Positions 1-41,071 of a stretch of 41,071 bases of DNA are shown here, piece after piece. The stretch spans positions 1-41,071 of IMG/VR virus record IMGVR_UViG_3300048848_000111; one strand, given 5' to 3'. The stretch is from a virus. Taxonomy: Duplodnaviria; Caudoviricetes. The stretch's first letter is position 1; every line of letters starts with the position of its first letter. The position numbers were made by a program, and so were the translations under genes. The notes under the pieces were generated by a model, which saw only the letters and a list, made by a program, of their open reading frames with translations, had not been told where the DNA came from and searched no databases.

Positions 1-128
1 TCAGGTCGGTGACGAAGGAATGCGCGATTCCCCCGGTTCCGAGAATTCCCCAACGAATGGACTCCGACATCGGCGACTCCGCTCTCTTTTCGACTCCTAC
101 GAGACTAGCGGCAGCCGACGACGACGAA

Positions 129-147
129 GGCCCGGACGAACCGGGCC
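129..147 (-). terminator. Host tRNA terminator-like hairpin, displaced by integration
   Basis: On the minus strand GGCCCGG-TTCGT-CCGGGCC followed by TTCGTCGTC, just beyond the displaced tRNA 3' end (CCA at 162-160). Confidence 0.55.
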
Positions 148-161
148 GAGGAGCAGAACTG

Positions 162-201
162 GGGCCGCCTCCGGGAATCGAACCCGGGACCTATTCATTA
201 C
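162..201. repeat. Left att core (displaced 3' half of host tRNA-Thr)
   Basis: gggccgcctccgggaatcgaacccgggacctattcattac, identical to 40945-40984. Confidence 0.97.
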
Positions 202-296
202 AAGGTGACGAGTCGGCCCTCACGAGCAACGTTATCGCTCTCCCCACGCGTTGGTCGAATCCGTCGGAAGACGAGATTCCGGCGAAGGCCGCGTGA
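201..296 (+). other. Phage-form C-terminal segment of the repressor, separated from the rest of the gene by integration
   Basis: Same frame as the att-encoded GPPPGIEPGTYSL of the 40669 repressor; continues QGDES...EIPAKAA* (31 aa). Confidence 0.85.
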
Positions 297-595
297 TGGC
301 GACGCGAGTTGATCCCGCCAAGGCGCGGTACGACGCTGCGAATGCCGCTGTGCGGGCCGCGATGATCAAGAAGGGTCCGTACGGCCGCTGGGATCTGCTC
401 ACCGAGCCCGCTTGGGACATCCTGCGCGCATGGGGTCGACGCTGGGCCTACTACGGCTCGGATAACCTCACCATCCGAATCATCCGCTGGTACAAGTCGG
501 GTGTCCGAGTCCGCTTCGCCGACGGCCACCAAGAGACGGTGCACCCTCACGACATCCATCTCCATCGATACACCCCGGCCGCTGAGAAGGTGTGA
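296..595 (+). CDS. Hypothetical protein (99 aa, MATRVDPAK...)
   Basis: ATG overlaps the stop of the repressor tail (TGATG at 294-298); plausible protein composition. Confidence 0.7.
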   Translation: MATRVDPAKARYDAANAAVRAAMIKKGPYGRWDLLTEPAWDILRAWGRRWAYYGSDNLTIRIIRWYKSGVRVRFADGHQETVHPHDIHLHRYTPAAEKV

Positions 596-596
596 C

Positions 597-791
597 ATGA
601 CTGTTCGCGAGCTGCTCGACCGATTGAACTCTCACGCACTCGACGGCCGCGGCCTCGACGAGCAAGTACTCGTGGAGGTCGCCGGCAAGCCTCGACTCAT
701 CGACGATGTCGAGACCCGACTCGTGCCCAACGGTCACGAGCGACCGATGCCGACTTTCGTCCTGCTGGTGGCCGACGGAGTGGCGGCTTAG
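597..791 (+). CDS. Small hypothetical protein (64 aa, MTVRELLDRL...GVAA)
   Basis: ATG 1 nt after the previous stop, with an AAGG RBS; the MTVxELxxxL start is common in small phage proteins. Confidence 0.7.
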   Translation: MTVRELLDRLNSHALDGRGLDEQVLVEVAGKPRLIDDVETRLVPNGHERPMPTFVLLVADGVAA

Positions 792-994
792 ACGGTTCCG
801 AAAATTCGGGCCTCGCCGTGCCGACCCGATTTGCGGTTGTGGACAACTCCGGGCATTTGGGCAGGGTACCCAACACTTTACTCACGCTAACTATCGCGAT
901 AGACCCCAGAAAGTGGACCTGACATGTGCAGCTCGCACCCCCATAGCCTCGTCATCCCGGCTCGGGTGCCGGGAAGGAACCACGGGGGTGTCTC

Positions 995-1888
995 ATGATC
1001 GAAGAAGTGATGTCGGAATGGCGCGAATGGATGGACGCGCAGGATCTCAGCGAGCGGACGATGGCCGAGCGAATCTCGTGCATCGAGCAGTACTTCCGTT
1101 TCTCGGGCGAGAAGCCGATGAAGATGTCACCCCGGAAGATCATCCAGTTCATCGGGCGCGAGACGGCCAACGGGGAGAAGCTCGCCCGCTCGACCAAAGC
1201 GACGTACCACGCTCACATCCGGGCCTATTGCGCCTGGCTACAGCGGAGCGGACAGCGGAAGGATGACCCGTCGGCGATGACACCGCGGCCGAAGCGAAAG
1301 AAGAGCCTGCCGCGACCGATTCGCGACAATCAGCTCGTCAGCCTTCTGCGCGCGGCGAACCGCCGACGCACTCGCGTATTCATCCTGCTCGGTGCGCTGG
1401 CGGGGATGCGAGTGCACGAGATCGCGAAGATCCACGGACGCGACATCGACCTCGTCAACATGACGCTCACCATCACGGGGAAGGGCGAGAAGACCGCCGT
1501 CATCCCGCTACACCCCGTGCTCGCCGAGGAAGCCCTGCGGTGGCCCCGGAAAGGTTACTGGTTCCCGAACTACGTCAACAACCGGCACGGCAAAGCGGGC
1601 ACCTCACACATCCGCGGTCACGCCGTCACGCAAGCGATCGGCGACGCTATGCGGCGCGCTGGCTTCGACGGAAAGCCCCACCAGCTGCGTCACTGGTTCG
1701 GGTCGTCGCTCCTGAACGGTGGGGTCGACCTGCGAATCGTGCAGGAGCTGATGCGGCACAGCTCCCCCGCTACCACGGCCATCTACACCGAAGTCCACAT
1801 CGAACAGACCACCGCCGGCATTCACACACTCCGCGTCCCGGTGAGCATCTTCGGCGACCACGGCGAGGAGCTGCCACTGGCCGCGTAG
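995..1888 (+). CDS. int: Tyrosine integrase (297 aa, apparently without an arm-binding domain)
   Basis: Catalytic set GMRVHE (R), GKGEK (K), PHQLRH (HxxR), LMRH, TTAIY (Y); C-terminus ELPLAA. Confidence 0.95.
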   Translation: MIEEVMSEWREWMDAQDLSERTMAERISCIEQYFRFSGEKPMKMSPRKIIQFIGRETANGEKLARSTKATYHAHIRAYCAWLQRSGQRKDDPSAMTPRPKRKKSLPRPIRDNQLVSLLRAANRRRTRVFILLGALAGMRVHEIAKIHGRDIDLVNMTLTITGKGEKTAVIPLHPVLAEEALRWPRKGYWFPNYVNNRHGKAGTSHIRGHAVTQAIGDAMRRAGFDGKPHQLRHWFGSSLLNGGVDLRIVQELMRHSSPATTAIYTEVHIEQTTAGIHTLRVPVSIFGDHGEELPLAA

Positions 1889-1961
1889 CCGTGTCGGTGG
1901 GCGGCGACTAACATCGGCTGTGCGCGGGCCGGCGCGCTCCCATCGAGAGGAGCGGGGCGGG

Positions 1962-2273
1962 ATGCTCGGCAGCGGGCCTATCAGAATCGGGCAGCACGAG
2001 TGGGTGCTCGTGCGCAACAACCCACGATTCCCCGCCGCCCTCGTACGCCGGCTTCACCCGGGTACGAGCCTCGAGCACTACCGCGTCGTCACGTTCACGC
2101 TCGACCCCACCGAGCGGCGGCTGATAGGTCGCTACACCACGCTCGAGGCGGCCGATCGGGCTGTGCGATATGCGCTCCCCACGAACAACGTGCGCCCGGA
2201 GCTGAACGGCTACGGCGCATACGAGAATCGCCCTCACCCACCGACGACAGAAGAGCCCCGGCCCGGCCTGTGA
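1962..2273 (+). CDS. Hypothetical protein (103 aa)
   Basis: GAGGAG RBS at about 1947-1952; ORF ends in the convergent terminator. Confidence 0.65.
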   Translation: MLGSGPIRIGQHEWVLVRNNPRFPAALVRRLHPGTSLEHYRVVTFTLDPTERRLIGRYTTLEAADRAVRYALPTNNVRPELNGYGAYENRPHPPTTEEPRPGL

Positions 2274-2291
2274 AGGCCGAGCCGGGGCTCT
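2252..2291. terminator. Bidirectional terminator between the integrase operon and the lysis genes
   Basis: 18-bp stem with one imperfect pair, agagccccggcccggcct-gtga-aggccgagccggggctct, between convergent genes. Confidence 0.8.
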
Positions 2292-2309
2292 GAGGTATTG
2301 CGGCCGTGC

Positions 2310-2364
2310 GCTACGCGTCTCGGTGGCCGGCGGCCACGACGCGTCGTGCTCGAGCGCGACGCTA
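2310..2364. repeat. ACGCGT palindrome array, copy A
   Basis: ACGCGT at 2313 and 2339 in the form ACGCGT-N7-GCCGG-N8-ACGCGT, then CTCGAG and a degenerate ACGCTA at 2359. Confidence 0.6.
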
Positions 2365-2367
2365 CGG

Positions 2368-2883
2368 TTACTCGCTGGGCGGGCGCGGAGCGAGGTTCGC
2401 GGCGACCGCCTGGGCTGCAGCGCGGTTCAGTGCGTCGGAGTTCCCGAAGTCGTTGATGGTGATCGTGTGCGCGGGCTCGATGACGACGGGCACCGGGTTC
2501 GGGTTCACGTCGGGGATCTTGCCGGCCACAACCGTCAACAGGGTCACGAGCGTGGAGAGCGCGGCGGCCGGCACGATCGTCGACCATGAGACGTCCTGGA
2601 AGACGACCGCGTTGCCGATACCCACGGCGAGCGCCTGCGCGGCCGTCTTGACGGCCTTCTCGAGCAGGGTCACCCACAGGGGTACGCCGGCGCTGTCGGG
2701 GATGCCGAACAGCGACGTGAGCAGGGAGACGACGGCGCCGAGGCCCGCTGCGGACGCGATGGTCAGCCACTCGACGTCGCCGAGCACACTGCCCACCAGG
2801 TACGGGACGGCGAGGGCGATCGCGGTCTTGAGCGCGCGGAGGCCGGCGGCCTTCCACCACGCTCGGGAAAGGATGGTGTTCAT
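2368..2883 (-). CDS. Holin (tandem r1t-like domains)
   Basis: Four hydrophobic segments; the RALKT / EKAVKTAAQ motif occurs twice; last gene of the lysis cassette. Confidence 0.8.
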
Positions 2884-3533
2884 CGTTGCTCCTCCTCAGG
2901 AGTCGGTGTTTCGGTTGGGAGAGGATCGGGAATGCGGCACGGGCCGCTCGTGGTCGACGTGGTGCCGTCCGTGTACGTGATCAGCCAGGCGCCGTCGGTC
3001 TGGCACTCGGCAAGCGCGATGCCGCGGCCGTCGGCGCCGGGCGCTCCTGGCACTCCGGGAGCCCCGGGAGCGCCGTCCGCGCCGGCAGGGCCGGGCGGCC
3101 CTGCCGGTCCGTCGGTGCCGGCGCTACCGGCTGGGCCTGCTGGGCCGGTTTGTCCGGGTACGCCCATGTCGCCCTTCGGTCCGGCGGGTCCGGTCGGGCC
3201 TTGCTGGCCGTCGATGCCAGGGAGGCCTCGTGGTCCCGCGTCGCCTTGAGCGCCCGGAGGTGGCGCAGCGTTACTCACGACGTCATCGGGGCGTTCGGCG
3301 TCGGGGCGGATGCCCTCCTCGAGAAGCTGCCGGTACAGGTCCTCGGCGTTGTTCTGCGATGCCTGCAGGTCGTCGTATGAGGCTGCGAGCTGCACACGCA
3401 GGTCCGAGTTCGCGATCGCCAGGTAGATGCCACCGGCGGTGATCACGCCGACGGTGATGATGACGACGATGAAGGTCGCCACCCACCAGAAGCGGGTGCG
3501 CCGTTCTGTTCTTATTTCCGTTGATGTGGTCAC
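2880..3533 (-). CDS. Membrane-anchored collagen-like protein (lysis cassette)
   Basis: N-terminal TM helix, coiled coil, long Gly-X-Y run; GTGA overlap with the upstream stop. Confidence 0.8.
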
Positions 3534-3835
3534 GGTGCACCTCCACCGTTGATGACGGGAATTAGGACGCCCGCGACCACCGACCCGACGACACCGAGCA
3601 GTGCGAGTCCGATCGCGAACCACTGCTGCGCCTTCGTCTTGCGGGACTCGGCGAGATCCGTCTCGAGTTGTTTGATCCGAGCGTCCTGGCGATCGTCGGT
3701 TTCTTTTTGCGCGCCCTGATAGATCGCGAGGGTGGCCTGGGTCACCATCCCGGTTGCGAGATTGTCGACCGAGGTTTTGAGGTCGCGGATGGATCGCATC
3801 AGCTCCCAGCCGTTGGGCTCGGGTTCGTTCGTCAT
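3530..3835 (-). CDS. Coiled-coil protein with a C-terminal TM helix (lysis accessory / holin-like)
   Basis: Lies directly after the endolysin; single C-terminal TM segment. Confidence 0.75.
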
Positions 3836-3864
3836 GAGTCCCCTCTCAGGGTCGAGGGGTCCGG

Positions 3865-4830
3865 TCAGGCCTGCGCCGCCACTTCGGGCACGGCCGGGTC
3901 TGCGACCAGTTCGGCCAGGCGCGCCTTTGCTCGCTTCTCGAGGTCGTCGAACTCCGCCTTCGTGACCTGCAGCAGTTCCGGTGCGACCAGGCTGAGGCGC
4001 TTGTCGTTGGCGAGCTCCTCGGCCGAGCCGTACGAGCGGAAGTAGCCTTCGTCGACATCGATCGCAGCGGCACGGGAGGCCTGCACCTCACCGGCCTTGA
4101 TCTGGTAGACCCGCGGGCGGGACTCGCGCCGGAGAGCGTCGAGGATGCGCTCGATCTGGGCATCGTCGTTGCCGAGCGCAGCGAGGATGGCGCGCAGCAG
4201 CGGGATGATGGTCTTGTCGATACGAGAACCGATGAGTTCCTCGCGTGCGGCGGCGTCGTACATGTCGTCCTCCTGAATTGGTGTTCCGTGACCACCGGCG
4301 GGTGCGGTGCCGCCGAAGATCGAGTTGACGACTCCGCTGAATCTGCTGAAGTCGATATCGGGGTCCGGGTTGCGGAAGATCTCGTAGTGCCAGATCTCCG
4401 ACGAGATGGTGCGCTTCATGCCCACGCGGGCGGCGAGCTGGTCGAGGCGGCCGTAGTTGCTCGCGTCGATGTCAGCGGCGAGCCCCCTGGTGTGCTGCGA
4501 GGCGTAGACGCCCGAGTACGGGTTCGCCGCCGACGGGGTGCCCTCCCGGCCGCCTGTCGCCACCCACAGCAGGTACCTTCCGTACTGATAGCAGACGGTC
4601 GAGCGACCCGACGCTGTCTGCGACGCGCTGCCGCGGTTGCGGCCCACGTCGATATCGGAGAAGACACCGAACGGGCGGCCGGCCTCGTTCAGGCCCAGGC
4701 CCATGCCCTCGGCGCGGCCCTGGGTGAAGATCCACAGCAGCCGGAACAGCAGGCTGACGGAGTCCTCGTTGTTGCGATCAAAAAGACCGCCCTCCCATGT
4801 CGAGAGGTCGTTGCCGTCGACGAGTGACAT
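3865..4830 (-). CDS. Endolysin with an M15-like (VanY/LAS) Zn peptidase domain
   Basis: SQHTRGLAADID and EIWHYE motifs; position after the tail genes. Confidence 0.8.
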   Translation of the reverse strand: MSLVDGNDLSTWEGGLFDRNNEDSVSLLFRLLWIFTQGRAEGMGLGLNEAGRPFGVFSDIDVGRNRGSASQTASGRSTVCYQYGRYLLWVATGGREGTPSAANPYSGVYASQHTRGLAADIDASNYGRLDQLAARVGMKRTISSEIWHYEIFRNPDPDIDFSRFSGVVNSIFGGTAPAGGHGTPIQEDDMYDAAAREELIGSRIDKTIIPLLRAILAALGNDDAQIERILDALRRESRPRVYQIKAGEVQASRAAAIDVDEGYFRSYGSAEELANDKRLSLVAPELLQVTKAEFDDLEKRAKARLAELVADPAVPEVAAQA

Positions 4831-4842
4831 GCGTTGGTCTCC

Positions 4843-6036
4843 TTAGACGAGGCCCGGGAACAGGGACAGGCTGAATCGGCGCAGAATGGCCGCGATCAGC
4901 TGAGTCGTGATCGCGTCGCGGATGTGGGCCTGGCCGAGCGGGTTCGGGTGCAGCAGGTCGGGGCCGAGGTGAATGGCCGGGTCCCAGCCTGCGATCGGGT
5001 CGATCACGATCACGTTGGCGAACTCGGCGGCGACGAGATCCGGGACGGTTCGTAGGTACGTGAGCAGCGCAGGCTTGTTGTGAGTGGCGGCCAGCACCGG
5101 CAACGGCGTGATCAGCACCACCAGGGGCGGCTGCGACTGCTGCGGGAGCAGCGCATCGATCACGCCGTAGGCGCCGGCTCGGCCCAGGTTGTTGTAGGTC
5201 GCGCGAACTGTGCCGGTGGCGACGTTCGGCAGGCGAACTACGACCGGCGAGAAGCCATTGTTCGCGGCCTGACCGGTCTTCACCGTCAGCTCGTTGAAGT
5301 CGCGCGTGGCGATTGTGGCGGCGCCTTGGGTGAAGGTCCACTGCCCACCCAAGAGGGTGGTTCCGTCCGCCCCGTAGCAGAGCACGTACGGGCTGCCGGC
5401 GTTTACCGGGATATCGATCGTGGCGCCGTTCGCAGTGACGATCGCGACCGATCCGCCCGAGGCATACGCCTGAGCGGAGTTCATGCCGCCACCGGGAACC
5501 CCGGTGTTGGCCCAGCCGCCCTGTTCGACGCGGGCGGATGCGCTGAACAGGGCGGCAAGGGCGCGGATCGACTCGAGGGCGGCGGCGCGGTTCGCGAGGG
5601 TGTCGGGCTCGATCAGGTTGTTGAGCAGACCGCCGAGCGTCACCATTCCGTGGGTGGGAGCTACCCACGTCTGCGGAGTGCCCGCCTTGACCGCGAGCGT
5701 GGCGATGTCCTGCGCGCGCTGCGCGGACTGCGCCCGGTTCGACATGGATGCCAGGCCCAGCCGCTCCGGCAGCTGCTCCATGTAGGGGACGGCGGCGTAG
5801 TTCGGATACCCGTACGAGTTCTCGTACGCGAAGCCGGCCATACCCGCGAACATCTTCCGCGAGCCCAGGAATGACGCTTCCAGAGCCGCCTTCGTAGCGC
5901 TGGCACCCTCGGTTGCAACGTACTCGGCCACCGCCTCATCGGTGGGCAGTTCCCCTGCTCCGGGGAGCCCCTGTGGGCCGCGCGGGCCGAGCGGCCCGAT
6001 CGGACCTCTGAGGTTGGCTTTCTTCACCCATGCCAT
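4843..6036 (-). CDS. Tail fibre/spike with a short collagen-like linker and an SGNH-hydrolase-like domain
   Basis: N-terminal GPIGPLGPRGPQG; C-terminal DLLHPNPLG (DxxH); block I reads ENS instead of GDS. Confidence 0.65.
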   Translation of the reverse strand: MAWVKKANLRGPIGPLGPRGPQGLPGAGELPTDEAVAEYVATEGASATKAALEASFLGSRKMFAGMAGFAYENSYGYPNYAAVPYMEQLPERLGLASMSNRAQSAQRAQDIATLAVKAGTPQTWVAPTHGMVTLGGLLNNLIEPDTLANRAAALESIRALAALFSASARVEQGGWANTGVPGGGMNSAQAYASGGSVAIVTANGATIDIPVNAGSPYVLCYGADGTTLLGGQWTFTQGAATIATRDFNELTVKTGQAANNGFSPVVVRLPNVATGTVRATYNNLGRAGAYGVIDALLPQQSQPPLVVLITPLPVLAATHNKPALLTYLRTVPDLVAAEFANVIVIDPIAGWDPAIHLGPDLLHPNPLGQAHIRDAITTQLIAAILRRFSLSLFPGLV

Positions 6037-6037
6037 G

Positions 6038-6523
6038 TCAAATCCATTCGATGTAGTCGCCCAGCAACGTGCCGGGGTAGGTCGGAACTACGGTCGGGTC
6101 GTCGGGCCGGTCGGGGTCCATCACCAGCCATGAGGTGAATCGGTTGACCGAAGGCGGGGGCTGCAAGCCCGTCCACGACAGCCCGGACGATCCGGCCGCC
6201 TGAATCGCTTGGCCGATCGATGTGGTCGACGCGGTAACTCGCAGTGGGGCGAGGAAGTGATCGAAGCCGCCCCCGAGCCACTCGGCGAAGACGTAGATGA
6301 AAACTTCTGGCACAGGGCCAGCGGGCCGCAGATCATCCGTCGTGATGAGGGTGACCGTGAATTCCCCTGTCACGGCGCTCGGCGTCACGTAGACGGGCGC
6401 TGTAACTACCAGCTGGCCGTTGATTCCGACAGCCGGTGTGTTCAGCGCAAATTTCAACCGTGGGGCCGCAGAGCCGAGGTGGCCGAGACCGACGTCGCTC
6501 AGTGATCCGGTGAGAACGGGCAT
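6038..6523 (-). CDS. Minor tail protein
   Basis: GGAGG RBS before MPVLTGSL; lies in the tail module. Confidence 0.7.
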   Translation of the reverse strand: MPVLTGSLSDVGLGHLGSAAPRLKFALNTPAVGINGQLVVTAPVYVTPSAVTGEFTVTLITTDDLRPAGPVPEVFIYVFAEWLGGGFDHFLAPLRVTASTTSIGQAIQAAGSSGLSWTGLQPPPSVNRFTSWLVMDPDRPDDPTVVPTYPGTLLGDYIEWI

Positions 6524-6564
6524 ACGGAGCCTCCGAGGGTCTATTAATCGGCGGCCGTCGCCGC

Positions 6565-6576
6565 TAGGATTCGGGC
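6565..6576 (+). promoter_or_regulatory. -10 box of a probable leaderless lipoprotein mRNA
   Basis: TAGGAT 6 nt before ATG 6577, with no SD; same geometry as the repressor promoter. Confidence 0.55.
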
Positions 6577-6984
6577 ATGAGAAAGCTGGGGGCAGTACTC
6601 GTATTGGCGACCGCACTCGCATTGGCGGGATGCGCTTCGCAGAGCGGCGCGGACGACCAGGGAGGCACTGCGGCGAGCGCCGACTCCTCGTCCACGGCCG
6701 CGCCGATCACAATGGCGCCGGAAGATCCCACCGCGACACCGACGCCGACGGCGAGCGCCACGGATGCTGACTTCATCGCCGCAGCGACGTACTCCTGGCG
6801 AGGCGCGATGCCGTCGGATAGCGAATTCCTGGCGGCACGCGATTTGGTGTGCCAGCAGCTTCGAGCGGGGACTCCGGTTGACGATGTACGCGTGGTGGAA
6901 GGCGAGACGGAAGACGCGGTGTGGAACAACGACCATCTCGTGACCGCGGCAGTAACCCTGGAATGCCCCGAGTTCGACGACTAG
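6577..6984 (+). CDS. Lipoprotein moron, antisense to the tail operon
   Basis: Signal peptide with lipobox LAGC, Ser/Thr/Pro linker, small Cys-paired C-terminal domain (VC...CP). Confidence 0.85.
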   Translation: MRKLGAVLVLATALALAGCASQSGADDQGGTAASADSSSTAAPITMAPEDPTATPTPTASATDADFIAAATYSWRGAMPSDSEFLAARDLVCQQLRAGTPVDDVRVVEGETEDAVWNNDHLVTAAVTLECPEFDD

Positions 6985-7706
6985 GACACGATCTTGTAGA
7001 GCTGTCCGCCCGAGTCCTGCCAGACCACACCCGGGGGTAATCCGGTACCAGTCTTCGGCGGTAGGTCGAGCATGTAGACGTCGCTCTGCAGGACGGTGTC
7101 GCCGGCGATGTTCATGTCGGAGTTGGTCGCGACGCCGCTCGTGGTGACGGCGAGCGCGACTGATCCGGCTTGCATGCTGGCCGCGTTCGCCTGGGCTGTG
7201 ATGGCAGCATTCGGCGCGGCGAGGCGCACTCCCGATGCGGAGCCTTGCACCTCGCCCCCGCTGGCGAATTGGAGCACGCCGTTCTGGATGACGAGGGGCA
7301 CGCTGCCGTCGATGGTGATCTTCCCGCCGCCGGTGACGAGCAGGTTCGCGAGGAGCGAGGCGAGGCCGTTGATGGTGACGTTGCCGCCGAGTTCGGTGTT
7401 CCCGTGGAACTCGGCGTCGCCGTTCTGGGTCAGGTGTCCCGTGTTCGTGAATGGGCCGGAGTTGGTGAAGGGGCCGGAGTTGCTCATCGGGCCTGTGTTC
7501 GAGAACGCGCCCTCGAAGGTGACCGGTCCCTGCCAGTAGAGCCGCCCGCCGGCCTCGGCGTAGCCGCCAGCGCCCTCGGAGCCCCACCGGGTGCGCTTGC
7601 CCGGTGTCGTCACGGAGGAATCGCCGAGCGGGGCCTGGGTGGCGAGCTTCCGAATCTCTTTCTTCCGCTTGGTCGCTTCCGAGTCGCGCAGGTTGTTGAT
7701 CAGCAT
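6981..7706 (-). CDS. Minor tail protein (beta-helix/spike-like)
   Basis: Six-residue NSGPFT/NTGP repeats, Gly-rich; TGATG coupling. Confidence 0.75.
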   Translation of the reverse strand: MLINNLRDSEATKRKKEIRKLATQAPLGDSSVTTPGKRTRWGSEGAGGYAEAGGRLYWQGPVTFEGAFSNTGPMSNSGPFTNSGPFTNTGHLTQNGDAEFHGNTELGGNVTINGLASLLANLLVTGGGKITIDGSVPLVIQNGVLQFASGGEVQGSASGVRLAAPNAAITAQANAASMQAGSVALAVTTSGVATNSDMNIAGDTVLQSDVYMLDLPPKTGTGLPPGVVWQDSGGQLYKIVS

Positions 7707-8791
7707 CAGACCTCCTGCAGCTCGAGGCGGAGAACGTTGGACATGTCACCGGAGAAGCCGATGCAGTAGCGGGACGTCCACCCGTCCGGCATCCACTTGT
7801 CGCCCGAGTCCCAGACCTTCACCGTGGAACCGACCGTGCCGTCCGGGAGGAAGTCGCGGGCCAGCACGTCGAACGCCACCTGCTCGGTGGGATTCATGAA
7901 CGCGTTGTTCCGAGCGAGGGCGTGAGCGTCAAGCTCCTCCTGCACCTCGATGTTCTTGAACTGATCAGGGACATCCAGCGAGGGGAACCCGCCCGGCACT
8001 GCAACCGTCGCGGCCTCGCCGTGCAGAATGTCCTGCTCGGAGCCGGAGCCAATCGCCCACGTTCCCGTGCGCATCAGGGTGCCGTCCATGTCCGACTCGA
8101 GGTTCAGCGCGTCGGGCGCCGAGCCGGATGCCATGAACTCTTTGAGCGGGCCGTCGAGCCTCGGGTTTCCGACGCGTACCAGCCACTCGCGAAGGCCGGC
8201 GACGGTGCGCTGCGCCTTCAGATGGGTATCGGGGCCGCCCACCGTCTCTTCGATGTCGGAGATCATCGTGTCGGCCGACTCGAATAGGTAATTCCAGTAG
8301 GTGTGGTTCTCCAGGCCAGGCTCGTCGAACGCGGGGAACTTGAACGGCAGATCCCAGACCGAGGAGAGCCCGCCCTGGGTGGCGTAGTACAGGATCTGGT
8401 AGATCAGGCCGCGCAGGGAGCGACCGTTCAGCACCTTCGTGCCGTTCTCGTACGTGCCTATGCCGAACAGGCCGCGGCGGGCGAGGATTGTGCGCACCTC
8501 GGCGGACGCGACCGTGAGCGCACCGGTGTTGCGCTTGTAGTTGGTGCCCATGATTAGCCCGGAGTAGACGAGTTGCCCGTCCCAGTCGATGTCGATGGTG
8601 CGCCGCCACGGCGAGATCAGGTAGCGCCAGTCGTCACGAGAGAAGTCCGACGAGTTCAGCTGGAAGGTGTGCTGCCCCGACTCGAAACCGTTGGCGCGGG
8701 TTGCGTACCGGCCGGCGGAGGGCCGCTCCCACCCTTTCATCGGTGAGAGCAGCTGCCCGGTCTGCATGTCGGAGATGGAGAAGCTATACAT
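7706..8791 (-). CDS. Minor tail protein (Tal/baseplate hub position)
   Basis: Second gene after the tape measure; 361 aa. Confidence 0.75.
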   Translation of the reverse strand: MYSFSISDMQTGQLLSPMKGWERPSAGRYATRANGFESGQHTFQLNSSDFSRDDWRYLISPWRRTIDIDWDGQLVYSGLIMGTNYKRNTGALTVASAEVRTILARRGLFGIGTYENGTKVLNGRSLRGLIYQILYYATQGGLSSVWDLPFKFPAFDEPGLENHTYWNYLFESADTMISDIEETVGGPDTHLKAQRTVAGLREWLVRVGNPRLDGPLKEFMASGSAPDALNLESDMDGTLMRTGTWAIGSGSEQDILHGEAATVAVPGGFPSLDVPDQFKNIEVQEELDAHALARNNAFMNPTEQVAFDVLARDFLPDGTVGSTVKVWDSGDKWMPDGWTSRYCIGFSGDMSNVLRLELQEV

Positions 8792-9557
8792 CGGTGTCCG
8801 GCACCTCGACCTTCAGAGTTCCGGTGCCGCCGTTGGGGTCGAACGTGATCGTCGTCGGCAGGCCCGGCGGGATCGTGAACGTGTTCGCGATGACGATGCC
8901 GCCGATGATGCGGATGCCGTTCTGGTAGGCCCGGCCGTCGCGCATGTGGATGGTGATGGGCGCTTCGGGGACGACGTCGTGCGACATCCGGAACGGCAGG
9001 CCGTTGTAGTAGATGGCGAAGTCGGCGCTGAACGTGCCCGACACAGTGCAGACCGGATCGGCCCAGAAGTTGCCCCGGTGGAAGACGCTCAACTCGCCGG
9101 CGCCGATCGGCCCGAACGGGTTCACGTCGCCGTACTTGCGCGGGTCGGCCGCGAGGAGGGTGATCTGGTAGCGGGCCAGGGTTCCATACACCTTGATCGC
9201 GAACTTCACTCCGTCGTTCGCGAGCCGCACGTTCGCCCACCGGATCGTGCCCTGGTGGTCGACGGTGAGCTTCCCGCTGCGGCCGTCGGCGAGGATGCCG
9301 GCGAGCTGGTTGCGGAACTTCTGCTGCTGCTCCGGTGACGACGAAACGCAATCGCCCGTGATGACGATGACCCGGTTGCCGCGGTGCACTGGCAGGTCGT
9401 AGTCGCCGTGCGCGTTCGCCATCTCGACCGCCTCGCGGCGCACGTCGACCGAGTCATCCCACCCGACCAGCCCGTCTTCGAGGTCGATGAAGAAGCCCTC
9501 GAGCCCTTCACCGCCCTCGAAGACGACGCCTCCGATAGTCGCCCGAGACACTCTCAC
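8784..9557 (-). CDS. Distal tail protein (Dit-like)
   Basis: Directly after the tape measure; GWDDS...R and LLAADPRKYG motifs. Confidence 0.8.
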   Translation of the reverse strand: MRVSRATIGGVVFEGGEGLEGFFIDLEDGLVGWDDSVDVRREAVEMANAHGDYDLPVHRGNRVIVITGDCVSSSPEQQQKFRNQLAGILADGRSGKLTVDHQGTIRWANVRLANDGVKFAIKVYGTLARYQITLLAADPRKYGDVNPFGPIGAGELSVFHRGNFWADPVCTVSGTFSADFAIYYNGLPFRMSHDVVPEAPITIHMRDGRAYQNGIRIIGGIVIANTFTIPPGLPTTITFDPNGGTGTLKVEVPDTDV

Positions 9558-12523
9558 GGTCCACTCACCCGCTCCCGGAACTGCGCCTCCGCATAGAGAG
9601 ACCGCGCGAACGCGACCTCATCCATGCCCGGAGACGGGTGGACATCGAACTGATACGACTTCGACGGGCCAGACGACGACGAGCCAGCGAAGTACGGCGG
9701 CGGCGCCACGTAGCGAGTCGCCTGGTAGGCGTTCGCCGGGATGCCCTGGCCGGAATTGATCGACTTCAGAACCGACCGGAACTGGGTTGCGTACGGCTCC
9801 TGGGTGACCTCCTCGCCGACGGAGAGGTTCATCCGCACCGAGTCCGACTTCGCCGTGCCCGGCCCGTAGACCGTGCCGCCGCCGGCATAGTTCAAGCCAC
9901 CGTCACCGAGGCCGAAGTCGACGTTCGGGTTGGTGGCGTTCACCTGGATCGTGGCGGTGCGGGTGTTGATCGCGGCCACGAACTGGTCGATCGCGTTCGC
10001 TGCAGCCGACGTGTCCGCGAGGATGTCGATCTCGCGCTGTGACGGCAGCGCGAAGACCTTGTCCGCCAGCAGCTGCACCGCGTCGGCCGAGAAGCCGTTC
10101 TGCACGGCCTGGTCGATGAGCGCCTGTTTGCTGTCGGCGAGGGTCTTCACGTACTTGTCGGTGGCGTCCTTCGCCGACATCGTCGTCTGGTCCTGCGTGT
10201 ACTGAGCCTCCGCTGCGTCCTGCGCGCTCTTCGCGACGTCGGACAGCATGGCGGCGTTGGAGGCCCCCGCCGCGGTCGCCTCGTCGAGACTCAGCGAGAA
10301 CCCGTCGAGGGTGCCCTCGAAGCCGACGAGGGTGCCGTTCGCGGCCTCGTAGGCATCCGACTGCGCCTGCACGAACGCATCCTTCTGGCGCTGCACCTCA
10401 GCCGAAATGTTGGCGAGGGACTCCTGCCAGCGAGCGTTCGACGTGACCGCGTCCTGGCCGACACCGTTGGCCTCGTTGATCTTGTCGAGCAGCTTGTCGA
10501 CCTCGTCGGCGAGCGCCGCCGCCTCGTCCGCTGCCGACTTGTAGGCGTCGGCCGCGGACTCGGTCACCGGCGCTCCGGTGCCCTGGGCGAGCTTCAGCAG
10601 CTCGGTGTAGCGGGCTGCCTCGTCGAGGTTCGCGATGTTGATGCCCTGCGCCTCAGCCACCCCGTAGAGCGCATCCTTGTAGGGCGACATGTTGTCGAGC
10701 AGCGCGCGCAGCGACTCGTCGGAACCGTCGGTTTGAGCAGCTACCGCCCGGAACGCGGCCTGAGCTTTGGGTAGGTCTTCGTCCGCGAGGGAGCCCAGGC
10801 CGCGGCCGAGCTCCTCGATTCCGCCGATCACGGCACGGTCGTTCAGCGTGAGCGAGAAGCCGGCGAAGAAGTTCTTCTGCGCGTCCGATGAGCGGTGCAG
10901 GACATCGTCGAGGTTCTCGAGCGACTCGCCGAGATCGGTAACGCCCGGCACGCCCTGGCCGCGCATGACGGTGTCGAGGATCTTCGTGCCGTCGCTCGTC
11001 GTAGTGAGCGAGTTCTTGACCTCATTGCTCGTGGCGCGGAGCGTTTCGAGCTGGTCGGAGAGGATCTTCACGCCGACCGCCGCGGCCACGAGCGCGATGC
11101 CCCACGGGCCAGTCAGGAACCGGGCCGTCGCCGCGATGCCGGTGGCCGCCTTGGCGGTGGCCGACTGCATGGTGTAGACGGCCGTCGCCACTCCGGGCAT
11201 AGTCGAGGTCGACAGCACCTGCAGTGCGACGCGGTACTCGGCGATCTTCGGCACGGCCAGCAGGAAGGCCCCGCCGCCGACACCGATGATGGCGGTCACC
11301 CCGACCAGTCCACCGATGACGGCCTGAGCGATCGGGGGCAGGTCGCCGAAGGCGTCCGCGATGGCGCCGACGGCATCAGCTCCACGCTGCACGGCAGGGA
11401 GGAACTGGTCGCCGAACGCGATCGCCGCGTCCGTGACGCGGTTGCTCATCACCTGCAGCTTCGACGCGGTCGTGTCGTACCGCTTCGCGGCCTCTGCGGC
11501 GAGCGCCGTGTTCTCGTCCCAGGCCTTCGAGCCGAGGGCGAGCGAGTTGCGGAGCAGGTCGCCCGAGTTCGCCATTCCGAGCAGCGCCTGCGAGACGCGG
11601 ATGTCGGTCTGGCCGAGGTCGGAGAGGGTCTTGAAGACGTCCCCTCCGGCGGCGTTGATGCCGCCGAGGCCTTCGATGAAGGACACGATCGCTTCGGCCG
11701 GTGCCGACTTGAACTTCGTGGCGAAGTCCTCCGCCGAGACTCCTGCCACGTCGGCGAACTTCTGCAGCTCGTCGCCGCCGTCTGAGACGGCCATAGCGAT
11801 GTCTGTCATGACGCGGGAGATCGAGGAGCCGCCGGCCTCGGCGTCGATACCGACGGAGGCGAGGGCGTTCGCGAAGGCGAGCACGTCGGCTTCGCTGAGA
11901 CCGACTACCTTGCCGGCGCCGGCGATGCGCTGCGCCATCTGGACGATGTCACGCTCGGTCGAGGCTCCGTTGTTGCCGAGCGCCACCAGCGACGCGCCGA
12001 GGTTGTCGACGTCGTCGGGCGCGGTCTGCATGATGTTCATCAGCTGAGCGATCGAGGTTGAGGCCTCATCTGCTGAGAGGTTCGTGGTCTCCGAGAGGTC
12101 GACCATCGTCCGGGTGAAGGCAAGCAGGCCGGAGCGCTGCACGCCGAGCTGCCCGGCGGCCTCGGCGATGCCGGCGAGTTCGGTGTGGGTGGCCGGCAGC
12201 TCGCGCGCCATGCTGCGGAGGCCGTCTTCGATCTCCTGCAGCTGAGCCGGGGTGCCGCTGACGGTCTTCGTGACGCCCGCCCAGGCGGTCTCCCAGTCGA
12301 TCGCGGCCTTCACCACGAGAGCGGTCGCCGCGGCGGCCAGAGCCCCGGTGGCGGTGAAGGTGGCGCCGACCCGGTTCATGGCCTGGTTCTGCTCTTCGAG
12401 CTTTACCCGGGCCGCGGCAGCCGCGCGCGTGACCTGCTCCGTCGCGCCGGCGGCCGAACGCATGCGTGCGTTGAACTCGAGCACCTGCGCGACGAGAGAG
12501 ACCTCTGTTACCCGCTCGGTCAT
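9554..12523 (-). CDS. Tape measure protein (TP901-family core)
   Basis: 989 aa, Ala-rich; WETAWAGVTKTV, LGNNGASTERDI and AEAGGSSISR motifs; central hydrophobic stretch. Confidence 0.95.
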   Translation of the reverse strand: MTERVTEVSLVAQVLEFNARMRSAAGATEQVTRAAAAARVKLEEQNQAMNRVGATFTATGALAAAATALVVKAAIDWETAWAGVTKTVSGTPAQLQEIEDGLRSMARELPATHTELAGIAEAAGQLGVQRSGLLAFTRTMVDLSETTNLSADEASTSIAQLMNIMQTAPDDVDNLGASLVALGNNGASTERDIVQMAQRIAGAGKVVGLSEADVLAFANALASVGIDAEAGGSSISRVMTDIAMAVSDGGDELQKFADVAGVSAEDFATKFKSAPAEAIVSFIEGLGGINAAGGDVFKTLSDLGQTDIRVSQALLGMANSGDLLRNSLALGSKAWDENTALAAEAAKRYDTTASKLQVMSNRVTDAAIAFGDQFLPAVQRGADAVGAIADAFGDLPPIAQAVIGGLVGVTAIIGVGGGAFLLAVPKIAEYRVALQVLSTSTMPGVATAVYTMQSATAKAATGIAATARFLTGPWGIALVAAAVGVKILSDQLETLRATSNEVKNSLTTTSDGTKILDTVMRGQGVPGVTDLGESLENLDDVLHRSSDAQKNFFAGFSLTLNDRAVIGGIEELGRGLGSLADEDLPKAQAAFRAVAAQTDGSDESLRALLDNMSPYKDALYGVAEAQGINIANLDEAARYTELLKLAQGTGAPVTESAADAYKSAADEAAALADEVDKLLDKINEANGVGQDAVTSNARWQESLANISAEVQRQKDAFVQAQSDAYEAANGTLVGFEGTLDGFSLSLDEATAAGASNAAMLSDVAKSAQDAAEAQYTQDQTTMSAKDATDKYVKTLADSKQALIDQAVQNGFSADAVQLLADKVFALPSQREIDILADTSAAANAIDQFVAAINTRTATIQVNATNPNVDFGLGDGGLNYAGGGTVYGPGTAKSDSVRMNLSVGEEVTQEPYATQFRSVLKSINSGQGIPANAYQATRYVAPPPYFAGSSSSGPSKSYQFDVHPSPGMDEVAFARSLYAEAQFRERVSGP

Positions 12524-12550
12524 TTAGGAACCTCCCGAGTAGGTGTCGTG

Positions 12551-12627
12551 CAGCGCCGGTACGGCGAGACGCGTTCGGAGTACTCGCGCGACGCGTCGCG
12601 CCCGCCGGTCAGCACGACGCGTGCTCC
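12551..12627. repeat. ACGCGT palindrome array, copy B (intergenic)
   Basis: ACGCGT at 12569, 12591 and 12617, with AGTACT at 12579 and GCCGG between the cores; aligns with 30679-30749. Confidence 0.75.
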
Positions 12628-12643
12628 TGGATGGCGCTACGGC

Positions 12644-13449
12644 TCAGTCGTCGAGGGTGGTGACGTACCGCCAGCCGGACTGGTCCTGGTGGTCGTAGTC
12701 CTCGCGGAACCGCTTCTGGGTGCGCTCCTGGTCGGCGGCGACGTGGTCGACGACGAGTTCCGTGCGCAGCCTCGGCACTATGGCCGGGTCGGTGGCGAGG
12801 TCCATGTCGATGCCGTGCGGGCCGAGGTTCTGCTCGAGCTGCGTGGACGCGAGCAGGTAGGCCACCTGCTGTGCGTCCCACTCCGGTTCGGTCTCCGTGA
12901 TGGAGTAGCCGGTCAGGTTGCCTTCCGCGTCGAAGTAGCGCGTCGTGCGGCTCGGTTCCCACCCGCCGAGGCGGCGGAGGGAGACGCCGATTTCGCGGGC
13001 GAGGCGCGCTTCGCCGCCAAAGCGACGGCCAAGGCTTTTTTTGCGTCAGCCACCCGCTTATCCGGCGCGTACTGGTTCAGGTTCAGCACGGCGTCGGTGA
13101 TCTTGTTCCGCTCGGAACCGGCGATGACCGCGAACAGGTCATCCCACTCGTCGATCTCGCCCGGCACCACGCGGGGCTTGATCTCCTCGCCGTCCTCGAC
13201 CACGACAGCGTTGTTCTTCGCGGCAAGCACGGCGACGTTACGGATGTTGTAGCCGTAGTGCCGATCCATCTCCGACTGCAGGTCGGGCGGGCACGCGGCG
13301 GTGATGTTAGCCCAGTCCTCCGCCAGCAGCTCGTAGAACTTCAGGGTGACCAGGACGCCGTCGAGAACGACCTCGACCGTGACGGAGTCGGGCGGGGTGG
13401 CGGCCTTCTGGGCTTTGCGGGCCGCGAGGGCCTCGCTGAATGCTGACAT
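12644..13449 (-). CDS. Tail assembly chaperone, long GT form produced by a -1 frameshift
   Basis: A -1 shift at GCA AAA AAA G gives an open frame KKSLGRRFGGEARLAREIGVSLRRLGGWEP...TTLDD* that joins ORF 12644-12865. Confidence 0.85.
12913..13449 (-). CDS. Tail assembly chaperone, short G form
   Basis: Between the major tail and tape measure genes. Confidence 0.85.
   Translation of the reverse strand: MSAFSEALAARKAQKAATPPDSVTVEVVLDGVLVTLKFYELLAEDWANITAACPPDLQSEMDRHYGYNIRNVAVLAAKNNAVVVEDGEEIKPRVVPGEIDEWDDLFAVIAGSERNKITDAVLNLNQYAPDKRVADAKKALAVALAAKRASPAKSASPSAASAGGNRAARRATSTRKAT
13035..13042 (-). promoter_or_regulatory. Programmed -1 frameshift slippery site AAAAAAAG
   Basis: A7G run in an otherwise GC-rich CDS, at the canonical chaperone position. 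Confidence 0.85.
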
Positions 13450-13454
13450 GATGT

Positions 13455-13528
13455 GCGCTCCACGGATGCGCCCTCGGATGGTGGCCTGCCGGGGCGCTCC
13501 GTGGGCGCGGTTGATACGCCCCGGCAGG
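13455..13528 (-). promoter_or_regulatory. Structured intercistronic element between the major tail and chaperone genes
   Basis: 12-bp perfect stem (13485-13496 / 13517-13528); its loop is complementary to two tandem downstream repeats. Confidence 0.6.
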
Positions 13529-13541
13529 GGTTGAGGTGGGA

Positions 13542-14054
13542 CTACGCGCCGGCCTGCACGAGCAGGTCGCGGTACACAGTCCCGGTGACGTTCAGCACCT
13601 GGGTGCGCGTCAGCTCCTGGTTCCGAACCGGCGCATCCTTCAGCGGGATCGACGCCCGGATCGGGATGATGTCGTGGAACTGGCCCTCGGCGATGTCCAC
13701 CGAGTTCGCGATCGCCCAGCGCTCGACGATGAAGCCGGTCTGGCCCACGGGCAGCGCGAGACGGATGACATCGCCAGTCGTGTTCGTGTAGGCGTAGGTG
13801 ATCGCCACGTCGTCGACGATCGTGCCGTCGTACTGGATCTCCTGCGGCAGCGTGAAGCGGTTCGCGCGCACCTTGTTGATGGTGACGGTGTGCTTGTAGC
13901 CGTCACCGGTCGCCGAGTAGGTGAGCCGCTTCACACCCACGGCGGTGAGTTCGTCTTCGGTGGCGCCCAGCGAGGGGTTCGCGATCGCGGGGACGAACAG
14001 GATGAGGGCCTGACCGTCGGACGGCAGCCCCAGGGGCACATTCTCAGCTGACAT
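13542..14054 (-). CDS. Major tail (tube) protein
   Basis: Synteny; 170 aa; VPAIANP...EL motif of actinophage tail tubes. Confidence 0.85.
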   Translation of the reverse strand: MSAENVPLGLPSDGQALILFVPAIANPSLGATEDELTAVGVKRLTYSATGDGYKHTVTINKVRANRFTLPQEIQYDGTIVDDVAITYAYTNTTGDVIRLALPVGQTGFIVERWAIANSVDIAEGQFHDIIPIRASIPLKDAPVRNQELTRTQVLNVTGTVYRDLLVQAGA

Positions 14055-14314
14055 CAGCCTTCTCCTTCAGTTGTCTCGCCCACGGATGCTTCGGGGGTCG
14101 GCGGCTTGGCCGCCGGTCGCGCCGTCCGTTTCCGCGGTGGCTTCGGAGCCTTCGCGGGAGGGGTCGACGTGACGTACTTGGGCTCGCGCGGTGCAGGAAC
14201 GGGCTTGTCGTCGATCACGACGTACAGGTCGGGGTTCTGCTGCACCTCGGCGAGCGGGGTGTCGTACTCGTGCTGCACGCCTCTGACGGGGCGCACGCGG
14301 ATGAATTCGGGCAT
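14054..14314 (-). CDS. Small hypothetical virion-region protein
   Basis: AGGAGG RBS; TGATG coupling to the major tail gene. Confidence 0.7.
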   Translation of the reverse strand: MPEFIRVRPVRGVQHEYDTPLAEVQQNPDLYVVIDDKPVPAPREPKYVTSTPPAKAPKPPRKRTARPAAKPPTPEASVGETTEGEG

Positions 14315-14365
14315 GACGAGGAACCCTCCTAAGGGCGTTGACGGGGCTGTGAGGCGTTGGGCTGG

Positions 14366-14785
14366 TCAGCCGCGCCGGGAGGTCAAGGAGATCGTGACGT
14401 CGCTCTGGTAGAGCGGTGGGCGGGCGGAGAAGTCCGGTTGCACCTCGGTCATCTCCACGTAGCGGATGGGGTCGATGCGCCGGCCTTCCACGTCGGGCAC
14501 TTTGCGCACGAGCGCGGCGAGGATGTGGTCGGCGACGTACGCGCAGCCGAGAGCTGTGACGGAGACGGCCTTCAGCGTGTAGGTGAAGTCGGCGTCGGAG
14601 TCGAGCGCCTGCTCGGCGGTGAAGCGGTCGTCGTCGAGGTCGTCGGGGCCGGTCGGGTAGAGGATCGCGTACTGCGCGCGCAGCAGCTCGCCGTTGTCGT
14701 CGAGCTGCGCGGCGTCTTCGACTCGCAGGGCATCGTCTGCCTCGAGGAGTGCGAGCACAGCGAGGTAGTGGTCGCTGACGAGCAT
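14366..14785 (-). CDS. Tail terminator
   Basis: Start MLVSDHY coupled by TGATG; synteny. Confidence 0.7.
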   Translation of the reverse strand: MLVSDHYLAVLALLEADDALRVEDAAQLDDNGELLRAQYAILYPTGPDDLDDDRFTAEQALDSDADFTYTLKAVSVTALGCAYVADHILAALVRKVPDVEGRRIDPIRYVEMTEVQPDFSARPPLYQSDVTISLTSRRG

Positions 14786-15231
14786 CAGAGGCCCCTCCGC
14801 TTCATGGATTGGTCGACGGCGATCGTGAGACGGCGATCGAGTTCCTTCTCGACGAACTCGTACGCGACCTTGACTGAGTTGCGGCCACCGCCGCGCACGC
14901 CCGGTGAGTCTTCGAGGATGCCGAGGGAGGGGATCAGGCCGCCGCGCCCCTGCTTGCCGCCGTAGCGCTGCAGGTTCGGGCCGATCCGGGCCTCGTAGAC
15001 CATCTGGCCGAAGCCGCCGTAGGTGCGCAGCGAGTAGTCGATCGAGGGGGCGTAGCGGCTGGTGCGCTTCCCGGCTTTGGAGCGGGCGTCGGCCTGCCAG
15101 GTCTTCCGACCTTCGATGGCGGTCTGCTGCACGCTCTTGCCGACCTCGGCCGGCACCAGTTCGGCGACCTCGGTGAGGTCGCGGAACAGCTGCTCGAGCT
15201 GGCTGGTGTCGACGCCGATGTGGTCGGCCAT
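14785..15231 (-). CDS. Tail completion / neck protein (HK97 gp10-like position)
   Basis: Synteny and coupled start and stop. Confidence 0.7.
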   Translation of the reverse strand: MADHIGVDTSQLEQLFRDLTEVAELVPAEVGKSVQQTAIEGRKTWQADARSKAGKRTSRYAPSIDYSLRTYGGFGQMVYEARIGPNLQRYGGKQGRGGLIPSLGILEDSPGVRGGGRNSVKVAYEFVEKELDRRLTIAVDQSMKRRGL

Positions 15232-15632
15232 CAGACCGACACCACCGCGAACCGGGATGCGGTCGCCTGCGAGCCGGCGGCCTCGCCGGCGATGCGGAAC
15301 CGGCGGCCCACCAGGGCCGGGTCACCACTCTCGGGGTCGACGGCGGTGATGGTGACGATCGAGTTCGGCCGCACGGCACCCGCTGAGCCAACCGGGATGG
15401 AAAGAATGAGGGCCTGGTCGGAGAAGCTCTGCCCGGCCGCCTCTCGGTCGGAGACGGCGTCGGAGACGGAGCGGAGTCGGCACTTGCCGGTGTACTGCGC
15501 GGCGCCGGTCGTGGTGGTCTGCAGCGTGACCTTGTCGACGGTGACCTTCTCCGGCGCGATGGTGCAGCTGTCGAGCATGCGCGCTTCGGCGAGCGCCCTG
15601 CCACGCCGGGTGATGCCGCCTAGGAGGCTCAT
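15231..15632 (-). CDS. Head-to-tail stopper
   Basis: GRALAEARMLDSCTI...YTGKCR motif; synteny. Confidence 0.75.
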   Translation of the reverse strand: MSLLGGITRRGRALAEARMLDSCTIAPEKVTVDKVTLQTTTTGAAQYTGKCRLRSVSDAVSDREAAGQSFSDQALILSIPVGSAGAVRPNSIVTITAVDPESGDPALVGRRFRIAGEAAGSQATASRFAVVSV

Positions 15633-16192
15633 CCGCGGGTCTCCACGACGGTGACGCCGCCCTGGCCGAACTGCTGCTGGATGGCTTTTTCGGCGTGCTC
15701 GGTGAGGCTCATGCCGGAGCCGTCACCGGCGTTGGCCCAGGCGAGGCGGAAGTCGTCGAGCTGGACGGAGGAGAGGCCACCGGCGGTGAGGCCGAGTTGC
15801 GCCTCGAGGGTGAGGAGGGTCTGGGAGACGAGCACGCAGGCGAGGCGCTTGAGTTCGTCGGGTGCTTCGTCGTAGCCCCAGGTGAACGTCACGTCGCAGG
15901 GCTCGTCGCCGCGAACGGTGATGTAGCCGGGGCGGTAGGTGAATGGCACGTCGTGGCCGTCCCGCTTCACGGCGGTGACGGTCACGATGGGCCACTGGGG
16001 CAGGTCTTCCCGCCCACCGCTCGGGTACGCGGTGTACTCCGATGTGGTGCGCGGGAAGACCAGCTGCCCGATGACAGAGCGCAGGTGCGCCGACGCCGCG
16101 GCGAGGAGTTCGTCGATCCACTCGGATTCCTCCGTGGTGAACTCTCGCTTGATGAGCTTGCCGAACTCCTCGGCCGTGGCGAAGGCTTGCAT
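15629..16192 (-). CDS. Head-to-tail adaptor
   Basis: FAT.EE start and TWGYDEAPDEL motif; directly after the capsid gene. Confidence 0.8.
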   Translation of the reverse strand: MQAFATAEEFGKLIKREFTTEESEWIDELLAAASAHLRSVIGQLVFPRTTSEYTAYPSGGREDLPQWPIVTVTAVKRDGHDVPFTYRPGYITVRGDEPCDVTFTWGYDEAPDELKRLACVLVSQTLLTLEAQLGLTAGGLSSVQLDDFRLAWANAGDGSGMSLTEHAEKAIQQQFGQGGVTVVETRG

Positions 16193-16202
16193 CTGCTACT
16201 CC

Positions 16203-17126
16203 TTACGGGGCGGTGGTGACGACGGTGTCGACACCGGTTCCGGGCACGTACTCGACGTTGGCCGTGGCGAGGCCTTCCGGGTGGGTGATCTTCGCGCCGT
16301 AGATGTTCAGTCCGCGGACGATGTCGGCGAACCGGCTCTGCGAGCGCATCGCCTCGACCTCGACGAGCTGGTTCGCGAACGACAGGGCGTCCGGGATGCC
16401 GGCCACGACGAGGCTGCGGCTGGCAGCCTTGACCGTGTTGTTCGACAGCAGCACGTCGAAGCCTGCGGCGCGGGTCACGAGACCGTTGCGCAGGGTTTCC
16501 GACGAGCCCGAGGCGTCCACCGCGGAGAAGCGAGGGTCGTGCTCGAGGGCCGACAGGAAGTCGGGGTCGACGATGGCGTATCGGCCATCGGTCGGCACCG
16601 AGTTCTTGTTGAGGCGGTTCTGCAGGTCGACGAGGACGCTCCACGCGGACGTCTGGCCGGCGCCGGGCTTGCCGGTGCCGGTGCCGTTGACCACGGACAC
16701 GTTGCCGAGCCGGTTGGCGGTGATCGGGCCGCCCGCGTTCGCCGCGAGGTTGAACAGCGACGCGATGTACTGGTCGACCTTGTCCTTGAGGCCGAATCCG
16801 GCGCGCTGGGTGGCGGGCGACTGGAAGTCGCCTGCAGCCTGCACACGGTCGACGTCGTTGACGCGGAACGCGAAGTACTCGCCCTGGTCTATGAGCAGCT
16901 TGAGCTGTCCGTCGGTCAGGTCTTCGATCGTGATGTCGGCGTTCTTGTCGTAGGTGCGGATCGTGGGGTCGGAGATGGTCGTGATGTTGACCGTGTCGCC
17001 CTGTTCCTTGATCACGCCCTCGTACTTGGTGTTCGCGACGGTCGACTGACCGAAGACGAGCGCCTTCTCGAACGGCAGCTGAACTGCGGCTGCCCACAGT
17101 TCCGGGATGAAGTTGGTGATAGCCAT
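16203..17126 (-). CDS. Major capsid protein
   Basis: MAITNFIPELWAA, YEG.I...GDTVNI and FADIVRGLNIYGAK motifs. Confidence 0.93.
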   Translation of the reverse strand: MAITNFIPELWAAAVQLPFEKALVFGQSTVANTKYEGVIKEQGDTVNITTISDPTIRTYDKNADITIEDLTDGQLKLLIDQGEYFAFRVNDVDRVQAAGDFQSPATQRAGFGLKDKVDQYIASLFNLAANAGGPITANRLGNVSVVNGTGTGKPGAGQTSAWSVLVDLQNRLNKNSVPTDGRYAIVDPDFLSALEHDPRFSAVDASGSSETLRNGLVTRAAGFDVLLSNNTVKAASRSLVVAGIPDALSFANQLVEVEAMRSQSRFADIVRGLNIYGAKITHPEGLATANVEYVPGTGVDTVVTTAP

Positions 17127-17138
17127 TTCTGGCCCTCC

Positions 17139-17792
17139 TTAGGGTTTGCGCCCGATGAGGGTGTCCACGCGGCCGTCGTTGTAGGCCTGCAGCACCTGGC
17201 TCGGACTGAGCTTCTTGAGTTCGGCTTGGGTGAGCTGCGAAGGCTTCGCGGCTTTCCCCCGGGCGCCCTGATCGGCGGGTCCGGTGAACTTGCTGCCATC
17301 GACCGCCAGCTCGGGATACTCGGTGAGGAAGGCCGTCACGGCTTCCTGCAGGGCATCGGAGTCGGGGTCGCCGTTGTCGTCCACGTCGATCGCGGACAGG
17401 TCGGTGACCTTCAGCAGGAGGTCGGGGCGCTTGACTTTGCCGGCCGCTGCGGCTTTCAGCTCGGCACGGACGATGCGGACGTTCGCTTTCGCGAGCGCGC
17501 TGGTCTCGGCGTCACGCCGGGCCTGCTCGAGGGCGAGTTCGTCTGCGGGCTTGTCCTTGTCGGCGAGTTTCTGCTCGGCCTCGGCGAGCTTTCGCTCGGC
17601 GTCCTTGCGGGCTTTCCGTTCGGCGATGAGCGCGGTCTTCGCGCCCTTATCCGGGTCGTCGGCCGCGGGGGCCGCCGGGTCCGGGTCGGCGTCGGGGTCG
17701 GCGCCGGGCGCCGGGTCTGCTGCTGGGTCGACGTTGGGCTCGGGCTCCGCGGTGGGGTCCGTGTTCACGTCGGGTTCGATGGGATCGGGCAT
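17139..17792 (-). CDS. Capsid scaffolding protein
   Basis: Acidic Pro-rich N-terminus, coiled coil ALIAERKARK, ADQGARG near the C-terminus; precedes the capsid gene. Confidence 0.85.
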   Translation of the reverse strand: MPDPIEPDVNTDPTAEPEPNVDPAADPAPGADPDADPDPAAPAADDPDKGAKTALIAERKARKDAERKLAEAEQKLADKDKPADELALEQARRDAETSALAKANVRIVRAELKAAAAGKVKRPDLLLKVTDLSAIDVDDNGDPDSDALQEAVTAFLTEYPELAVDGSKFTGPADQGARGKAAKPSQLTQAELKKLSPSQVLQAYNDGRVDTLIGRKP

Positions 17793-17826
17793 GGAAGGAA
17801 TCACTCCTCGTTGATGGGATGGGAAA

Positions 17827-17886
17827 GGCCCCGTCACGGGGCCGCGGCACCCCATGAGGGGTGTGTTCCTCGCGTCACGCGGGGAA
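17827..17886 (-). promoter_or_regulatory. Three tandem small hairpins upstream of the scaffold gene
   Basis: ggccccg-tca-cggggcc, cacccc-atga-ggggtg and ttcctcgcg-tca-cgcggggaa. Confidence 0.6.
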
Positions 17887-17890
17887 GTTG

Positions 17891-19150
17891 TTAGGGCACC
17901 AGGCCGAGCCGTTGCGCGAGGGCGCTGACCGAGCGCGGCTGGTTGGGCAACGCGGCGAGTTGCTTCTGCAGCTCGGCGCGGACGAGGGCGATCTGCTGCG
18001 GCGTCGCCTTGCGGGCGCGGGAGTGTTTGTCGGCCGAGTTCTCGCCGACCGAGTTCGGGTAGTTGCCGGTGCGGCGGATGTATTCGAGTCGCCAGTTCGC
18101 GTCGTAGATGCGGCGCTCGGCGGCGGTCATCGTGTACCGGTTCAGCGGGTCGCGGGTGCCGGTGATCCGGGCCTGCTCGACAGCGTCCGATGCTGCCCGG
18201 GCGCGTCCGCCTTTGCCGAGCGCGCCGAATCCCTCGTAGCGGCCTCCAAGAATGTTGCCGCCGGCGATCTGAGGGCCGGTGATGTAGCCCTCTTCGGTCA
18301 TCATGCGGAGTGCGTTCGTGCGGGTGCCGGCGGTGCGGTAGATGTCGTCGACCGTCAACCGGGTCGGGGTGCCGAAGAGAGCGCGGGACTTCACGGTGCC
18401 GAGGCCCCGTTTCGAGGTGTTGACCACCCGGTAGATGTCGGCGCCGTCACGGATAGCGCGAGCCTCACTGCGGCCGAACATCTTGTCCTGTTCCGCTTCA
18501 GTGAGCGAGTGGAAGTAGGCGTACGGGTCGGTGCTGAGGTCGCCGGCCTTGTTCTCTGCCGAGGGAATGTGCCGGCAGTCGCAGCGAGGGTGCCGCTGGA
18601 AGCCCGTGTTCCACCGGTACCATTTGCCGGCGAGCAGCACGCAGTCAGGGCACGAGGGCGGGTTCAGCATCCGCACGTAGCCGGTGACAGTGGGGCGGGT
18701 GCCGAGGTTCGCGGCGACGGTCTGGCGGCCGGCGTCGGCGAGTTCGGTGAGTACGGCCTTGTCGAGGAAGTTGCGTCCCTGCAGCAGACCCACGCGTGGC
18801 GGGAGCCCGCGAGCGACGGCGGCCTTGGCCTTGATGACGGCCTCGAAGAGCAGCGACTGAGAGGGCCGGCCGTCGGCGGTGCGGCCTACGAACGCGGCCA
18901 CGTTCACGTCAGCGACGGGGAGATCTGGCTGCCCGGTCTCGTACAGTACCGCCGGCACGTAGGCGTTCGCGGCCTCGGCCGACTTTCGCTGGCCGGTCGA
19001 GAACGCCTCGAGCATGAGCGGCGACAGCTGACGGAACGACGAGTCGAAGTCGAGCGTCATCCGGTTCCACAGCCCGCGAATGCTGCGGGCTGTGGCTACC
19101 GCGATCCGTTGCTCAGTCAGGTAGTGGCTCTCCGTCGCCGTCGGGAGCAT
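17891..19150 (-). CDS. Minor capsid / head maturation protein (MuF-like position)
   Basis: YVRMLNPPSCPDCVLLAG...FQRHPRCDCRH Cys/His motif; between portal and scaffold. Confidence 0.8.
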   Translation of the reverse strand: MLPTATESHYLTEQRIAVATARSIRGLWNRMTLDFDSSFRQLSPLMLEAFSTGQRKSAEAANAYVPAVLYETGQPDLPVADVNVAAFVGRTADGRPSQSLLFEAVIKAKAAVARGLPPRVGLLQGRNFLDKAVLTELADAGRQTVAANLGTRPTVTGYVRMLNPPSCPDCVLLAGKWYRWNTGFQRHPRCDCRHIPSAENKAGDLSTDPYAYFHSLTEAEQDKMFGRSEARAIRDGADIYRVVNTSKRGLGTVKSRALFGTPTRLTVDDIYRTAGTRTNALRMMTEEGYITGPQIAGGNILGGRYEGFGALGKGGRARAASDAVEQARITGTRDPLNRYTMTAAERRIYDANWRLEYIRRTGNYPNSVGENSADKHSRARKATPQQIALVRAELQKQLAALPNQPRSVSALAQRLGLVP

Positions 19151-20576
19151 CCGGAACCTCCATCAGTTCCCGACTGGCCTGCACCAGCGGGTCGGCATCC
19201 TGCTCGGCCTTGACCATCTTCAGAATGCGAGCGATCTCGGTCGGCGACTTCCCGTCCAGCTCGAGGATGTACTCGAGCGGGTAGCCGGTCTGCTTCTTCT
19301 TCAGCAGAGCGTCCGCCAGCTGCGACTCGGAGCGAATCTCACGCGATGCCCACACGAATTGAGAGAGCTTCGCGAGCTTGGCGAGCTTCGCGTCGCCCTT
19401 CACCCGGGCGATGAGCGAAGCGACCTCTCGGAGGCTCGGGTCGGTGAATCGGATGAACTCGTTCGACTTCATCACCAGCGGAATCTCCGCCGCCTTCAGG
19501 CCGTCCGCGGCGACGTTCGACATTCCCGTCTTGTTGACCAGGTATGTCGGCGGCGTGCGGGTCTGCGACGAGATGTGCCCGACACCGAATTCGATGGTGT
19601 CGGTGAAGATGTCGAGTGCCGCGGCCTTCCACGAGTCGATCTTCGCGTTGTCGCCGGTGATGTTGATCAGGCGCTTTTCGCGGAGGTCTTTCATCTCGAC
19701 CGGGCGGGAGCCGATGACCTTGCCGTCTTTGTCGAGCACGGGAATCGACGGAGGCGAGGCGGACAGCATCACGCGGGCGTCCATCGACGCGTAGTCGGCG
19801 GCGAGGAACAGGTATGCCCACAGCAGATTGATGGCGTCCTGCATGGGCATGACGCCCTGAATCTCCGATACCGGGTCACCCTTCAGGGTGGGTCGGTTTC
19901 CGATCTCCACGACCGGAACGACCCCGAGCGGGTTCGGCACGATCCATTCGGACTCGTCGTCGAAGCGGGCTGTCCAGCCTCCGTCGGCGGCGTATCCGGT
20001 GCGGGACTGCTCCGCCTGCGAGGCCTGGTTGTCTTTCGGCACCTGGCGGGGGCGCTTCCACTTGATCAGCGCCGCCGGCAGGTAGAGCGTGGCGTACTCG
20101 GTGTCTTCGTCGACCCAGGTCTTCAGCGCCGCCTTGCGGATGCGCGGGTTCTCCCAGTCGTACTCGATCTCGACGTTCGCCGGGTGCTCGAAGGTGACGA
20201 TCGGCTCACCTTCGTCGTCGCCCCACACGATGACGTAGGTGCGCTTCGCGGCAAGCGAGGTGATGACACCCTGAGAGAACTGCATGTCGAACTCGTTCGT
20301 CTGCAGGGCCTCCCAGAGGAGCTTCGCGCCCTTCTTGGGCAGGTTCGCGATGCCGATCGGGTTCAGCCGCTCGGCCTCGGCGTTCACCACGGAGGCGCAC
20401 CAGTTGTCCGAGAATCCGGCGTACCGGGCCGCGTTGGCCTCCATCCACTCTTTCGTGGCGAAGGCGAGCGGCTGCTTCCCGATGTAGTAGTCCTCGGCCT
20501 TGTCGATCTCCGGCCGACGTGCGTTCAGCCGGGTGTAGATCCGCTGCGTCAGCTTCTTGGCGGCGTCGATGTCCAT
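19113..20576 (-). CDS. Portal protein (SPP1 gp6-like)
   Basis: YYIGKQPL, NWCASVV...ERL and NPLGVVPVV motifs; follows the terminase. Confidence 0.93.
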   Translation of the reverse strand: MDIDAAKKLTQRIYTRLNARRPEIDKAEDYYIGKQPLAFATKEWMEANAARYAGFSDNWCASVVNAEAERLNPIGIANLPKKGAKLLWEALQTNEFDMQFSQGVITSLAAKRTYVIVWGDDEGEPIVTFEHPANVEIEYDWENPRIRKAALKTWVDEDTEYATLYLPAALIKWKRPRQVPKDNQASQAEQSRTGYAADGGWTARFDDESEWIVPNPLGVVPVVEIGNRPTLKGDPVSEIQGVMPMQDAINLLWAYLFLAADYASMDARVMLSASPPSIPVLDKDGKVIGSRPVEMKDLREKRLINITGDNAKIDSWKAAALDIFTDTIEFGVGHISSQTRTPPTYLVNKTGMSNVAADGLKAAEIPLVMKSNEFIRFTDPSLREVASLIARVKGDAKLAKLAKLSQFVWASREIRSESQLADALLKKKQTGYPLEYILELDGKSPTEIARILKMVKAEQDADPLVQASRELMEVPDAPDGDGEPLPD

Positions 20577-20584
20577 GCCACCCC

Positions 20585-22249
20585 CTAGAAGTAGACGTAG
20601 TTCTGATTCGGTTCTGTCAGCGCGCCGGCCGCGATGGCGTCCATCACCGCTTCGTGGGCGAGAACGGACGACATGGCCCAGTCGATCTTTTGGTGCTCGG
20701 AGGGCTTGCCGAGGATGTAGACACGCTTCTTGGTTTCGACGTCGAGGCCGCGGGCGCGGATGATGGCGTTGCGGATGTGCACCGTCACGTCATCGTCTGC
20801 GTCGTGGCTGAACTCGGAATCCTTGTTCGTGACGTCGGTGCGGAACCGCTCGAGCGAGGCGTGCATGGCGCCGATGCGGCTGGTGGGCCACTTGAGGAAC
20901 ACCTTCTCGCCGTACTTCTGCGCCCAGGTGTCGATCTCGGTTTCCCAGAACAGCGGGTCGCAGTAGGCGCGCACGATCTCGTACTCGGTCGCGAGCTCCT
21001 CGATCGCGGCAGCGACCTCAGCGCGCGGAATGCGCCCGCCCCAGTCCTCGGGCCGCCAAAGCGTCTTCCGCTTGGCGTCGCCGTAGATCGGTGTGAACTG
21101 GTGCAGCTCGAGCGTCTCGGCGCGGATGCCGGTGAAGTCGTCGTTATCTGACCCGTCGAAGCCGAGGCAGATCCGGGTGCGCGGCTTCACCACGATCGCC
21201 GGGGCGGCCTTCTTCGCCGCCCACGCCGGCATCGGCATCCAGGTGCCGGAGCCGGCCACGATGCGGTTGCCGAAGAACCGCTCGGCCTCGGCAGGGTTGC
21301 TCGCGGCCAGCGCCGACGACTCCGCCTCGATCGACCGGACGTCGACCCAGGGTGAGGAGGCGTAGTTCCATCGGAAGATGACCTCGCGGTCCTTCTTCAG
21401 CGCGAAGTCGAGGTGCTCGGGCGGTGGGAAGTGGTGTTTCAGCACGTCCTTGCGGGTCGACTCGTTGGTGTCCTGCGCGACCGACTTCTCGGCCGGGTCG
21501 TAGGGGTTGGTCGACTCGGAGACGCGTCCGCCCATGCCCGCGACGCCGCGGCGCAGCGTGCGGTGGAACTTCTTCATCGAGTTCGAGTCGTTCCACAGGC
21601 CCGTCTCGTCGCACTTCCCGGAGGAGATGCGCGCGCCGAGCTTGCCGTCGGCCTTCGAGGTGACGATCTCCACCCGGGAGTCGCGGTTCCCGTTCGGGTG
21701 GCGGATGAACGCCTCGCCCGTCTTCGGGATGATGTTCGACAGCGGGCCGTCGTCGATCATCGGGAGCAGCGCGCCCCAAGTGTTCTCGACCTGCGCCTCG
21801 ACGACCGCGGCGAGCTGGATGCGCGGTGTCGGCCAGTGCTTGCCTTTCGGCTCGCCCAGCTCGTACATGTAGACGCCGCCGCAGGGGCAGCCGTGCTCGG
21901 CGCACGAGTAGTACTCGCCCTCGCCTGCGAAGCCATCGAACAGCGCGGGGCCGACGAACTCGAGGCACGTCTCGGCGGCGACACCCGGGGACTTCCCGAC
22001 CTTCTGCGCGGCCATCCACTGCCCGGTGCGGTACCGGAACGCGACGTTCCGTTCGCCCGGCTTCGCGGTTGGACGCACGGCGTACCAGTTCGCCAGCCAC
22101 ACCCGGTGGTCGAGGGTGGGCACGAACGGGTCGCCAGCGTCGTCGCCTTCGGGGATGACGCAGTGCTGCTCGATCCACCACATGCCGAGGTAGCCGAGCG
22201 AACGGGTGCGAGGCGGGATCTTGTAGTCAGGCCCCTTCAACGGAGACAC
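20585..22249 (-). CDS. terL: Terminase large subunit
   Basis: QKVGKSP (Walker A-like), CDETG (Walker B), LGFDGSDNDD nuclease motif, KID motif. Confidence 0.93.
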   Translation of the reverse strand: MSPLKGPDYKIPPRTRSLGYLGMWWIEQHCVIPEGDDAGDPFVPTLDHRVWLANWYAVRPTAKPGERNVAFRYRTGQWMAAQKVGKSPGVAAETCLEFVGPALFDGFAGEGEYYSCAEHGCPCGGVYMYELGEPKGKHWPTPRIQLAAVVEAQVENTWGALLPMIDDGPLSNIIPKTGEAFIRHPNGNRDSRVEIVTSKADGKLGARISSGKCDETGLWNDSNSMKKFHRTLRRGVAGMGGRVSESTNPYDPAEKSVAQDTNESTRKDVLKHHFPPPEHLDFALKKDREVIFRWNYASSPWVDVRSIEAESSALAASNPAEAERFFGNRIVAGSGTWMPMPAWAAKKAAPAIVVKPRTRICLGFDGSDNDDFTGIRAETLELHQFTPIYGDAKRKTLWRPEDWGGRIPRAEVAAAIEELATEYEIVRAYCDPLFWETEIDTWAQKYGEKVFLKWPTSRIGAMHASLERFRTDVTNKDSEFSHDADDDVTVHIRNAIIRARGLDVETKKRVYILGKPSEHQKIDWAMSSVLAHEAVMDAIAAGALTEPNQNYVYF

Positions 22250-22760
22250 TCTTCAGCCACTCGCCCGACGACGTCCGGCGGGCGGTCGGTGAGGGGTCAC
22301 TGGGCGCTTCGGAGGCCTTGACGCCAGCGCCGATTCGCCAGCCGTTCTGGCGCATCCCGGCAACCGACAGACCCAGTTCGGTTTCCATCCGTAGCACGGC
22401 TGTCTTGAGGCCAGCGGGAGCGTCGACCTTGACCGAGCCTAGGAACGATCGCACGTAGGCCGCGACCTGGTATTTCAGACCCAATTCGTTCCACGCGGCC
22501 GCCTGGGGACGCCGCCAGAGCACCTTCCAGAGCGCAATTTCCTGCTCCCGGAGCGCCTCTGTGGCGTCTTCGTCGTACTCCCGAATCTTCTTCTTGTCTT
22601 CGAAGTACTCGTAGTAGACGGGTTCCTTCGCGAGAGGGAACGCGGGCATCCGGCCGCGGAATCCGGCCGCCGGAAGATCAACCCATTCGCGGTCGAGTGA
22701 CCTGTAACTCTGCGGATCTGCGCCGGGTCCGCTGCGCGCTCGAGCACCACCTGAAGTCAT
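22227..22760 (-). CDS. terS: Terminase small subunit
   Basis: SGGARARSGP start, LWRRPQAAAW and ELGLS...R..W motifs; precedes terL. Confidence 0.88.
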   Translation of the reverse strand: MTSGGARARSGPGADPQSYRSLDREWVDLPAAGFRGRMPAFPLAKEPVYYEYFEDKKKIREYDEDATEALREQEIALWKVLWRRPQAAAWNELGLKYQVAAYVRSFLGSVKVDAPAGLKTAVLRMETELGLSVAGMRQNGWRIGAGVKASEAPSDPSPTARRTSSGEWLKSVSVEGA

Positions 22761-22776
22761 GGTTCGCCTCACTCCT

Positions 22777-22806
22777 CAGCATCACGCTGGCCGCCATCAC
22801 GGCGGC
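22777..22806 (-). promoter_or_regulatory. Two GUGAU-loop hairpins directly upstream of the terS RBS
   Basis: On the minus strand GCCGCC-GTGAT-GGCGGC and CAGC-GTGAT-GCTG, then AGGAG. Confidence 0.6.
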
Positions 22807-22843
22807 TCGGATCGGTCGAAAGAAAGGGACGAACCCTCAGAAT

Positions 22844-22950
22844 TTTTGAACCTGCTCGGCAGGACGGCAACATTTTGAACCCGTTGCGGGTTTTTTTTAC
22901 CTCACCGGCGGTGCTATGTGAGAGACGCTCAGGGGGTCTACCCCCACCCC
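22844..22950. other. Putative cos/packaging region
   Basis: Non-coding gap between HNH and terS; TTTTGAACC direct repeats at 22844 and 22873; T8 tract; GC-rich candidate overhang CGCCGGTGA (minus strand, 22910-22902). Confidence 0.6.
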
Positions 22951-22963
22951 TTTTGAGCGATGC

Positions 22964-23323
22964 TCACCCGCCCTGCGGCCTGTTCCAGCCTCCCGGCTGA
23001 GCAGCGGCAGTAGACGAGTCGTGACATGGCTTGCACAGTCCACGGCCGTACTGCGGGTCGTTCGGGTTGAGATGCAGCGCCTGCAGTTCTTTGCGTGACT
23101 TCGGGTAGTGGTCGGCCACCGTTGATAGCTGCAGCCCACACAGCACGCAGATCGGATCGCGCGTGAGCACGCGCTCTCTGAAGCCCTGGTGACCAGCGCT
23201 CGAGTAGCCACGCTCAGTCGCTGTGCCCCTCGCCCTGTCGGCCTCGCGCCTGTGCCTCTCGCACTTGCTGCCCTCGCCGGCGTCATACACCTCGGGGCAG
23301 CCATGCACCGAGCACACCCTCAC
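22964..23323 (-). CDS. HNH endonuclease (packaging-associated)
   Basis: C..HGCP, RDPICVLC...ADHYP...GLCKPCHD motifs; directly upstream of the cos region and terS. Confidence 0.9.
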   Translation of the reverse strand: MRVCSVHGCPEVYDAGEGSKCERHRREADRARGTATERGYSSAGHQGFRERVLTRDPICVLCGLQLSTVADHYPKSRKELQALHLNPNDPQYGRGLCKPCHDSSTAAAQPGGWNRPQGG

Positions 23324-23463
23324 GGGCGGATGGTCTGGCGCAGGTAGGTGTACCGGCAGGCGAAGGCGCTCGTGAACCTCATCTCTTCGATGTAGACCAC
23401 TTCCCACCCGCACAGGCGCACGATGTCGGCCGAGAGAACTTGGCGATCACCTTCGATCAGCAT
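23320..23463 (-). CDS. Small hypothetical protein (47 aa, MLIEGDRQ...)
   Basis: Translated by hand; AGGA RBS; stop overlaps the HNH start (GTGA). Confidence 0.5.
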   Translation of the reverse strand: MLIEGDRQVLSADIVRLCGWEVVYIEEMRFTSAFACRYTYLRQTIRP

Positions 23464-23470
23464 CGTCCTG

Positions 23471-23689
23471 TCACACCCTGGGGGGCCACGACCAGTGACC
23501 CGGGGTCGGCTCCTCAGCGAAGGGCACGTCCACGTTGAAGAACATGCCTGTCGGGTTCAACACGCACAGCGCCACGGTGGGCTCGACGGCGGTGACGATG
23601 GCCGCGCGGGGCTCGGGCAGGTACTCACCGGCCGGTGTGCCGTATGAGTGGTAGTGCACGATGCGTCCAATGCTGGGCTGCGGCGACAC
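23471..23689 (-). CDS. Small phage protein (PSIGRIVHY...RAAIVT type)
   Basis: GAGGGAG RBS before GTG 23689; ends WSWPPRV. Confidence 0.8.
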   Translation of the reverse strand: MSPQPSIGRIVHYHSYGTPAGEYLPEPRAAIVTAVEPTVALCVLNPTGMFFNVDVPFAEEPTPGHWSWPPRV

Positions 23690-23890
23690 GATGAGTCTCC
23701 CTCTGTCGATCGGCTGAACGCCTGTCGCTCCGGTCACCACGGCACCATTCGTCGGTGCGCTCGGCAAGGCCACGCCAGGCGGAGAAGATGGGGGACGCGA
23801 GCACCACCCGACGTCGCGTCCCCGACCCGTTTCTCGCGTTCTTGGGATGGGCTTCCCTCAATGAATGCGCTCCCCAGCACATTGCGCTTT

Positions 23891-23925
23891 AACGACGAAA
23901 CACCCCGCCAATCTGGGGCAGGGTG
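23891..23925 (-). terminator. Terminator-like hairpin just downstream of the putative late promoter
   Basis: CACCCUGCC-N7-GGCGGGGUG followed by UUUCGUCGUU. Confidence 0.6.
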
Positions 23926-23940
23926 CGTCGTATCACGACC

Positions 23941-23973
23941 AGTATAGACATACGCGTCGGGAAAAGTTGTCAA
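23941..23973 (-). promoter_or_regulatory. Putative late promoter
   Basis: TATACT at 23946-23941; TTGACA at 23973-23968 with a long 21-nt spacer; lies at the head of the packaging/structural operon. Confidence 0.5.
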
Positions 23974-24554
23974 GTCGGAGGCGGCGACTCTTCTTTGGGT
24001 GAAATGCGTTTGGCTATGACGTCGAACAGCTTCGCAAAAGCGAACGGCGTATATGCCTCTACAAGTTCACTGGTCGGCTCCTTCCCGGCTCGAAGCTGGG
24101 CGACAAACGCTTGGCGCCTCTGCGCGATGGTGGCGACGAGTACGGCCGCCATCACGATGGTGGTGAACACGATCGTCATGATAGACAGCACCCACTCGCC
24201 CGGCGACCGAGGGGCAGGGTCAGGAATCCAATTGTCCGGGTCCACGATGATGTAGGGCACTAGGACGCCAGCCCAAGCGAATAGCAACACAGCACCGAAG
24301 TAGAACCCGCGCGGCACACGAATGAGCATGAGCCCAGCCATCCGCAGCAGATCTTCGTCGACCAACGCCCACGCCGTCTTCGACCGCTGGTCGCCGCTCT
24401 CGAAGCTCTTCGCGATCTCTGTCAACTCACCGATGCGCTTCCGCAGTCGCGTCGCGCGCGACAATTGCAGTCCTCCGGTGAGGATTCCCGCCGCACCTGC
24501 GCTCCCGACCAAAGCCGTAATGAGCGGAATCCATTGCTCCACGCGAGCCATCAT
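23970..24554 (-). CDS. Three-TM membrane protein, moron-like
   Basis: Hydrophobic segments; visibly more AT-rich codons than its neighbours; not coupled to flanking genes. Confidence 0.75.
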   Translation of the reverse strand: MMARVEQWIPLITALVGSAGAAGILTGGLQLSRATRLRKRIGELTEIAKSFESGDQRSKTAWALVDEDLLRMAGLMLIRVPRGFYFGAVLLFAWAGVLVPYIIVDPDNWIPDPAPRSPGEWVLSIMTIVFTTIVMAAVLVATIAQRRQAFVAQLRAGKEPTSELVEAYTPFAFAKLFDVIAKRISPKEESPPPT

Positions 24555-24588
24555 ATTCGGGCTTAGCCTCAGGACTCACCAGCGAGCT

Positions 24589-24966
24589 TCAGAAGATCAC
24601 ACCGTCCGCGAGTGCCTTGGTGAGTGCGTGCACGGCGGCACCACGGCCGTTGCGGATGGCGTCGAGCGGGGTGTCGCCCTGCAGCATCGGGTGTCGACGG
24701 TGCATCCACTCGGCGAGCTGGTCGACCTGCTCCTGGGGTAGGCGCATGACGAGCAGGTGCAGCATGGTCTCGGTGACCTGCTCGGCGTAGTCGGCTGGCG
24801 TGGCCGTGACCGTGCCCGCGGCCGGCCCTCGCTCGAGGCGGCCGGCCGCGTTGCGGAGAGCCTCGGCAACGTCGCGGGCGCTCGGGCGCGGAGGCGACGA
24901 GCGGGTGATGCCGGCCGCTAGGTCGCGGAGGGTGCGGGCGAGCTCGATGTCGGGCGTGGCTGTCAT
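24589..24966 (-). CDS. Protein with an Xre/MbcA/ParS-type antitoxin C-terminal domain
   Basis: WMHRRHPMLQGDTPLDAIRNGRGAAV matches the W..P...L.G.TP.......G...V pattern. Confidence 0.7.
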   Translation of the reverse strand: MTATPDIELARTLRDLAAGITRSSPPRPSARDVAEALRNAAGRLERGPAAGTVTATPADYAEQVTETMLHLLVMRLPQEQVDQLAEWMHRRHPMLQGDTPLDAIRNGRGAAVHALTKALADGVIF

Positions 24967-25526
24967 GGTGTCCCCCCGTCGTTCGCGAGGTTGGGGGCTG
25001 GTATGCGCATGGCGCCGGCGAGGTACTCGATTCCCCCATCAGCGGCGCCCCGTGTTAGGCGGATGGTGGTCTTGGTGACAGCACGAGTGAGGGTCGCCTG
25101 CAGGCTGCGCGGCATCGCCAGAGGCTCGCGGCGGGGTGCCTGCACTATGACGCGCATGCTGCGCCCTGACGCGACCATGAGTCCCCAGCCCTCGGGCAGT
25201 TCGCCATCCCGCACGATCGATCGATCCGCGACCGCCAACCACCAGAAGTCGCAGTAGACGGCGAACGCATCGGCCTTCTCGGGGTCGCGCAGCTCGGTCA
25301 GCCAGTCGCTGCGCGAGACCTTCACCTCGTGGCCGTGCAGCTTCGGGCCTCGGTTCACGCCATAGCCCGTCCAGAGGTCCAGCGCCATGTAGTCGCAGAT
25401 TCGTGACGCCTCGAACCCGGTGGCGATCTTGACGTGCTCCGCTCGGGTGTAACGGATGCCATTGCCGTTCCACTTGCCGTATCGCACGTTCAGCCGATCG
25501 AGCATGGTGCGCTCCGTCTCTGGCAT
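24963..25526 (-). CDS. PD-(D/E)XK nuclease-like protein (MmcB-like)
   Basis: CDYMALD...HEVKVSRSDW..EL..PEK...CDFWW and ELPEGWGL motifs. Confidence 0.75.
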   Translation of the reverse strand: MPETERTMLDRLNVRYGKWNGNGIRYTRAEHVKIATGFEASRICDYMALDLWTGYGVNRGPKLHGHEVKVSRSDWLTELRDPEKADAFAVYCDFWWLAVADRSIVRDGELPEGWGLMVASGRSMRVIVQAPRREPLAMPRSLQATLTRAVTKTTIRLTRGAADGGIEYLAGAMRIPAPNLANDGGTP

Positions 25527-26182
25527 CACAGACCGCCGTTCTTGTGGATGCGGTAGCGCGCGAGGGACTCGACGCCCTCAGGACTGAAGCGGTCCCAGAA
25601 GTCGGCCTGCGCCTCGCGAGCGTCGTCCTGGCGCCGGCACGCCATCGGCTCCGCGCCGAAGTCGGGGTCGAAGTCGGCGCATCGCTCGCAGCAGTCGCCC
25701 ATGTACGACTCCAAGCAGACCGACGAGTGATTCTCGTGGTACCACTCGTCGGCAGCCCAGTACTCGGCCACGATCGGGATCACAGCTGCACGCTGGCGGT
25801 TCAGGTAGTAGAGCTTCCACTCGACCGTGCTCGCAGAGTTGCGGTCGAGGGAGGGACAGTTGCGCGCCATCCACTCGTCGACTAGGTCGTCGACAAGGTC
25901 GAAGCGCTCGTCGTGCTCAGGGTTCAGGTGTGGGCAGTCCTCAGCCATCGTGTAGAGCGGGATCATCTTGTGATCGATCGAGCTGTGCGCGCGCAGGTTG
26001 AGCGCTGTCGCCTCTGCGATTTGCTCGTCGAGCGTTCCCCAGTACACGACCGGGTAGCGGCCATCGGCGCCCTTGCCTACGTGGTACCGGATCGATCGAA
26101 TCAGGCCTGGCTCGTTCGTCTCCACGACGGCGGGAAATGCGGCGAGCGCCGCCAGGGCCTCGCGGGTGCTTGGTGACATCAT
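25526..26182 (-). CDS. Hypothetical protein, Cys/His-containing
   Basis: Coupled at both ends (ATGA / TGATG). Confidence 0.7.
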   Translation of the reverse strand: MMSPSTREALAALAAFPAVVETNEPGLIRSIRYHVGKGADGRYPVVYWGTLDEQIAEATALNLRAHSSIDHKMIPLYTMAEDCPHLNPEHDERFDLVDDLVDEWMARNCPSLDRNSASTVEWKLYYLNRQRAAVIPIVAEYWAADEWYHENHSSVCLESYMGDCCERCADFDPDFGAEPMACRRQDDAREAQADFWDRFSPEGVESLARYRIHKNGGL

Positions 26183-26427
26183 GGCCGGGCTCCACTCGCG
26201 GTGGGGATGAGCGGTTGGCCGGTGAGGATCGCGAGCGCTTCGTCACGGCTCACCCATTCGGCGAGTTCTACTCTGAGCAGAACCTGATCGCCGTCACCGG
26301 GGACTGATTCGAGACGCACCCCGTCTCGGACGATCTGTCGCCCTGGGTTCGGCAGGCCGAAGATCGCGCCAATGCGAGCGGCTTGGTTGTCGCGCTCCTC
26401 CTGTGTTGGTTCCAGTGTTATGGCCAT
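26179..26427 (-). CDS. Hypothetical protein (MAITLEPTQEE...)
   Basis: Fits the operon tiling. Confidence 0.65.
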   Translation of the reverse strand: MAITLEPTQEERDNQAARIGAIFGLPNPGRQIVRDGVRLESVPGDGDQVLLRVELAEWVSRDEALAILTGQPLIPTASGARP

Positions 26428-26429
26428 CG

Positions 26430-26558
26430 CTACGCCGCCTTGTGGCAGTCGCAGGGGCACTCGGTGGGCGCGTCGGCGTCCACGTCCCAGCCGTCACCGT
26501 TGCAGTTGCGGTGCTTCCCTGCGGCGCAGTCCGGGTCAGGGAGTACCGTGCCGGCCAT
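26430..26558 (-). CDS. 42-aa Cys/His-rich microprotein, absent from the ORF track
   Basis: MAGTVLPDPDCAAGKHRNCNGDGWDVDADAPTECPCDCHKAA*; TGATG coupling; fills the gap exactly. Confidence 0.7.
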   Translation of the reverse strand: MAGTVLPDPDCAAGKHRNCNGDGWDVDADAPTECPCDCHKAA

Positions 26559-27334
26559 CACAGCAGCCCGTCCATGAACAGCGCGGGCGGGTTGCCCGGG
26601 TCGGACTTCGGTCGGCGTCGGGGCGATGCGGTTGCGACGTAGGTGAGTGGCCAGACCGTGGCCGGCCAGTCAGCCGCCCAGCCCGAGTTCGGGTCGATGT
26701 CGTCGCCGTCTTCGTCCTCGGCGCTCGGGAAGCCCTGGTAGCCGATACGGCCGTCCTCCGTCGTCGCGTTGACCAGGAACAGCTCGTTCAGCCGGGTCCG
26801 AACCACGACCGTCTCGCACGCCTCCATGAGCACCGCGTCGAGGCCCTCGACGTCGTGAATGAGACGCGGCTGCAGCTCGACCAGTGGGCGGGCCACGGCC
26901 GGCACGTCGGACGGCCTGTAGACCTCGGCGAGCGCCGTCTCGAATTCGGTGATGATGCGCTGCGGGTCGACGTGGCGTTCTTCGAGCCAGTCCCAGGCGA
27001 GTTCGGTGTAGAGGCCTCCGTCTTCGGTGTATTCGACGAGTTCGCGGGCGAGCGCGTCGGCGAGCGCGGGTGAGTGCTTGCGGATGAAGATGAGGGCGTG
27101 GGCGGTGTGGGCGGCGCCGATCATCGCGATGATGCTGAGCATCCATTCGCGGGCGAGTCGGCCGTGTTCTGGGTCGCCCTTCTCTGCGTCCATGTAGGCG
27201 TGCATCACTGGTTCGGAGCGGGCGTGCTCGATGAGGACGCTTGCGGCGAAGTGCTTGATCAGGTCGTCGGCGGTGGCCGAGACTTCCGAGGGCCAGGGTG
27301 CGGCTTCCTCCGAGTAGGAGACGTCGATGGTCAT
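26558..27334 (-). CDS. Hypothetical protein (MTIDVSYSEE...)
   Basis: GGAAGGAAG RBS; ATGA overlap. Confidence 0.7.
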   Translation of the reverse strand: MTIDVSYSEEAAPWPSEVSATADDLIKHFAASVLIEHARSEPVMHAYMDAEKGDPEHGRLAREWMLSIIAMIGAAHTAHALIFIRKHSPALADALARELVEYTEDGGLYTELAWDWLEERHVDPQRIITEFETALAEVYRPSDVPAVARPLVELQPRLIHDVEGLDAVLMEACETVVVRTRLNELFLVNATTEDGRIGYQGFPSAEDEDGDDIDPNSGWAADWPATVWPLTYVATASPRRRPKSDPGNPPALFMDGLL

Positions 27335-27795
27335 TGTTCTGCTTCCTTCCGGATGCTCGGTATGGTCTGTGTGTTGCGGATCGCGATGAGTAGCGGGTAC
27401 GGGTCGCTGGGGTGGTTCTCGATGATCGAGGCGATCAGGTCGCGGTACTCCGACTGGGAGTGGACGGTCTCTCGGCCGAGGCGGGCGATCGCCGTGTCGA
27501 GTCGTGAGCGTGATATCTGCTCTCGCCAGCTGGTGCTGAGGTTCTGGATGCTCGCCGTCGAGACGGACGCGGCCATGCCCACAGCGGACAGTGCCCGCGC
27601 GGCGTCGGCGAGCGCCGCGGTGGCCTTCGTGGTGTCCACGGTGAACTTGCCCGTGACCGTTACGGGGCCTGTGAGAGTGAGGGTGCCGGCGGCCTGGCGC
27701 CTGCGGTTCCGCTCGTGGCGGTCGTGCAGCATCAGAGCGCCAGCCACGACCACCACGAGGGCGACGAGCGTGACGAGGAAGACGATCCCGGTCAC
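27331..27795 (-). CDS. Membrane protein with an N-terminal TM helix
   Basis: GAGG RBS, GTGA overlap, hydrophobic N-terminus. Confidence 0.65.
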   Translation of the reverse strand: MTGIVFLVTLVALVVVVAGALMLHDRHERNRRRQAAGTLTLTGPVTVTGKFTVDTTKATAALADAARALSAVGMAASVSTASIQNLSTSWREQISRSRLDTAIARLGRETVHSQSEYRDLIASIIENHPSDPYPLLIAIRNTQTIPSIRKEAEQ

Positions 27796-28172
27796 CGTGC
27801 CACCTCGACGATGTTCGGGAAGATCGAGAGGAACGGGGCGCGCCATCCAACCGAGGTGAAGGTGAGCTGCTCACCCTCACGCATCGCCGAGTAGGTGTCG
27901 GCGCTTGTGAAGTTCAGGCGCAGCAGGTCGTCAGAGACGGCGAACACACCACAGTCGGTGTAGACACGCATGTCGCTTCGGGACTGACCCGAGCCGTCCG
28001 TGACGGTGATCTGCACGGTGCGGTCCTTCGACTCCACTGTGCAGGTGTGCTCGGCGGTGCTCGTCTGCCACAGCGTCAGCCAGGCGCCGAGCACCAGGGC
28101 GACGAGAACGAACGGGGCGATCGCCGCGGCGACGATGGGCTTCGAGCCGCGCATTCTGCGAGAGGTGCTCAT
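27792..28172 (-). CDS. Secreted/membrane-anchored protein
   Basis: N-terminal TM helix; CTVESKDR...VYTDCGVF...GWRAPFLSIFPNI. Confidence 0.8.
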   Translation of the reverse strand: MSTSRRMRGSKPIVAAAIAPFVLVALVLGAWLTLWQTSTAEHTCTVESKDRTVQITVTDGSGQSRSDMRVYTDCGVFAVSDDLLRLNFTSADTYSAMREGEQLTFTSVGWRAPFLSIFPNIVEVAR

Positions 28173-28174
28173 GG

Positions 28175-29362
28175 TCAGTCGCCCTTCACGTTGATGATCT
28201 GGCGGAGGGTGTGGCGGATGCTGACGAGGTCGGCGGCGTCTTCCATCACGACGTCGATCGGCTTGTAGGCCTGCGGGATCTCGTCGATGAATGCGGAGGT
28301 GTCGCGGTACTCGATGCCGACCATCGCCTCGCGGAGCTGCTCGTGCGTGAACGTCTTCCGGGCGGCGGAGCGTGAGTACTCGCGGCCGGCGCCGTGGGGC
28401 GAGGAGTGCAGCGCGGTCGCGTTGCCCTTGCCCTCGACGACGTACGAGCGGGTGCCCATGCTGCCCGGGATCAGGCCCAGAACACCCTCGTGAGCGTCGA
28501 TTGCACCCTTCCGGGACAGCCACACATCCTTCCCGTTGTGGTGCTCACGCTCGGTGTAGTTGTGGTGGCAGTTCACCCGCTCCGACTCGACGACCACGAC
28601 ACCGGTGAGGAGTTCCACCTGGTTGATGACGCGGTCCATCATCTCCTCGCGGTTCTGCAGCGCGAACTCCTGCGCCCACCGCAGCTCGGCGATGTAGCGG
28701 TCGAACTCGGCCGTGCCCTCGACGAGATACGCGAGGTCCGGGTCCGGGAGGGTGATCCAGTGGCGCTTGCAGTACTCCTGCGCGACCGTGATGTGGTGCT
28801 GGGCGAGCTTGTTGCCGACGCCCCGTGAGCCCGAGTGCAGGAACAGCCACACCCGGTCGTCTTCGTCGATGCTGACCTCGATGAAGTGGTTCCCCGAGCC
28901 GAGCGTGCCGAGCTGCAGCTCCCAGTTCGCTGCGTAGGTGTGCGGGTCGAATCCGGCCCGCACGGCCAACGTCATGAGTGCGCCGATGCGGTCACGGGTG
29001 GAGGGTGTGATCTCGGTGTTGTAGTTGCCGGCCGAGAGCGGGATGCGGGCCTCGATGCTGCGTCGCAGGTAGCTGAGGTCGCCGCCGAGGAGGGCTCGGA
29101 ACTGCGCCTCCACGAACTGCGTGCGGACGGCGATCATGCCGCAGCCGATGTCGACACCGACCGCCGCCGGCATGATCGCTCCGAGCGTCGGAATCACCGA
29201 GCCGACCGTGGCGCCCTTCCCGAGGTGGGCGTCGGGCATCAGGGCCAGGTGCGGGTGGATGAACGGCATCTCCGACGCTCGGAGCGCCTGCTCCTTCGTC
29301 TGGTCGTCGAGGATCGATGCGTAGTTCCGCAGCTTCGGCGTCACGTAGGTCTGGACTGTCAT
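28175..29362 (-). CDS. rtcB: RtcB RNA 3'-phosphate/5'-OH ligase
   Basis: MPDAH, GVDIGCGM, GTLGSGNHFIE, HSGSRG, HHNY, RKGA, IPGSMG and HGAGR motifs all intact. Confidence 0.95.
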   Translation of the reverse strand: MTVQTYVTPKLRNYASILDDQTKEQALRASEMPFIHPHLALMPDAHLGKGATVGSVIPTLGAIMPAAVGVDIGCGMIAVRTQFVEAQFRALLGGDLSYLRRSIEARIPLSAGNYNTEITPSTRDRIGALMTLAVRAGFDPHTYAANWELQLGTLGSGNHFIEVSIDEDDRVWLFLHSGSRGVGNKLAQHHITVAQEYCKRHWITLPDPDLAYLVEGTAEFDRYIAELRWAQEFALQNREEMMDRVINQVELLTGVVVVESERVNCHHNYTEREHHNGKDVWLSRKGAIDAHEGVLGLIPGSMGTRSYVVEGKGNATALHSSPHGAGREYSRSAARKTFTHEQLREAMVGIEYRDTSAFIDEIPQAYKPIDVVMEDAADLVSIRHTLRQIINVKGD

Positions 29363-29417
29363 GGGGAATCTCCTTCATGGGGTAGGTGGTGCAGCTGCGG
29401 CGAGCGCCGCGGGTCGT

Positions 29418-30029
29418 TCAGGTGAAGAGGCGGTCGACGAGCAGCTCGTTCATGCGGGCGAGGTAGCGGGTTTCCGCCTGCGCCGGCGACCAACCGACGA
29501 TGTCGACGCCGAGGGGCTGGTGGGTGTCGTCGATCGCCCACCGCTGCGACGTCGGGAACAGGGCTGCGCGCTCGTCGAGGAGGATGCGGGTGTCAGCGTC
29601 GAGCACGGCCTCCGGGATGGGCCACCGGATGCCGGCCCACGCGGCGATCGCGAGCTGCACACTGTCTTCGACGTCGACATAGTCGGGCATGTGGCGTTTC
29701 AGCGGCCGGATCATGTCGCCGACGTAGGCCTCGGAGGCGTCGTGCAGCAGCGCCCAGAGCGCGTGTTTCGGGGCCACGGCGAAGCTGAGGTGCACGCAGT
29801 GCTCGGCCACGCTGTAGAACCGGGAGACGTGCCCGTTGTATCGGCACTGCAGCGCGAGCGAGTGGGCGATGTCGACGCCGCGGATGTCCTCGACAGCCGG
29901 GTCCATCGGGTAGAACTTCGCGCCCGAGAACGTCTGCATCCAGTCGCCGGCGCGCTCGAGCGGACGCAGCGCCGCGGCGAGCTCCTCACGGGTGAGCGGC
30001 CGGGAGTCGGCCGCGCCCGGCCCGCTCAC
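29418..30029 (-). CDS. HD-domain phosphohydrolase (YfbR/YfdR-like nucleotidase)
   Basis: DIAHSL...CRYNGH..FYSVAEH...LLHDASEAYVGD motifs. Confidence 0.88.
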   Translation of the reverse strand: MSGPGAADSRPLTREELAAALRPLERAGDWMQTFSGAKFYPMDPAVEDIRGVDIAHSLALQCRYNGHVSRFYSVAEHCVHLSFAVAPKHALWALLHDASEAYVGDMIRPLKRHMPDYVDVEDSVQLAIAAWAGIRWPIPEAVLDADTRILLDERAALFPTSQRWAIDDTHQPLGVDIVGWSPAQAETRYLARMNELLVDRLFT

Positions 30030-30460
30030 TTGCCGCTCCTCAGCAGCTCGCGGCGGTTCAGGATTCGGCCGAGCTGGCGCACGTCCTCGGCGTCGAGCCC
30101 GTAGGTAGCAATCGCATGGTGTGTCTCAACGAGGGGCCACACGTCACGCGGAGCGACGCCGAGCTTGCCCAGTTCCACAGCCGAGGCGAGCAACTCCTGC
30201 GCCTGAGCGTGCGAGACGGTCACGGCACGGAGTTCCGTCCAGAGTTCCGCGATCTGGGCAGCTGCGGCGAGCGCGATGCGACTACGCCGAGCTACGATCC
30301 GCTCGACGACGAGAACGATGACGAGCCCCAGCAGGAAGATGACAGACGTCGCGCCTGTGAACGTATCTCCGACGACGAAGGATGTGATCGCCGCGGCGAG
30401 GAGGGCGAGAACGGCAACCCACCCGAGGAGCGTGGTGAGTCTGGGGAGGATGCGTTTCAT
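30026..30460 (-). CDS. Two-TM membrane protein
   Basis: ATGA overlap; two hydrophobic helices. Confidence 0.7.
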   Translation of the reverse strand: MKRILPRLTTLLGWVAVLALLAAAITSFVVGDTFTGATSVIFLLGLVIVLVVERIVARRSRIALAAAAQIAELWTELRAVTVSHAQAQELLASAVELGKLGVAPRDVWPLVETHHAIATYGLDAEDVRQLGRILNRRELLRSGK

Positions 30461-31257
30461 GAGGTGCCTTTCGATAGGAGCGCCCCGGACGCGAACACGT
30501 CCCATGCGCGCTGGACGCCACCCGAGCCCGGGAAGACGTCAGTGAACTCGTCGTGCGGTTGCGCGCCGAGCAGGTCGAAGATCCAGCGGCAGAACACCGC
30601 CGGCTTGGCGCCGACCACCCGGAACGGGTCAGTGCGGCGGGGGCGGGCCGTGTAGATCAGTGAGTCGATGCGTCGTGGAGCGCCGGCGCTCGGCGACGCG
30701 TCAGGAGTACTAGCGCGACGCGTCGTGGTCGCCGGCGAGCGCGACGCGTCCGCGGCCGCGCGTCGCGACGCGTCGCTGTCGGCCGCGAGCTGCTCAGCAC
30801 TACGCGTGCTCGAGTCGACCGCGACGCGTCCTCCCCAGTAGACGACAGGTTCCCAGGCGCTCAGCGGGCCCGCGCTACGCGTCGGCCGGTCACCCCGGTG
30901 CCAGGCCGCCACGCGTACACCTGGTGGGCACGACGCGAGAATCTCGGGGAGCGCCCGGGCCGAGGTAGAGAGCGCCCAGCCGTCGTACGTCGACAGACTA
31001 CGGATCAGCTCGGGGTGGTCGACCTCGCCCGCGAAGTCAGGGTGGTCGCCGTAGTACCGCTTCGAGAGGCCCGGATACGGCGGGTCGGCGTAGGCGAGGC
31101 GTAGCGACTCACCGTGGCCACGCGCGACGGGTACGCCGACACCCGACACGAACCGGTGACGCGCCTGGCGGCACCGCACCGAGCAGCAGATCGCGTCAGC
31201 TCGCAGCGTCCCCGGGATGGGGCCACGGCACCACGCGCACGTCTTCGACTCGGCCAT
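30457..31257 (-). CDS. Beta-class amino (N6A/N4C) DNA methyltransferase with an N-terminal Zn finger and an internal repeat array
   Basis: CAWC...CCSVRC finger; motif IV DPPY; C-terminal GAKP...DVFPGSG (motif I); low-complexity DAS/TRR insert between them. Confidence 0.75.
   Translation of the reverse strand: MAESKTCAWCRGPIPGTLRADAICCSVRCRQARHRFVSGVGVPVARGHGESLRLAYADPPYPGLSKRYYGDHPDFAGEVDHPELIRSLSTYDGWALSTSARALPEILASCPPGVRVAAWHRGDRPTRSAGPLSAWEPVVYWGGRVAVDSSTRSAEQLAADSDASRRAAADASRSPATTTRRASTPDASPSAGAPRRIDSLIYTARPRRTDPFRVVGAKPAVFCRWIFDLLGAQPHDEFTDVFPGSGGVQRAWDVFASGALLSKGTS
30666..30830. repeat. ACGCGT palindrome array, copy C (inside the methyltransferase gene)
   Basis: ACGCGT at 30696, 30718, 30744, 30768, 30802 and 30824; ATGCGT at 30668; outliers at 30877 and 30911. 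Confidence 0.85.
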
Positions 31258-31454
31258 TAGCTGACCTTCGGCTCGGCCATGAGCCCCTCGGAGCACTTGC
31301 GGCACAGCGGCCGGTCGGGCACCGGGGACTCGGGGAACCGGTACGAGATGCGGACGTATTGGCCGCAGATCGAGAACCGCTCGCCGGGCCGGCGGGCGTG
31401 CGAGAGGCTCGGCTTGTCGGTCGTGAACTTCACCGGCACGATCTCCTTGTGCAT
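31257..31454 (-). CDS. Small Zn-finger-like protein (65 aa)
   Basis: H...ICG...LCRKC motif; coupled at both ends. Confidence 0.65.
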   Translation of the reverse strand: MHKEIVPVKFTTDKPSLSHARRPGERFSICGQYVRISYRFPESPVPDRPLCRKCSEGLMAEPKVS

Positions 31455-32530
31455 CAGTGCTCTCCGATCCGGACGTCAGGGGCCGCGAGGTGTCCGTTCG
31501 CTGTCTCGTAGATGTGCCGGACCTTGCCGGGCTTCACGGTGTGGGTGACCGTGATGCTGGTCGCTCCGTCGTCATGGCGGACCAGCACGCCGGCGGGCGG
31601 GATGTCGTCGGCGGCCTCGGCGAGCGCGTCGCGGATGAGGTCGTACTCGCGCTGTCGGCGGGCCGAGGAGACCGTGAGGGCGGGGGCGGTGAGCATGAGG
31701 TCGCCGGCGTACTTCGCTGCGAGGTGCTCGGCGGTGCGGCGGGCGGCGGCAGCCTTGTCGCGGTTCGCCTTGCGGCGGGCGGCGAGGATGTCGTCTCGCC
31801 AGTCGCGGAGCAGGGACAGGTACCAGGTCTCGGAGAAGGTGTTCCCGCAGCCCTCGCAGATGATGAGACGACGATCGCCCGCGCGGCGCGGCGGCCAGAG
31901 CGCGATCTTGCCCTGGTCGCAGTACTCGGTCTGGTGGGGCATGGGCGAGTAGTGCGAGCGCATCTTCATCGAGTGGCGGGCACCGACGGCGGCGATGCTG
32001 CTGAGGAGTCCTGTGACGCCTTCGAGGTCGTCGGTGTCGAGGACGGTGAGGATGTCGTTCAGGTGCGAGTCGAGCCAGGTCGCGATCGCTGCTGTCTGGT
32101 AGCGGGCCGCTGACGGGGTGACGTTTGACGGGAGGCCTTTGACGTGACCGGCCTCGCTGCGCCACGCATGAGAGGCCGCCTCCGGCGCTGTGAGCTGCAG
32201 CCGCTTCGCGAAGTAGCGGGCGAGGTACACCAGCGTCTCGTACATGCCGTTCACGTCAGCGAACGCACCCTCGTTGAACGGCATCGGTGCTGACGCGTTC
32301 GAGGTCTTCACCAGCGACTCGTCGCCTCCGTTTCCGCGGTCGGGGATGCGGGAGGTGACGTGCTCCGCGAGGTCTGGGGCAAGGCGCAGCGGGTAGGCCA
32401 GGCGGGAGAAGCAGCGGTCGCAGTAGGCGCCGTGGGTGGCGAGCATCGGCGATGGCTCGTCGTTCTCCTCGGTGCCCTTCACCACGCAGCCGGCACGGCA
32501 CTGCCGCTGCTCTTCGATGCGCTCGCTCAC
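31454..32530 (-). CDS. Cys-rich conserved actinophage protein, candidate late regulator
   Basis: CRAGC, YCDRC and ICEGC motifs; regulatory function is inferred only. Confidence 0.6.
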   Translation of the reverse strand: MSERIEEQRQCRAGCVVKGTEENDEPSPMLATHGAYCDRCFSRLAYPLRLAPDLAEHVTSRIPDRGNGGDESLVKTSNASAPMPFNEGAFADVNGMYETLVYLARYFAKRLQLTAPEAASHAWRSEAGHVKGLPSNVTPSAARYQTAAIATWLDSHLNDILTVLDTDDLEGVTGLLSSIAAVGARHSMKMRSHYSPMPHQTEYCDQGKIALWPPRRAGDRRLIICEGCGNTFSETWYLSLLRDWRDDILAARRKANRDKAAAARRTAEHLAAKYAGDLMLTAPALTVSSARRQREYDLIRDALAEAADDIPPAGVLVRHDDGATSITVTHTVKPGKVRHIYETANGHLAAPDVRIGEH

Positions 32531-32904
32531 GGTCGGTCGAGTCCGAACGCTGCGACCTTCACGGCCTCGGCCGGCGCGAGCCGCTCGGGCCAGCCCGGAG
32601 CCTTCCCCGACGAGTGGCGGGCGGCCGACACGATCACCGGCGGCTCGAGGCGCAGGTTCCCCGGGTAACCGGCCAGCGCCTCGGCGATCACCTCATCACA
32701 CGCTCGTCCGACATCGAAGATCGAGTCGACTGCCGCGACATACTGTGCCTGCGAGATCTCGCCTGCCTCGTACGCAGCGGATAGCCGTGCTGCTCGGCCG
32801 CGCGACGCCGCGATATACTGCCACATCGGCGTGTAGCCGAGGTCGCTGTCATCGCGGGAGATGTGGACCTCGTCGAGGACGGCCTGTACGGTGTGCTGGC
32901 TCAT
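32527..32904 (-). CDS. Hypothetical protein (MSQHTVQAVL...)
   Basis: ATGA / GTGA coupling. Confidence 0.65.
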   Translation of the reverse strand: MSQHTVQAVLDEVHISRDDSDLGYTPMWQYIAASRGRAARLSAAYEAGEISQAQYVAAVDSIFDVGRACDEVIAEALAGYPGNLRLEPPVIVSAARHSSGKAPGWPERLAPAEAVKVAAFGLDRP

Positions 32905-33281
32905 GCGGAGGGTGCCTTTCGTGCTGTGAGTTCGAGTTCGGCGCGGATGCTGCCGTTGAGGTAATCGAGTGGCCGCCAGACGCCGCAGTCGAAGCCGGCG
33001 TTCTCGAGGGCGGCGAGCCACACCTTCTGGTCGGGCCGGAGATAGGCCCGCTTCTGCTTCTTCAGTTCGCGGAACAGCGAGAGGCCGAAGACGGGATGCA
33101 CTAGGTGCAGGTCCGGGTAGCCGGCTTGTGAGCGGCGCGAGTCGTGGGTGTGGTAGGCGAGCCAGCCAAGCGTCTCGGCGAGCTTGATGACCTTCGCCAA
33201 CAGCTGATCCTCCGACCAGCCGTCCGCGATCATCTCGTGGTACTCGTCGCGGGACACGGGCCGGGTGCTGAACTCCGCCAT
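32901..33281 (-). CDS. VRR-Nuc domain nuclease
   Basis: YHTHDSRRS.AGYPDL...RELK...Q..W...VWRP motifs. Confidence 0.88.
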   Translation of the reverse strand: MAEFSTRPVSRDEYHEMIADGWSEDQLLAKVIKLAETLGWLAYHTHDSRRSQAGYPDLHLVHPVFGLSLFRELKKQKRAYLRPDQKVWLAALENAGFDCGVWRPLDYLNGSIRAELELTARKAPSA

Positions 33282-34234
33282 CAGCTCACTCCTCCCCGGG
33301 ATCGTGCTCGAGGCCCAGGGCTTCGGAGTCGATCAGGTCTTGCATCCAGCGCTCGTGCTTCAGCCGGGCGGTGCGGCAGGCCCAGCAGTTCTTCGTGGTG
33401 CCGTTCGGCTGGTGCTCGGCGCAGACCGAGGGATTCGCGAGGAGGTCGCGAGCGGTTCCCTCTCCCGACCCCGCCCCTTCCCCCCGACCGCCCGCTCCCG
33501 CGCGCGCTCCCCTCCCCTCTACCGCGAGCGTGTCGCGCGGGACTCGCGAGGCATTCGCGAGCGAATCGCGAGGCGGCGGGGGAGGGATGCTCGAGTCGGT
33601 CGGCTTGTCCACCCGCTGCCACCCCGGCCAGTCCACGACCGAGTAATAGATCCGGTCGCCGGCGTCGTACAGCTGGATGTATCCCTTGTCGTCGAGGATC
33701 ACCAGGTGCTCCTCGATCGCCGCCTTCGTCACCGACTCCTCGAGCGGCCACAGCGCCGACACCAGCAGCACCGGGTTCGCTGACTCGCACCCGAAGTCGT
33801 CGGCGTACATCATCAGGCCGAGGAAGCTCATCCGCACGGGGAGCGGGAGCAGCAGAAAGCTCTCCTCCTGGAAGAACCTCGGCTTCACTGTTCGGTTTCG
33901 GCTGATTGCCATTGCGCGCTATACCTCTGCAAATCGTTCGGATGGCCCTGTCGAGATCGGCTCTGCTCACTCGGAAGCACTCGGTGAAGCCCCGGCCGCC
34001 GGGAAGGATGCTCATCGACTCCACAGCCGAGGCGAAGGCCCGCTCGAAGCTGCCGCCCACTTCGGCGAGCGCCGCTCTCTCGTAGGTGGCGGGGGTGTCG
34101 CGGAGGAGTGCGACGACGCGGCCACCGGTGGCGGTGAGGTTCATGACGCGGTGCATGCGCCAGGCGCGGCCGACCTTGAGGATGCCGCGGTCGGGCCAGT
34201 AGATGGCGTAGAGCATTGCTGTCTTTGGGATCAT
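33281..34234 (-). CDS. GIY-YIG/T5orf172-like protein; its frame stays open across the whole replication gene
   Basis: LYAIY...ILKVG...R...E...GFTECF in the first ~110 aa; ATGA-coupled start; the C-terminal 200 aa are shadow-like. Confidence 0.55.
   Translation of the reverse strand: MIPKTAMLYAIYWPDRGILKVGRAWRMHRVMNLTATGGRVVALLRDTPATYERAALAEVGGSFERAFASAVESMSILPGGRGFTECFRVSRADLDRAIRTICRGIARNGNQPKPNSEAEVLPGGELSAAPAPRADELPRPDDVRRRLRVRVSEPGAAGVGAVAARGVGDEGGDRGAPGDPRRQGIHPAVRRRRPDLLLGRGLAGVAAGGQADRLEHPSPAASRFARECLASPARHARGRGEGSARGSGRSGGRGGVGRGNRSRPPRESLGLRRAPAERHHEELLGLPHRPAEARALDARPDRLRSPGPRARSRGGVS
33286..33912 (-). CDS. Phage replication initiator-like protein with a C-terminal CHCC Zn motif
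   Basis: R.RTVKP.FF...F.GL..YADD.G...W..WQRVDKP N-terminal domain; VCAEHQPNGTTKNCWAC. Confidence 0.75.
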   Translation of the reverse strand: MAISRNRTVKPRFFQEESFLLLPLPVRMSFLGLMMYADDFGCESANPVLLVSALWPLEESVTKAAIEEHLVILDDKGYIQLYDAGDRIYYSVVDWPGWQRVDKPTDSSIPPPPPRDSLANASRVPRDTLAVEGRGARAGAGGRGEGAGSGEGTARDLLANPSVCAEHQPNGTTKNCWACRTARLKHERWMQDLIDSEALGLEHDPGEE

Positions 34235-35874
34235 GCTGCGGCTCCCATTCCGAGAGACTCGGCGCCGACGCCGATCAGGTCACGCGCGTTGGGCGGTGTG
34301 ACTGCGTTGCCGGCCGCGGCCACCAGCGCGCGGTTCGAAACTGGCTTGTCACGGTCGGGGGGCTGCCATTTGTAGTCGGCCGGGAAGGCCATCCCGGCGG
34401 CGACCTCGTGGGGGCGGAACATGCGGAACAGCACCTCGGGCACCATCTCCATCGCGGCGGCCAGGTCGGCCGGCGTCACCTCACGCTTGGACTGTAGGAG
34501 CGACACGTTCCCGCCCGTGGTCAGGGTGCGGAGATACTCGGTAGCGAGCGTCGTCATCTCGGCGCCGCCCTCGTTGTGGCGGTGGATCAGCGCCTTCGAA
34601 GTGTCGTTCGCCGTGATCGTCGACAGCGGGTCGTCGATCGAGCGAGGCCGGTATTCGAATCGGCGGTCGAGGATGAATGGGTCTTGCACGAGCGCGTGGT
34701 GGTTGCCGCCGGCGGTGAAGGTGCCTGCGGGCTCGGTTACGGATCGGGCGGTGCTCGTGCCGTACATCTCGGCGATGAATGGGTGCTGTGCGAGCGCCGT
34801 CTCGAGGCGAGTGGTCTGTGTGCGGAGCGGACCTTCGAGGGGCCAAGCTTCCTTGCCTTCTCGGCCCTCGACCGGGATCGCGAGCGCTTTGGAGTTCGTG
34901 GTGTGGAGCGCCCGGAGCGGATCCTCGAGCGGCCAGGCGCGATAGTAGGCGTCGGCGGAGCCGTAGTGGAGGTGGTTCGGGTCGGCTGCGTCGTACGTGT
35001 TCCCTGCCGCTTCGATCGCCAGTGGTCCCCAGTAGCGAGCGATGCCGGCGGCGACGCGGAGGCGGGTCTTCGGCTTGAGTCGATCGCCGATGCGCTCACC
35101 GGGGATCGACCAGTCGATCGCCTCGATCGCAGGGAGCCAGAACGGCTCGACGACGTGGCTGCAGCGCGAGCAGCAGTAGAGGTACGCCTGGCGGTAGCGG
35201 CCGACCTCGCGCTTCGGCTTCCAGGACTGCACGGCTTCCGCGACCGAATCACAGCGCGGGCAGTAAGCGCGCGGGCGCACCGTGCGGTCGAGGTCCGGGG
35301 ACTTCTCGCGCTCAGGCCAGGCCACGATGTATATGCGATCGCGAGACTGCGGCGCCGGCAGGCCGTACGCCTGAGCATGCATTGAGTTCACCGACATCAC
35401 CCGGAACCCGTAGCCGAGCGCCCGCAGCTCCTGGCGCCAGACCGTCCACGCCGTGCGGTACTTCGCCTGCGTCGCGATGTCGACGACGTTCTCCACGATC
35501 ACCAGCCGGTAGCGGTGGTATTCGATGAAGCGGAGCACATCGAACATGAGCAGGCGCGAGCGCGTCTTCGCGTCGTCGGACAGCGGATCTTCGAACAGGC
35601 CCTCGTCGATCGCCGGGGCTGCAGCGCCGCTCGCCTGCGACCACTTGGTGCACTCCGGCGACGCCCAGAGGATGTCAGTCTTCGGAAAGAAGCTCGGCCG
35701 CTCCTGGTGCAGATCGACCACGGCGTGATCGGTGGTGGGGTGGTTCAGATTGTGAATGTCCGTGACGACCTTGTTGTGGTTCGCCGCAATGCGGACGTGA
35801 ACGCCTGGGATCTGGATGGCGCCCGTGGACGAACCGCCGGCGCCGGCGAACAGGTCGGTGAGCGAGAGCGTCAT
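34231..35874 (-). CDS. C5-cytosine DNA methyltransferase
   Basis: DLFAGAGG (I), SPEC (IV), ENV (VI), QSRDR (VIII), GNAV (X). Confidence 0.93.
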   Translation of the reverse strand: MTLSLTDLFAGAGGSSTGAIQIPGVHVRIAANHNKVVTDIHNLNHPTTDHAVVDLHQERPSFFPKTDILWASPECTKWSQASGAAAPAIDEGLFEDPLSDDAKTRSRLLMFDVLRFIEYHRYRLVIVENVVDIATQAKYRTAWTVWRQELRALGYGFRVMSVNSMHAQAYGLPAPQSRDRIYIVAWPEREKSPDLDRTVRPRAYCPRCDSVAEAVQSWKPKREVGRYRQAYLYCCSRCSHVVEPFWLPAIEAIDWSIPGERIGDRLKPKTRLRVAAGIARYWGPLAIEAAGNTYDAADPNHLHYGSADAYYRAWPLEDPLRALHTTNSKALAIPVEGREGKEAWPLEGPLRTQTTRLETALAQHPFIAEMYGTSTARSVTEPAGTFTAGGNHHALVQDPFILDRRFEYRPRSIDDPLSTITANDTSKALIHRHNEGGAEMTTLATEYLRTLTTGGNVSLLQSKREVTPADLAAAMEMVPEVLFRMFRPHEVAAGMAFPADYKWQPPDRDKPVSNRALVAAAGNAVTPPNARDLIGVGAESLGMGAAA

Positions 35875-36380
35875 CAGACAGCGCCGTTCATGTCGCGGAC
35901 GACGAGAACGCCAGCACCGGGCTGGCGGTGAGCTGCGCGTCGGATTGCGGTTACGGCGCGGTCGGTGAATCCGGCCATGGCGAGGGGCATGCTCGATCGC
36001 TTGCCAGCATGGCTGGGGTGCACGAACGCGAAGTCGCGCATCATCCAGATGATGTCGGCGGCGCGCAGCATCCGGTCGAACCAGGCCGCGTTCGCGACAG
36101 GCCCAAGCCAGATGCCGGCGCGATGAGCGATGAAGCGATCAGCCCACGGGGTGGCGTTGCTGAACGGCGGGTTCAGCCAGACGAAACCCTCCCACGGGGA
36201 AGTGAGCCCGTCATCCTCTCGGGTGTACCGCCTCGCAGCGGGCACGAACGTGTCAAGGCCGATCGGGCTGGCGGGGTCGAGGTCGAAGGATTCGGCGAGC
36301 GCGTCGAACACCCATTGCGGGGTGAAGCGCTCATCGGTCTCAATGCCCTGAATGGGCACGTCGAACAAGGTCTCGTTCAT
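35874..36380 (-). CDS. Phage N6-adenine DNA methyltransferase
   Basis: TPQW.F...FDLDPAS...DGL..PW.G.VWLNPPFS motifs. Confidence 0.88.
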   Translation of the reverse strand: MNETLFDVPIQGIETDERFTPQWVFDALAESFDLDPASPIGLDTFVPAARRYTREDDGLTSPWEGFVWLNPPFSNATPWADRFIAHRAGIWLGPVANAAWFDRMLRAADIIWMMRDFAFVHPSHAGKRSSMPLAMAGFTDRAVTAIRRAAHRQPGAGVLVVRDMNGAV

Positions 36381-36634
36381 GCTGCTCTCTTCTTCTGACG
36401 TGCCCGGCGGGCGTGAACGGCTTGTCGGCTGACGCCGGTGGCGGAAGCGATGTAGGACAGGGATCGGCCGGACGCGAGCTGACCGTCTTCGGCTTCGCGG
36501 ATCGCCTCGTCTAGCACGGTTCGGAGTGCGTAGAGCTGGCCGAGTTCGATTTCGTCGGCCTGAGCGACTCGGCGCCCTGCGGCGCGAATCATGCGTCCCA
36601 CGGCGAGGAGGAACGGGATGGTCTCAATCGCCAT
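36377..36634 (-). CDS. Small HTH DNA-binding protein
   Basis: SLSYIASATGVSRQAVH helix-turn-helix; GGGAG RBS. Confidence 0.75.
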   Translation of the reverse strand: MAIETIPFLLAVGRMIRAAGRRVAQADEIELGQLYALRTVLDEAIREAEDGQLASGRSLSYIASATGVSRQAVHARRARQKKRAA

Positions 36635-36641
36635 TTCGCCG

Positions 36642-36815
36642 TCAACTCCCCGTTGACGCTGAATCGGCGAGCGCCTCACACACGTAACGACCAGGCGCCT
36701 CGACGCTCTGGGGTTCCCAATGCGCGGCGAACTCTCCGCAATTCGGGCAGCGCAGAACCGGCAGGCCGGCGGCTTCGCGGCGTTCGATGGCGAGTTCCTG
36801 CTGGGTCTTCGGCAT
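36642..36815 (-). CDS. 57-aa Zn-ribbon microprotein, absent from the ORF track
   Basis: MPKTQQELAIERREAAGLPVLRCPNCGEFAAHW...YVC...; TGATG coupling. Confidence 0.65.
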   Translation of the reverse strand: MPKTQQELAIERREAAGLPVLRCPNCGEFAAHWEPQSVEAPGRYVCEALADSASTGS

Positions 36816-37768
36816 CACCACTCACCGACCTTTCGCAGCTTGGCGTACTCGAGCGAGTCGAGCCCGAGATCCTGACGGATGCGCATCACGGTTGCCGAGG
36901 CGACGCGGATGCGTGCGGCGATCGCGGAGTCGCTGAATCGCTCGGCGTGTAGGCGGCGGACGGCGATGCACTTCTCGGTGTGCGTGAGTCGCACTGCTGC
37001 TTCGCCGCGCACGGCGAGGTCGATCGCGGTCTCGTCGGGCTCGGTGTCCCGGTCTGCGACGGGCGGCTCGGTGTCGTTGTCGATGTCGTCCCAGGCGAGC
37101 GGCGGGAGCCAGCGGTGCTGGCGGGCGAGGCGGATGGTGCGGGCGTAGACGGCGCGTTCCATCGGGGTGGCAAGCGGGGGTGCTTCGTTCCACATCTGGT
37201 CGTAGAGTGCGGCGATCTTGAGGTGGCTGCGCACCGTCACGTAGCGCTGTGACATGTCGGCGAAGTTCGAGCGGTGAAAGCCGAGGCGGCGGCCGATCTC
37301 TGAGAACGACCAGCCACGGACGGCGAGGGCCTGCAGCCGGCGTTGCGCGCCGCGGGCCGGGATGTAGGCGCCGAGGCGCAGGTTCTCGAGGGTCGGCTTG
37401 ACGGCGAGGATCTTCTCCGCGGACTCGCGGCGAATCTTCCTCGTCGGCTGCCACCCGCCCGAGCGCAACGGTCGGCCGTAGACGGGGCCTTGCACGGCGT
37501 TGTAGCTGACCCCTGCGATTTCGGAGATGCGGCGGATACCCATCCCGAATTCCTGCAGGTGCTCGATGTGCTCGCGCACGGGCTCGACCGGCACGAAGGG
37601 CGAAACCCAGGTGCCGTACGCCTTCGCGCGGCGCATCTCGTTCGTGCGGATGCTGCACCCGGCTCGGCAGTTGTCGCAGCGGCAGGAGTGCGCCGTGTAG
37701 CAGTTGGCGGACTCGGCGTGGCGGTGGTCAGGTGGGCAGACCTGTCGCGTGGTGTCGTCGGTTTCCAC
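36815..37768 (-). CDS. Multi-HTH DNA-binding protein with an N-terminal Cys/His cluster
   Basis: CYTAHSCRCDNC; three HTH-like segments; RRLQALAVRGWS and PPLAWDD motifs. Confidence 0.8.
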   Translation of the reverse strand: METDDTTRQVCPPDHRHAESANCYTAHSCRCDNCRAGCSIRTNEMRRAKAYGTWVSPFVPVEPVREHIEHLQEFGMGIRRISEIAGVSYNAVQGPVYGRPLRSGGWQPTRKIRRESAEKILAVKPTLENLRLGAYIPARGAQRRLQALAVRGWSFSEIGRRLGFHRSNFADMSQRYVTVRSHLKIAALYDQMWNEAPPLATPMERAVYARTIRLARQHRWLPPLAWDDIDNDTEPPVADRDTEPDETAIDLAVRGEAAVRLTHTEKCIAVRRLHAERFSDSAIAARIRVASATVMRIRQDLGLDSLEYAKLRKVGEW

Positions 37769-37771
37769 GGG

Positions 37772-38086
37772 TCACCGCCACACGTAGATGCTCAGGAAGA
37801 CGACCACGGATGCGGCGATCACCACGGCGCCGAAGGCGGCGATAGCGCGCATGGCGAGGCGCTGCAGGAAGGTCACGTCCTCGGCTTCGAGGGTGGCGAC
37901 GTCGAAGAGGTGGGCCTCGGCGAGCGGTGCGCAGGTGGGGCACACGACCTCGTGCGGCCACCGGTCGAAACGGGTTCGGTCCTCCTCGCGCACGATCGCG
38001 TCGCCGCAGAACTTGCAGTGCGTCTGCTGCAGTTCGAACTCGACGATCTCCGACCATGTCGCCCGGGGCGGCTGCTCGGCGCTCAC
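37772..38086 (-). CDS. Zn-ribbon protein with a C-terminal TM helix
   Basis: CKFC...CPTC; hydrophobic tail; GTGA overlap. Confidence 0.65.
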   Translation of the reverse strand: MSAEQPPRATWSEIVEFELQQTHCKFCGDAIVREEDRTRFDRWPHEVVCPTCAPLAEAHLFDVATLEAEDVTFLQRLAMRAIAAFGAVVIAASVVVFLSIYVWR

Positions 38087-38253
38087 CGGGTCACCCCGCG
38101 CTTCATCATGATGATCAGCACTGCGACCAGGGCGGCCACGACGAGGAGGGCAGGCCACACGAGGTCGACCATCGCCGGGGCGAGCATCCAGAGCACCACG
38201 AGCGCGACGGCGACCAGCAGCGCGAACAGGGCTTGAGCGATTCGGCGGATCAT
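38083..38253 (-). CDS. Small two-TM membrane protein (56 aa)
   Basis: GGAGG RBS; ATGA overlap; almost entirely hydrophobic. Confidence 0.7.
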   Translation of the reverse strand: MIRRIAQALFALLVAVALVVLWMLAPAMVDLVWPALLVVAALVAVLIIMMKRGVTR

Positions 38254-38564
38254 GCTGCCGTCCTCCGCGTTTGGGCGTACATGGCGGCGAGTTGCACCTG
38301 CTGCTCGAGGTAGAGGCAGAGCGCGGCGGCGGCGTCGTTCGTCGCGCCGATGTCCGCGAGAGCGTTGCGGGGCACGAGCTTCTCGCCGCGCCACTGCACG
38401 GGGGAGTCGTACGCCTTCAGCATTTCCACGAGCGAGTCATTCGGAAGCGTCGCGGCGACCAGGTCGCCGGCTACGAACCACTCGGTGCCGTCGATGGTGA
38501 CGCGGCGTACGTCCTTTCCGGCGTGGCGTTCGACGGCGGTCAGCTTGCAGTTGAGGTTCGTCAC
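38250..38564 (-). CDS. BRO-N domain protein (antirepressor-like, short)
   Basis: VRRVTIDGTEWFVAGDL motif; GGAGG RBS; GTGA overlap. Confidence 0.7.
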   Translation of the reverse strand: MTNLNCKLTAVERHAGKDVRRVTIDGTEWFVAGDLVAATLPNDSLVEMLKAYDSPVQWRGEKLVPRNALADIGATNDAAAALCLYLEQQVQLAAMYAQTRRTAA

Positions 38565-38959
38565 AGCGTCACACCTCCCCGGAAGGTGTCGAGTGCCCGC
38601 TCGGTGGCGGACTCGGCGAGCGTGCGAGGGGTGGGGACCGAGGAGGCCGAGCCAGACTCGCGCAACGAGTGATCGACCTCCCCGGGATTCGAGGCGTCCT
38701 CGCCGAGCTGCCGGAGCTGCGTGACGAGGTCGCTCTGCAGAACCCGCTCGAGCGCGTCCGCCGACCGGGTCGAATAGAGGCCGATCTCCGACTGATAGAT
38801 CGACGCGAACGGCTCGTCTCCAGCGAGACGGGCGGTGCGCAGCCGGTTCAGCGCACCGGCGAGGTTCTTGAGCGCGATCGCCGCGTCGTCGAGAGGCTGA
38901 GTCGCAGTCCACTGGGACGGGTTGCCGGGCGCGGGCGGGCGGGGGCGGGGGTAGGTCAT
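38561..38959 (-). CDS. Hypothetical protein (MTYPRPRPPAP...)
   Basis: ATGA / GTGA coupling. Confidence 0.65.
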   Translation of the reverse strand: MTYPRPRPPAPGNPSQWTATQPLDDAAIALKNLAGALNRLRTARLAGDEPFASIYQSEIGLYSTRSADALERVLQSDLVTQLRQLGEDASNPGEVDHSLRESGSASSVPTPRTLAESATERALDTFRGGVTL

Positions 38960-39351
38960 CGTGCACCGCCGATCCCGGCCGGAACGGGGCAGGTCGGCTC
39001 GCCGTAGTGGACGTCGAAGCCGTGGACCTGCACCCATGCCGGCGCGGCGGGGAGTGTGATGGTCCATGTCGTCGCGCCACGGCCCGGGCCGGTGCCGTAG
39101 TTCGTGCCGAACGACACCGAGCCGCCGTTGGCGAAGTGGATGTTCGCCTCGTAGATGTCAGGGGCCGTGCGGTACTTGATGACGATCGTCGAGCCGATGA
39201 TCGTGAAGACACCAGCGCGGGGGTCCGCGCACGTCACGGCCAGCTGCGGGTCAGTCGACGCAGCAGCGGCCGGGGCCGCCACCGCGAGGGCGATGACCGG
39301 GATGCTCCACGCGGCGCCGAGCACGGCGCGGCGAGCGACAGGGGCGCTCAC
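38956..39351 (-). CDS. Secreted protein with a twin-arginine-like signal peptide
   Basis: ARRAVLGAAWSIPVIALAVAAPAAAAS; GTGA overlap with the upstream stop. Confidence 0.75.
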   Translation of the reverse strand: MSAPVARRAVLGAAWSIPVIALAVAAPAAAASTDPQLAVTCADPRAGVFTIIGSTIVIKYRTAPDIYEANIHFANGGSVSFGTNYGTGPGRGATTWTITLPAAPAWVQVHGFDVHYGEPTCPVPAGIGGAR

Positions 39352-40325
39352 GAGCGTGCCCAGGCTTCGAAGCGGCTGCGAGCCTCGGCACACGCCCGGC
39401 AAGCGAAGACCGTGCCGTGTGGCTGGTGCACGGCGCAATAGCGCGAGGCCGGGAAGGGCGGCAGCGAACCGAAGCTGCCGCCCTCCTCCACCACTGACGG
39501 AGAAGTGGTGTCAGTGGCTCCCCCTACGATTCGTCCCGAGACGTCAGTGTGTCCAGCACCGGCGCTCCGAACCGAAGGAGAAGTATCAGCATGAGTGCTG
39601 CCGACGACATCAACGCCATCCGCTCGCGACTGCAGCTCGAGCAGGGCGCGACCGACAGCGCCAACGGACTTAGCGAGAACCCGCTCGACAAAGAAATCGG
39701 CGCCATCTGGGAGGCGCTCGACGTTCTCGCTCGCAAGATCGACCAGCTGCCGGCCGAGGCGTCCAAGAAGGCCATTGAGGACATCAACTTCCAGGCCAGG
39801 GTCGCCGGGTTCTGAAACGGGGAGGGGTGGCAGCGACCCGAAGCTGCCACCCTCTCCCACCACCGACGCGGAAGTGGTGTCGGTGGTCCCCTCTACGATT
39901 CGTTCTGAGACAACGCCGGTTGCAGCCAGCGCGCTCGAATCAGCAGAGGAAGTATCGCTTTGGCCAAGAAGACCCTGCACTACGCCGGTCAGCAGTTCAT
40001 CATCAAGCAGGATGCCGACCTGTCCACCATCACGAAGTCGATTGAGGATCAACTCGAGGGCAAGCCCCAGGGCTTCGTAACGCTCACCATCGAGCGTGGC
40101 GAAGTCGTGCTCTGGATGTCCAGTGGCACCCCCCTCGCCATCGAGCACAAGGAGCCGGGGCAGGTTCACGTCTTTCAGTGACCGGAGCACCGAGTCGAGG
40201 GCACTGAAGCCCATCACCTTTGCCACGGCGCCGAGCACGCTCGCAGCTTCCTCGCGGTCTTCGAAGACCCAGCTGCGACGCTCACCGCTGGATGTCGTAC
40301 CGCTGATCTCGATGCCGCGAGTCAC
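39348..40325 (-). CDS. 325-aa early ORF spanning two antisense genes, with a C-terminal CHCC Zn motif
   Basis: GTGA-coupled to cro upstream and to the 39351 gene downstream; C-terminus similar to that of the replication protein. Confidence 0.55.
   Translation of the reverse strand: MTRGIEISGTTSSGERRSWVFEDREEAASVLGAVAKVMGFSALDSVLRSLKDVNLPRLLVLDGEGGATGHPEHDFATLDGERYEALGLALELILNRLRDGGQVGILLDDELLTGVVQGLLGQSDTSSADSSALAATGVVSERIVEGTTDTTSASVVGEGGSFGSLPPLPVSEPGDPGLEVDVLNGLLGRLGRQLVDLASENVERLPDGADFFVERVLAKSVGAVGRALLELQSRADGVDVVGSTHADTSPSVRSAGAGHTDVSGRIVGGATDTTSPSVVEEGGSFGSLPPFPASRYCAVHQPHGTVFACRACAEARSRFEAWARS
39451..39590. repeat. Structured 140-bp cassette leader, copy 1
   Basis: Hairpins at 39456-39483 and 39491-39517, TACGAT at 39525, GAAGTATC before the start codon; aligns without gaps to 39820-39959. 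Confidence 0.88.
39591..39815 (+). CDS. Small helical hypothetical protein (74 aa, MSAADDINAIRSR...)
   Basis: AAGGAG RBS, upstream TACGAT -10 box, normal GC3 bias. Confidence 0.75.
   Translation: MSAADDINAIRSRLQLEQGATDSANGLSENPLDKEIGAIWEALDVLARKIDQLPAEASKKAIEDINFQARVAGF
39820..39959. repeat. Structured 140-bp cassette leader, copy 2
   Basis: Hairpins at 39825-39852 and 39860-39886, TACGAT at 39894; offset exactly 369 bp from copy 1. Confidence 0.88.
39960..40181 (+). CDS. Small hypothetical protein (73 aa, MAKKTLHYAGQQ...)
   Basis: GAGGA RBS; TTG start at the same repeat position as ATG 39591. Confidence 0.75.
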   Translation: MAKKTLHYAGQQFIIKQDADLSTITKSIEDQLEGKPQGFVTLTIERGEVVLWMSSGTPLAIEHKEPGQVHVFQ

Positions 40326-40516
40326 TCTGCGTCACCACCCTCGGCGAGCGCCTCGACATCTGGACGGTCGAAGAGGTAGGAGCCGCGCAGCCCTGGCAGC
40401 TTCATTGCTGGCTTCAGGGCGCCGCTCTCAACTCGGCGGATGGTCTTACGAACGCCCTCACCGAGGATGTCGGACGCTTCCTTGGTCGTTATCAGCTCTG
40501 GGTTTGATTTGGACAT
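40322..40516 (-). CDS. Cro/excisionase-like HTH protein
   Basis: LITTKEASDILG...RRVESGALKP...YLFDRPDVEAL (HTH_17-like); divergent from the repressor. Confidence 0.85.
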   Translation of the reverse strand: MSKSNPELITTKEASDILGEGVRKTIRRVESGALKPAMKLPGLRGSYLFDRPDVEALAEGGDAE

Positions 40517-40552
40517 ACGTCATAGTTACGCACACGCTTGGGCATATGTCAA
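40517..40552 (-). promoter_or_regulatory. Early lytic promoter, probably leaderless
   Basis: TTGACA (40552-40547)-N18-TAACTA (40528-40523)-N6-ATG; the -10 box is imperfect. Confidence 0.7.
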
Positions 40553-40632
40553 ACATGCGCGCCCCCCACTTTTGGGCGCGTGATTCACTTCGTGCCCACG
40601 ACTAACCTCGGGCACATTCACGAATCCAACGT

Positions 40633-40668
40633 TTGACAAATTCAGCGCATGCGTCGTAGGTTGGACGC
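40633..40668 (+). promoter_or_regulatory. Repressor promoter, probably leaderless
   Basis: TTGACA-N18-TAGGTT-N6-ATG; the -10 box is flanked by the inverted repeat catgcgtc/gacgcatg (40648-40671). Confidence 0.8.
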
Positions 40669-41007
40669 ATGAGCATTCAGCCTGTTGACCGTCGCCGACC
40701 GCAGTTCGGCCTAACGCACCGACTTGTTCTCGCGCGCGAAGTCGCCGGGCTCGAGCAGGTCGACCTCGCCAACGCCCTCGGCGTGGGCCGCTCCACCATC
40801 AGCAATTACGAGCGAGGGATCGGCAAACGGCCGATCAATAAGCTGCTCCTGAACGCGTGGGCTGTGGCCTGCGATGTGGATGTGGAGTGGCTGAAGACTG
40901 GCGAAACAGAAGACCCCCACCCGGGTCCGGATGGGGGTATTAGCGGGCCGCCTCCGGGAATCGAACCCGGGACCTATTCATTACGAGTGAATCGCTCTGC
41001 CGACTGA
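40669..41007 (+). CDS. XRE-family immunity repressor, prophage form (112 aa)
   Basis: RLVLAREVAGLEQVDLANALGVGRSTISNYERG HTH_3 and VDVEWLKTG motifs; runs through the att core and stops inside the tRNA antisense. Confidence 0.92.
   Translation: MSIQPVDRRRPQFGLTHRLVLAREVAGLEQVDLANALGVGRSTISNYERGIGKRPINKLLLNAWAVACDVDVEWLKTGETEDPHPGPDGGISGPPPGIEPGTYSLRVNRSAD
40903..40938 (-). terminator. Phage-supplied terminator for the reconstituted tRNA, inside the repressor CDS
   Basis: On the minus strand ACCCCCAUCCG-GACC-CGGGUGGGGGU followed by CUUCUGUUUC, 7 nt beyond the tRNA 3' end. Confidence 0.65.
40945..40984. repeat. Right att core
   Basis: Identical to 162-201. Confidence 0.97.
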
Positions 41008-41018
41008 GCTAAGGCGGC
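40946..41018 (-). tRNA. tRNA-Thr(CGT), reconstituted after integration
   Basis: GCCGCCT/AGGCGGC acceptor stem, GCTC/GAGC D stem, ATTCA-CTCGTAA-TGAAT anticodon arm, CCGGG-TTCGATT-CCCGG T arm. Confidence 0.97.
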
Positions 41019-41071
41019 CTGGCCGGCGCACAGCGCGCGGCACAGCAACAAAGCATAGCCGATTCGGGAGG

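Follow-up and report, generated by a model that had tools for sequence, protein, structure and literature searches.

A zinc-finger, methyltransferase-like gene family of phages and integrative elements associated with restriction sites tagged at a fixed nine-base register

Phage genome and gene context

The window, that is, the whole stretch of DNA analysed, is a complete 41-kb virus record of a temperate siphovirus-like phage carrying integrase, holin, terminase, portal, capsid, tape measure, repressor, C5 methyltransferase and Dam-like methyltransferase genes. On its minus strand, at 30457..31257, lies the gene considered here, P0001, encoding a 266-residue protein that joins a zinc finger to a minimal beta-class amino-methyltransferase fold. 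A CxxC...CSxxC finger and a conserved RQARHRF helix (residues 7-41; 31135..31239, minus strand) form a putative tag-binding module, followed by the catalytic motif IV, DPPY (31075..31086, minus strand), invariant among 36 aligned homologues, and by the SAM-binding motif I, DVFPGSG (30520..30540, minus strand), beyond which there is one helix and no motif II strand. The finger and the two motifs in beta-class order had been noticed in the first-pass annotation, and the open reading frame bears this out.

Directly downstream of P0001, at 28175-30029, are genes for an RtcB-like RNA ligase and an HD-type nucleotide phosphatase, and the C5 and Dam-like methyltransferase genes at 34231-36380 bring the methyltransferase-type genes of the phage to three. 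A minus-strand tRNA at the record end (40946-41018) adjoins the repressor gene and is possibly the attachment site. CACGTG is missing from the whole window (0 versus 9.3 expected), and GGGCCC, CCATGG, GGATCC, GAGCTC and CTAG are strongly avoided in it.

Predicted protein fold

As in beta-class enzymes, motif IV precedes motifs X-I in P0001, with DPPY at residues 58-61 and DVFPGSG at 240-246. The structural model (mean pLDDT 77.8, falling below 50 in a disordered loop at residues 174-193) matches 1g60 (Z 10.6, rmsd 4.4, 147 aligned) and 6pbd (Z 9.7, rmsd 4.6, 156 aligned), Foldseek matches it to 8urk at E 1e-4, and a minimal beta-class fold is predicted. The model ends one helix after motif I, with no strand beyond residue 240, and a motif II-like pattern occurs in 0/141 homologues; because the motif II and III strands are missing, leaving the SAM pocket incomplete, SAM use is not assured. 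Motif I is kept in finger-bearing proteins as in finger-less relatives. No partner gene that might complete the pocket was found: the 150 loci have no conserved neighbour, and tyrosine recombinases (20) and primase-polymerases (17), labels read from sequence, occupy varied positions.

A homodimer was predicted for the homologue P0039 with a score of 0.84 (best control 0.00); of the solved pairs, 21 of 30 attained the mark, compared with 0 of 23 among single chains. The runs agree in at least 70% of contacts at pLDDT of at least 79, and the score may reflect likeness to solved beta-class dimers. A YacG-like identity of the finger was set aside as a weak match (Z 3.5, 44 aligned). Searches of PHROGs, Pfam, NCBIfam and PADLOC returned no match for P0001, and homologues gave only weak PADLOC matches (E 0.01-0.08). 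The variable region of the protein is a DNA-encoded repeat that shrinks to 32-40 residues in many homologues.

Repeat arrays and tagged sites in the window

ACGCGT comprises two overlapping copies of a tag, ANNYGTC(G), and this half-site is the working motif, since end repeats retain the inner half only. Six ACGCGT copies lie inside the gene, at 30696, 30718, 30744, 30768, 30802 and 30824, as the first-pass annotation had reported; when the window's 23 copies were placed at random, more than four within 130 bp occurred in 0/20,000 trials, so that the cluster exceeds chance. The two distant copies described there were likewise recovered with their spacings, both between ORFs. The first (ACGCGT at 12569, 12591 and 12617; spacing 22 and 26) is identical to 30672-30749 at 62/78 bases over 12545-12622 and lies in a gap that follows a small ORF, with its end at 12644, and precedes the start of the tape-measure gene at 12523. 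The second (ACGCGT at 2313 and 2339) is an inverted copy, with 33/38 bases identical between 2313-2350 and 30712-30749, and lies after the holin stop at 2368. A terminator scan of 1800-3000 found none, and the arrays have no Rfam match. Selection acts on the DNA rather than the protein, because the family encodes 232 of its 274 in-frame DAS triplets as GACGCGTC.

The in-gene panel (30668..30829, unstranded) holds six tagged sites, in each of which the ninth base past a tag, +9, falls within the site: GCCGGC at 30682-30687 (+9 at 30683 and 30686), AGTACT at 30706-30711 (30708), CGCCGGCG around 30731-30736 (30733 and 30734), GCGGCCGC at 30752-30759 (30758), CGGCCG at 30780-30785 (30783) and CTCGAG at 30809-30814 (30814). 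Two further tagged sites are overprinted on coding sequence: GTCGAC with its tag at 30978..30994 (plus strand; A at +9, 30993) on conserved core codons (LSTYDG), and TGGCCA with its tag at 31115..31132 (minus strand; C at +9, 31117) on the post-finger linker. The intergenic panel copy before the tape-measure gene (12541..12622, unstranded) contains RCCGGY at 12555-12560 (+9 at 12556 and 12559), AGTACT at 12579-12584 (12581) and GCCGGT near 12604-12609 (12606 and 12607), and the single intergenic unit after the holin gene (2313..2344, unstranded) holds GCCGGC at 2326-2331, in register with either of its tags (2328 and 2329). A solo tag adjoins ACCAGGT at 38445..38465 (plus strand; C at +9, 38460); the solo cases at 38445, 19622 and 21306 are within the chance level of about 2.8 per genome.

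A fixed register between tags and restriction sites

Near finger-bearing genes GACGCGTC occurs 294 times versus 8.9 expected, and units of two facing tags reach 2.6 per kb near the gene versus 0.08 per kb elsewhere, their spacers ranging from 14 to 26 nt and mostly measuring 14, 16, 18 or 22 nt. The enriched spacer words are GGATCC, AGGWCCT, GCCGGC/CGCCGGCG, CTCGAG, ACCWGGT, AGTACT, TGGCCA, CGGCCG and similar, and a 6-bp palindrome is present in 318/468 spacers whereas shuffles average 185. In 220 homologous loci, a Type II restriction site lies in the DNA next to a tag, and the Biopython list names these sites as those of BamHI, Sse8647I, NaeI, SgrAI, XhoI, SexAI, ScaI, MscI, EagI, PstI, SalI, PvuII, SacI, AatII, PvuI, NotI, BtgI, SacII, SrfI, ApaI and StuI. 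Single genes resemble cloning polylinkers, e.g., that of genome G018 (NotI+ScaI+SexAI+BamHI+BtgI+EagI+PstI+PvuI+XhoI). In Curtobacterium phage Elener, one panel lies inside the gene and another between genes. AvaI-type CYCGRG, GRCGYC and RGGWCCY readings were rejected because only fully specified words occur. Tagged copies are more often nested 8-mers (GCCCGGGC, 39/48 tagged versus 568/3552); ACCGCGGT, which has no enzyme in the Biopython list, is found in 24/109 tagged versus 239/7789 untagged copies.

The distance from tag to site is specific to each site: 4 for GGATCC, GTCGAC and CTGCAG, 5 for AGTACT, TGGCCA, CGGCCG and CAGCTG, 6 for GACGTC and ACCWGGT, 7 for GCGGCCGC and 8 for CCRYGG. All of these offsets converge on a single base, +9. 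Among 1118 unit strands it is A or C in 89%, compared with 10-64% for the remaining 12 positions. For GGATCC and GTCGAC, the register seen most often is the methylation position of BamHI and SalI, respectively. Near the gene 695 of 1141 paired tags are in register (other shifts 11-92); with registers fixed on the first 150 loci, 320/561 tags were in register in 70 held-out, new metagenome loci (other shifts 7-62). In 56 control loci without the gene, 4/102 paired and 53/2913 solo tags fit the register, level with other shifts, and among clusters at 60% identity it held in 12/16 with finger-bearing members versus 0/8 finger-less ones. Pooled counts overstate independence, since the loci share ancestry, and the cluster, held-out and control tests are the most reliable in this respect. 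Left out before counting were 9/159 loci duplicated in core sequence, 10/80 held-out loci that were duplicate or unusable, L256 among the controls as a distant homologue, and sites with fewer than three expected copies.

That the arrays are neutral palindromic or REP-like repeats, or low-complexity protein filler, is accordingly an extremely improbable reading. The units are indeed GC-rich palindromes in a disordered loop, and unrelated GACGCGTC tandem repeats exist in phages lacking the gene, but off-centre, site-specific offsets sharing one fixed base, their replication in held-out loci and the whole-contig test described below all contradict it. Five host genomes of 3.9-11.6 Mb, moreover, contain only 0-2 strict units each, situated either at the gene or some 23 kb away in a region of lysis genes, and the repeats are therefore not common host REP-like elements.

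Both strands are in register in 382/632 informative units, as two-strand protection needs. Units in register on the left only (132) or right only (118) use the two sides equally (p=0.41), and in-register solo tags number 249 sense and 245 antisense. Since spacer length varies while each tag keeps +9, the tags act independently, and the panels work as double-stranded DNA, not RNA. An RNA hairpin guide was rejected: registers are strand-symmetric, with neither wobble bias (G-U 55 versus A-C 46) nor within-locus covariation (p=0.19).

Panels tend towards one site of each kind, with 1074 distinct types versus 972 +/- 11 in shuffles (0/2000 as high), and their content varies with host group. They lie in disordered loops and in intergenic DNA, are overprinted even on conserved codons, and have been copied to distant places as whole cassettes (G026). 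One-of-each composition, equal use of strands in units and solo tags, dependence of content on host group and residence inside a gene without a conserved partner would all suit a DNA-templated, programmable methyltransferase, in which one active site of the dimer would hold an opened panel unit whose strands select matching sites elsewhere, to be methylated in the same register. The panel would then be a heritable, double-stranded template library of specificities, copied by one small enzyme onto the element. Structural precedents are offered by M.BceJIV and CcrM, both top fold matches: M.BceJIV is reported to bind two duplexes as a dimer (PMC11380664), and CcrM to open a bubble of four base pairs (PMC6787082). 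This is nevertheless judged unlikely, on whole-genome evidence given below.

Panels take further forms. Lower-GC loci (L005, L054, L058, L062, L069, L075 and L079) have additional +9 sites, e.g., GGTACC and GATATC. A very large stand-alone panel lies about 5.2-5.5 kb upstream of the gene in L134, a locus with 11 tagged site types, and another panel (L443, 1420-1720) lies in a Microbacterium lysis-gene region beside an SRAP-like reading frame, about 23 kb from the gene. Genomes G033, G030 and G032 carry mostly solo tags by sites genome-wide (34, 17 and 14 places) rather than arrays; the 34 separate places in G033 have differing tags.

Association of finger, gene and tags across the family

Among 7997 scored candidates, 3472 matched as homologues, and the family, finger-less relatives included, forms 1732 clusters at 50% identity; its carriers are prophages and integrative elements from several phyla, Actinomycetota among them, and named close homologues are mostly from Microbacterium and other actinobacteria. 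Homologues carry the same repeats in various places: the N-terminus, the variable loop or the C-terminal tail. Tags and Cys finger occur together, in keeping with the first-pass annotation: at least two tagged sites accompany 123/135 finger-bearing homologues (6/135 have none), versus any in 0/15 finger-less ones, once eight degenerate fingers missed by the finger regular expression had been reassigned by eye. The finger-bearing group occupies one side of a single branch (81/86), and the association therefore represents one evolutionary event. As finger-less relatives share the minimal core and carry no tagged sites, finger and tags arrived together, probably once.

The finger-less relatives, of about 170 residues (L049, L051, L052, L057, L063 and 10 others), have the same truncated core with variable loops and look like an uncharacterised minimal methyltransferase-like family. 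The homologues P0133 and P0244 are fused to long Cys/His-rich repeats at their C-terminus, and L256 (G072) has a distant homologous domain in a 493-residue frame next to a C5 methyltransferase match.

A reverse search by DNA pattern returned 42 stretches, comprising 15 with the gene in the locus, four on contigs known to carry it, two on the gene-carrying G004, four polylinker-like stretches on fragments 15-37% complete without a match, and 17 judged by eye to be unrelated repeats, five of which were checked and all lacked the gene. Unrelated GACGCGTC tandem repeats with 4-16 nt spacers were seen in phages L165, L174, L184 and L188; the L184 record lacks the gene, and such repeats are possibly replication origins.

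Tagging and site avoidance in whole genomes

Whole contigs of 31 gene-bearing phages contain 16.4 tagged sites versus a background of 2.8, compared with 1.4 versus 1.5 in 20 gene-less phages (the test drew on 29/36 gene-bearing and 20/27 gene-less records, for most of them on 40 kb, with the window and Elener added). Dispersed copies co-occur with the gene. Of the surviving copies of strongly avoided sites, 65/278 are tagged overall and 27/227 outside the gene (left unmasked in 2/31 genomes), versus 0 and 2/227 at shifted registers and 1/143 in controls. All four CTGCAG in G026 and all three GGATCC in G028 are tagged. Some genomes list sites of which no untagged copy is left, and genomes with a complete purge of a site retain 2-4 tagged copies. 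That tagged copies survive where untagged ones have been purged, with tags by sites at many places, fits a writer that protects in cis.

No relief of avoidance was found for listed untagged sites in the 31 contigs (difference 0.014, p=0.42), with p=0.81 (viral) and p=0.04 (genome set) in 20-kb loci, and untagged sites are not enriched near tagged ones (1947 observed versus 1897 expected). For GGATCC, avoidance is stronger in the genomes with this site on their list (mean log2 ratio -1.59 versus -0.09). Because listed sites are no less avoided elsewhere, these results argue against genome-wide protection, by a test that is blunt, as the gene moves often and controls differ in GC content and host. 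The earlier proposal that the array loads a low-specificity methyltransferase onto the whole chromosome is consequently not supported; its DNA-level selection, finger co-occurrence and dispersed copies stand, and the restriction-site spacers at +9 had been overlooked.

The same results weigh against the templated enzyme, in which listed sites would be relieved of avoidance and enriched around tagged copies. Furthermore, 0/25 genomes with tagged CCRYGG list all three of its duplex variants, any variant of a degenerate site seeming sufficient, and sites are listed by genomes that have no untagged copy to which a template could apply.

Agreement with published methylation positions

Registers were compared with rows of Tables S3 and S4 of Blow et al. 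2016 (PMC4752239). In those rows, +9 coincides with the published methylation position for 12/14 sites, nine in the commonest register (CTGCAG, CAGCTG, AGTACT, TGGCCA, CGGCCG, GGGCCC, GGWCC, GCCGGC and GAGCTC) and three in the second (CTCGAG, GGATCC and AGGCCT), and disagrees for GACGTC and CCGCGG. This gives moderate support to +9 as the methylated base, since each site offers about three candidate bases. Part of the second GGATCC register may come from the idle tag in 16-nt units.

Agreement with host positions in these rows is also what a sensor of host methylation would show. Host methyltransferases would mark the sites, the protein would read the flipped +9 base in its DPPY pocket, and one of each site would amount to an OR gate for the presence of any restriction system in the host, controlling the element or the enzyme. 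The apparent sufficiency of any variant of a degenerate site, the nested 8-mers, the truncated SAM pocket and the lack of avoidance relief, which a sensor predicts, are in keeping with it. Nonetheless, this too is a minority prospect, about on a par with templating: there is no effector or partner gene, motif I is equally conserved in finger-less relatives and the truncation common to both, genomes completely purged of a site keep tagged copies of it that would be costly if unprotected, and dozens of dispersed tagged sites exceed a sensor's need.

Far less probable is a bait or trap, by which tagged sites with a non-cognate or one-strand mark would detain the restriction enzymes of the host or attract its methyltransferases to incoming DNA. 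Solo tags are common, and some registers differ from the cognate position in the published rows, but most types are present in one copy, no local effect is seen, and the double register is favoured, which removes the hemimethylated substrate.

Proposed tag-directed protection in cis

The best explanation, given an even chance of being right, is a tag-directed amino-methyltransferase that protects tagged sites in cis. The zinc finger of the predicted dimer would dock on the DNA tag ANNYGTC(G), and the A or C nine bases past it, whichever is there, would be methylated; docking on the tag, transfer of a methyl group (giving m6A on A and m4C on C) and protection of the site are inferred steps. Host restriction sites are placed so that the +9 base falls inside them, which would make tagged sites uncuttable. 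Specificity would thus sit in the DNA beside each site and not in a recognition domain, so that tagging becomes an alternative to purging.

The in-gene panel would comprise the enzyme's own substrates, one per common host system, and would titrate the enzyme against host methylation at the +9 base; gene loss would be costly because the panel would then be cuttable, and retention of the gene would be enforced. Self-titration and enforced retention by the panel form the weakest step of the model. Cis protection alone gives no reason to add sites and under-explains the one-of-each panel; a pure cis writer would account for one-of-each composition, overprinting and cassette copying only through self-titration or enforced retention.

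Comparison with known systems

The family shares with the beta-class enzymes M.MboIIA, CcrM, M.BceJIV, M.RsrI and M.PvuII the DPPY-then-FxGSG order, the fold (Z 7.7-10.6) and the predicted dimer, but differs in lacking motif II/III strands and any Pfam, NCBIfam or PHROG match, in its N-terminal Cys finger and in a probable target base outside the bound motif. In box C/D snoRNA, TIGR-Tas and CRISPR systems, repeats alternate with spacers and a constant motif sets the distance to the target base. The panels resemble these guide arrays by analogy, in repeat-spacer layout and fixed ruler, but show no strand bias, wobble bias, arm covariation or nuclease partner, and their spacing varies over 14-26 nt. 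Mycobacteriophage stoperators are asymmetric sites oriented with transcription; the in-register solo tags divide evenly between sense and antisense. There is no likeness to REP/RAYT elements either, given the few host-chromosome copies and the absence of an adjacent conserved HUH transposase.

Phage DNA sites that require methylation marks also underlie the control of Mu mom by host Dam, with one motif compared with the roughly 20 site types that share a fixed register in the panels. P1 pac is likewise under host Dam control (PMC12707154). The same text describes multispecific C5 methyltransferases of Bacillus temperate phages, in which an array of recognition domains gives one enzyme many specificities. 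One phage enzyme is here similarly tied to many specificities via an array, but what is arrayed are DNA sites next to a constant tag, and the enzyme belongs to the amino class, not C5; P0001 has amino-class motifs and neither the C5 fold nor tandem protein recognition domains. M.EcoGII and Mu Mom are described there as orphan modifiers of phages that stand alone, show little specificity for sequence and serve in anti-restriction (PMC12707154); action here appears confined to +9, and that text mentions no DNA tag or site panel for them. The system would thus work like a multispecific anti-restriction modifier with a guide-like ruler, yet it departs from those families as from REP/RAYT and stoperators. 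A full-text search of the literature, its coverage ending short of subscription papers and bioRxiv supplements, found no description of this layout.

Significance

Altogether, the DNA-encoded interface with host restriction-modification is real, spans the family and is apparently undescribed, and its mechanism is a proposal. In each of the three leading readings, knowledge of about 20 host restriction systems is encoded by a mobile gene in DNA, at the level of single bases, and not in protein. For sites without data, modification positions can be predicted from the +9 rule, which possibly also points to unknown specificities (e.g., ACCGCGGT). If the tag directs m6A or m4C to a chosen base, it would offer a compact tool to bring DNA through restriction barriers in laboratory actinomycetes; if the DNA-programmed version is true, changing a 14-22 nt spacer would reprogramme the enzyme, which would be a new kind of programmable DNA modifier.

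What the first reader, a model, noticed from the sequence alone, without database searches (positions are those of the whole stretch)
39451..39959. Twin 140-bp structured leaders with compensatory changes, each heading an unrelated antisense microgene
Seen: 39451-39590 and 39820-39959 align without gaps at offset 369, up to the start codons ATG 39591 and TTG 39960, while the two genes downstream are unrelated. Both stems covary. Stem 1 is gggCggcagc/gctgccGccc versus gggTggcagc/gctgccAccc. Stem 2 is ccacTgac/gtcAgtgg versus ccacCgac/gtcGgtgg. TACGAT (-10-like) and GAAGTATC are invariant. On the minus strand, which is the early lytic transcript, the stem-2 loop can pair with the linker 3' of it (CUUCUCC:GGAGGAG; CUUCCG:UGGGAG). 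The imperfect pairs are G-U on the minus strand but C-A on the plus strand, suggesting an H-type pseudoknot in minus-strand RNA. Inference: an exchangeable gene-cassette array with a dual-function element, acting as a promoter on one strand and a regulatory RNA on the other. The RNA could be a put/nut-like antiterminator, a processing signal or an antisense regulator, downstream of cro.
Basis: partly seen in the sequence, partly recalled or inferred. Interest (0 to 1): 0.87.

Follow-up and report, generated by a model that had tools for sequence, protein, structure and literature searches.

The report
Self-silencing reverse gene cassettes in prophages
Two copies of a 140-base hairpin element, also seen at eleven other prophage loci mostly from Microbacterium, each lie in front of a different small backward-facing gene inside the virus's early genes; the element likely drives that gene during dormancy and, read from the other strand, likely folds into an antisense RNA that shuts it off, while a stop-free reading frame running straight through likely keeps the virus's own early genes translated.

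Summary
The repeat is real: 103 of 140 bases are identical, and all four changes in the two core stems are compensatory. It is not a one-off. Related elements occur at 11 other prophage loci, including the isolated Microbacterium phage Min1, each heading an unrelated small reverse gene; one has no cargo. No Rfam match.

(1) A third, long stem pairs the antisense of the cargo ribosome-binding site (RBS) with the antisense of the -10 region, with G-U pairs favouring the lytic strand.
(2) The hairpin loops copy the anti-RBS of their own cargo gene (permutation p about 2e-4).
(3) The lytic-strand frame stays open through cargo and element and ends overlapping the next gene's start in 13 of 13 copies, against 2 of 298 control genes with a full bridge.

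The proposed pseudoknot is not conserved. Best reading: a portable accessory-gene cassette that works like P22 sieB/sas, expressed in the lysogen, silenced by the early transcript and inserted without polarity. Expression, direction of control and cargo function are untested. Look-ups of this scan's earlier notes found no report of it.

The parts
39451..39590 (-). Element copy E1: three-stem structure (P3, P2, P1 in 5'-3' order) on the lytic strand; promoter and leader of cargo 1 on the + strand
39820..39959 (-). Element copy E2, same layout
39456..39483 (.). P1 hairpin of E1 (E2: 39825-39852), 8-nt loop, one compensatory pair
39491..39517 (.). P2 hairpin of E1 (E2: 39860-39886); its minus-strand loop repeats 8 nt (E2: 6 nt) of the anti-RBS arm
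39518..39583 (-). P3 of E1 (E2: 39887-39951): outer stem pairs the antisense of the cargo RBS with the antisense of the -10 region; one compensatory and two wobble-consistent changes between copies; inner hairpin
39525..39530 (+). -10-like TACGAT for cargo 1 (E2: 39894-39899); no TTGACA-like -35; promoter activity inferred
39591..39815 (+). Cargo 1, 74 aa, predicted two-helix hairpin, no family
39960..40181 (+). Cargo 2, 73 aa, related to the cargo of L251 (E 4.8e-6 in a 13-protein set), no family
39348..40325 (-). 'Bridge' frame, 325 codons: GTG overlaps the cro stop, runs codon-on-codon through both cargo genes and both elements, and its TGA overlaps the next gene's GTG
40182..40325 (-). 48-codon N-terminal part of the bridge with coding-type codon use (LLR 0.26), no relatives found
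39348..39449 (-). C-terminal part of the bridge: C-x2-H...C-x2-C motif like the end of actinophage replication initiators; also follows the element in L277 and opens the bridge in L253
40322..40516 (-). cro/xis-like HTH_17 gene, first gene of the early operon
40669..41007 (+). Immunity repressor (phrog_2328, HTH_3); its 3' end overlaps the attachment core; same strand as the cargo genes
40945..40984 (.). 40-bp attachment core inside a tRNA gene (40946-41018, minus; anticodon read as CGU, Thr); second copy at 162-201
38956..39351 (-). Next early gene (131 aa), start overlapping the bridge stop

Best explanation
This is a portable two-strand cassette in the early operon of a Microbacterium-type prophage: on one strand it likely serves as promoter and ribosome-binding site for a small backward-facing accessory gene in the lysogen, and on the other it is predicted to fold into a three-stem RNA whose pyrimidine loops copy the complement of that gene's ribosome-binding site and would silence it when the early transcript is made, while a stop-free frame overlapping the flanking genes likely carries ribosomes across the insert. 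Shown by sequence: the family, the stems, the loop-RBS match, the open frame and its overlaps. Inferred: promoter activity, lysogen-specific expression, RNA-RNA pairing, translation of the bridge, and avoidance of polarity (Rho acting on untranslated RNA is textbook knowledge, not tested here). P3 would keep the full anti-RBS segment folded away so that first contact is made by the loops, and may be an RNase III-type processing stem (speculative). What the cargo proteins do is not known; exclusion or a lysis-lysogeny role is a guess from position.
For: Family: a model built only from E1 and E2 found L277 (E 1.1e-5), L263 (0.034) and L251 (0.59) among 72 prophage loci. Motif and structure scans, a second model, a pattern scan and blastn brought the set to 14 copies at 12 loci. 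Min1 orf4 has it unannotated at 77% identity, E 4e-13. Structure: in 10 aligned copies 82.7% of cells pair and 16 cells change on both sides, 0 of 500 shuffles for both measures, above all six slid registers. Strand: P3 folds better on the lytic strand in 10 of 14 copies, with 36 G-U pairs against 11. Loops are 124 of 164 nt pyrimidine. Longest shared word with the own anti-RBS arm averages 6.25 against 5.12 for other arms, p 0.00057. Loop:cognate-RBS duplex averages -11.7 against -9.2 kcal/mol, p 0.00017, while loop:P3 3' arm shows no cognate effect, p 0.65. In the window each loop 2 prefers its own RBS (-11.8 vs -6.1; -8.5 vs -4.9). Frame: cargo start to the conserved GTA codon is 57, 60, 63 or 66 nt in 13 of 13; the frame is open across the cargo in 13 of 13, ends in a start-overlapping TGA before an ORF of 54 aa or more in 13 of 13, and begins at a start overlapping the upstream stop in 12 of 13. 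L253, L320 and Min1 orf4 were found after this pattern was noted and fit it. Control: 2 of 298 other short genes have a full bridge although 156 of 298 have the frame open. The bridge peptide drifts (22 synonymous, 72 non-synonymous changed codons), so openness, not product, is kept. Leaderless reverse genes keep the bridge but lack the element (L242, L260, L239), as expected if the element serves RBS-led mRNAs.
Against: No expression data: the one RNA run holds only 40696-41025, not the element. The cognate RBS ranked first for only 2 of 12 elements, second for 5, and 7th, 8th and 9th for E2, L320 and L272; composition-shuffled loops do as well in 6 of 12 (p>0.05). Elements are related, so the permutation p-values are too small. 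P3 is better on the cargo strand in 4 of 14 copies and P2/P1 show no strand preference (8 against 6); the G-rich lytic strand favours G-U pairs anyway. 'Pairs with a change on both sides' was not above shuffles (62 of 500), the structure was taken from the same sequences, and RNAalifold recovered only 8 pairs from the MAFFT alignment. L284 has the strongest loop-RBS match but no cargo start. The bridge also occurs in 5 of 40 isolated reverse genes without the element, so it is not specific to it. A fully antisense transcript does not obviously need seed loops.
Confidence: 0.5

Rival explanations
1. Control runs the other way. The cargo-strand transcript is the regulator: it pairs with the early mRNA through the loops, stops ribosomes on the bridge frame, and lets the hairpins or Rho end transcription before the antirepressor and replication genes (like P1 c4-icd-ant, P4 CI RNA or IsrK-orf45; the promoter points at cro and the repressor like lambda PRE).
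For: A Bro-N/ANT antirepressor directly follows the bridge in L251 and after Min1 orf8, and Bro-like N-termini follow in L263 and L311 (my reading). L284 keeps the element with no cargo directly behind cro, with coupling kept by a 10-codon ORF. The same base pairs serve either direction.
Against: P1 and P2 have no U-tract and were not among the 4 terminator-like sites found. The bridge persists in leaderless inserts with no hairpins. In the window, L264 and L277 the next gene is not an antirepressor. No C4 or c4-a1b1 match.
Confidence: 0.2
2. A plain promoter plus insulating hairpins (terminator or 3'-end stabiliser); the compensatory changes come from palindrome correction, and the loop-RBS match is a relic of local duplication.
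For: P1 and P2 are near-perfect Watson-Crick palindromes with no strand preference. E2 starts just after the cargo 1 stop. TACGAT about 60 nt before an RBS also occurs at ordinary genes (L356, L364).
Against: P3 is imperfect, long-range and G-U-biased. Different loop words track different RBS words in different lineages. Most members have no upstream same-strand gene to terminate.
Confidence: 0.15
3. A DNA-level site: an attC-like single-strand recombination substrate for cassette exchange, or a protein operator repeated at the RBS and at the -35 position.
For: Cargo exchange at a fixed junction, tandem copies, an empty copy, and good ssDNA folding (-34 to -40 kcal/mol). The repeated word lies at about the -35 position.
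Against: The repeated word sits in hairpin loops, G-U rather than A-C mismatches dominate P3, no matching site flanks the 3' end of cargo 2, and no dedicated recombinase was looked for or seen next to the elements.
Confidence: 0.08
4. One reading: a minus-strand H-type pseudoknot acting as a put/nut-like antiterminator.
For: Loop 2 can pair with the 3' linker in E1 and E2 (about -12 kcal/mol); the position is early, downstream of cro.
Against: The purine linker is missing in L264, L277, L284 and L287, and P1 is missing or fused in others. The linker is also used by the P1 extension. A 0-2 nt connector cannot span an 8-bp stem (general knowledge). The element lies 360-870 nt past cro and varies with the cargo.
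Confidence: 0.07

Closest known systems
P22 sieB / sas antisense RNA
   Same: A phage accessory gene controlled in translation by a cis-antisense RNA pairing with its mRNA (passages of PMC12197685 and PMC7067206). That sieB lies backward in the early PL operon and sas is part of that transcript is recalled, not read.
   Different: Here the module is portable across unrelated cargo, has a conserved three-stem fold with cognate loops, and an open coupled frame crosses it. No second start (Esc-type product) was seen; no sequence likeness was tested or expected.
P1/P7 c4-icd-ant and Gifsy-1 IsrK-orf45-anrP
   Same: Structured RNA ahead of an antirepressor-type gene, and a short ORF whose translation, not sequence, matters through coupling (IsrK passage, PMC12197685; icd coupling recalled).
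   Different: No Rfam match. In those systems RNA and target share a strand; here the cognate match is to an mRNA on the opposite strand, and a whole protein gene is nested antisense in the coupler.
Type I toxin-antitoxin loci with repeated complementarity (par/fst, zor-orz; recalled)
   Same: Direct repeat giving loop-RBS complementarity; tandem copies with cognate preference.
   Different: Cargo proteins are soluble-looking 49-125 aa proteins, not short hydrophobic peptides; toxicity untested; embedded in a lytic operon.
Prophage morons antisense to lytic genes
   Same: Own promoter, reverse orientation (passage in PMC7067206).
   Different: Shared structured leader, and nesting inside a doubly coupled frame.
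Embedded antisense overlapping genes (bioRxiv 10.1101/2020.11.18.388249, search listing and start of abstract only)
   Same: One ORF fully inside another on the opposite strand.
   Different: Here the short gene is the conserved-codon one and the long frame looks like a ribosome conduit with drifting sequence.

Membership tests
Any Rfam 15 family (incl. C4, c4-a1b1, c4-2, IsrK) | Score at or near the gathering threshold | tested here: not met
   window 38500-41071, E<=10: best hit on the element 19.4 bits against a cut-off of 88; 8 loci: only tRNA and msiK, none on the elements
C4/CI-type same-strand antisense immunity RNA | Loops complementary to cognate targets on the same transcript | tested here: inconclusive
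   No cognate preference for the same-strand P3 3' arm (p 0.65); other same-strand sites not searched
C4/CI-type same-strand antisense immunity RNA | Coupled short ORF upstream of an antirepressor | tested here: inconclusive
   Coupled frame in 13 of 13; Bro-N/ANT confirmed by Pfam for L251 and Min1 only; not directly downstream in the window
sieB/sas-type antisense-controlled exclusion gene | Reverse gene inside the early operon, overlapped by the early transcript | tested here: met
   Gene order cro - bridge - next gene; transcription itself inferred
sieB/sas-type antisense-controlled exclusion gene | Exclusion phenotype and antisense control of translation | not testable with these tools
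   PADLOC scan of 15 cargo proteins gave 2 weak hits at E 0.024 only
Type I toxin-antitoxin | Short hydrophobic toxin under 60 aa | tested here: not met
   Window cargos are 74 and 73 aa and charged; helical-hairpin model for cargo 1
Canonical intrinsic terminator | GC hairpin followed by a U-tract | tested here: not met
   P1 and P2 absent from the 4 sites
HK022 put / lambda nut | Antitermination activity; put twin hairpins or boxA/boxB next to the promoter | not testable with these tools
   No Rfam hit; activity needs experiment
Integron attC cassette | Site 3' of each gene and an integron integrase | tested here: not met
   Element is 5' of the cargo; only two copies in the window, none after cargo 2; IntI not specifically searched

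The most novel reading that the evidence does not exclude
A previously undescribed, general plug-in architecture of actinobacterial temperate phages. Accessory genes are inserted backward into translationally coupled lytic operons inside a junk 'ribosome-bridge' ORF, and carry a self-addressed antisense RNA whose loops co-evolve with each gene's RBS. This gives a lysogeny-on, lysis-off switch (or the reverse attenuator) for arbitrary cargo, so the element would flag a new class of small prophage defence or decision proteins.
Probability: 0.35. Interest if true: 0.85.

Novelty: new variant of a known kind. Interest (0 to 1): 0.72.

Why it matters
It adds an uncatalogued structured element to actinobacterial prophages and gives a clean case of fully nested antiparallel reading frames kept for ribosome passage rather than for a protein. 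That would explain how accessory genes enter tightly coupled lytic operons without polarity, and why such regions are annotated on one strand only or in pieces (Min1 orf9 is the tail of a bridge frame). The element is a handle for finding small orphan genes that are likely expressed in lysogens. An isolated phage (Min1) carries it, so each step can be tested directly.

Tried and rejected
Searches that found no homologue: blastn against phages with the window element (1 chance hit); viral patterns (58 loci, none extending beyond hairpin 1; 0 loci); a strict pattern in metagenomes and genomes (0 each); blastn in 401 Microbacteriaceae genomes (17 with short chance hits); model R1 in 151 genomes (3 weak hits, rejected); R1 and R2 on 75 repressor-anchored loci (no member).

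Genome-wide R2 scans scored only 29 candidates per genome. Of 19 loci returned, one was new (L320), one repeated L251, and the rest were host promoters or chance. Later patterns gave 2 members of 14 loci (L311; L313 = L277) and 0 of 57. These blanks show low sensitivity, not rarity.

Cargo function: no relatives in the protein searches (one gave repeat-protein artefacts); Atlas hits under 0.9; Pfam, PHROGs and PADLOC gave nothing named; the cargo 2 model was too poor to search (pLDDT 52); the cargo 1 fold search had no match at E<=0.001.

The 325-codon frame as a functional protein was rejected. The X2 RNA run does not cover the element, which proves nothing. REP-like and attC-like readings were considered and dropped. 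Left out of the loop tests: L253 and Min1 orf8, which have no P2/P1 loops. Paper searches found no description; the original Min1 paper and subscription literature were not available.

Full report
Setting. The window is an actinobacterial prophage. A 40-bp core occurs at 162-201 and 40945-40984, inside a tRNA gene. An integrase lies at 995-1888 and a repressor at 40669-41007 whose 3' end overlaps the core. That layout matches integration-dependent immunity (mechanism recalled; the term appears in listings). A cro/xis-like gene (40322-40516, minus) opens the early operon.

Observation. The two 140-nt copies are 103/140 identical without gaps. All 4 changes in the 18 core pairs of P1 and P2 are partner-matched (p 4.8e-4 by placement), and both copies fold far better than shuffles. 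The cargo genes are real by codon use on + and unrelated. Rfam has no match.

A third stem. On the minus strand the antisense of the cargo RBS pairs with the antisense of the -10 region over about 15 bp (P3). Between E1 and E2 it shows one C-G to U-A change and two wobble-consistent changes; it is 8-10 kcal/mol more stable on the minus strand.

The family. Direct searches failed (see Tried and rejected). I anchored on the phage's replication initiator instead: 14 viral loci and 58 regions, most taken from the 53 of 401 genomes with a hit and a few. Model R1, built from E1 and E2 alone, found L277 (E 1.1e-5), L263 (0.034) and L251 (0.59). Structure and motif scans added L264, L284, L287 and L272, a pattern scan L311, model R2 L253 and L320, and blastn the isolated phage Min1. 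In Min1 the element heads reverse orf4 and a divergent copy heads orf8. Total: 14 copies at 12 loci, being 8 of 72 initiator-anchored loci and 0 of 75 repressor-anchored loci. The layout is anti-start, anti-RBS arm, inner hairpin, CGTAG plus purines, then one or two strong hairpins with pyrimidine loops (L253 and Min1 orf8 lack these). Cargo falls into helical proteins, a beta-rich group (window cargo 2, L251, L311, L320) and singletons; L284 has none. Covariation on 10 aligned copies: 82.7% of cells paired and 16 double changes (0 of 500 shuffles), but pairs-with-double-change was not significant (62 of 500) and the structure came from these sequences. RNAalifold alone found only 8 pairs on the poorly registered alignment. 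P3 favours the lytic strand in 10 of 14 copies (36 against 11 G-U pairs); P2/P1 favour neither.

Loops address their own cargo. In 12 copies with strong loops (L253 and Min1 orf8 left out), the loop shares a longer word with its own anti-RBS arm than with others (6.25 against 5.12, p 0.00057). It pairs better with its own cargo RBS (-11.7 against -9.2 kcal/mol, p 0.00017) but not with its own P3 3' arm (p 0.65). The effect is uneven: first rank in 2 of 12, second in 5, poor for E2, L320 and L272, and relatedness inflates the significance.

The bridge frame. In the window a 325-codon minus frame starts at a GTG overlapping the cro stop, passes codon-on-codon through both cargo genes and both elements, and stops on a TGA overlapping the next start. 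Antisense openness alone is common at this GC content (156 of 298 control genes). But in 13 of 13 cargo-bearing copies the cargo start lies 57, 60, 63 or 66 nt from the GTA codon, the frame crosses the whole cargo, and it ends in a start-overlapping TGA before an ORF of 54 aa or more (coding score above 0 in 11 of 13). In 12 of 13 it begins at a start overlapping the upstream stop; L311 has its own start. The other two frames end at such an overlap in 2 of 26 cases, and 0 of 9 non-member hits examined in the same call had a full bridge. Among short genes of the same loci, 7 of 8 with a -10 and P3 (all already known members) and 2 of 298 others have a full bridge. Among 45 isolated reverse genes, 4 of 5 with the element-like signal and 5 of 40 without have it; three of the five look leaderless, with a TANNNT hexamer 7-9 nt before ATG and no hairpins. 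Min1 orf6 has neither element nor bridge, and the gene after it has its own RBS. Changes within the element fall 43/50/60 on codon positions 1/2/3, with 22 synonymous and 72 non-synonymous codons over 8 pairs of related copies, so the peptide is not conserved. The bridge is therefore a general tolerance rule for reverse inserts, and the structured element goes with RBS-led ones.

Mechanism. Most likely (0.5): the -10 and RBS express the cargo in the lysogen. On induction the early transcript crosses the cassette, folds, and its loops seed pairing with the cargo RBS and silence it, while ribosomes on the bridge keep the next gene coupled. The reverse direction, cargo RNA attenuating the lytic operon before an antirepressor, uses the same pairs (0.2). 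It is favoured by Bro-N/ANT genes downstream in L251 and Min1 and by the empty copy L284, and disfavoured by the lack of U-tracts. Plain insulator (0.15), DNA site (0.08) and put-like pseudoknot (0.07) follow. No expression evidence exists: an RNA run holds the repressor-tRNA stretch only. Cargo function is unknown.

Known systems. It works most like P22 sieB/sas and, for coupling, like IsrK-orf45 (passages read in PMC12197685 and PMC7067206; operon geometry of sas, P1 icd coupling, P4 CI, lambda PRE and type I TA details are recalled). It is not a member of any Rfam family. Passages of PMC7302621 on Min1 mention no such element (supplements not read). Seven paper searches found no description, within an open-access library that lacks the original Min1 paper. 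Of three completed look-ups for this element in the scan's notes by sequence or words none returned anything; one further word search returned an E. coli C4/IsrK note.

Verdict. Real, a family, apparently undescribed, with a well-supported anatomy and an untested mechanism: new variant of a known kind, interest 0.72.

Noticed in passing
window 162-201, 40945-40984, 40669-41007: Attachment core inside a tRNA gene and overlapping the repressor's 3' end (integration-dependent immunity layout).
   Followed up: partly
window 40696-41025 (run X2): A soil metatranscriptome contig from another study matches the repressor-tRNA stretch with 0 differences; may be lysogen repressor RNA or DNA carry-over.
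   Followed up: partly
window 33286-33912 and 39348-39449: The replication initiator ends in the same C-x2-H...C-x2-C motif as the bridge frame and has a GTAGAGGGG word in the same frame as the element's GTA codon; a shared origin is possible.
   Followed up: partly
window 2313-2350, 12545-12622, 30672-30750: Three related palindrome-rich repeats (78 nt at 79% between two of them; D11, I1, I2, I4), far apart.
   Followed up: no
L284:5255-5404: Element directly behind cro with no cargo start; coupling appears kept by a 10-codon mini ORF; its promoter would make RNA antisense to cro.
   Followed up: partly
L242:8699-8905, L260:10979-11236, L239:6656-7312: Leaderless-looking reverse genes that keep the bridge frame; L242 and L260 are related to each other and begin like the beta-rich cargo group.
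   Followed up: partly
L390:2230-3147 (Min1): orf5 and orf7 are near-duplicates flanking reverse orf6, suggesting insertion with duplication; annotated orf9 is the tail of a bridge frame.
   Followed up: partly
L106-L113: Several 12-18 kb elements with the same repressor-cro pair, followed directly by a replication-type gene in L108, L110 and L111; possibly phage satellites of Microbacteriaceae.
   Followed up: no
L152, L154, L160 downstream of cro: About 600 nt of conserved, apparently non-coding sequence after cro in three related viral contigs; possible structured RNA.
   Followed up: no
window 38253-38566: Short gene with a Bro-N-like N-terminus (weak PHROG antirepressor hits) three genes downstream of the element.
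   Followed up: no
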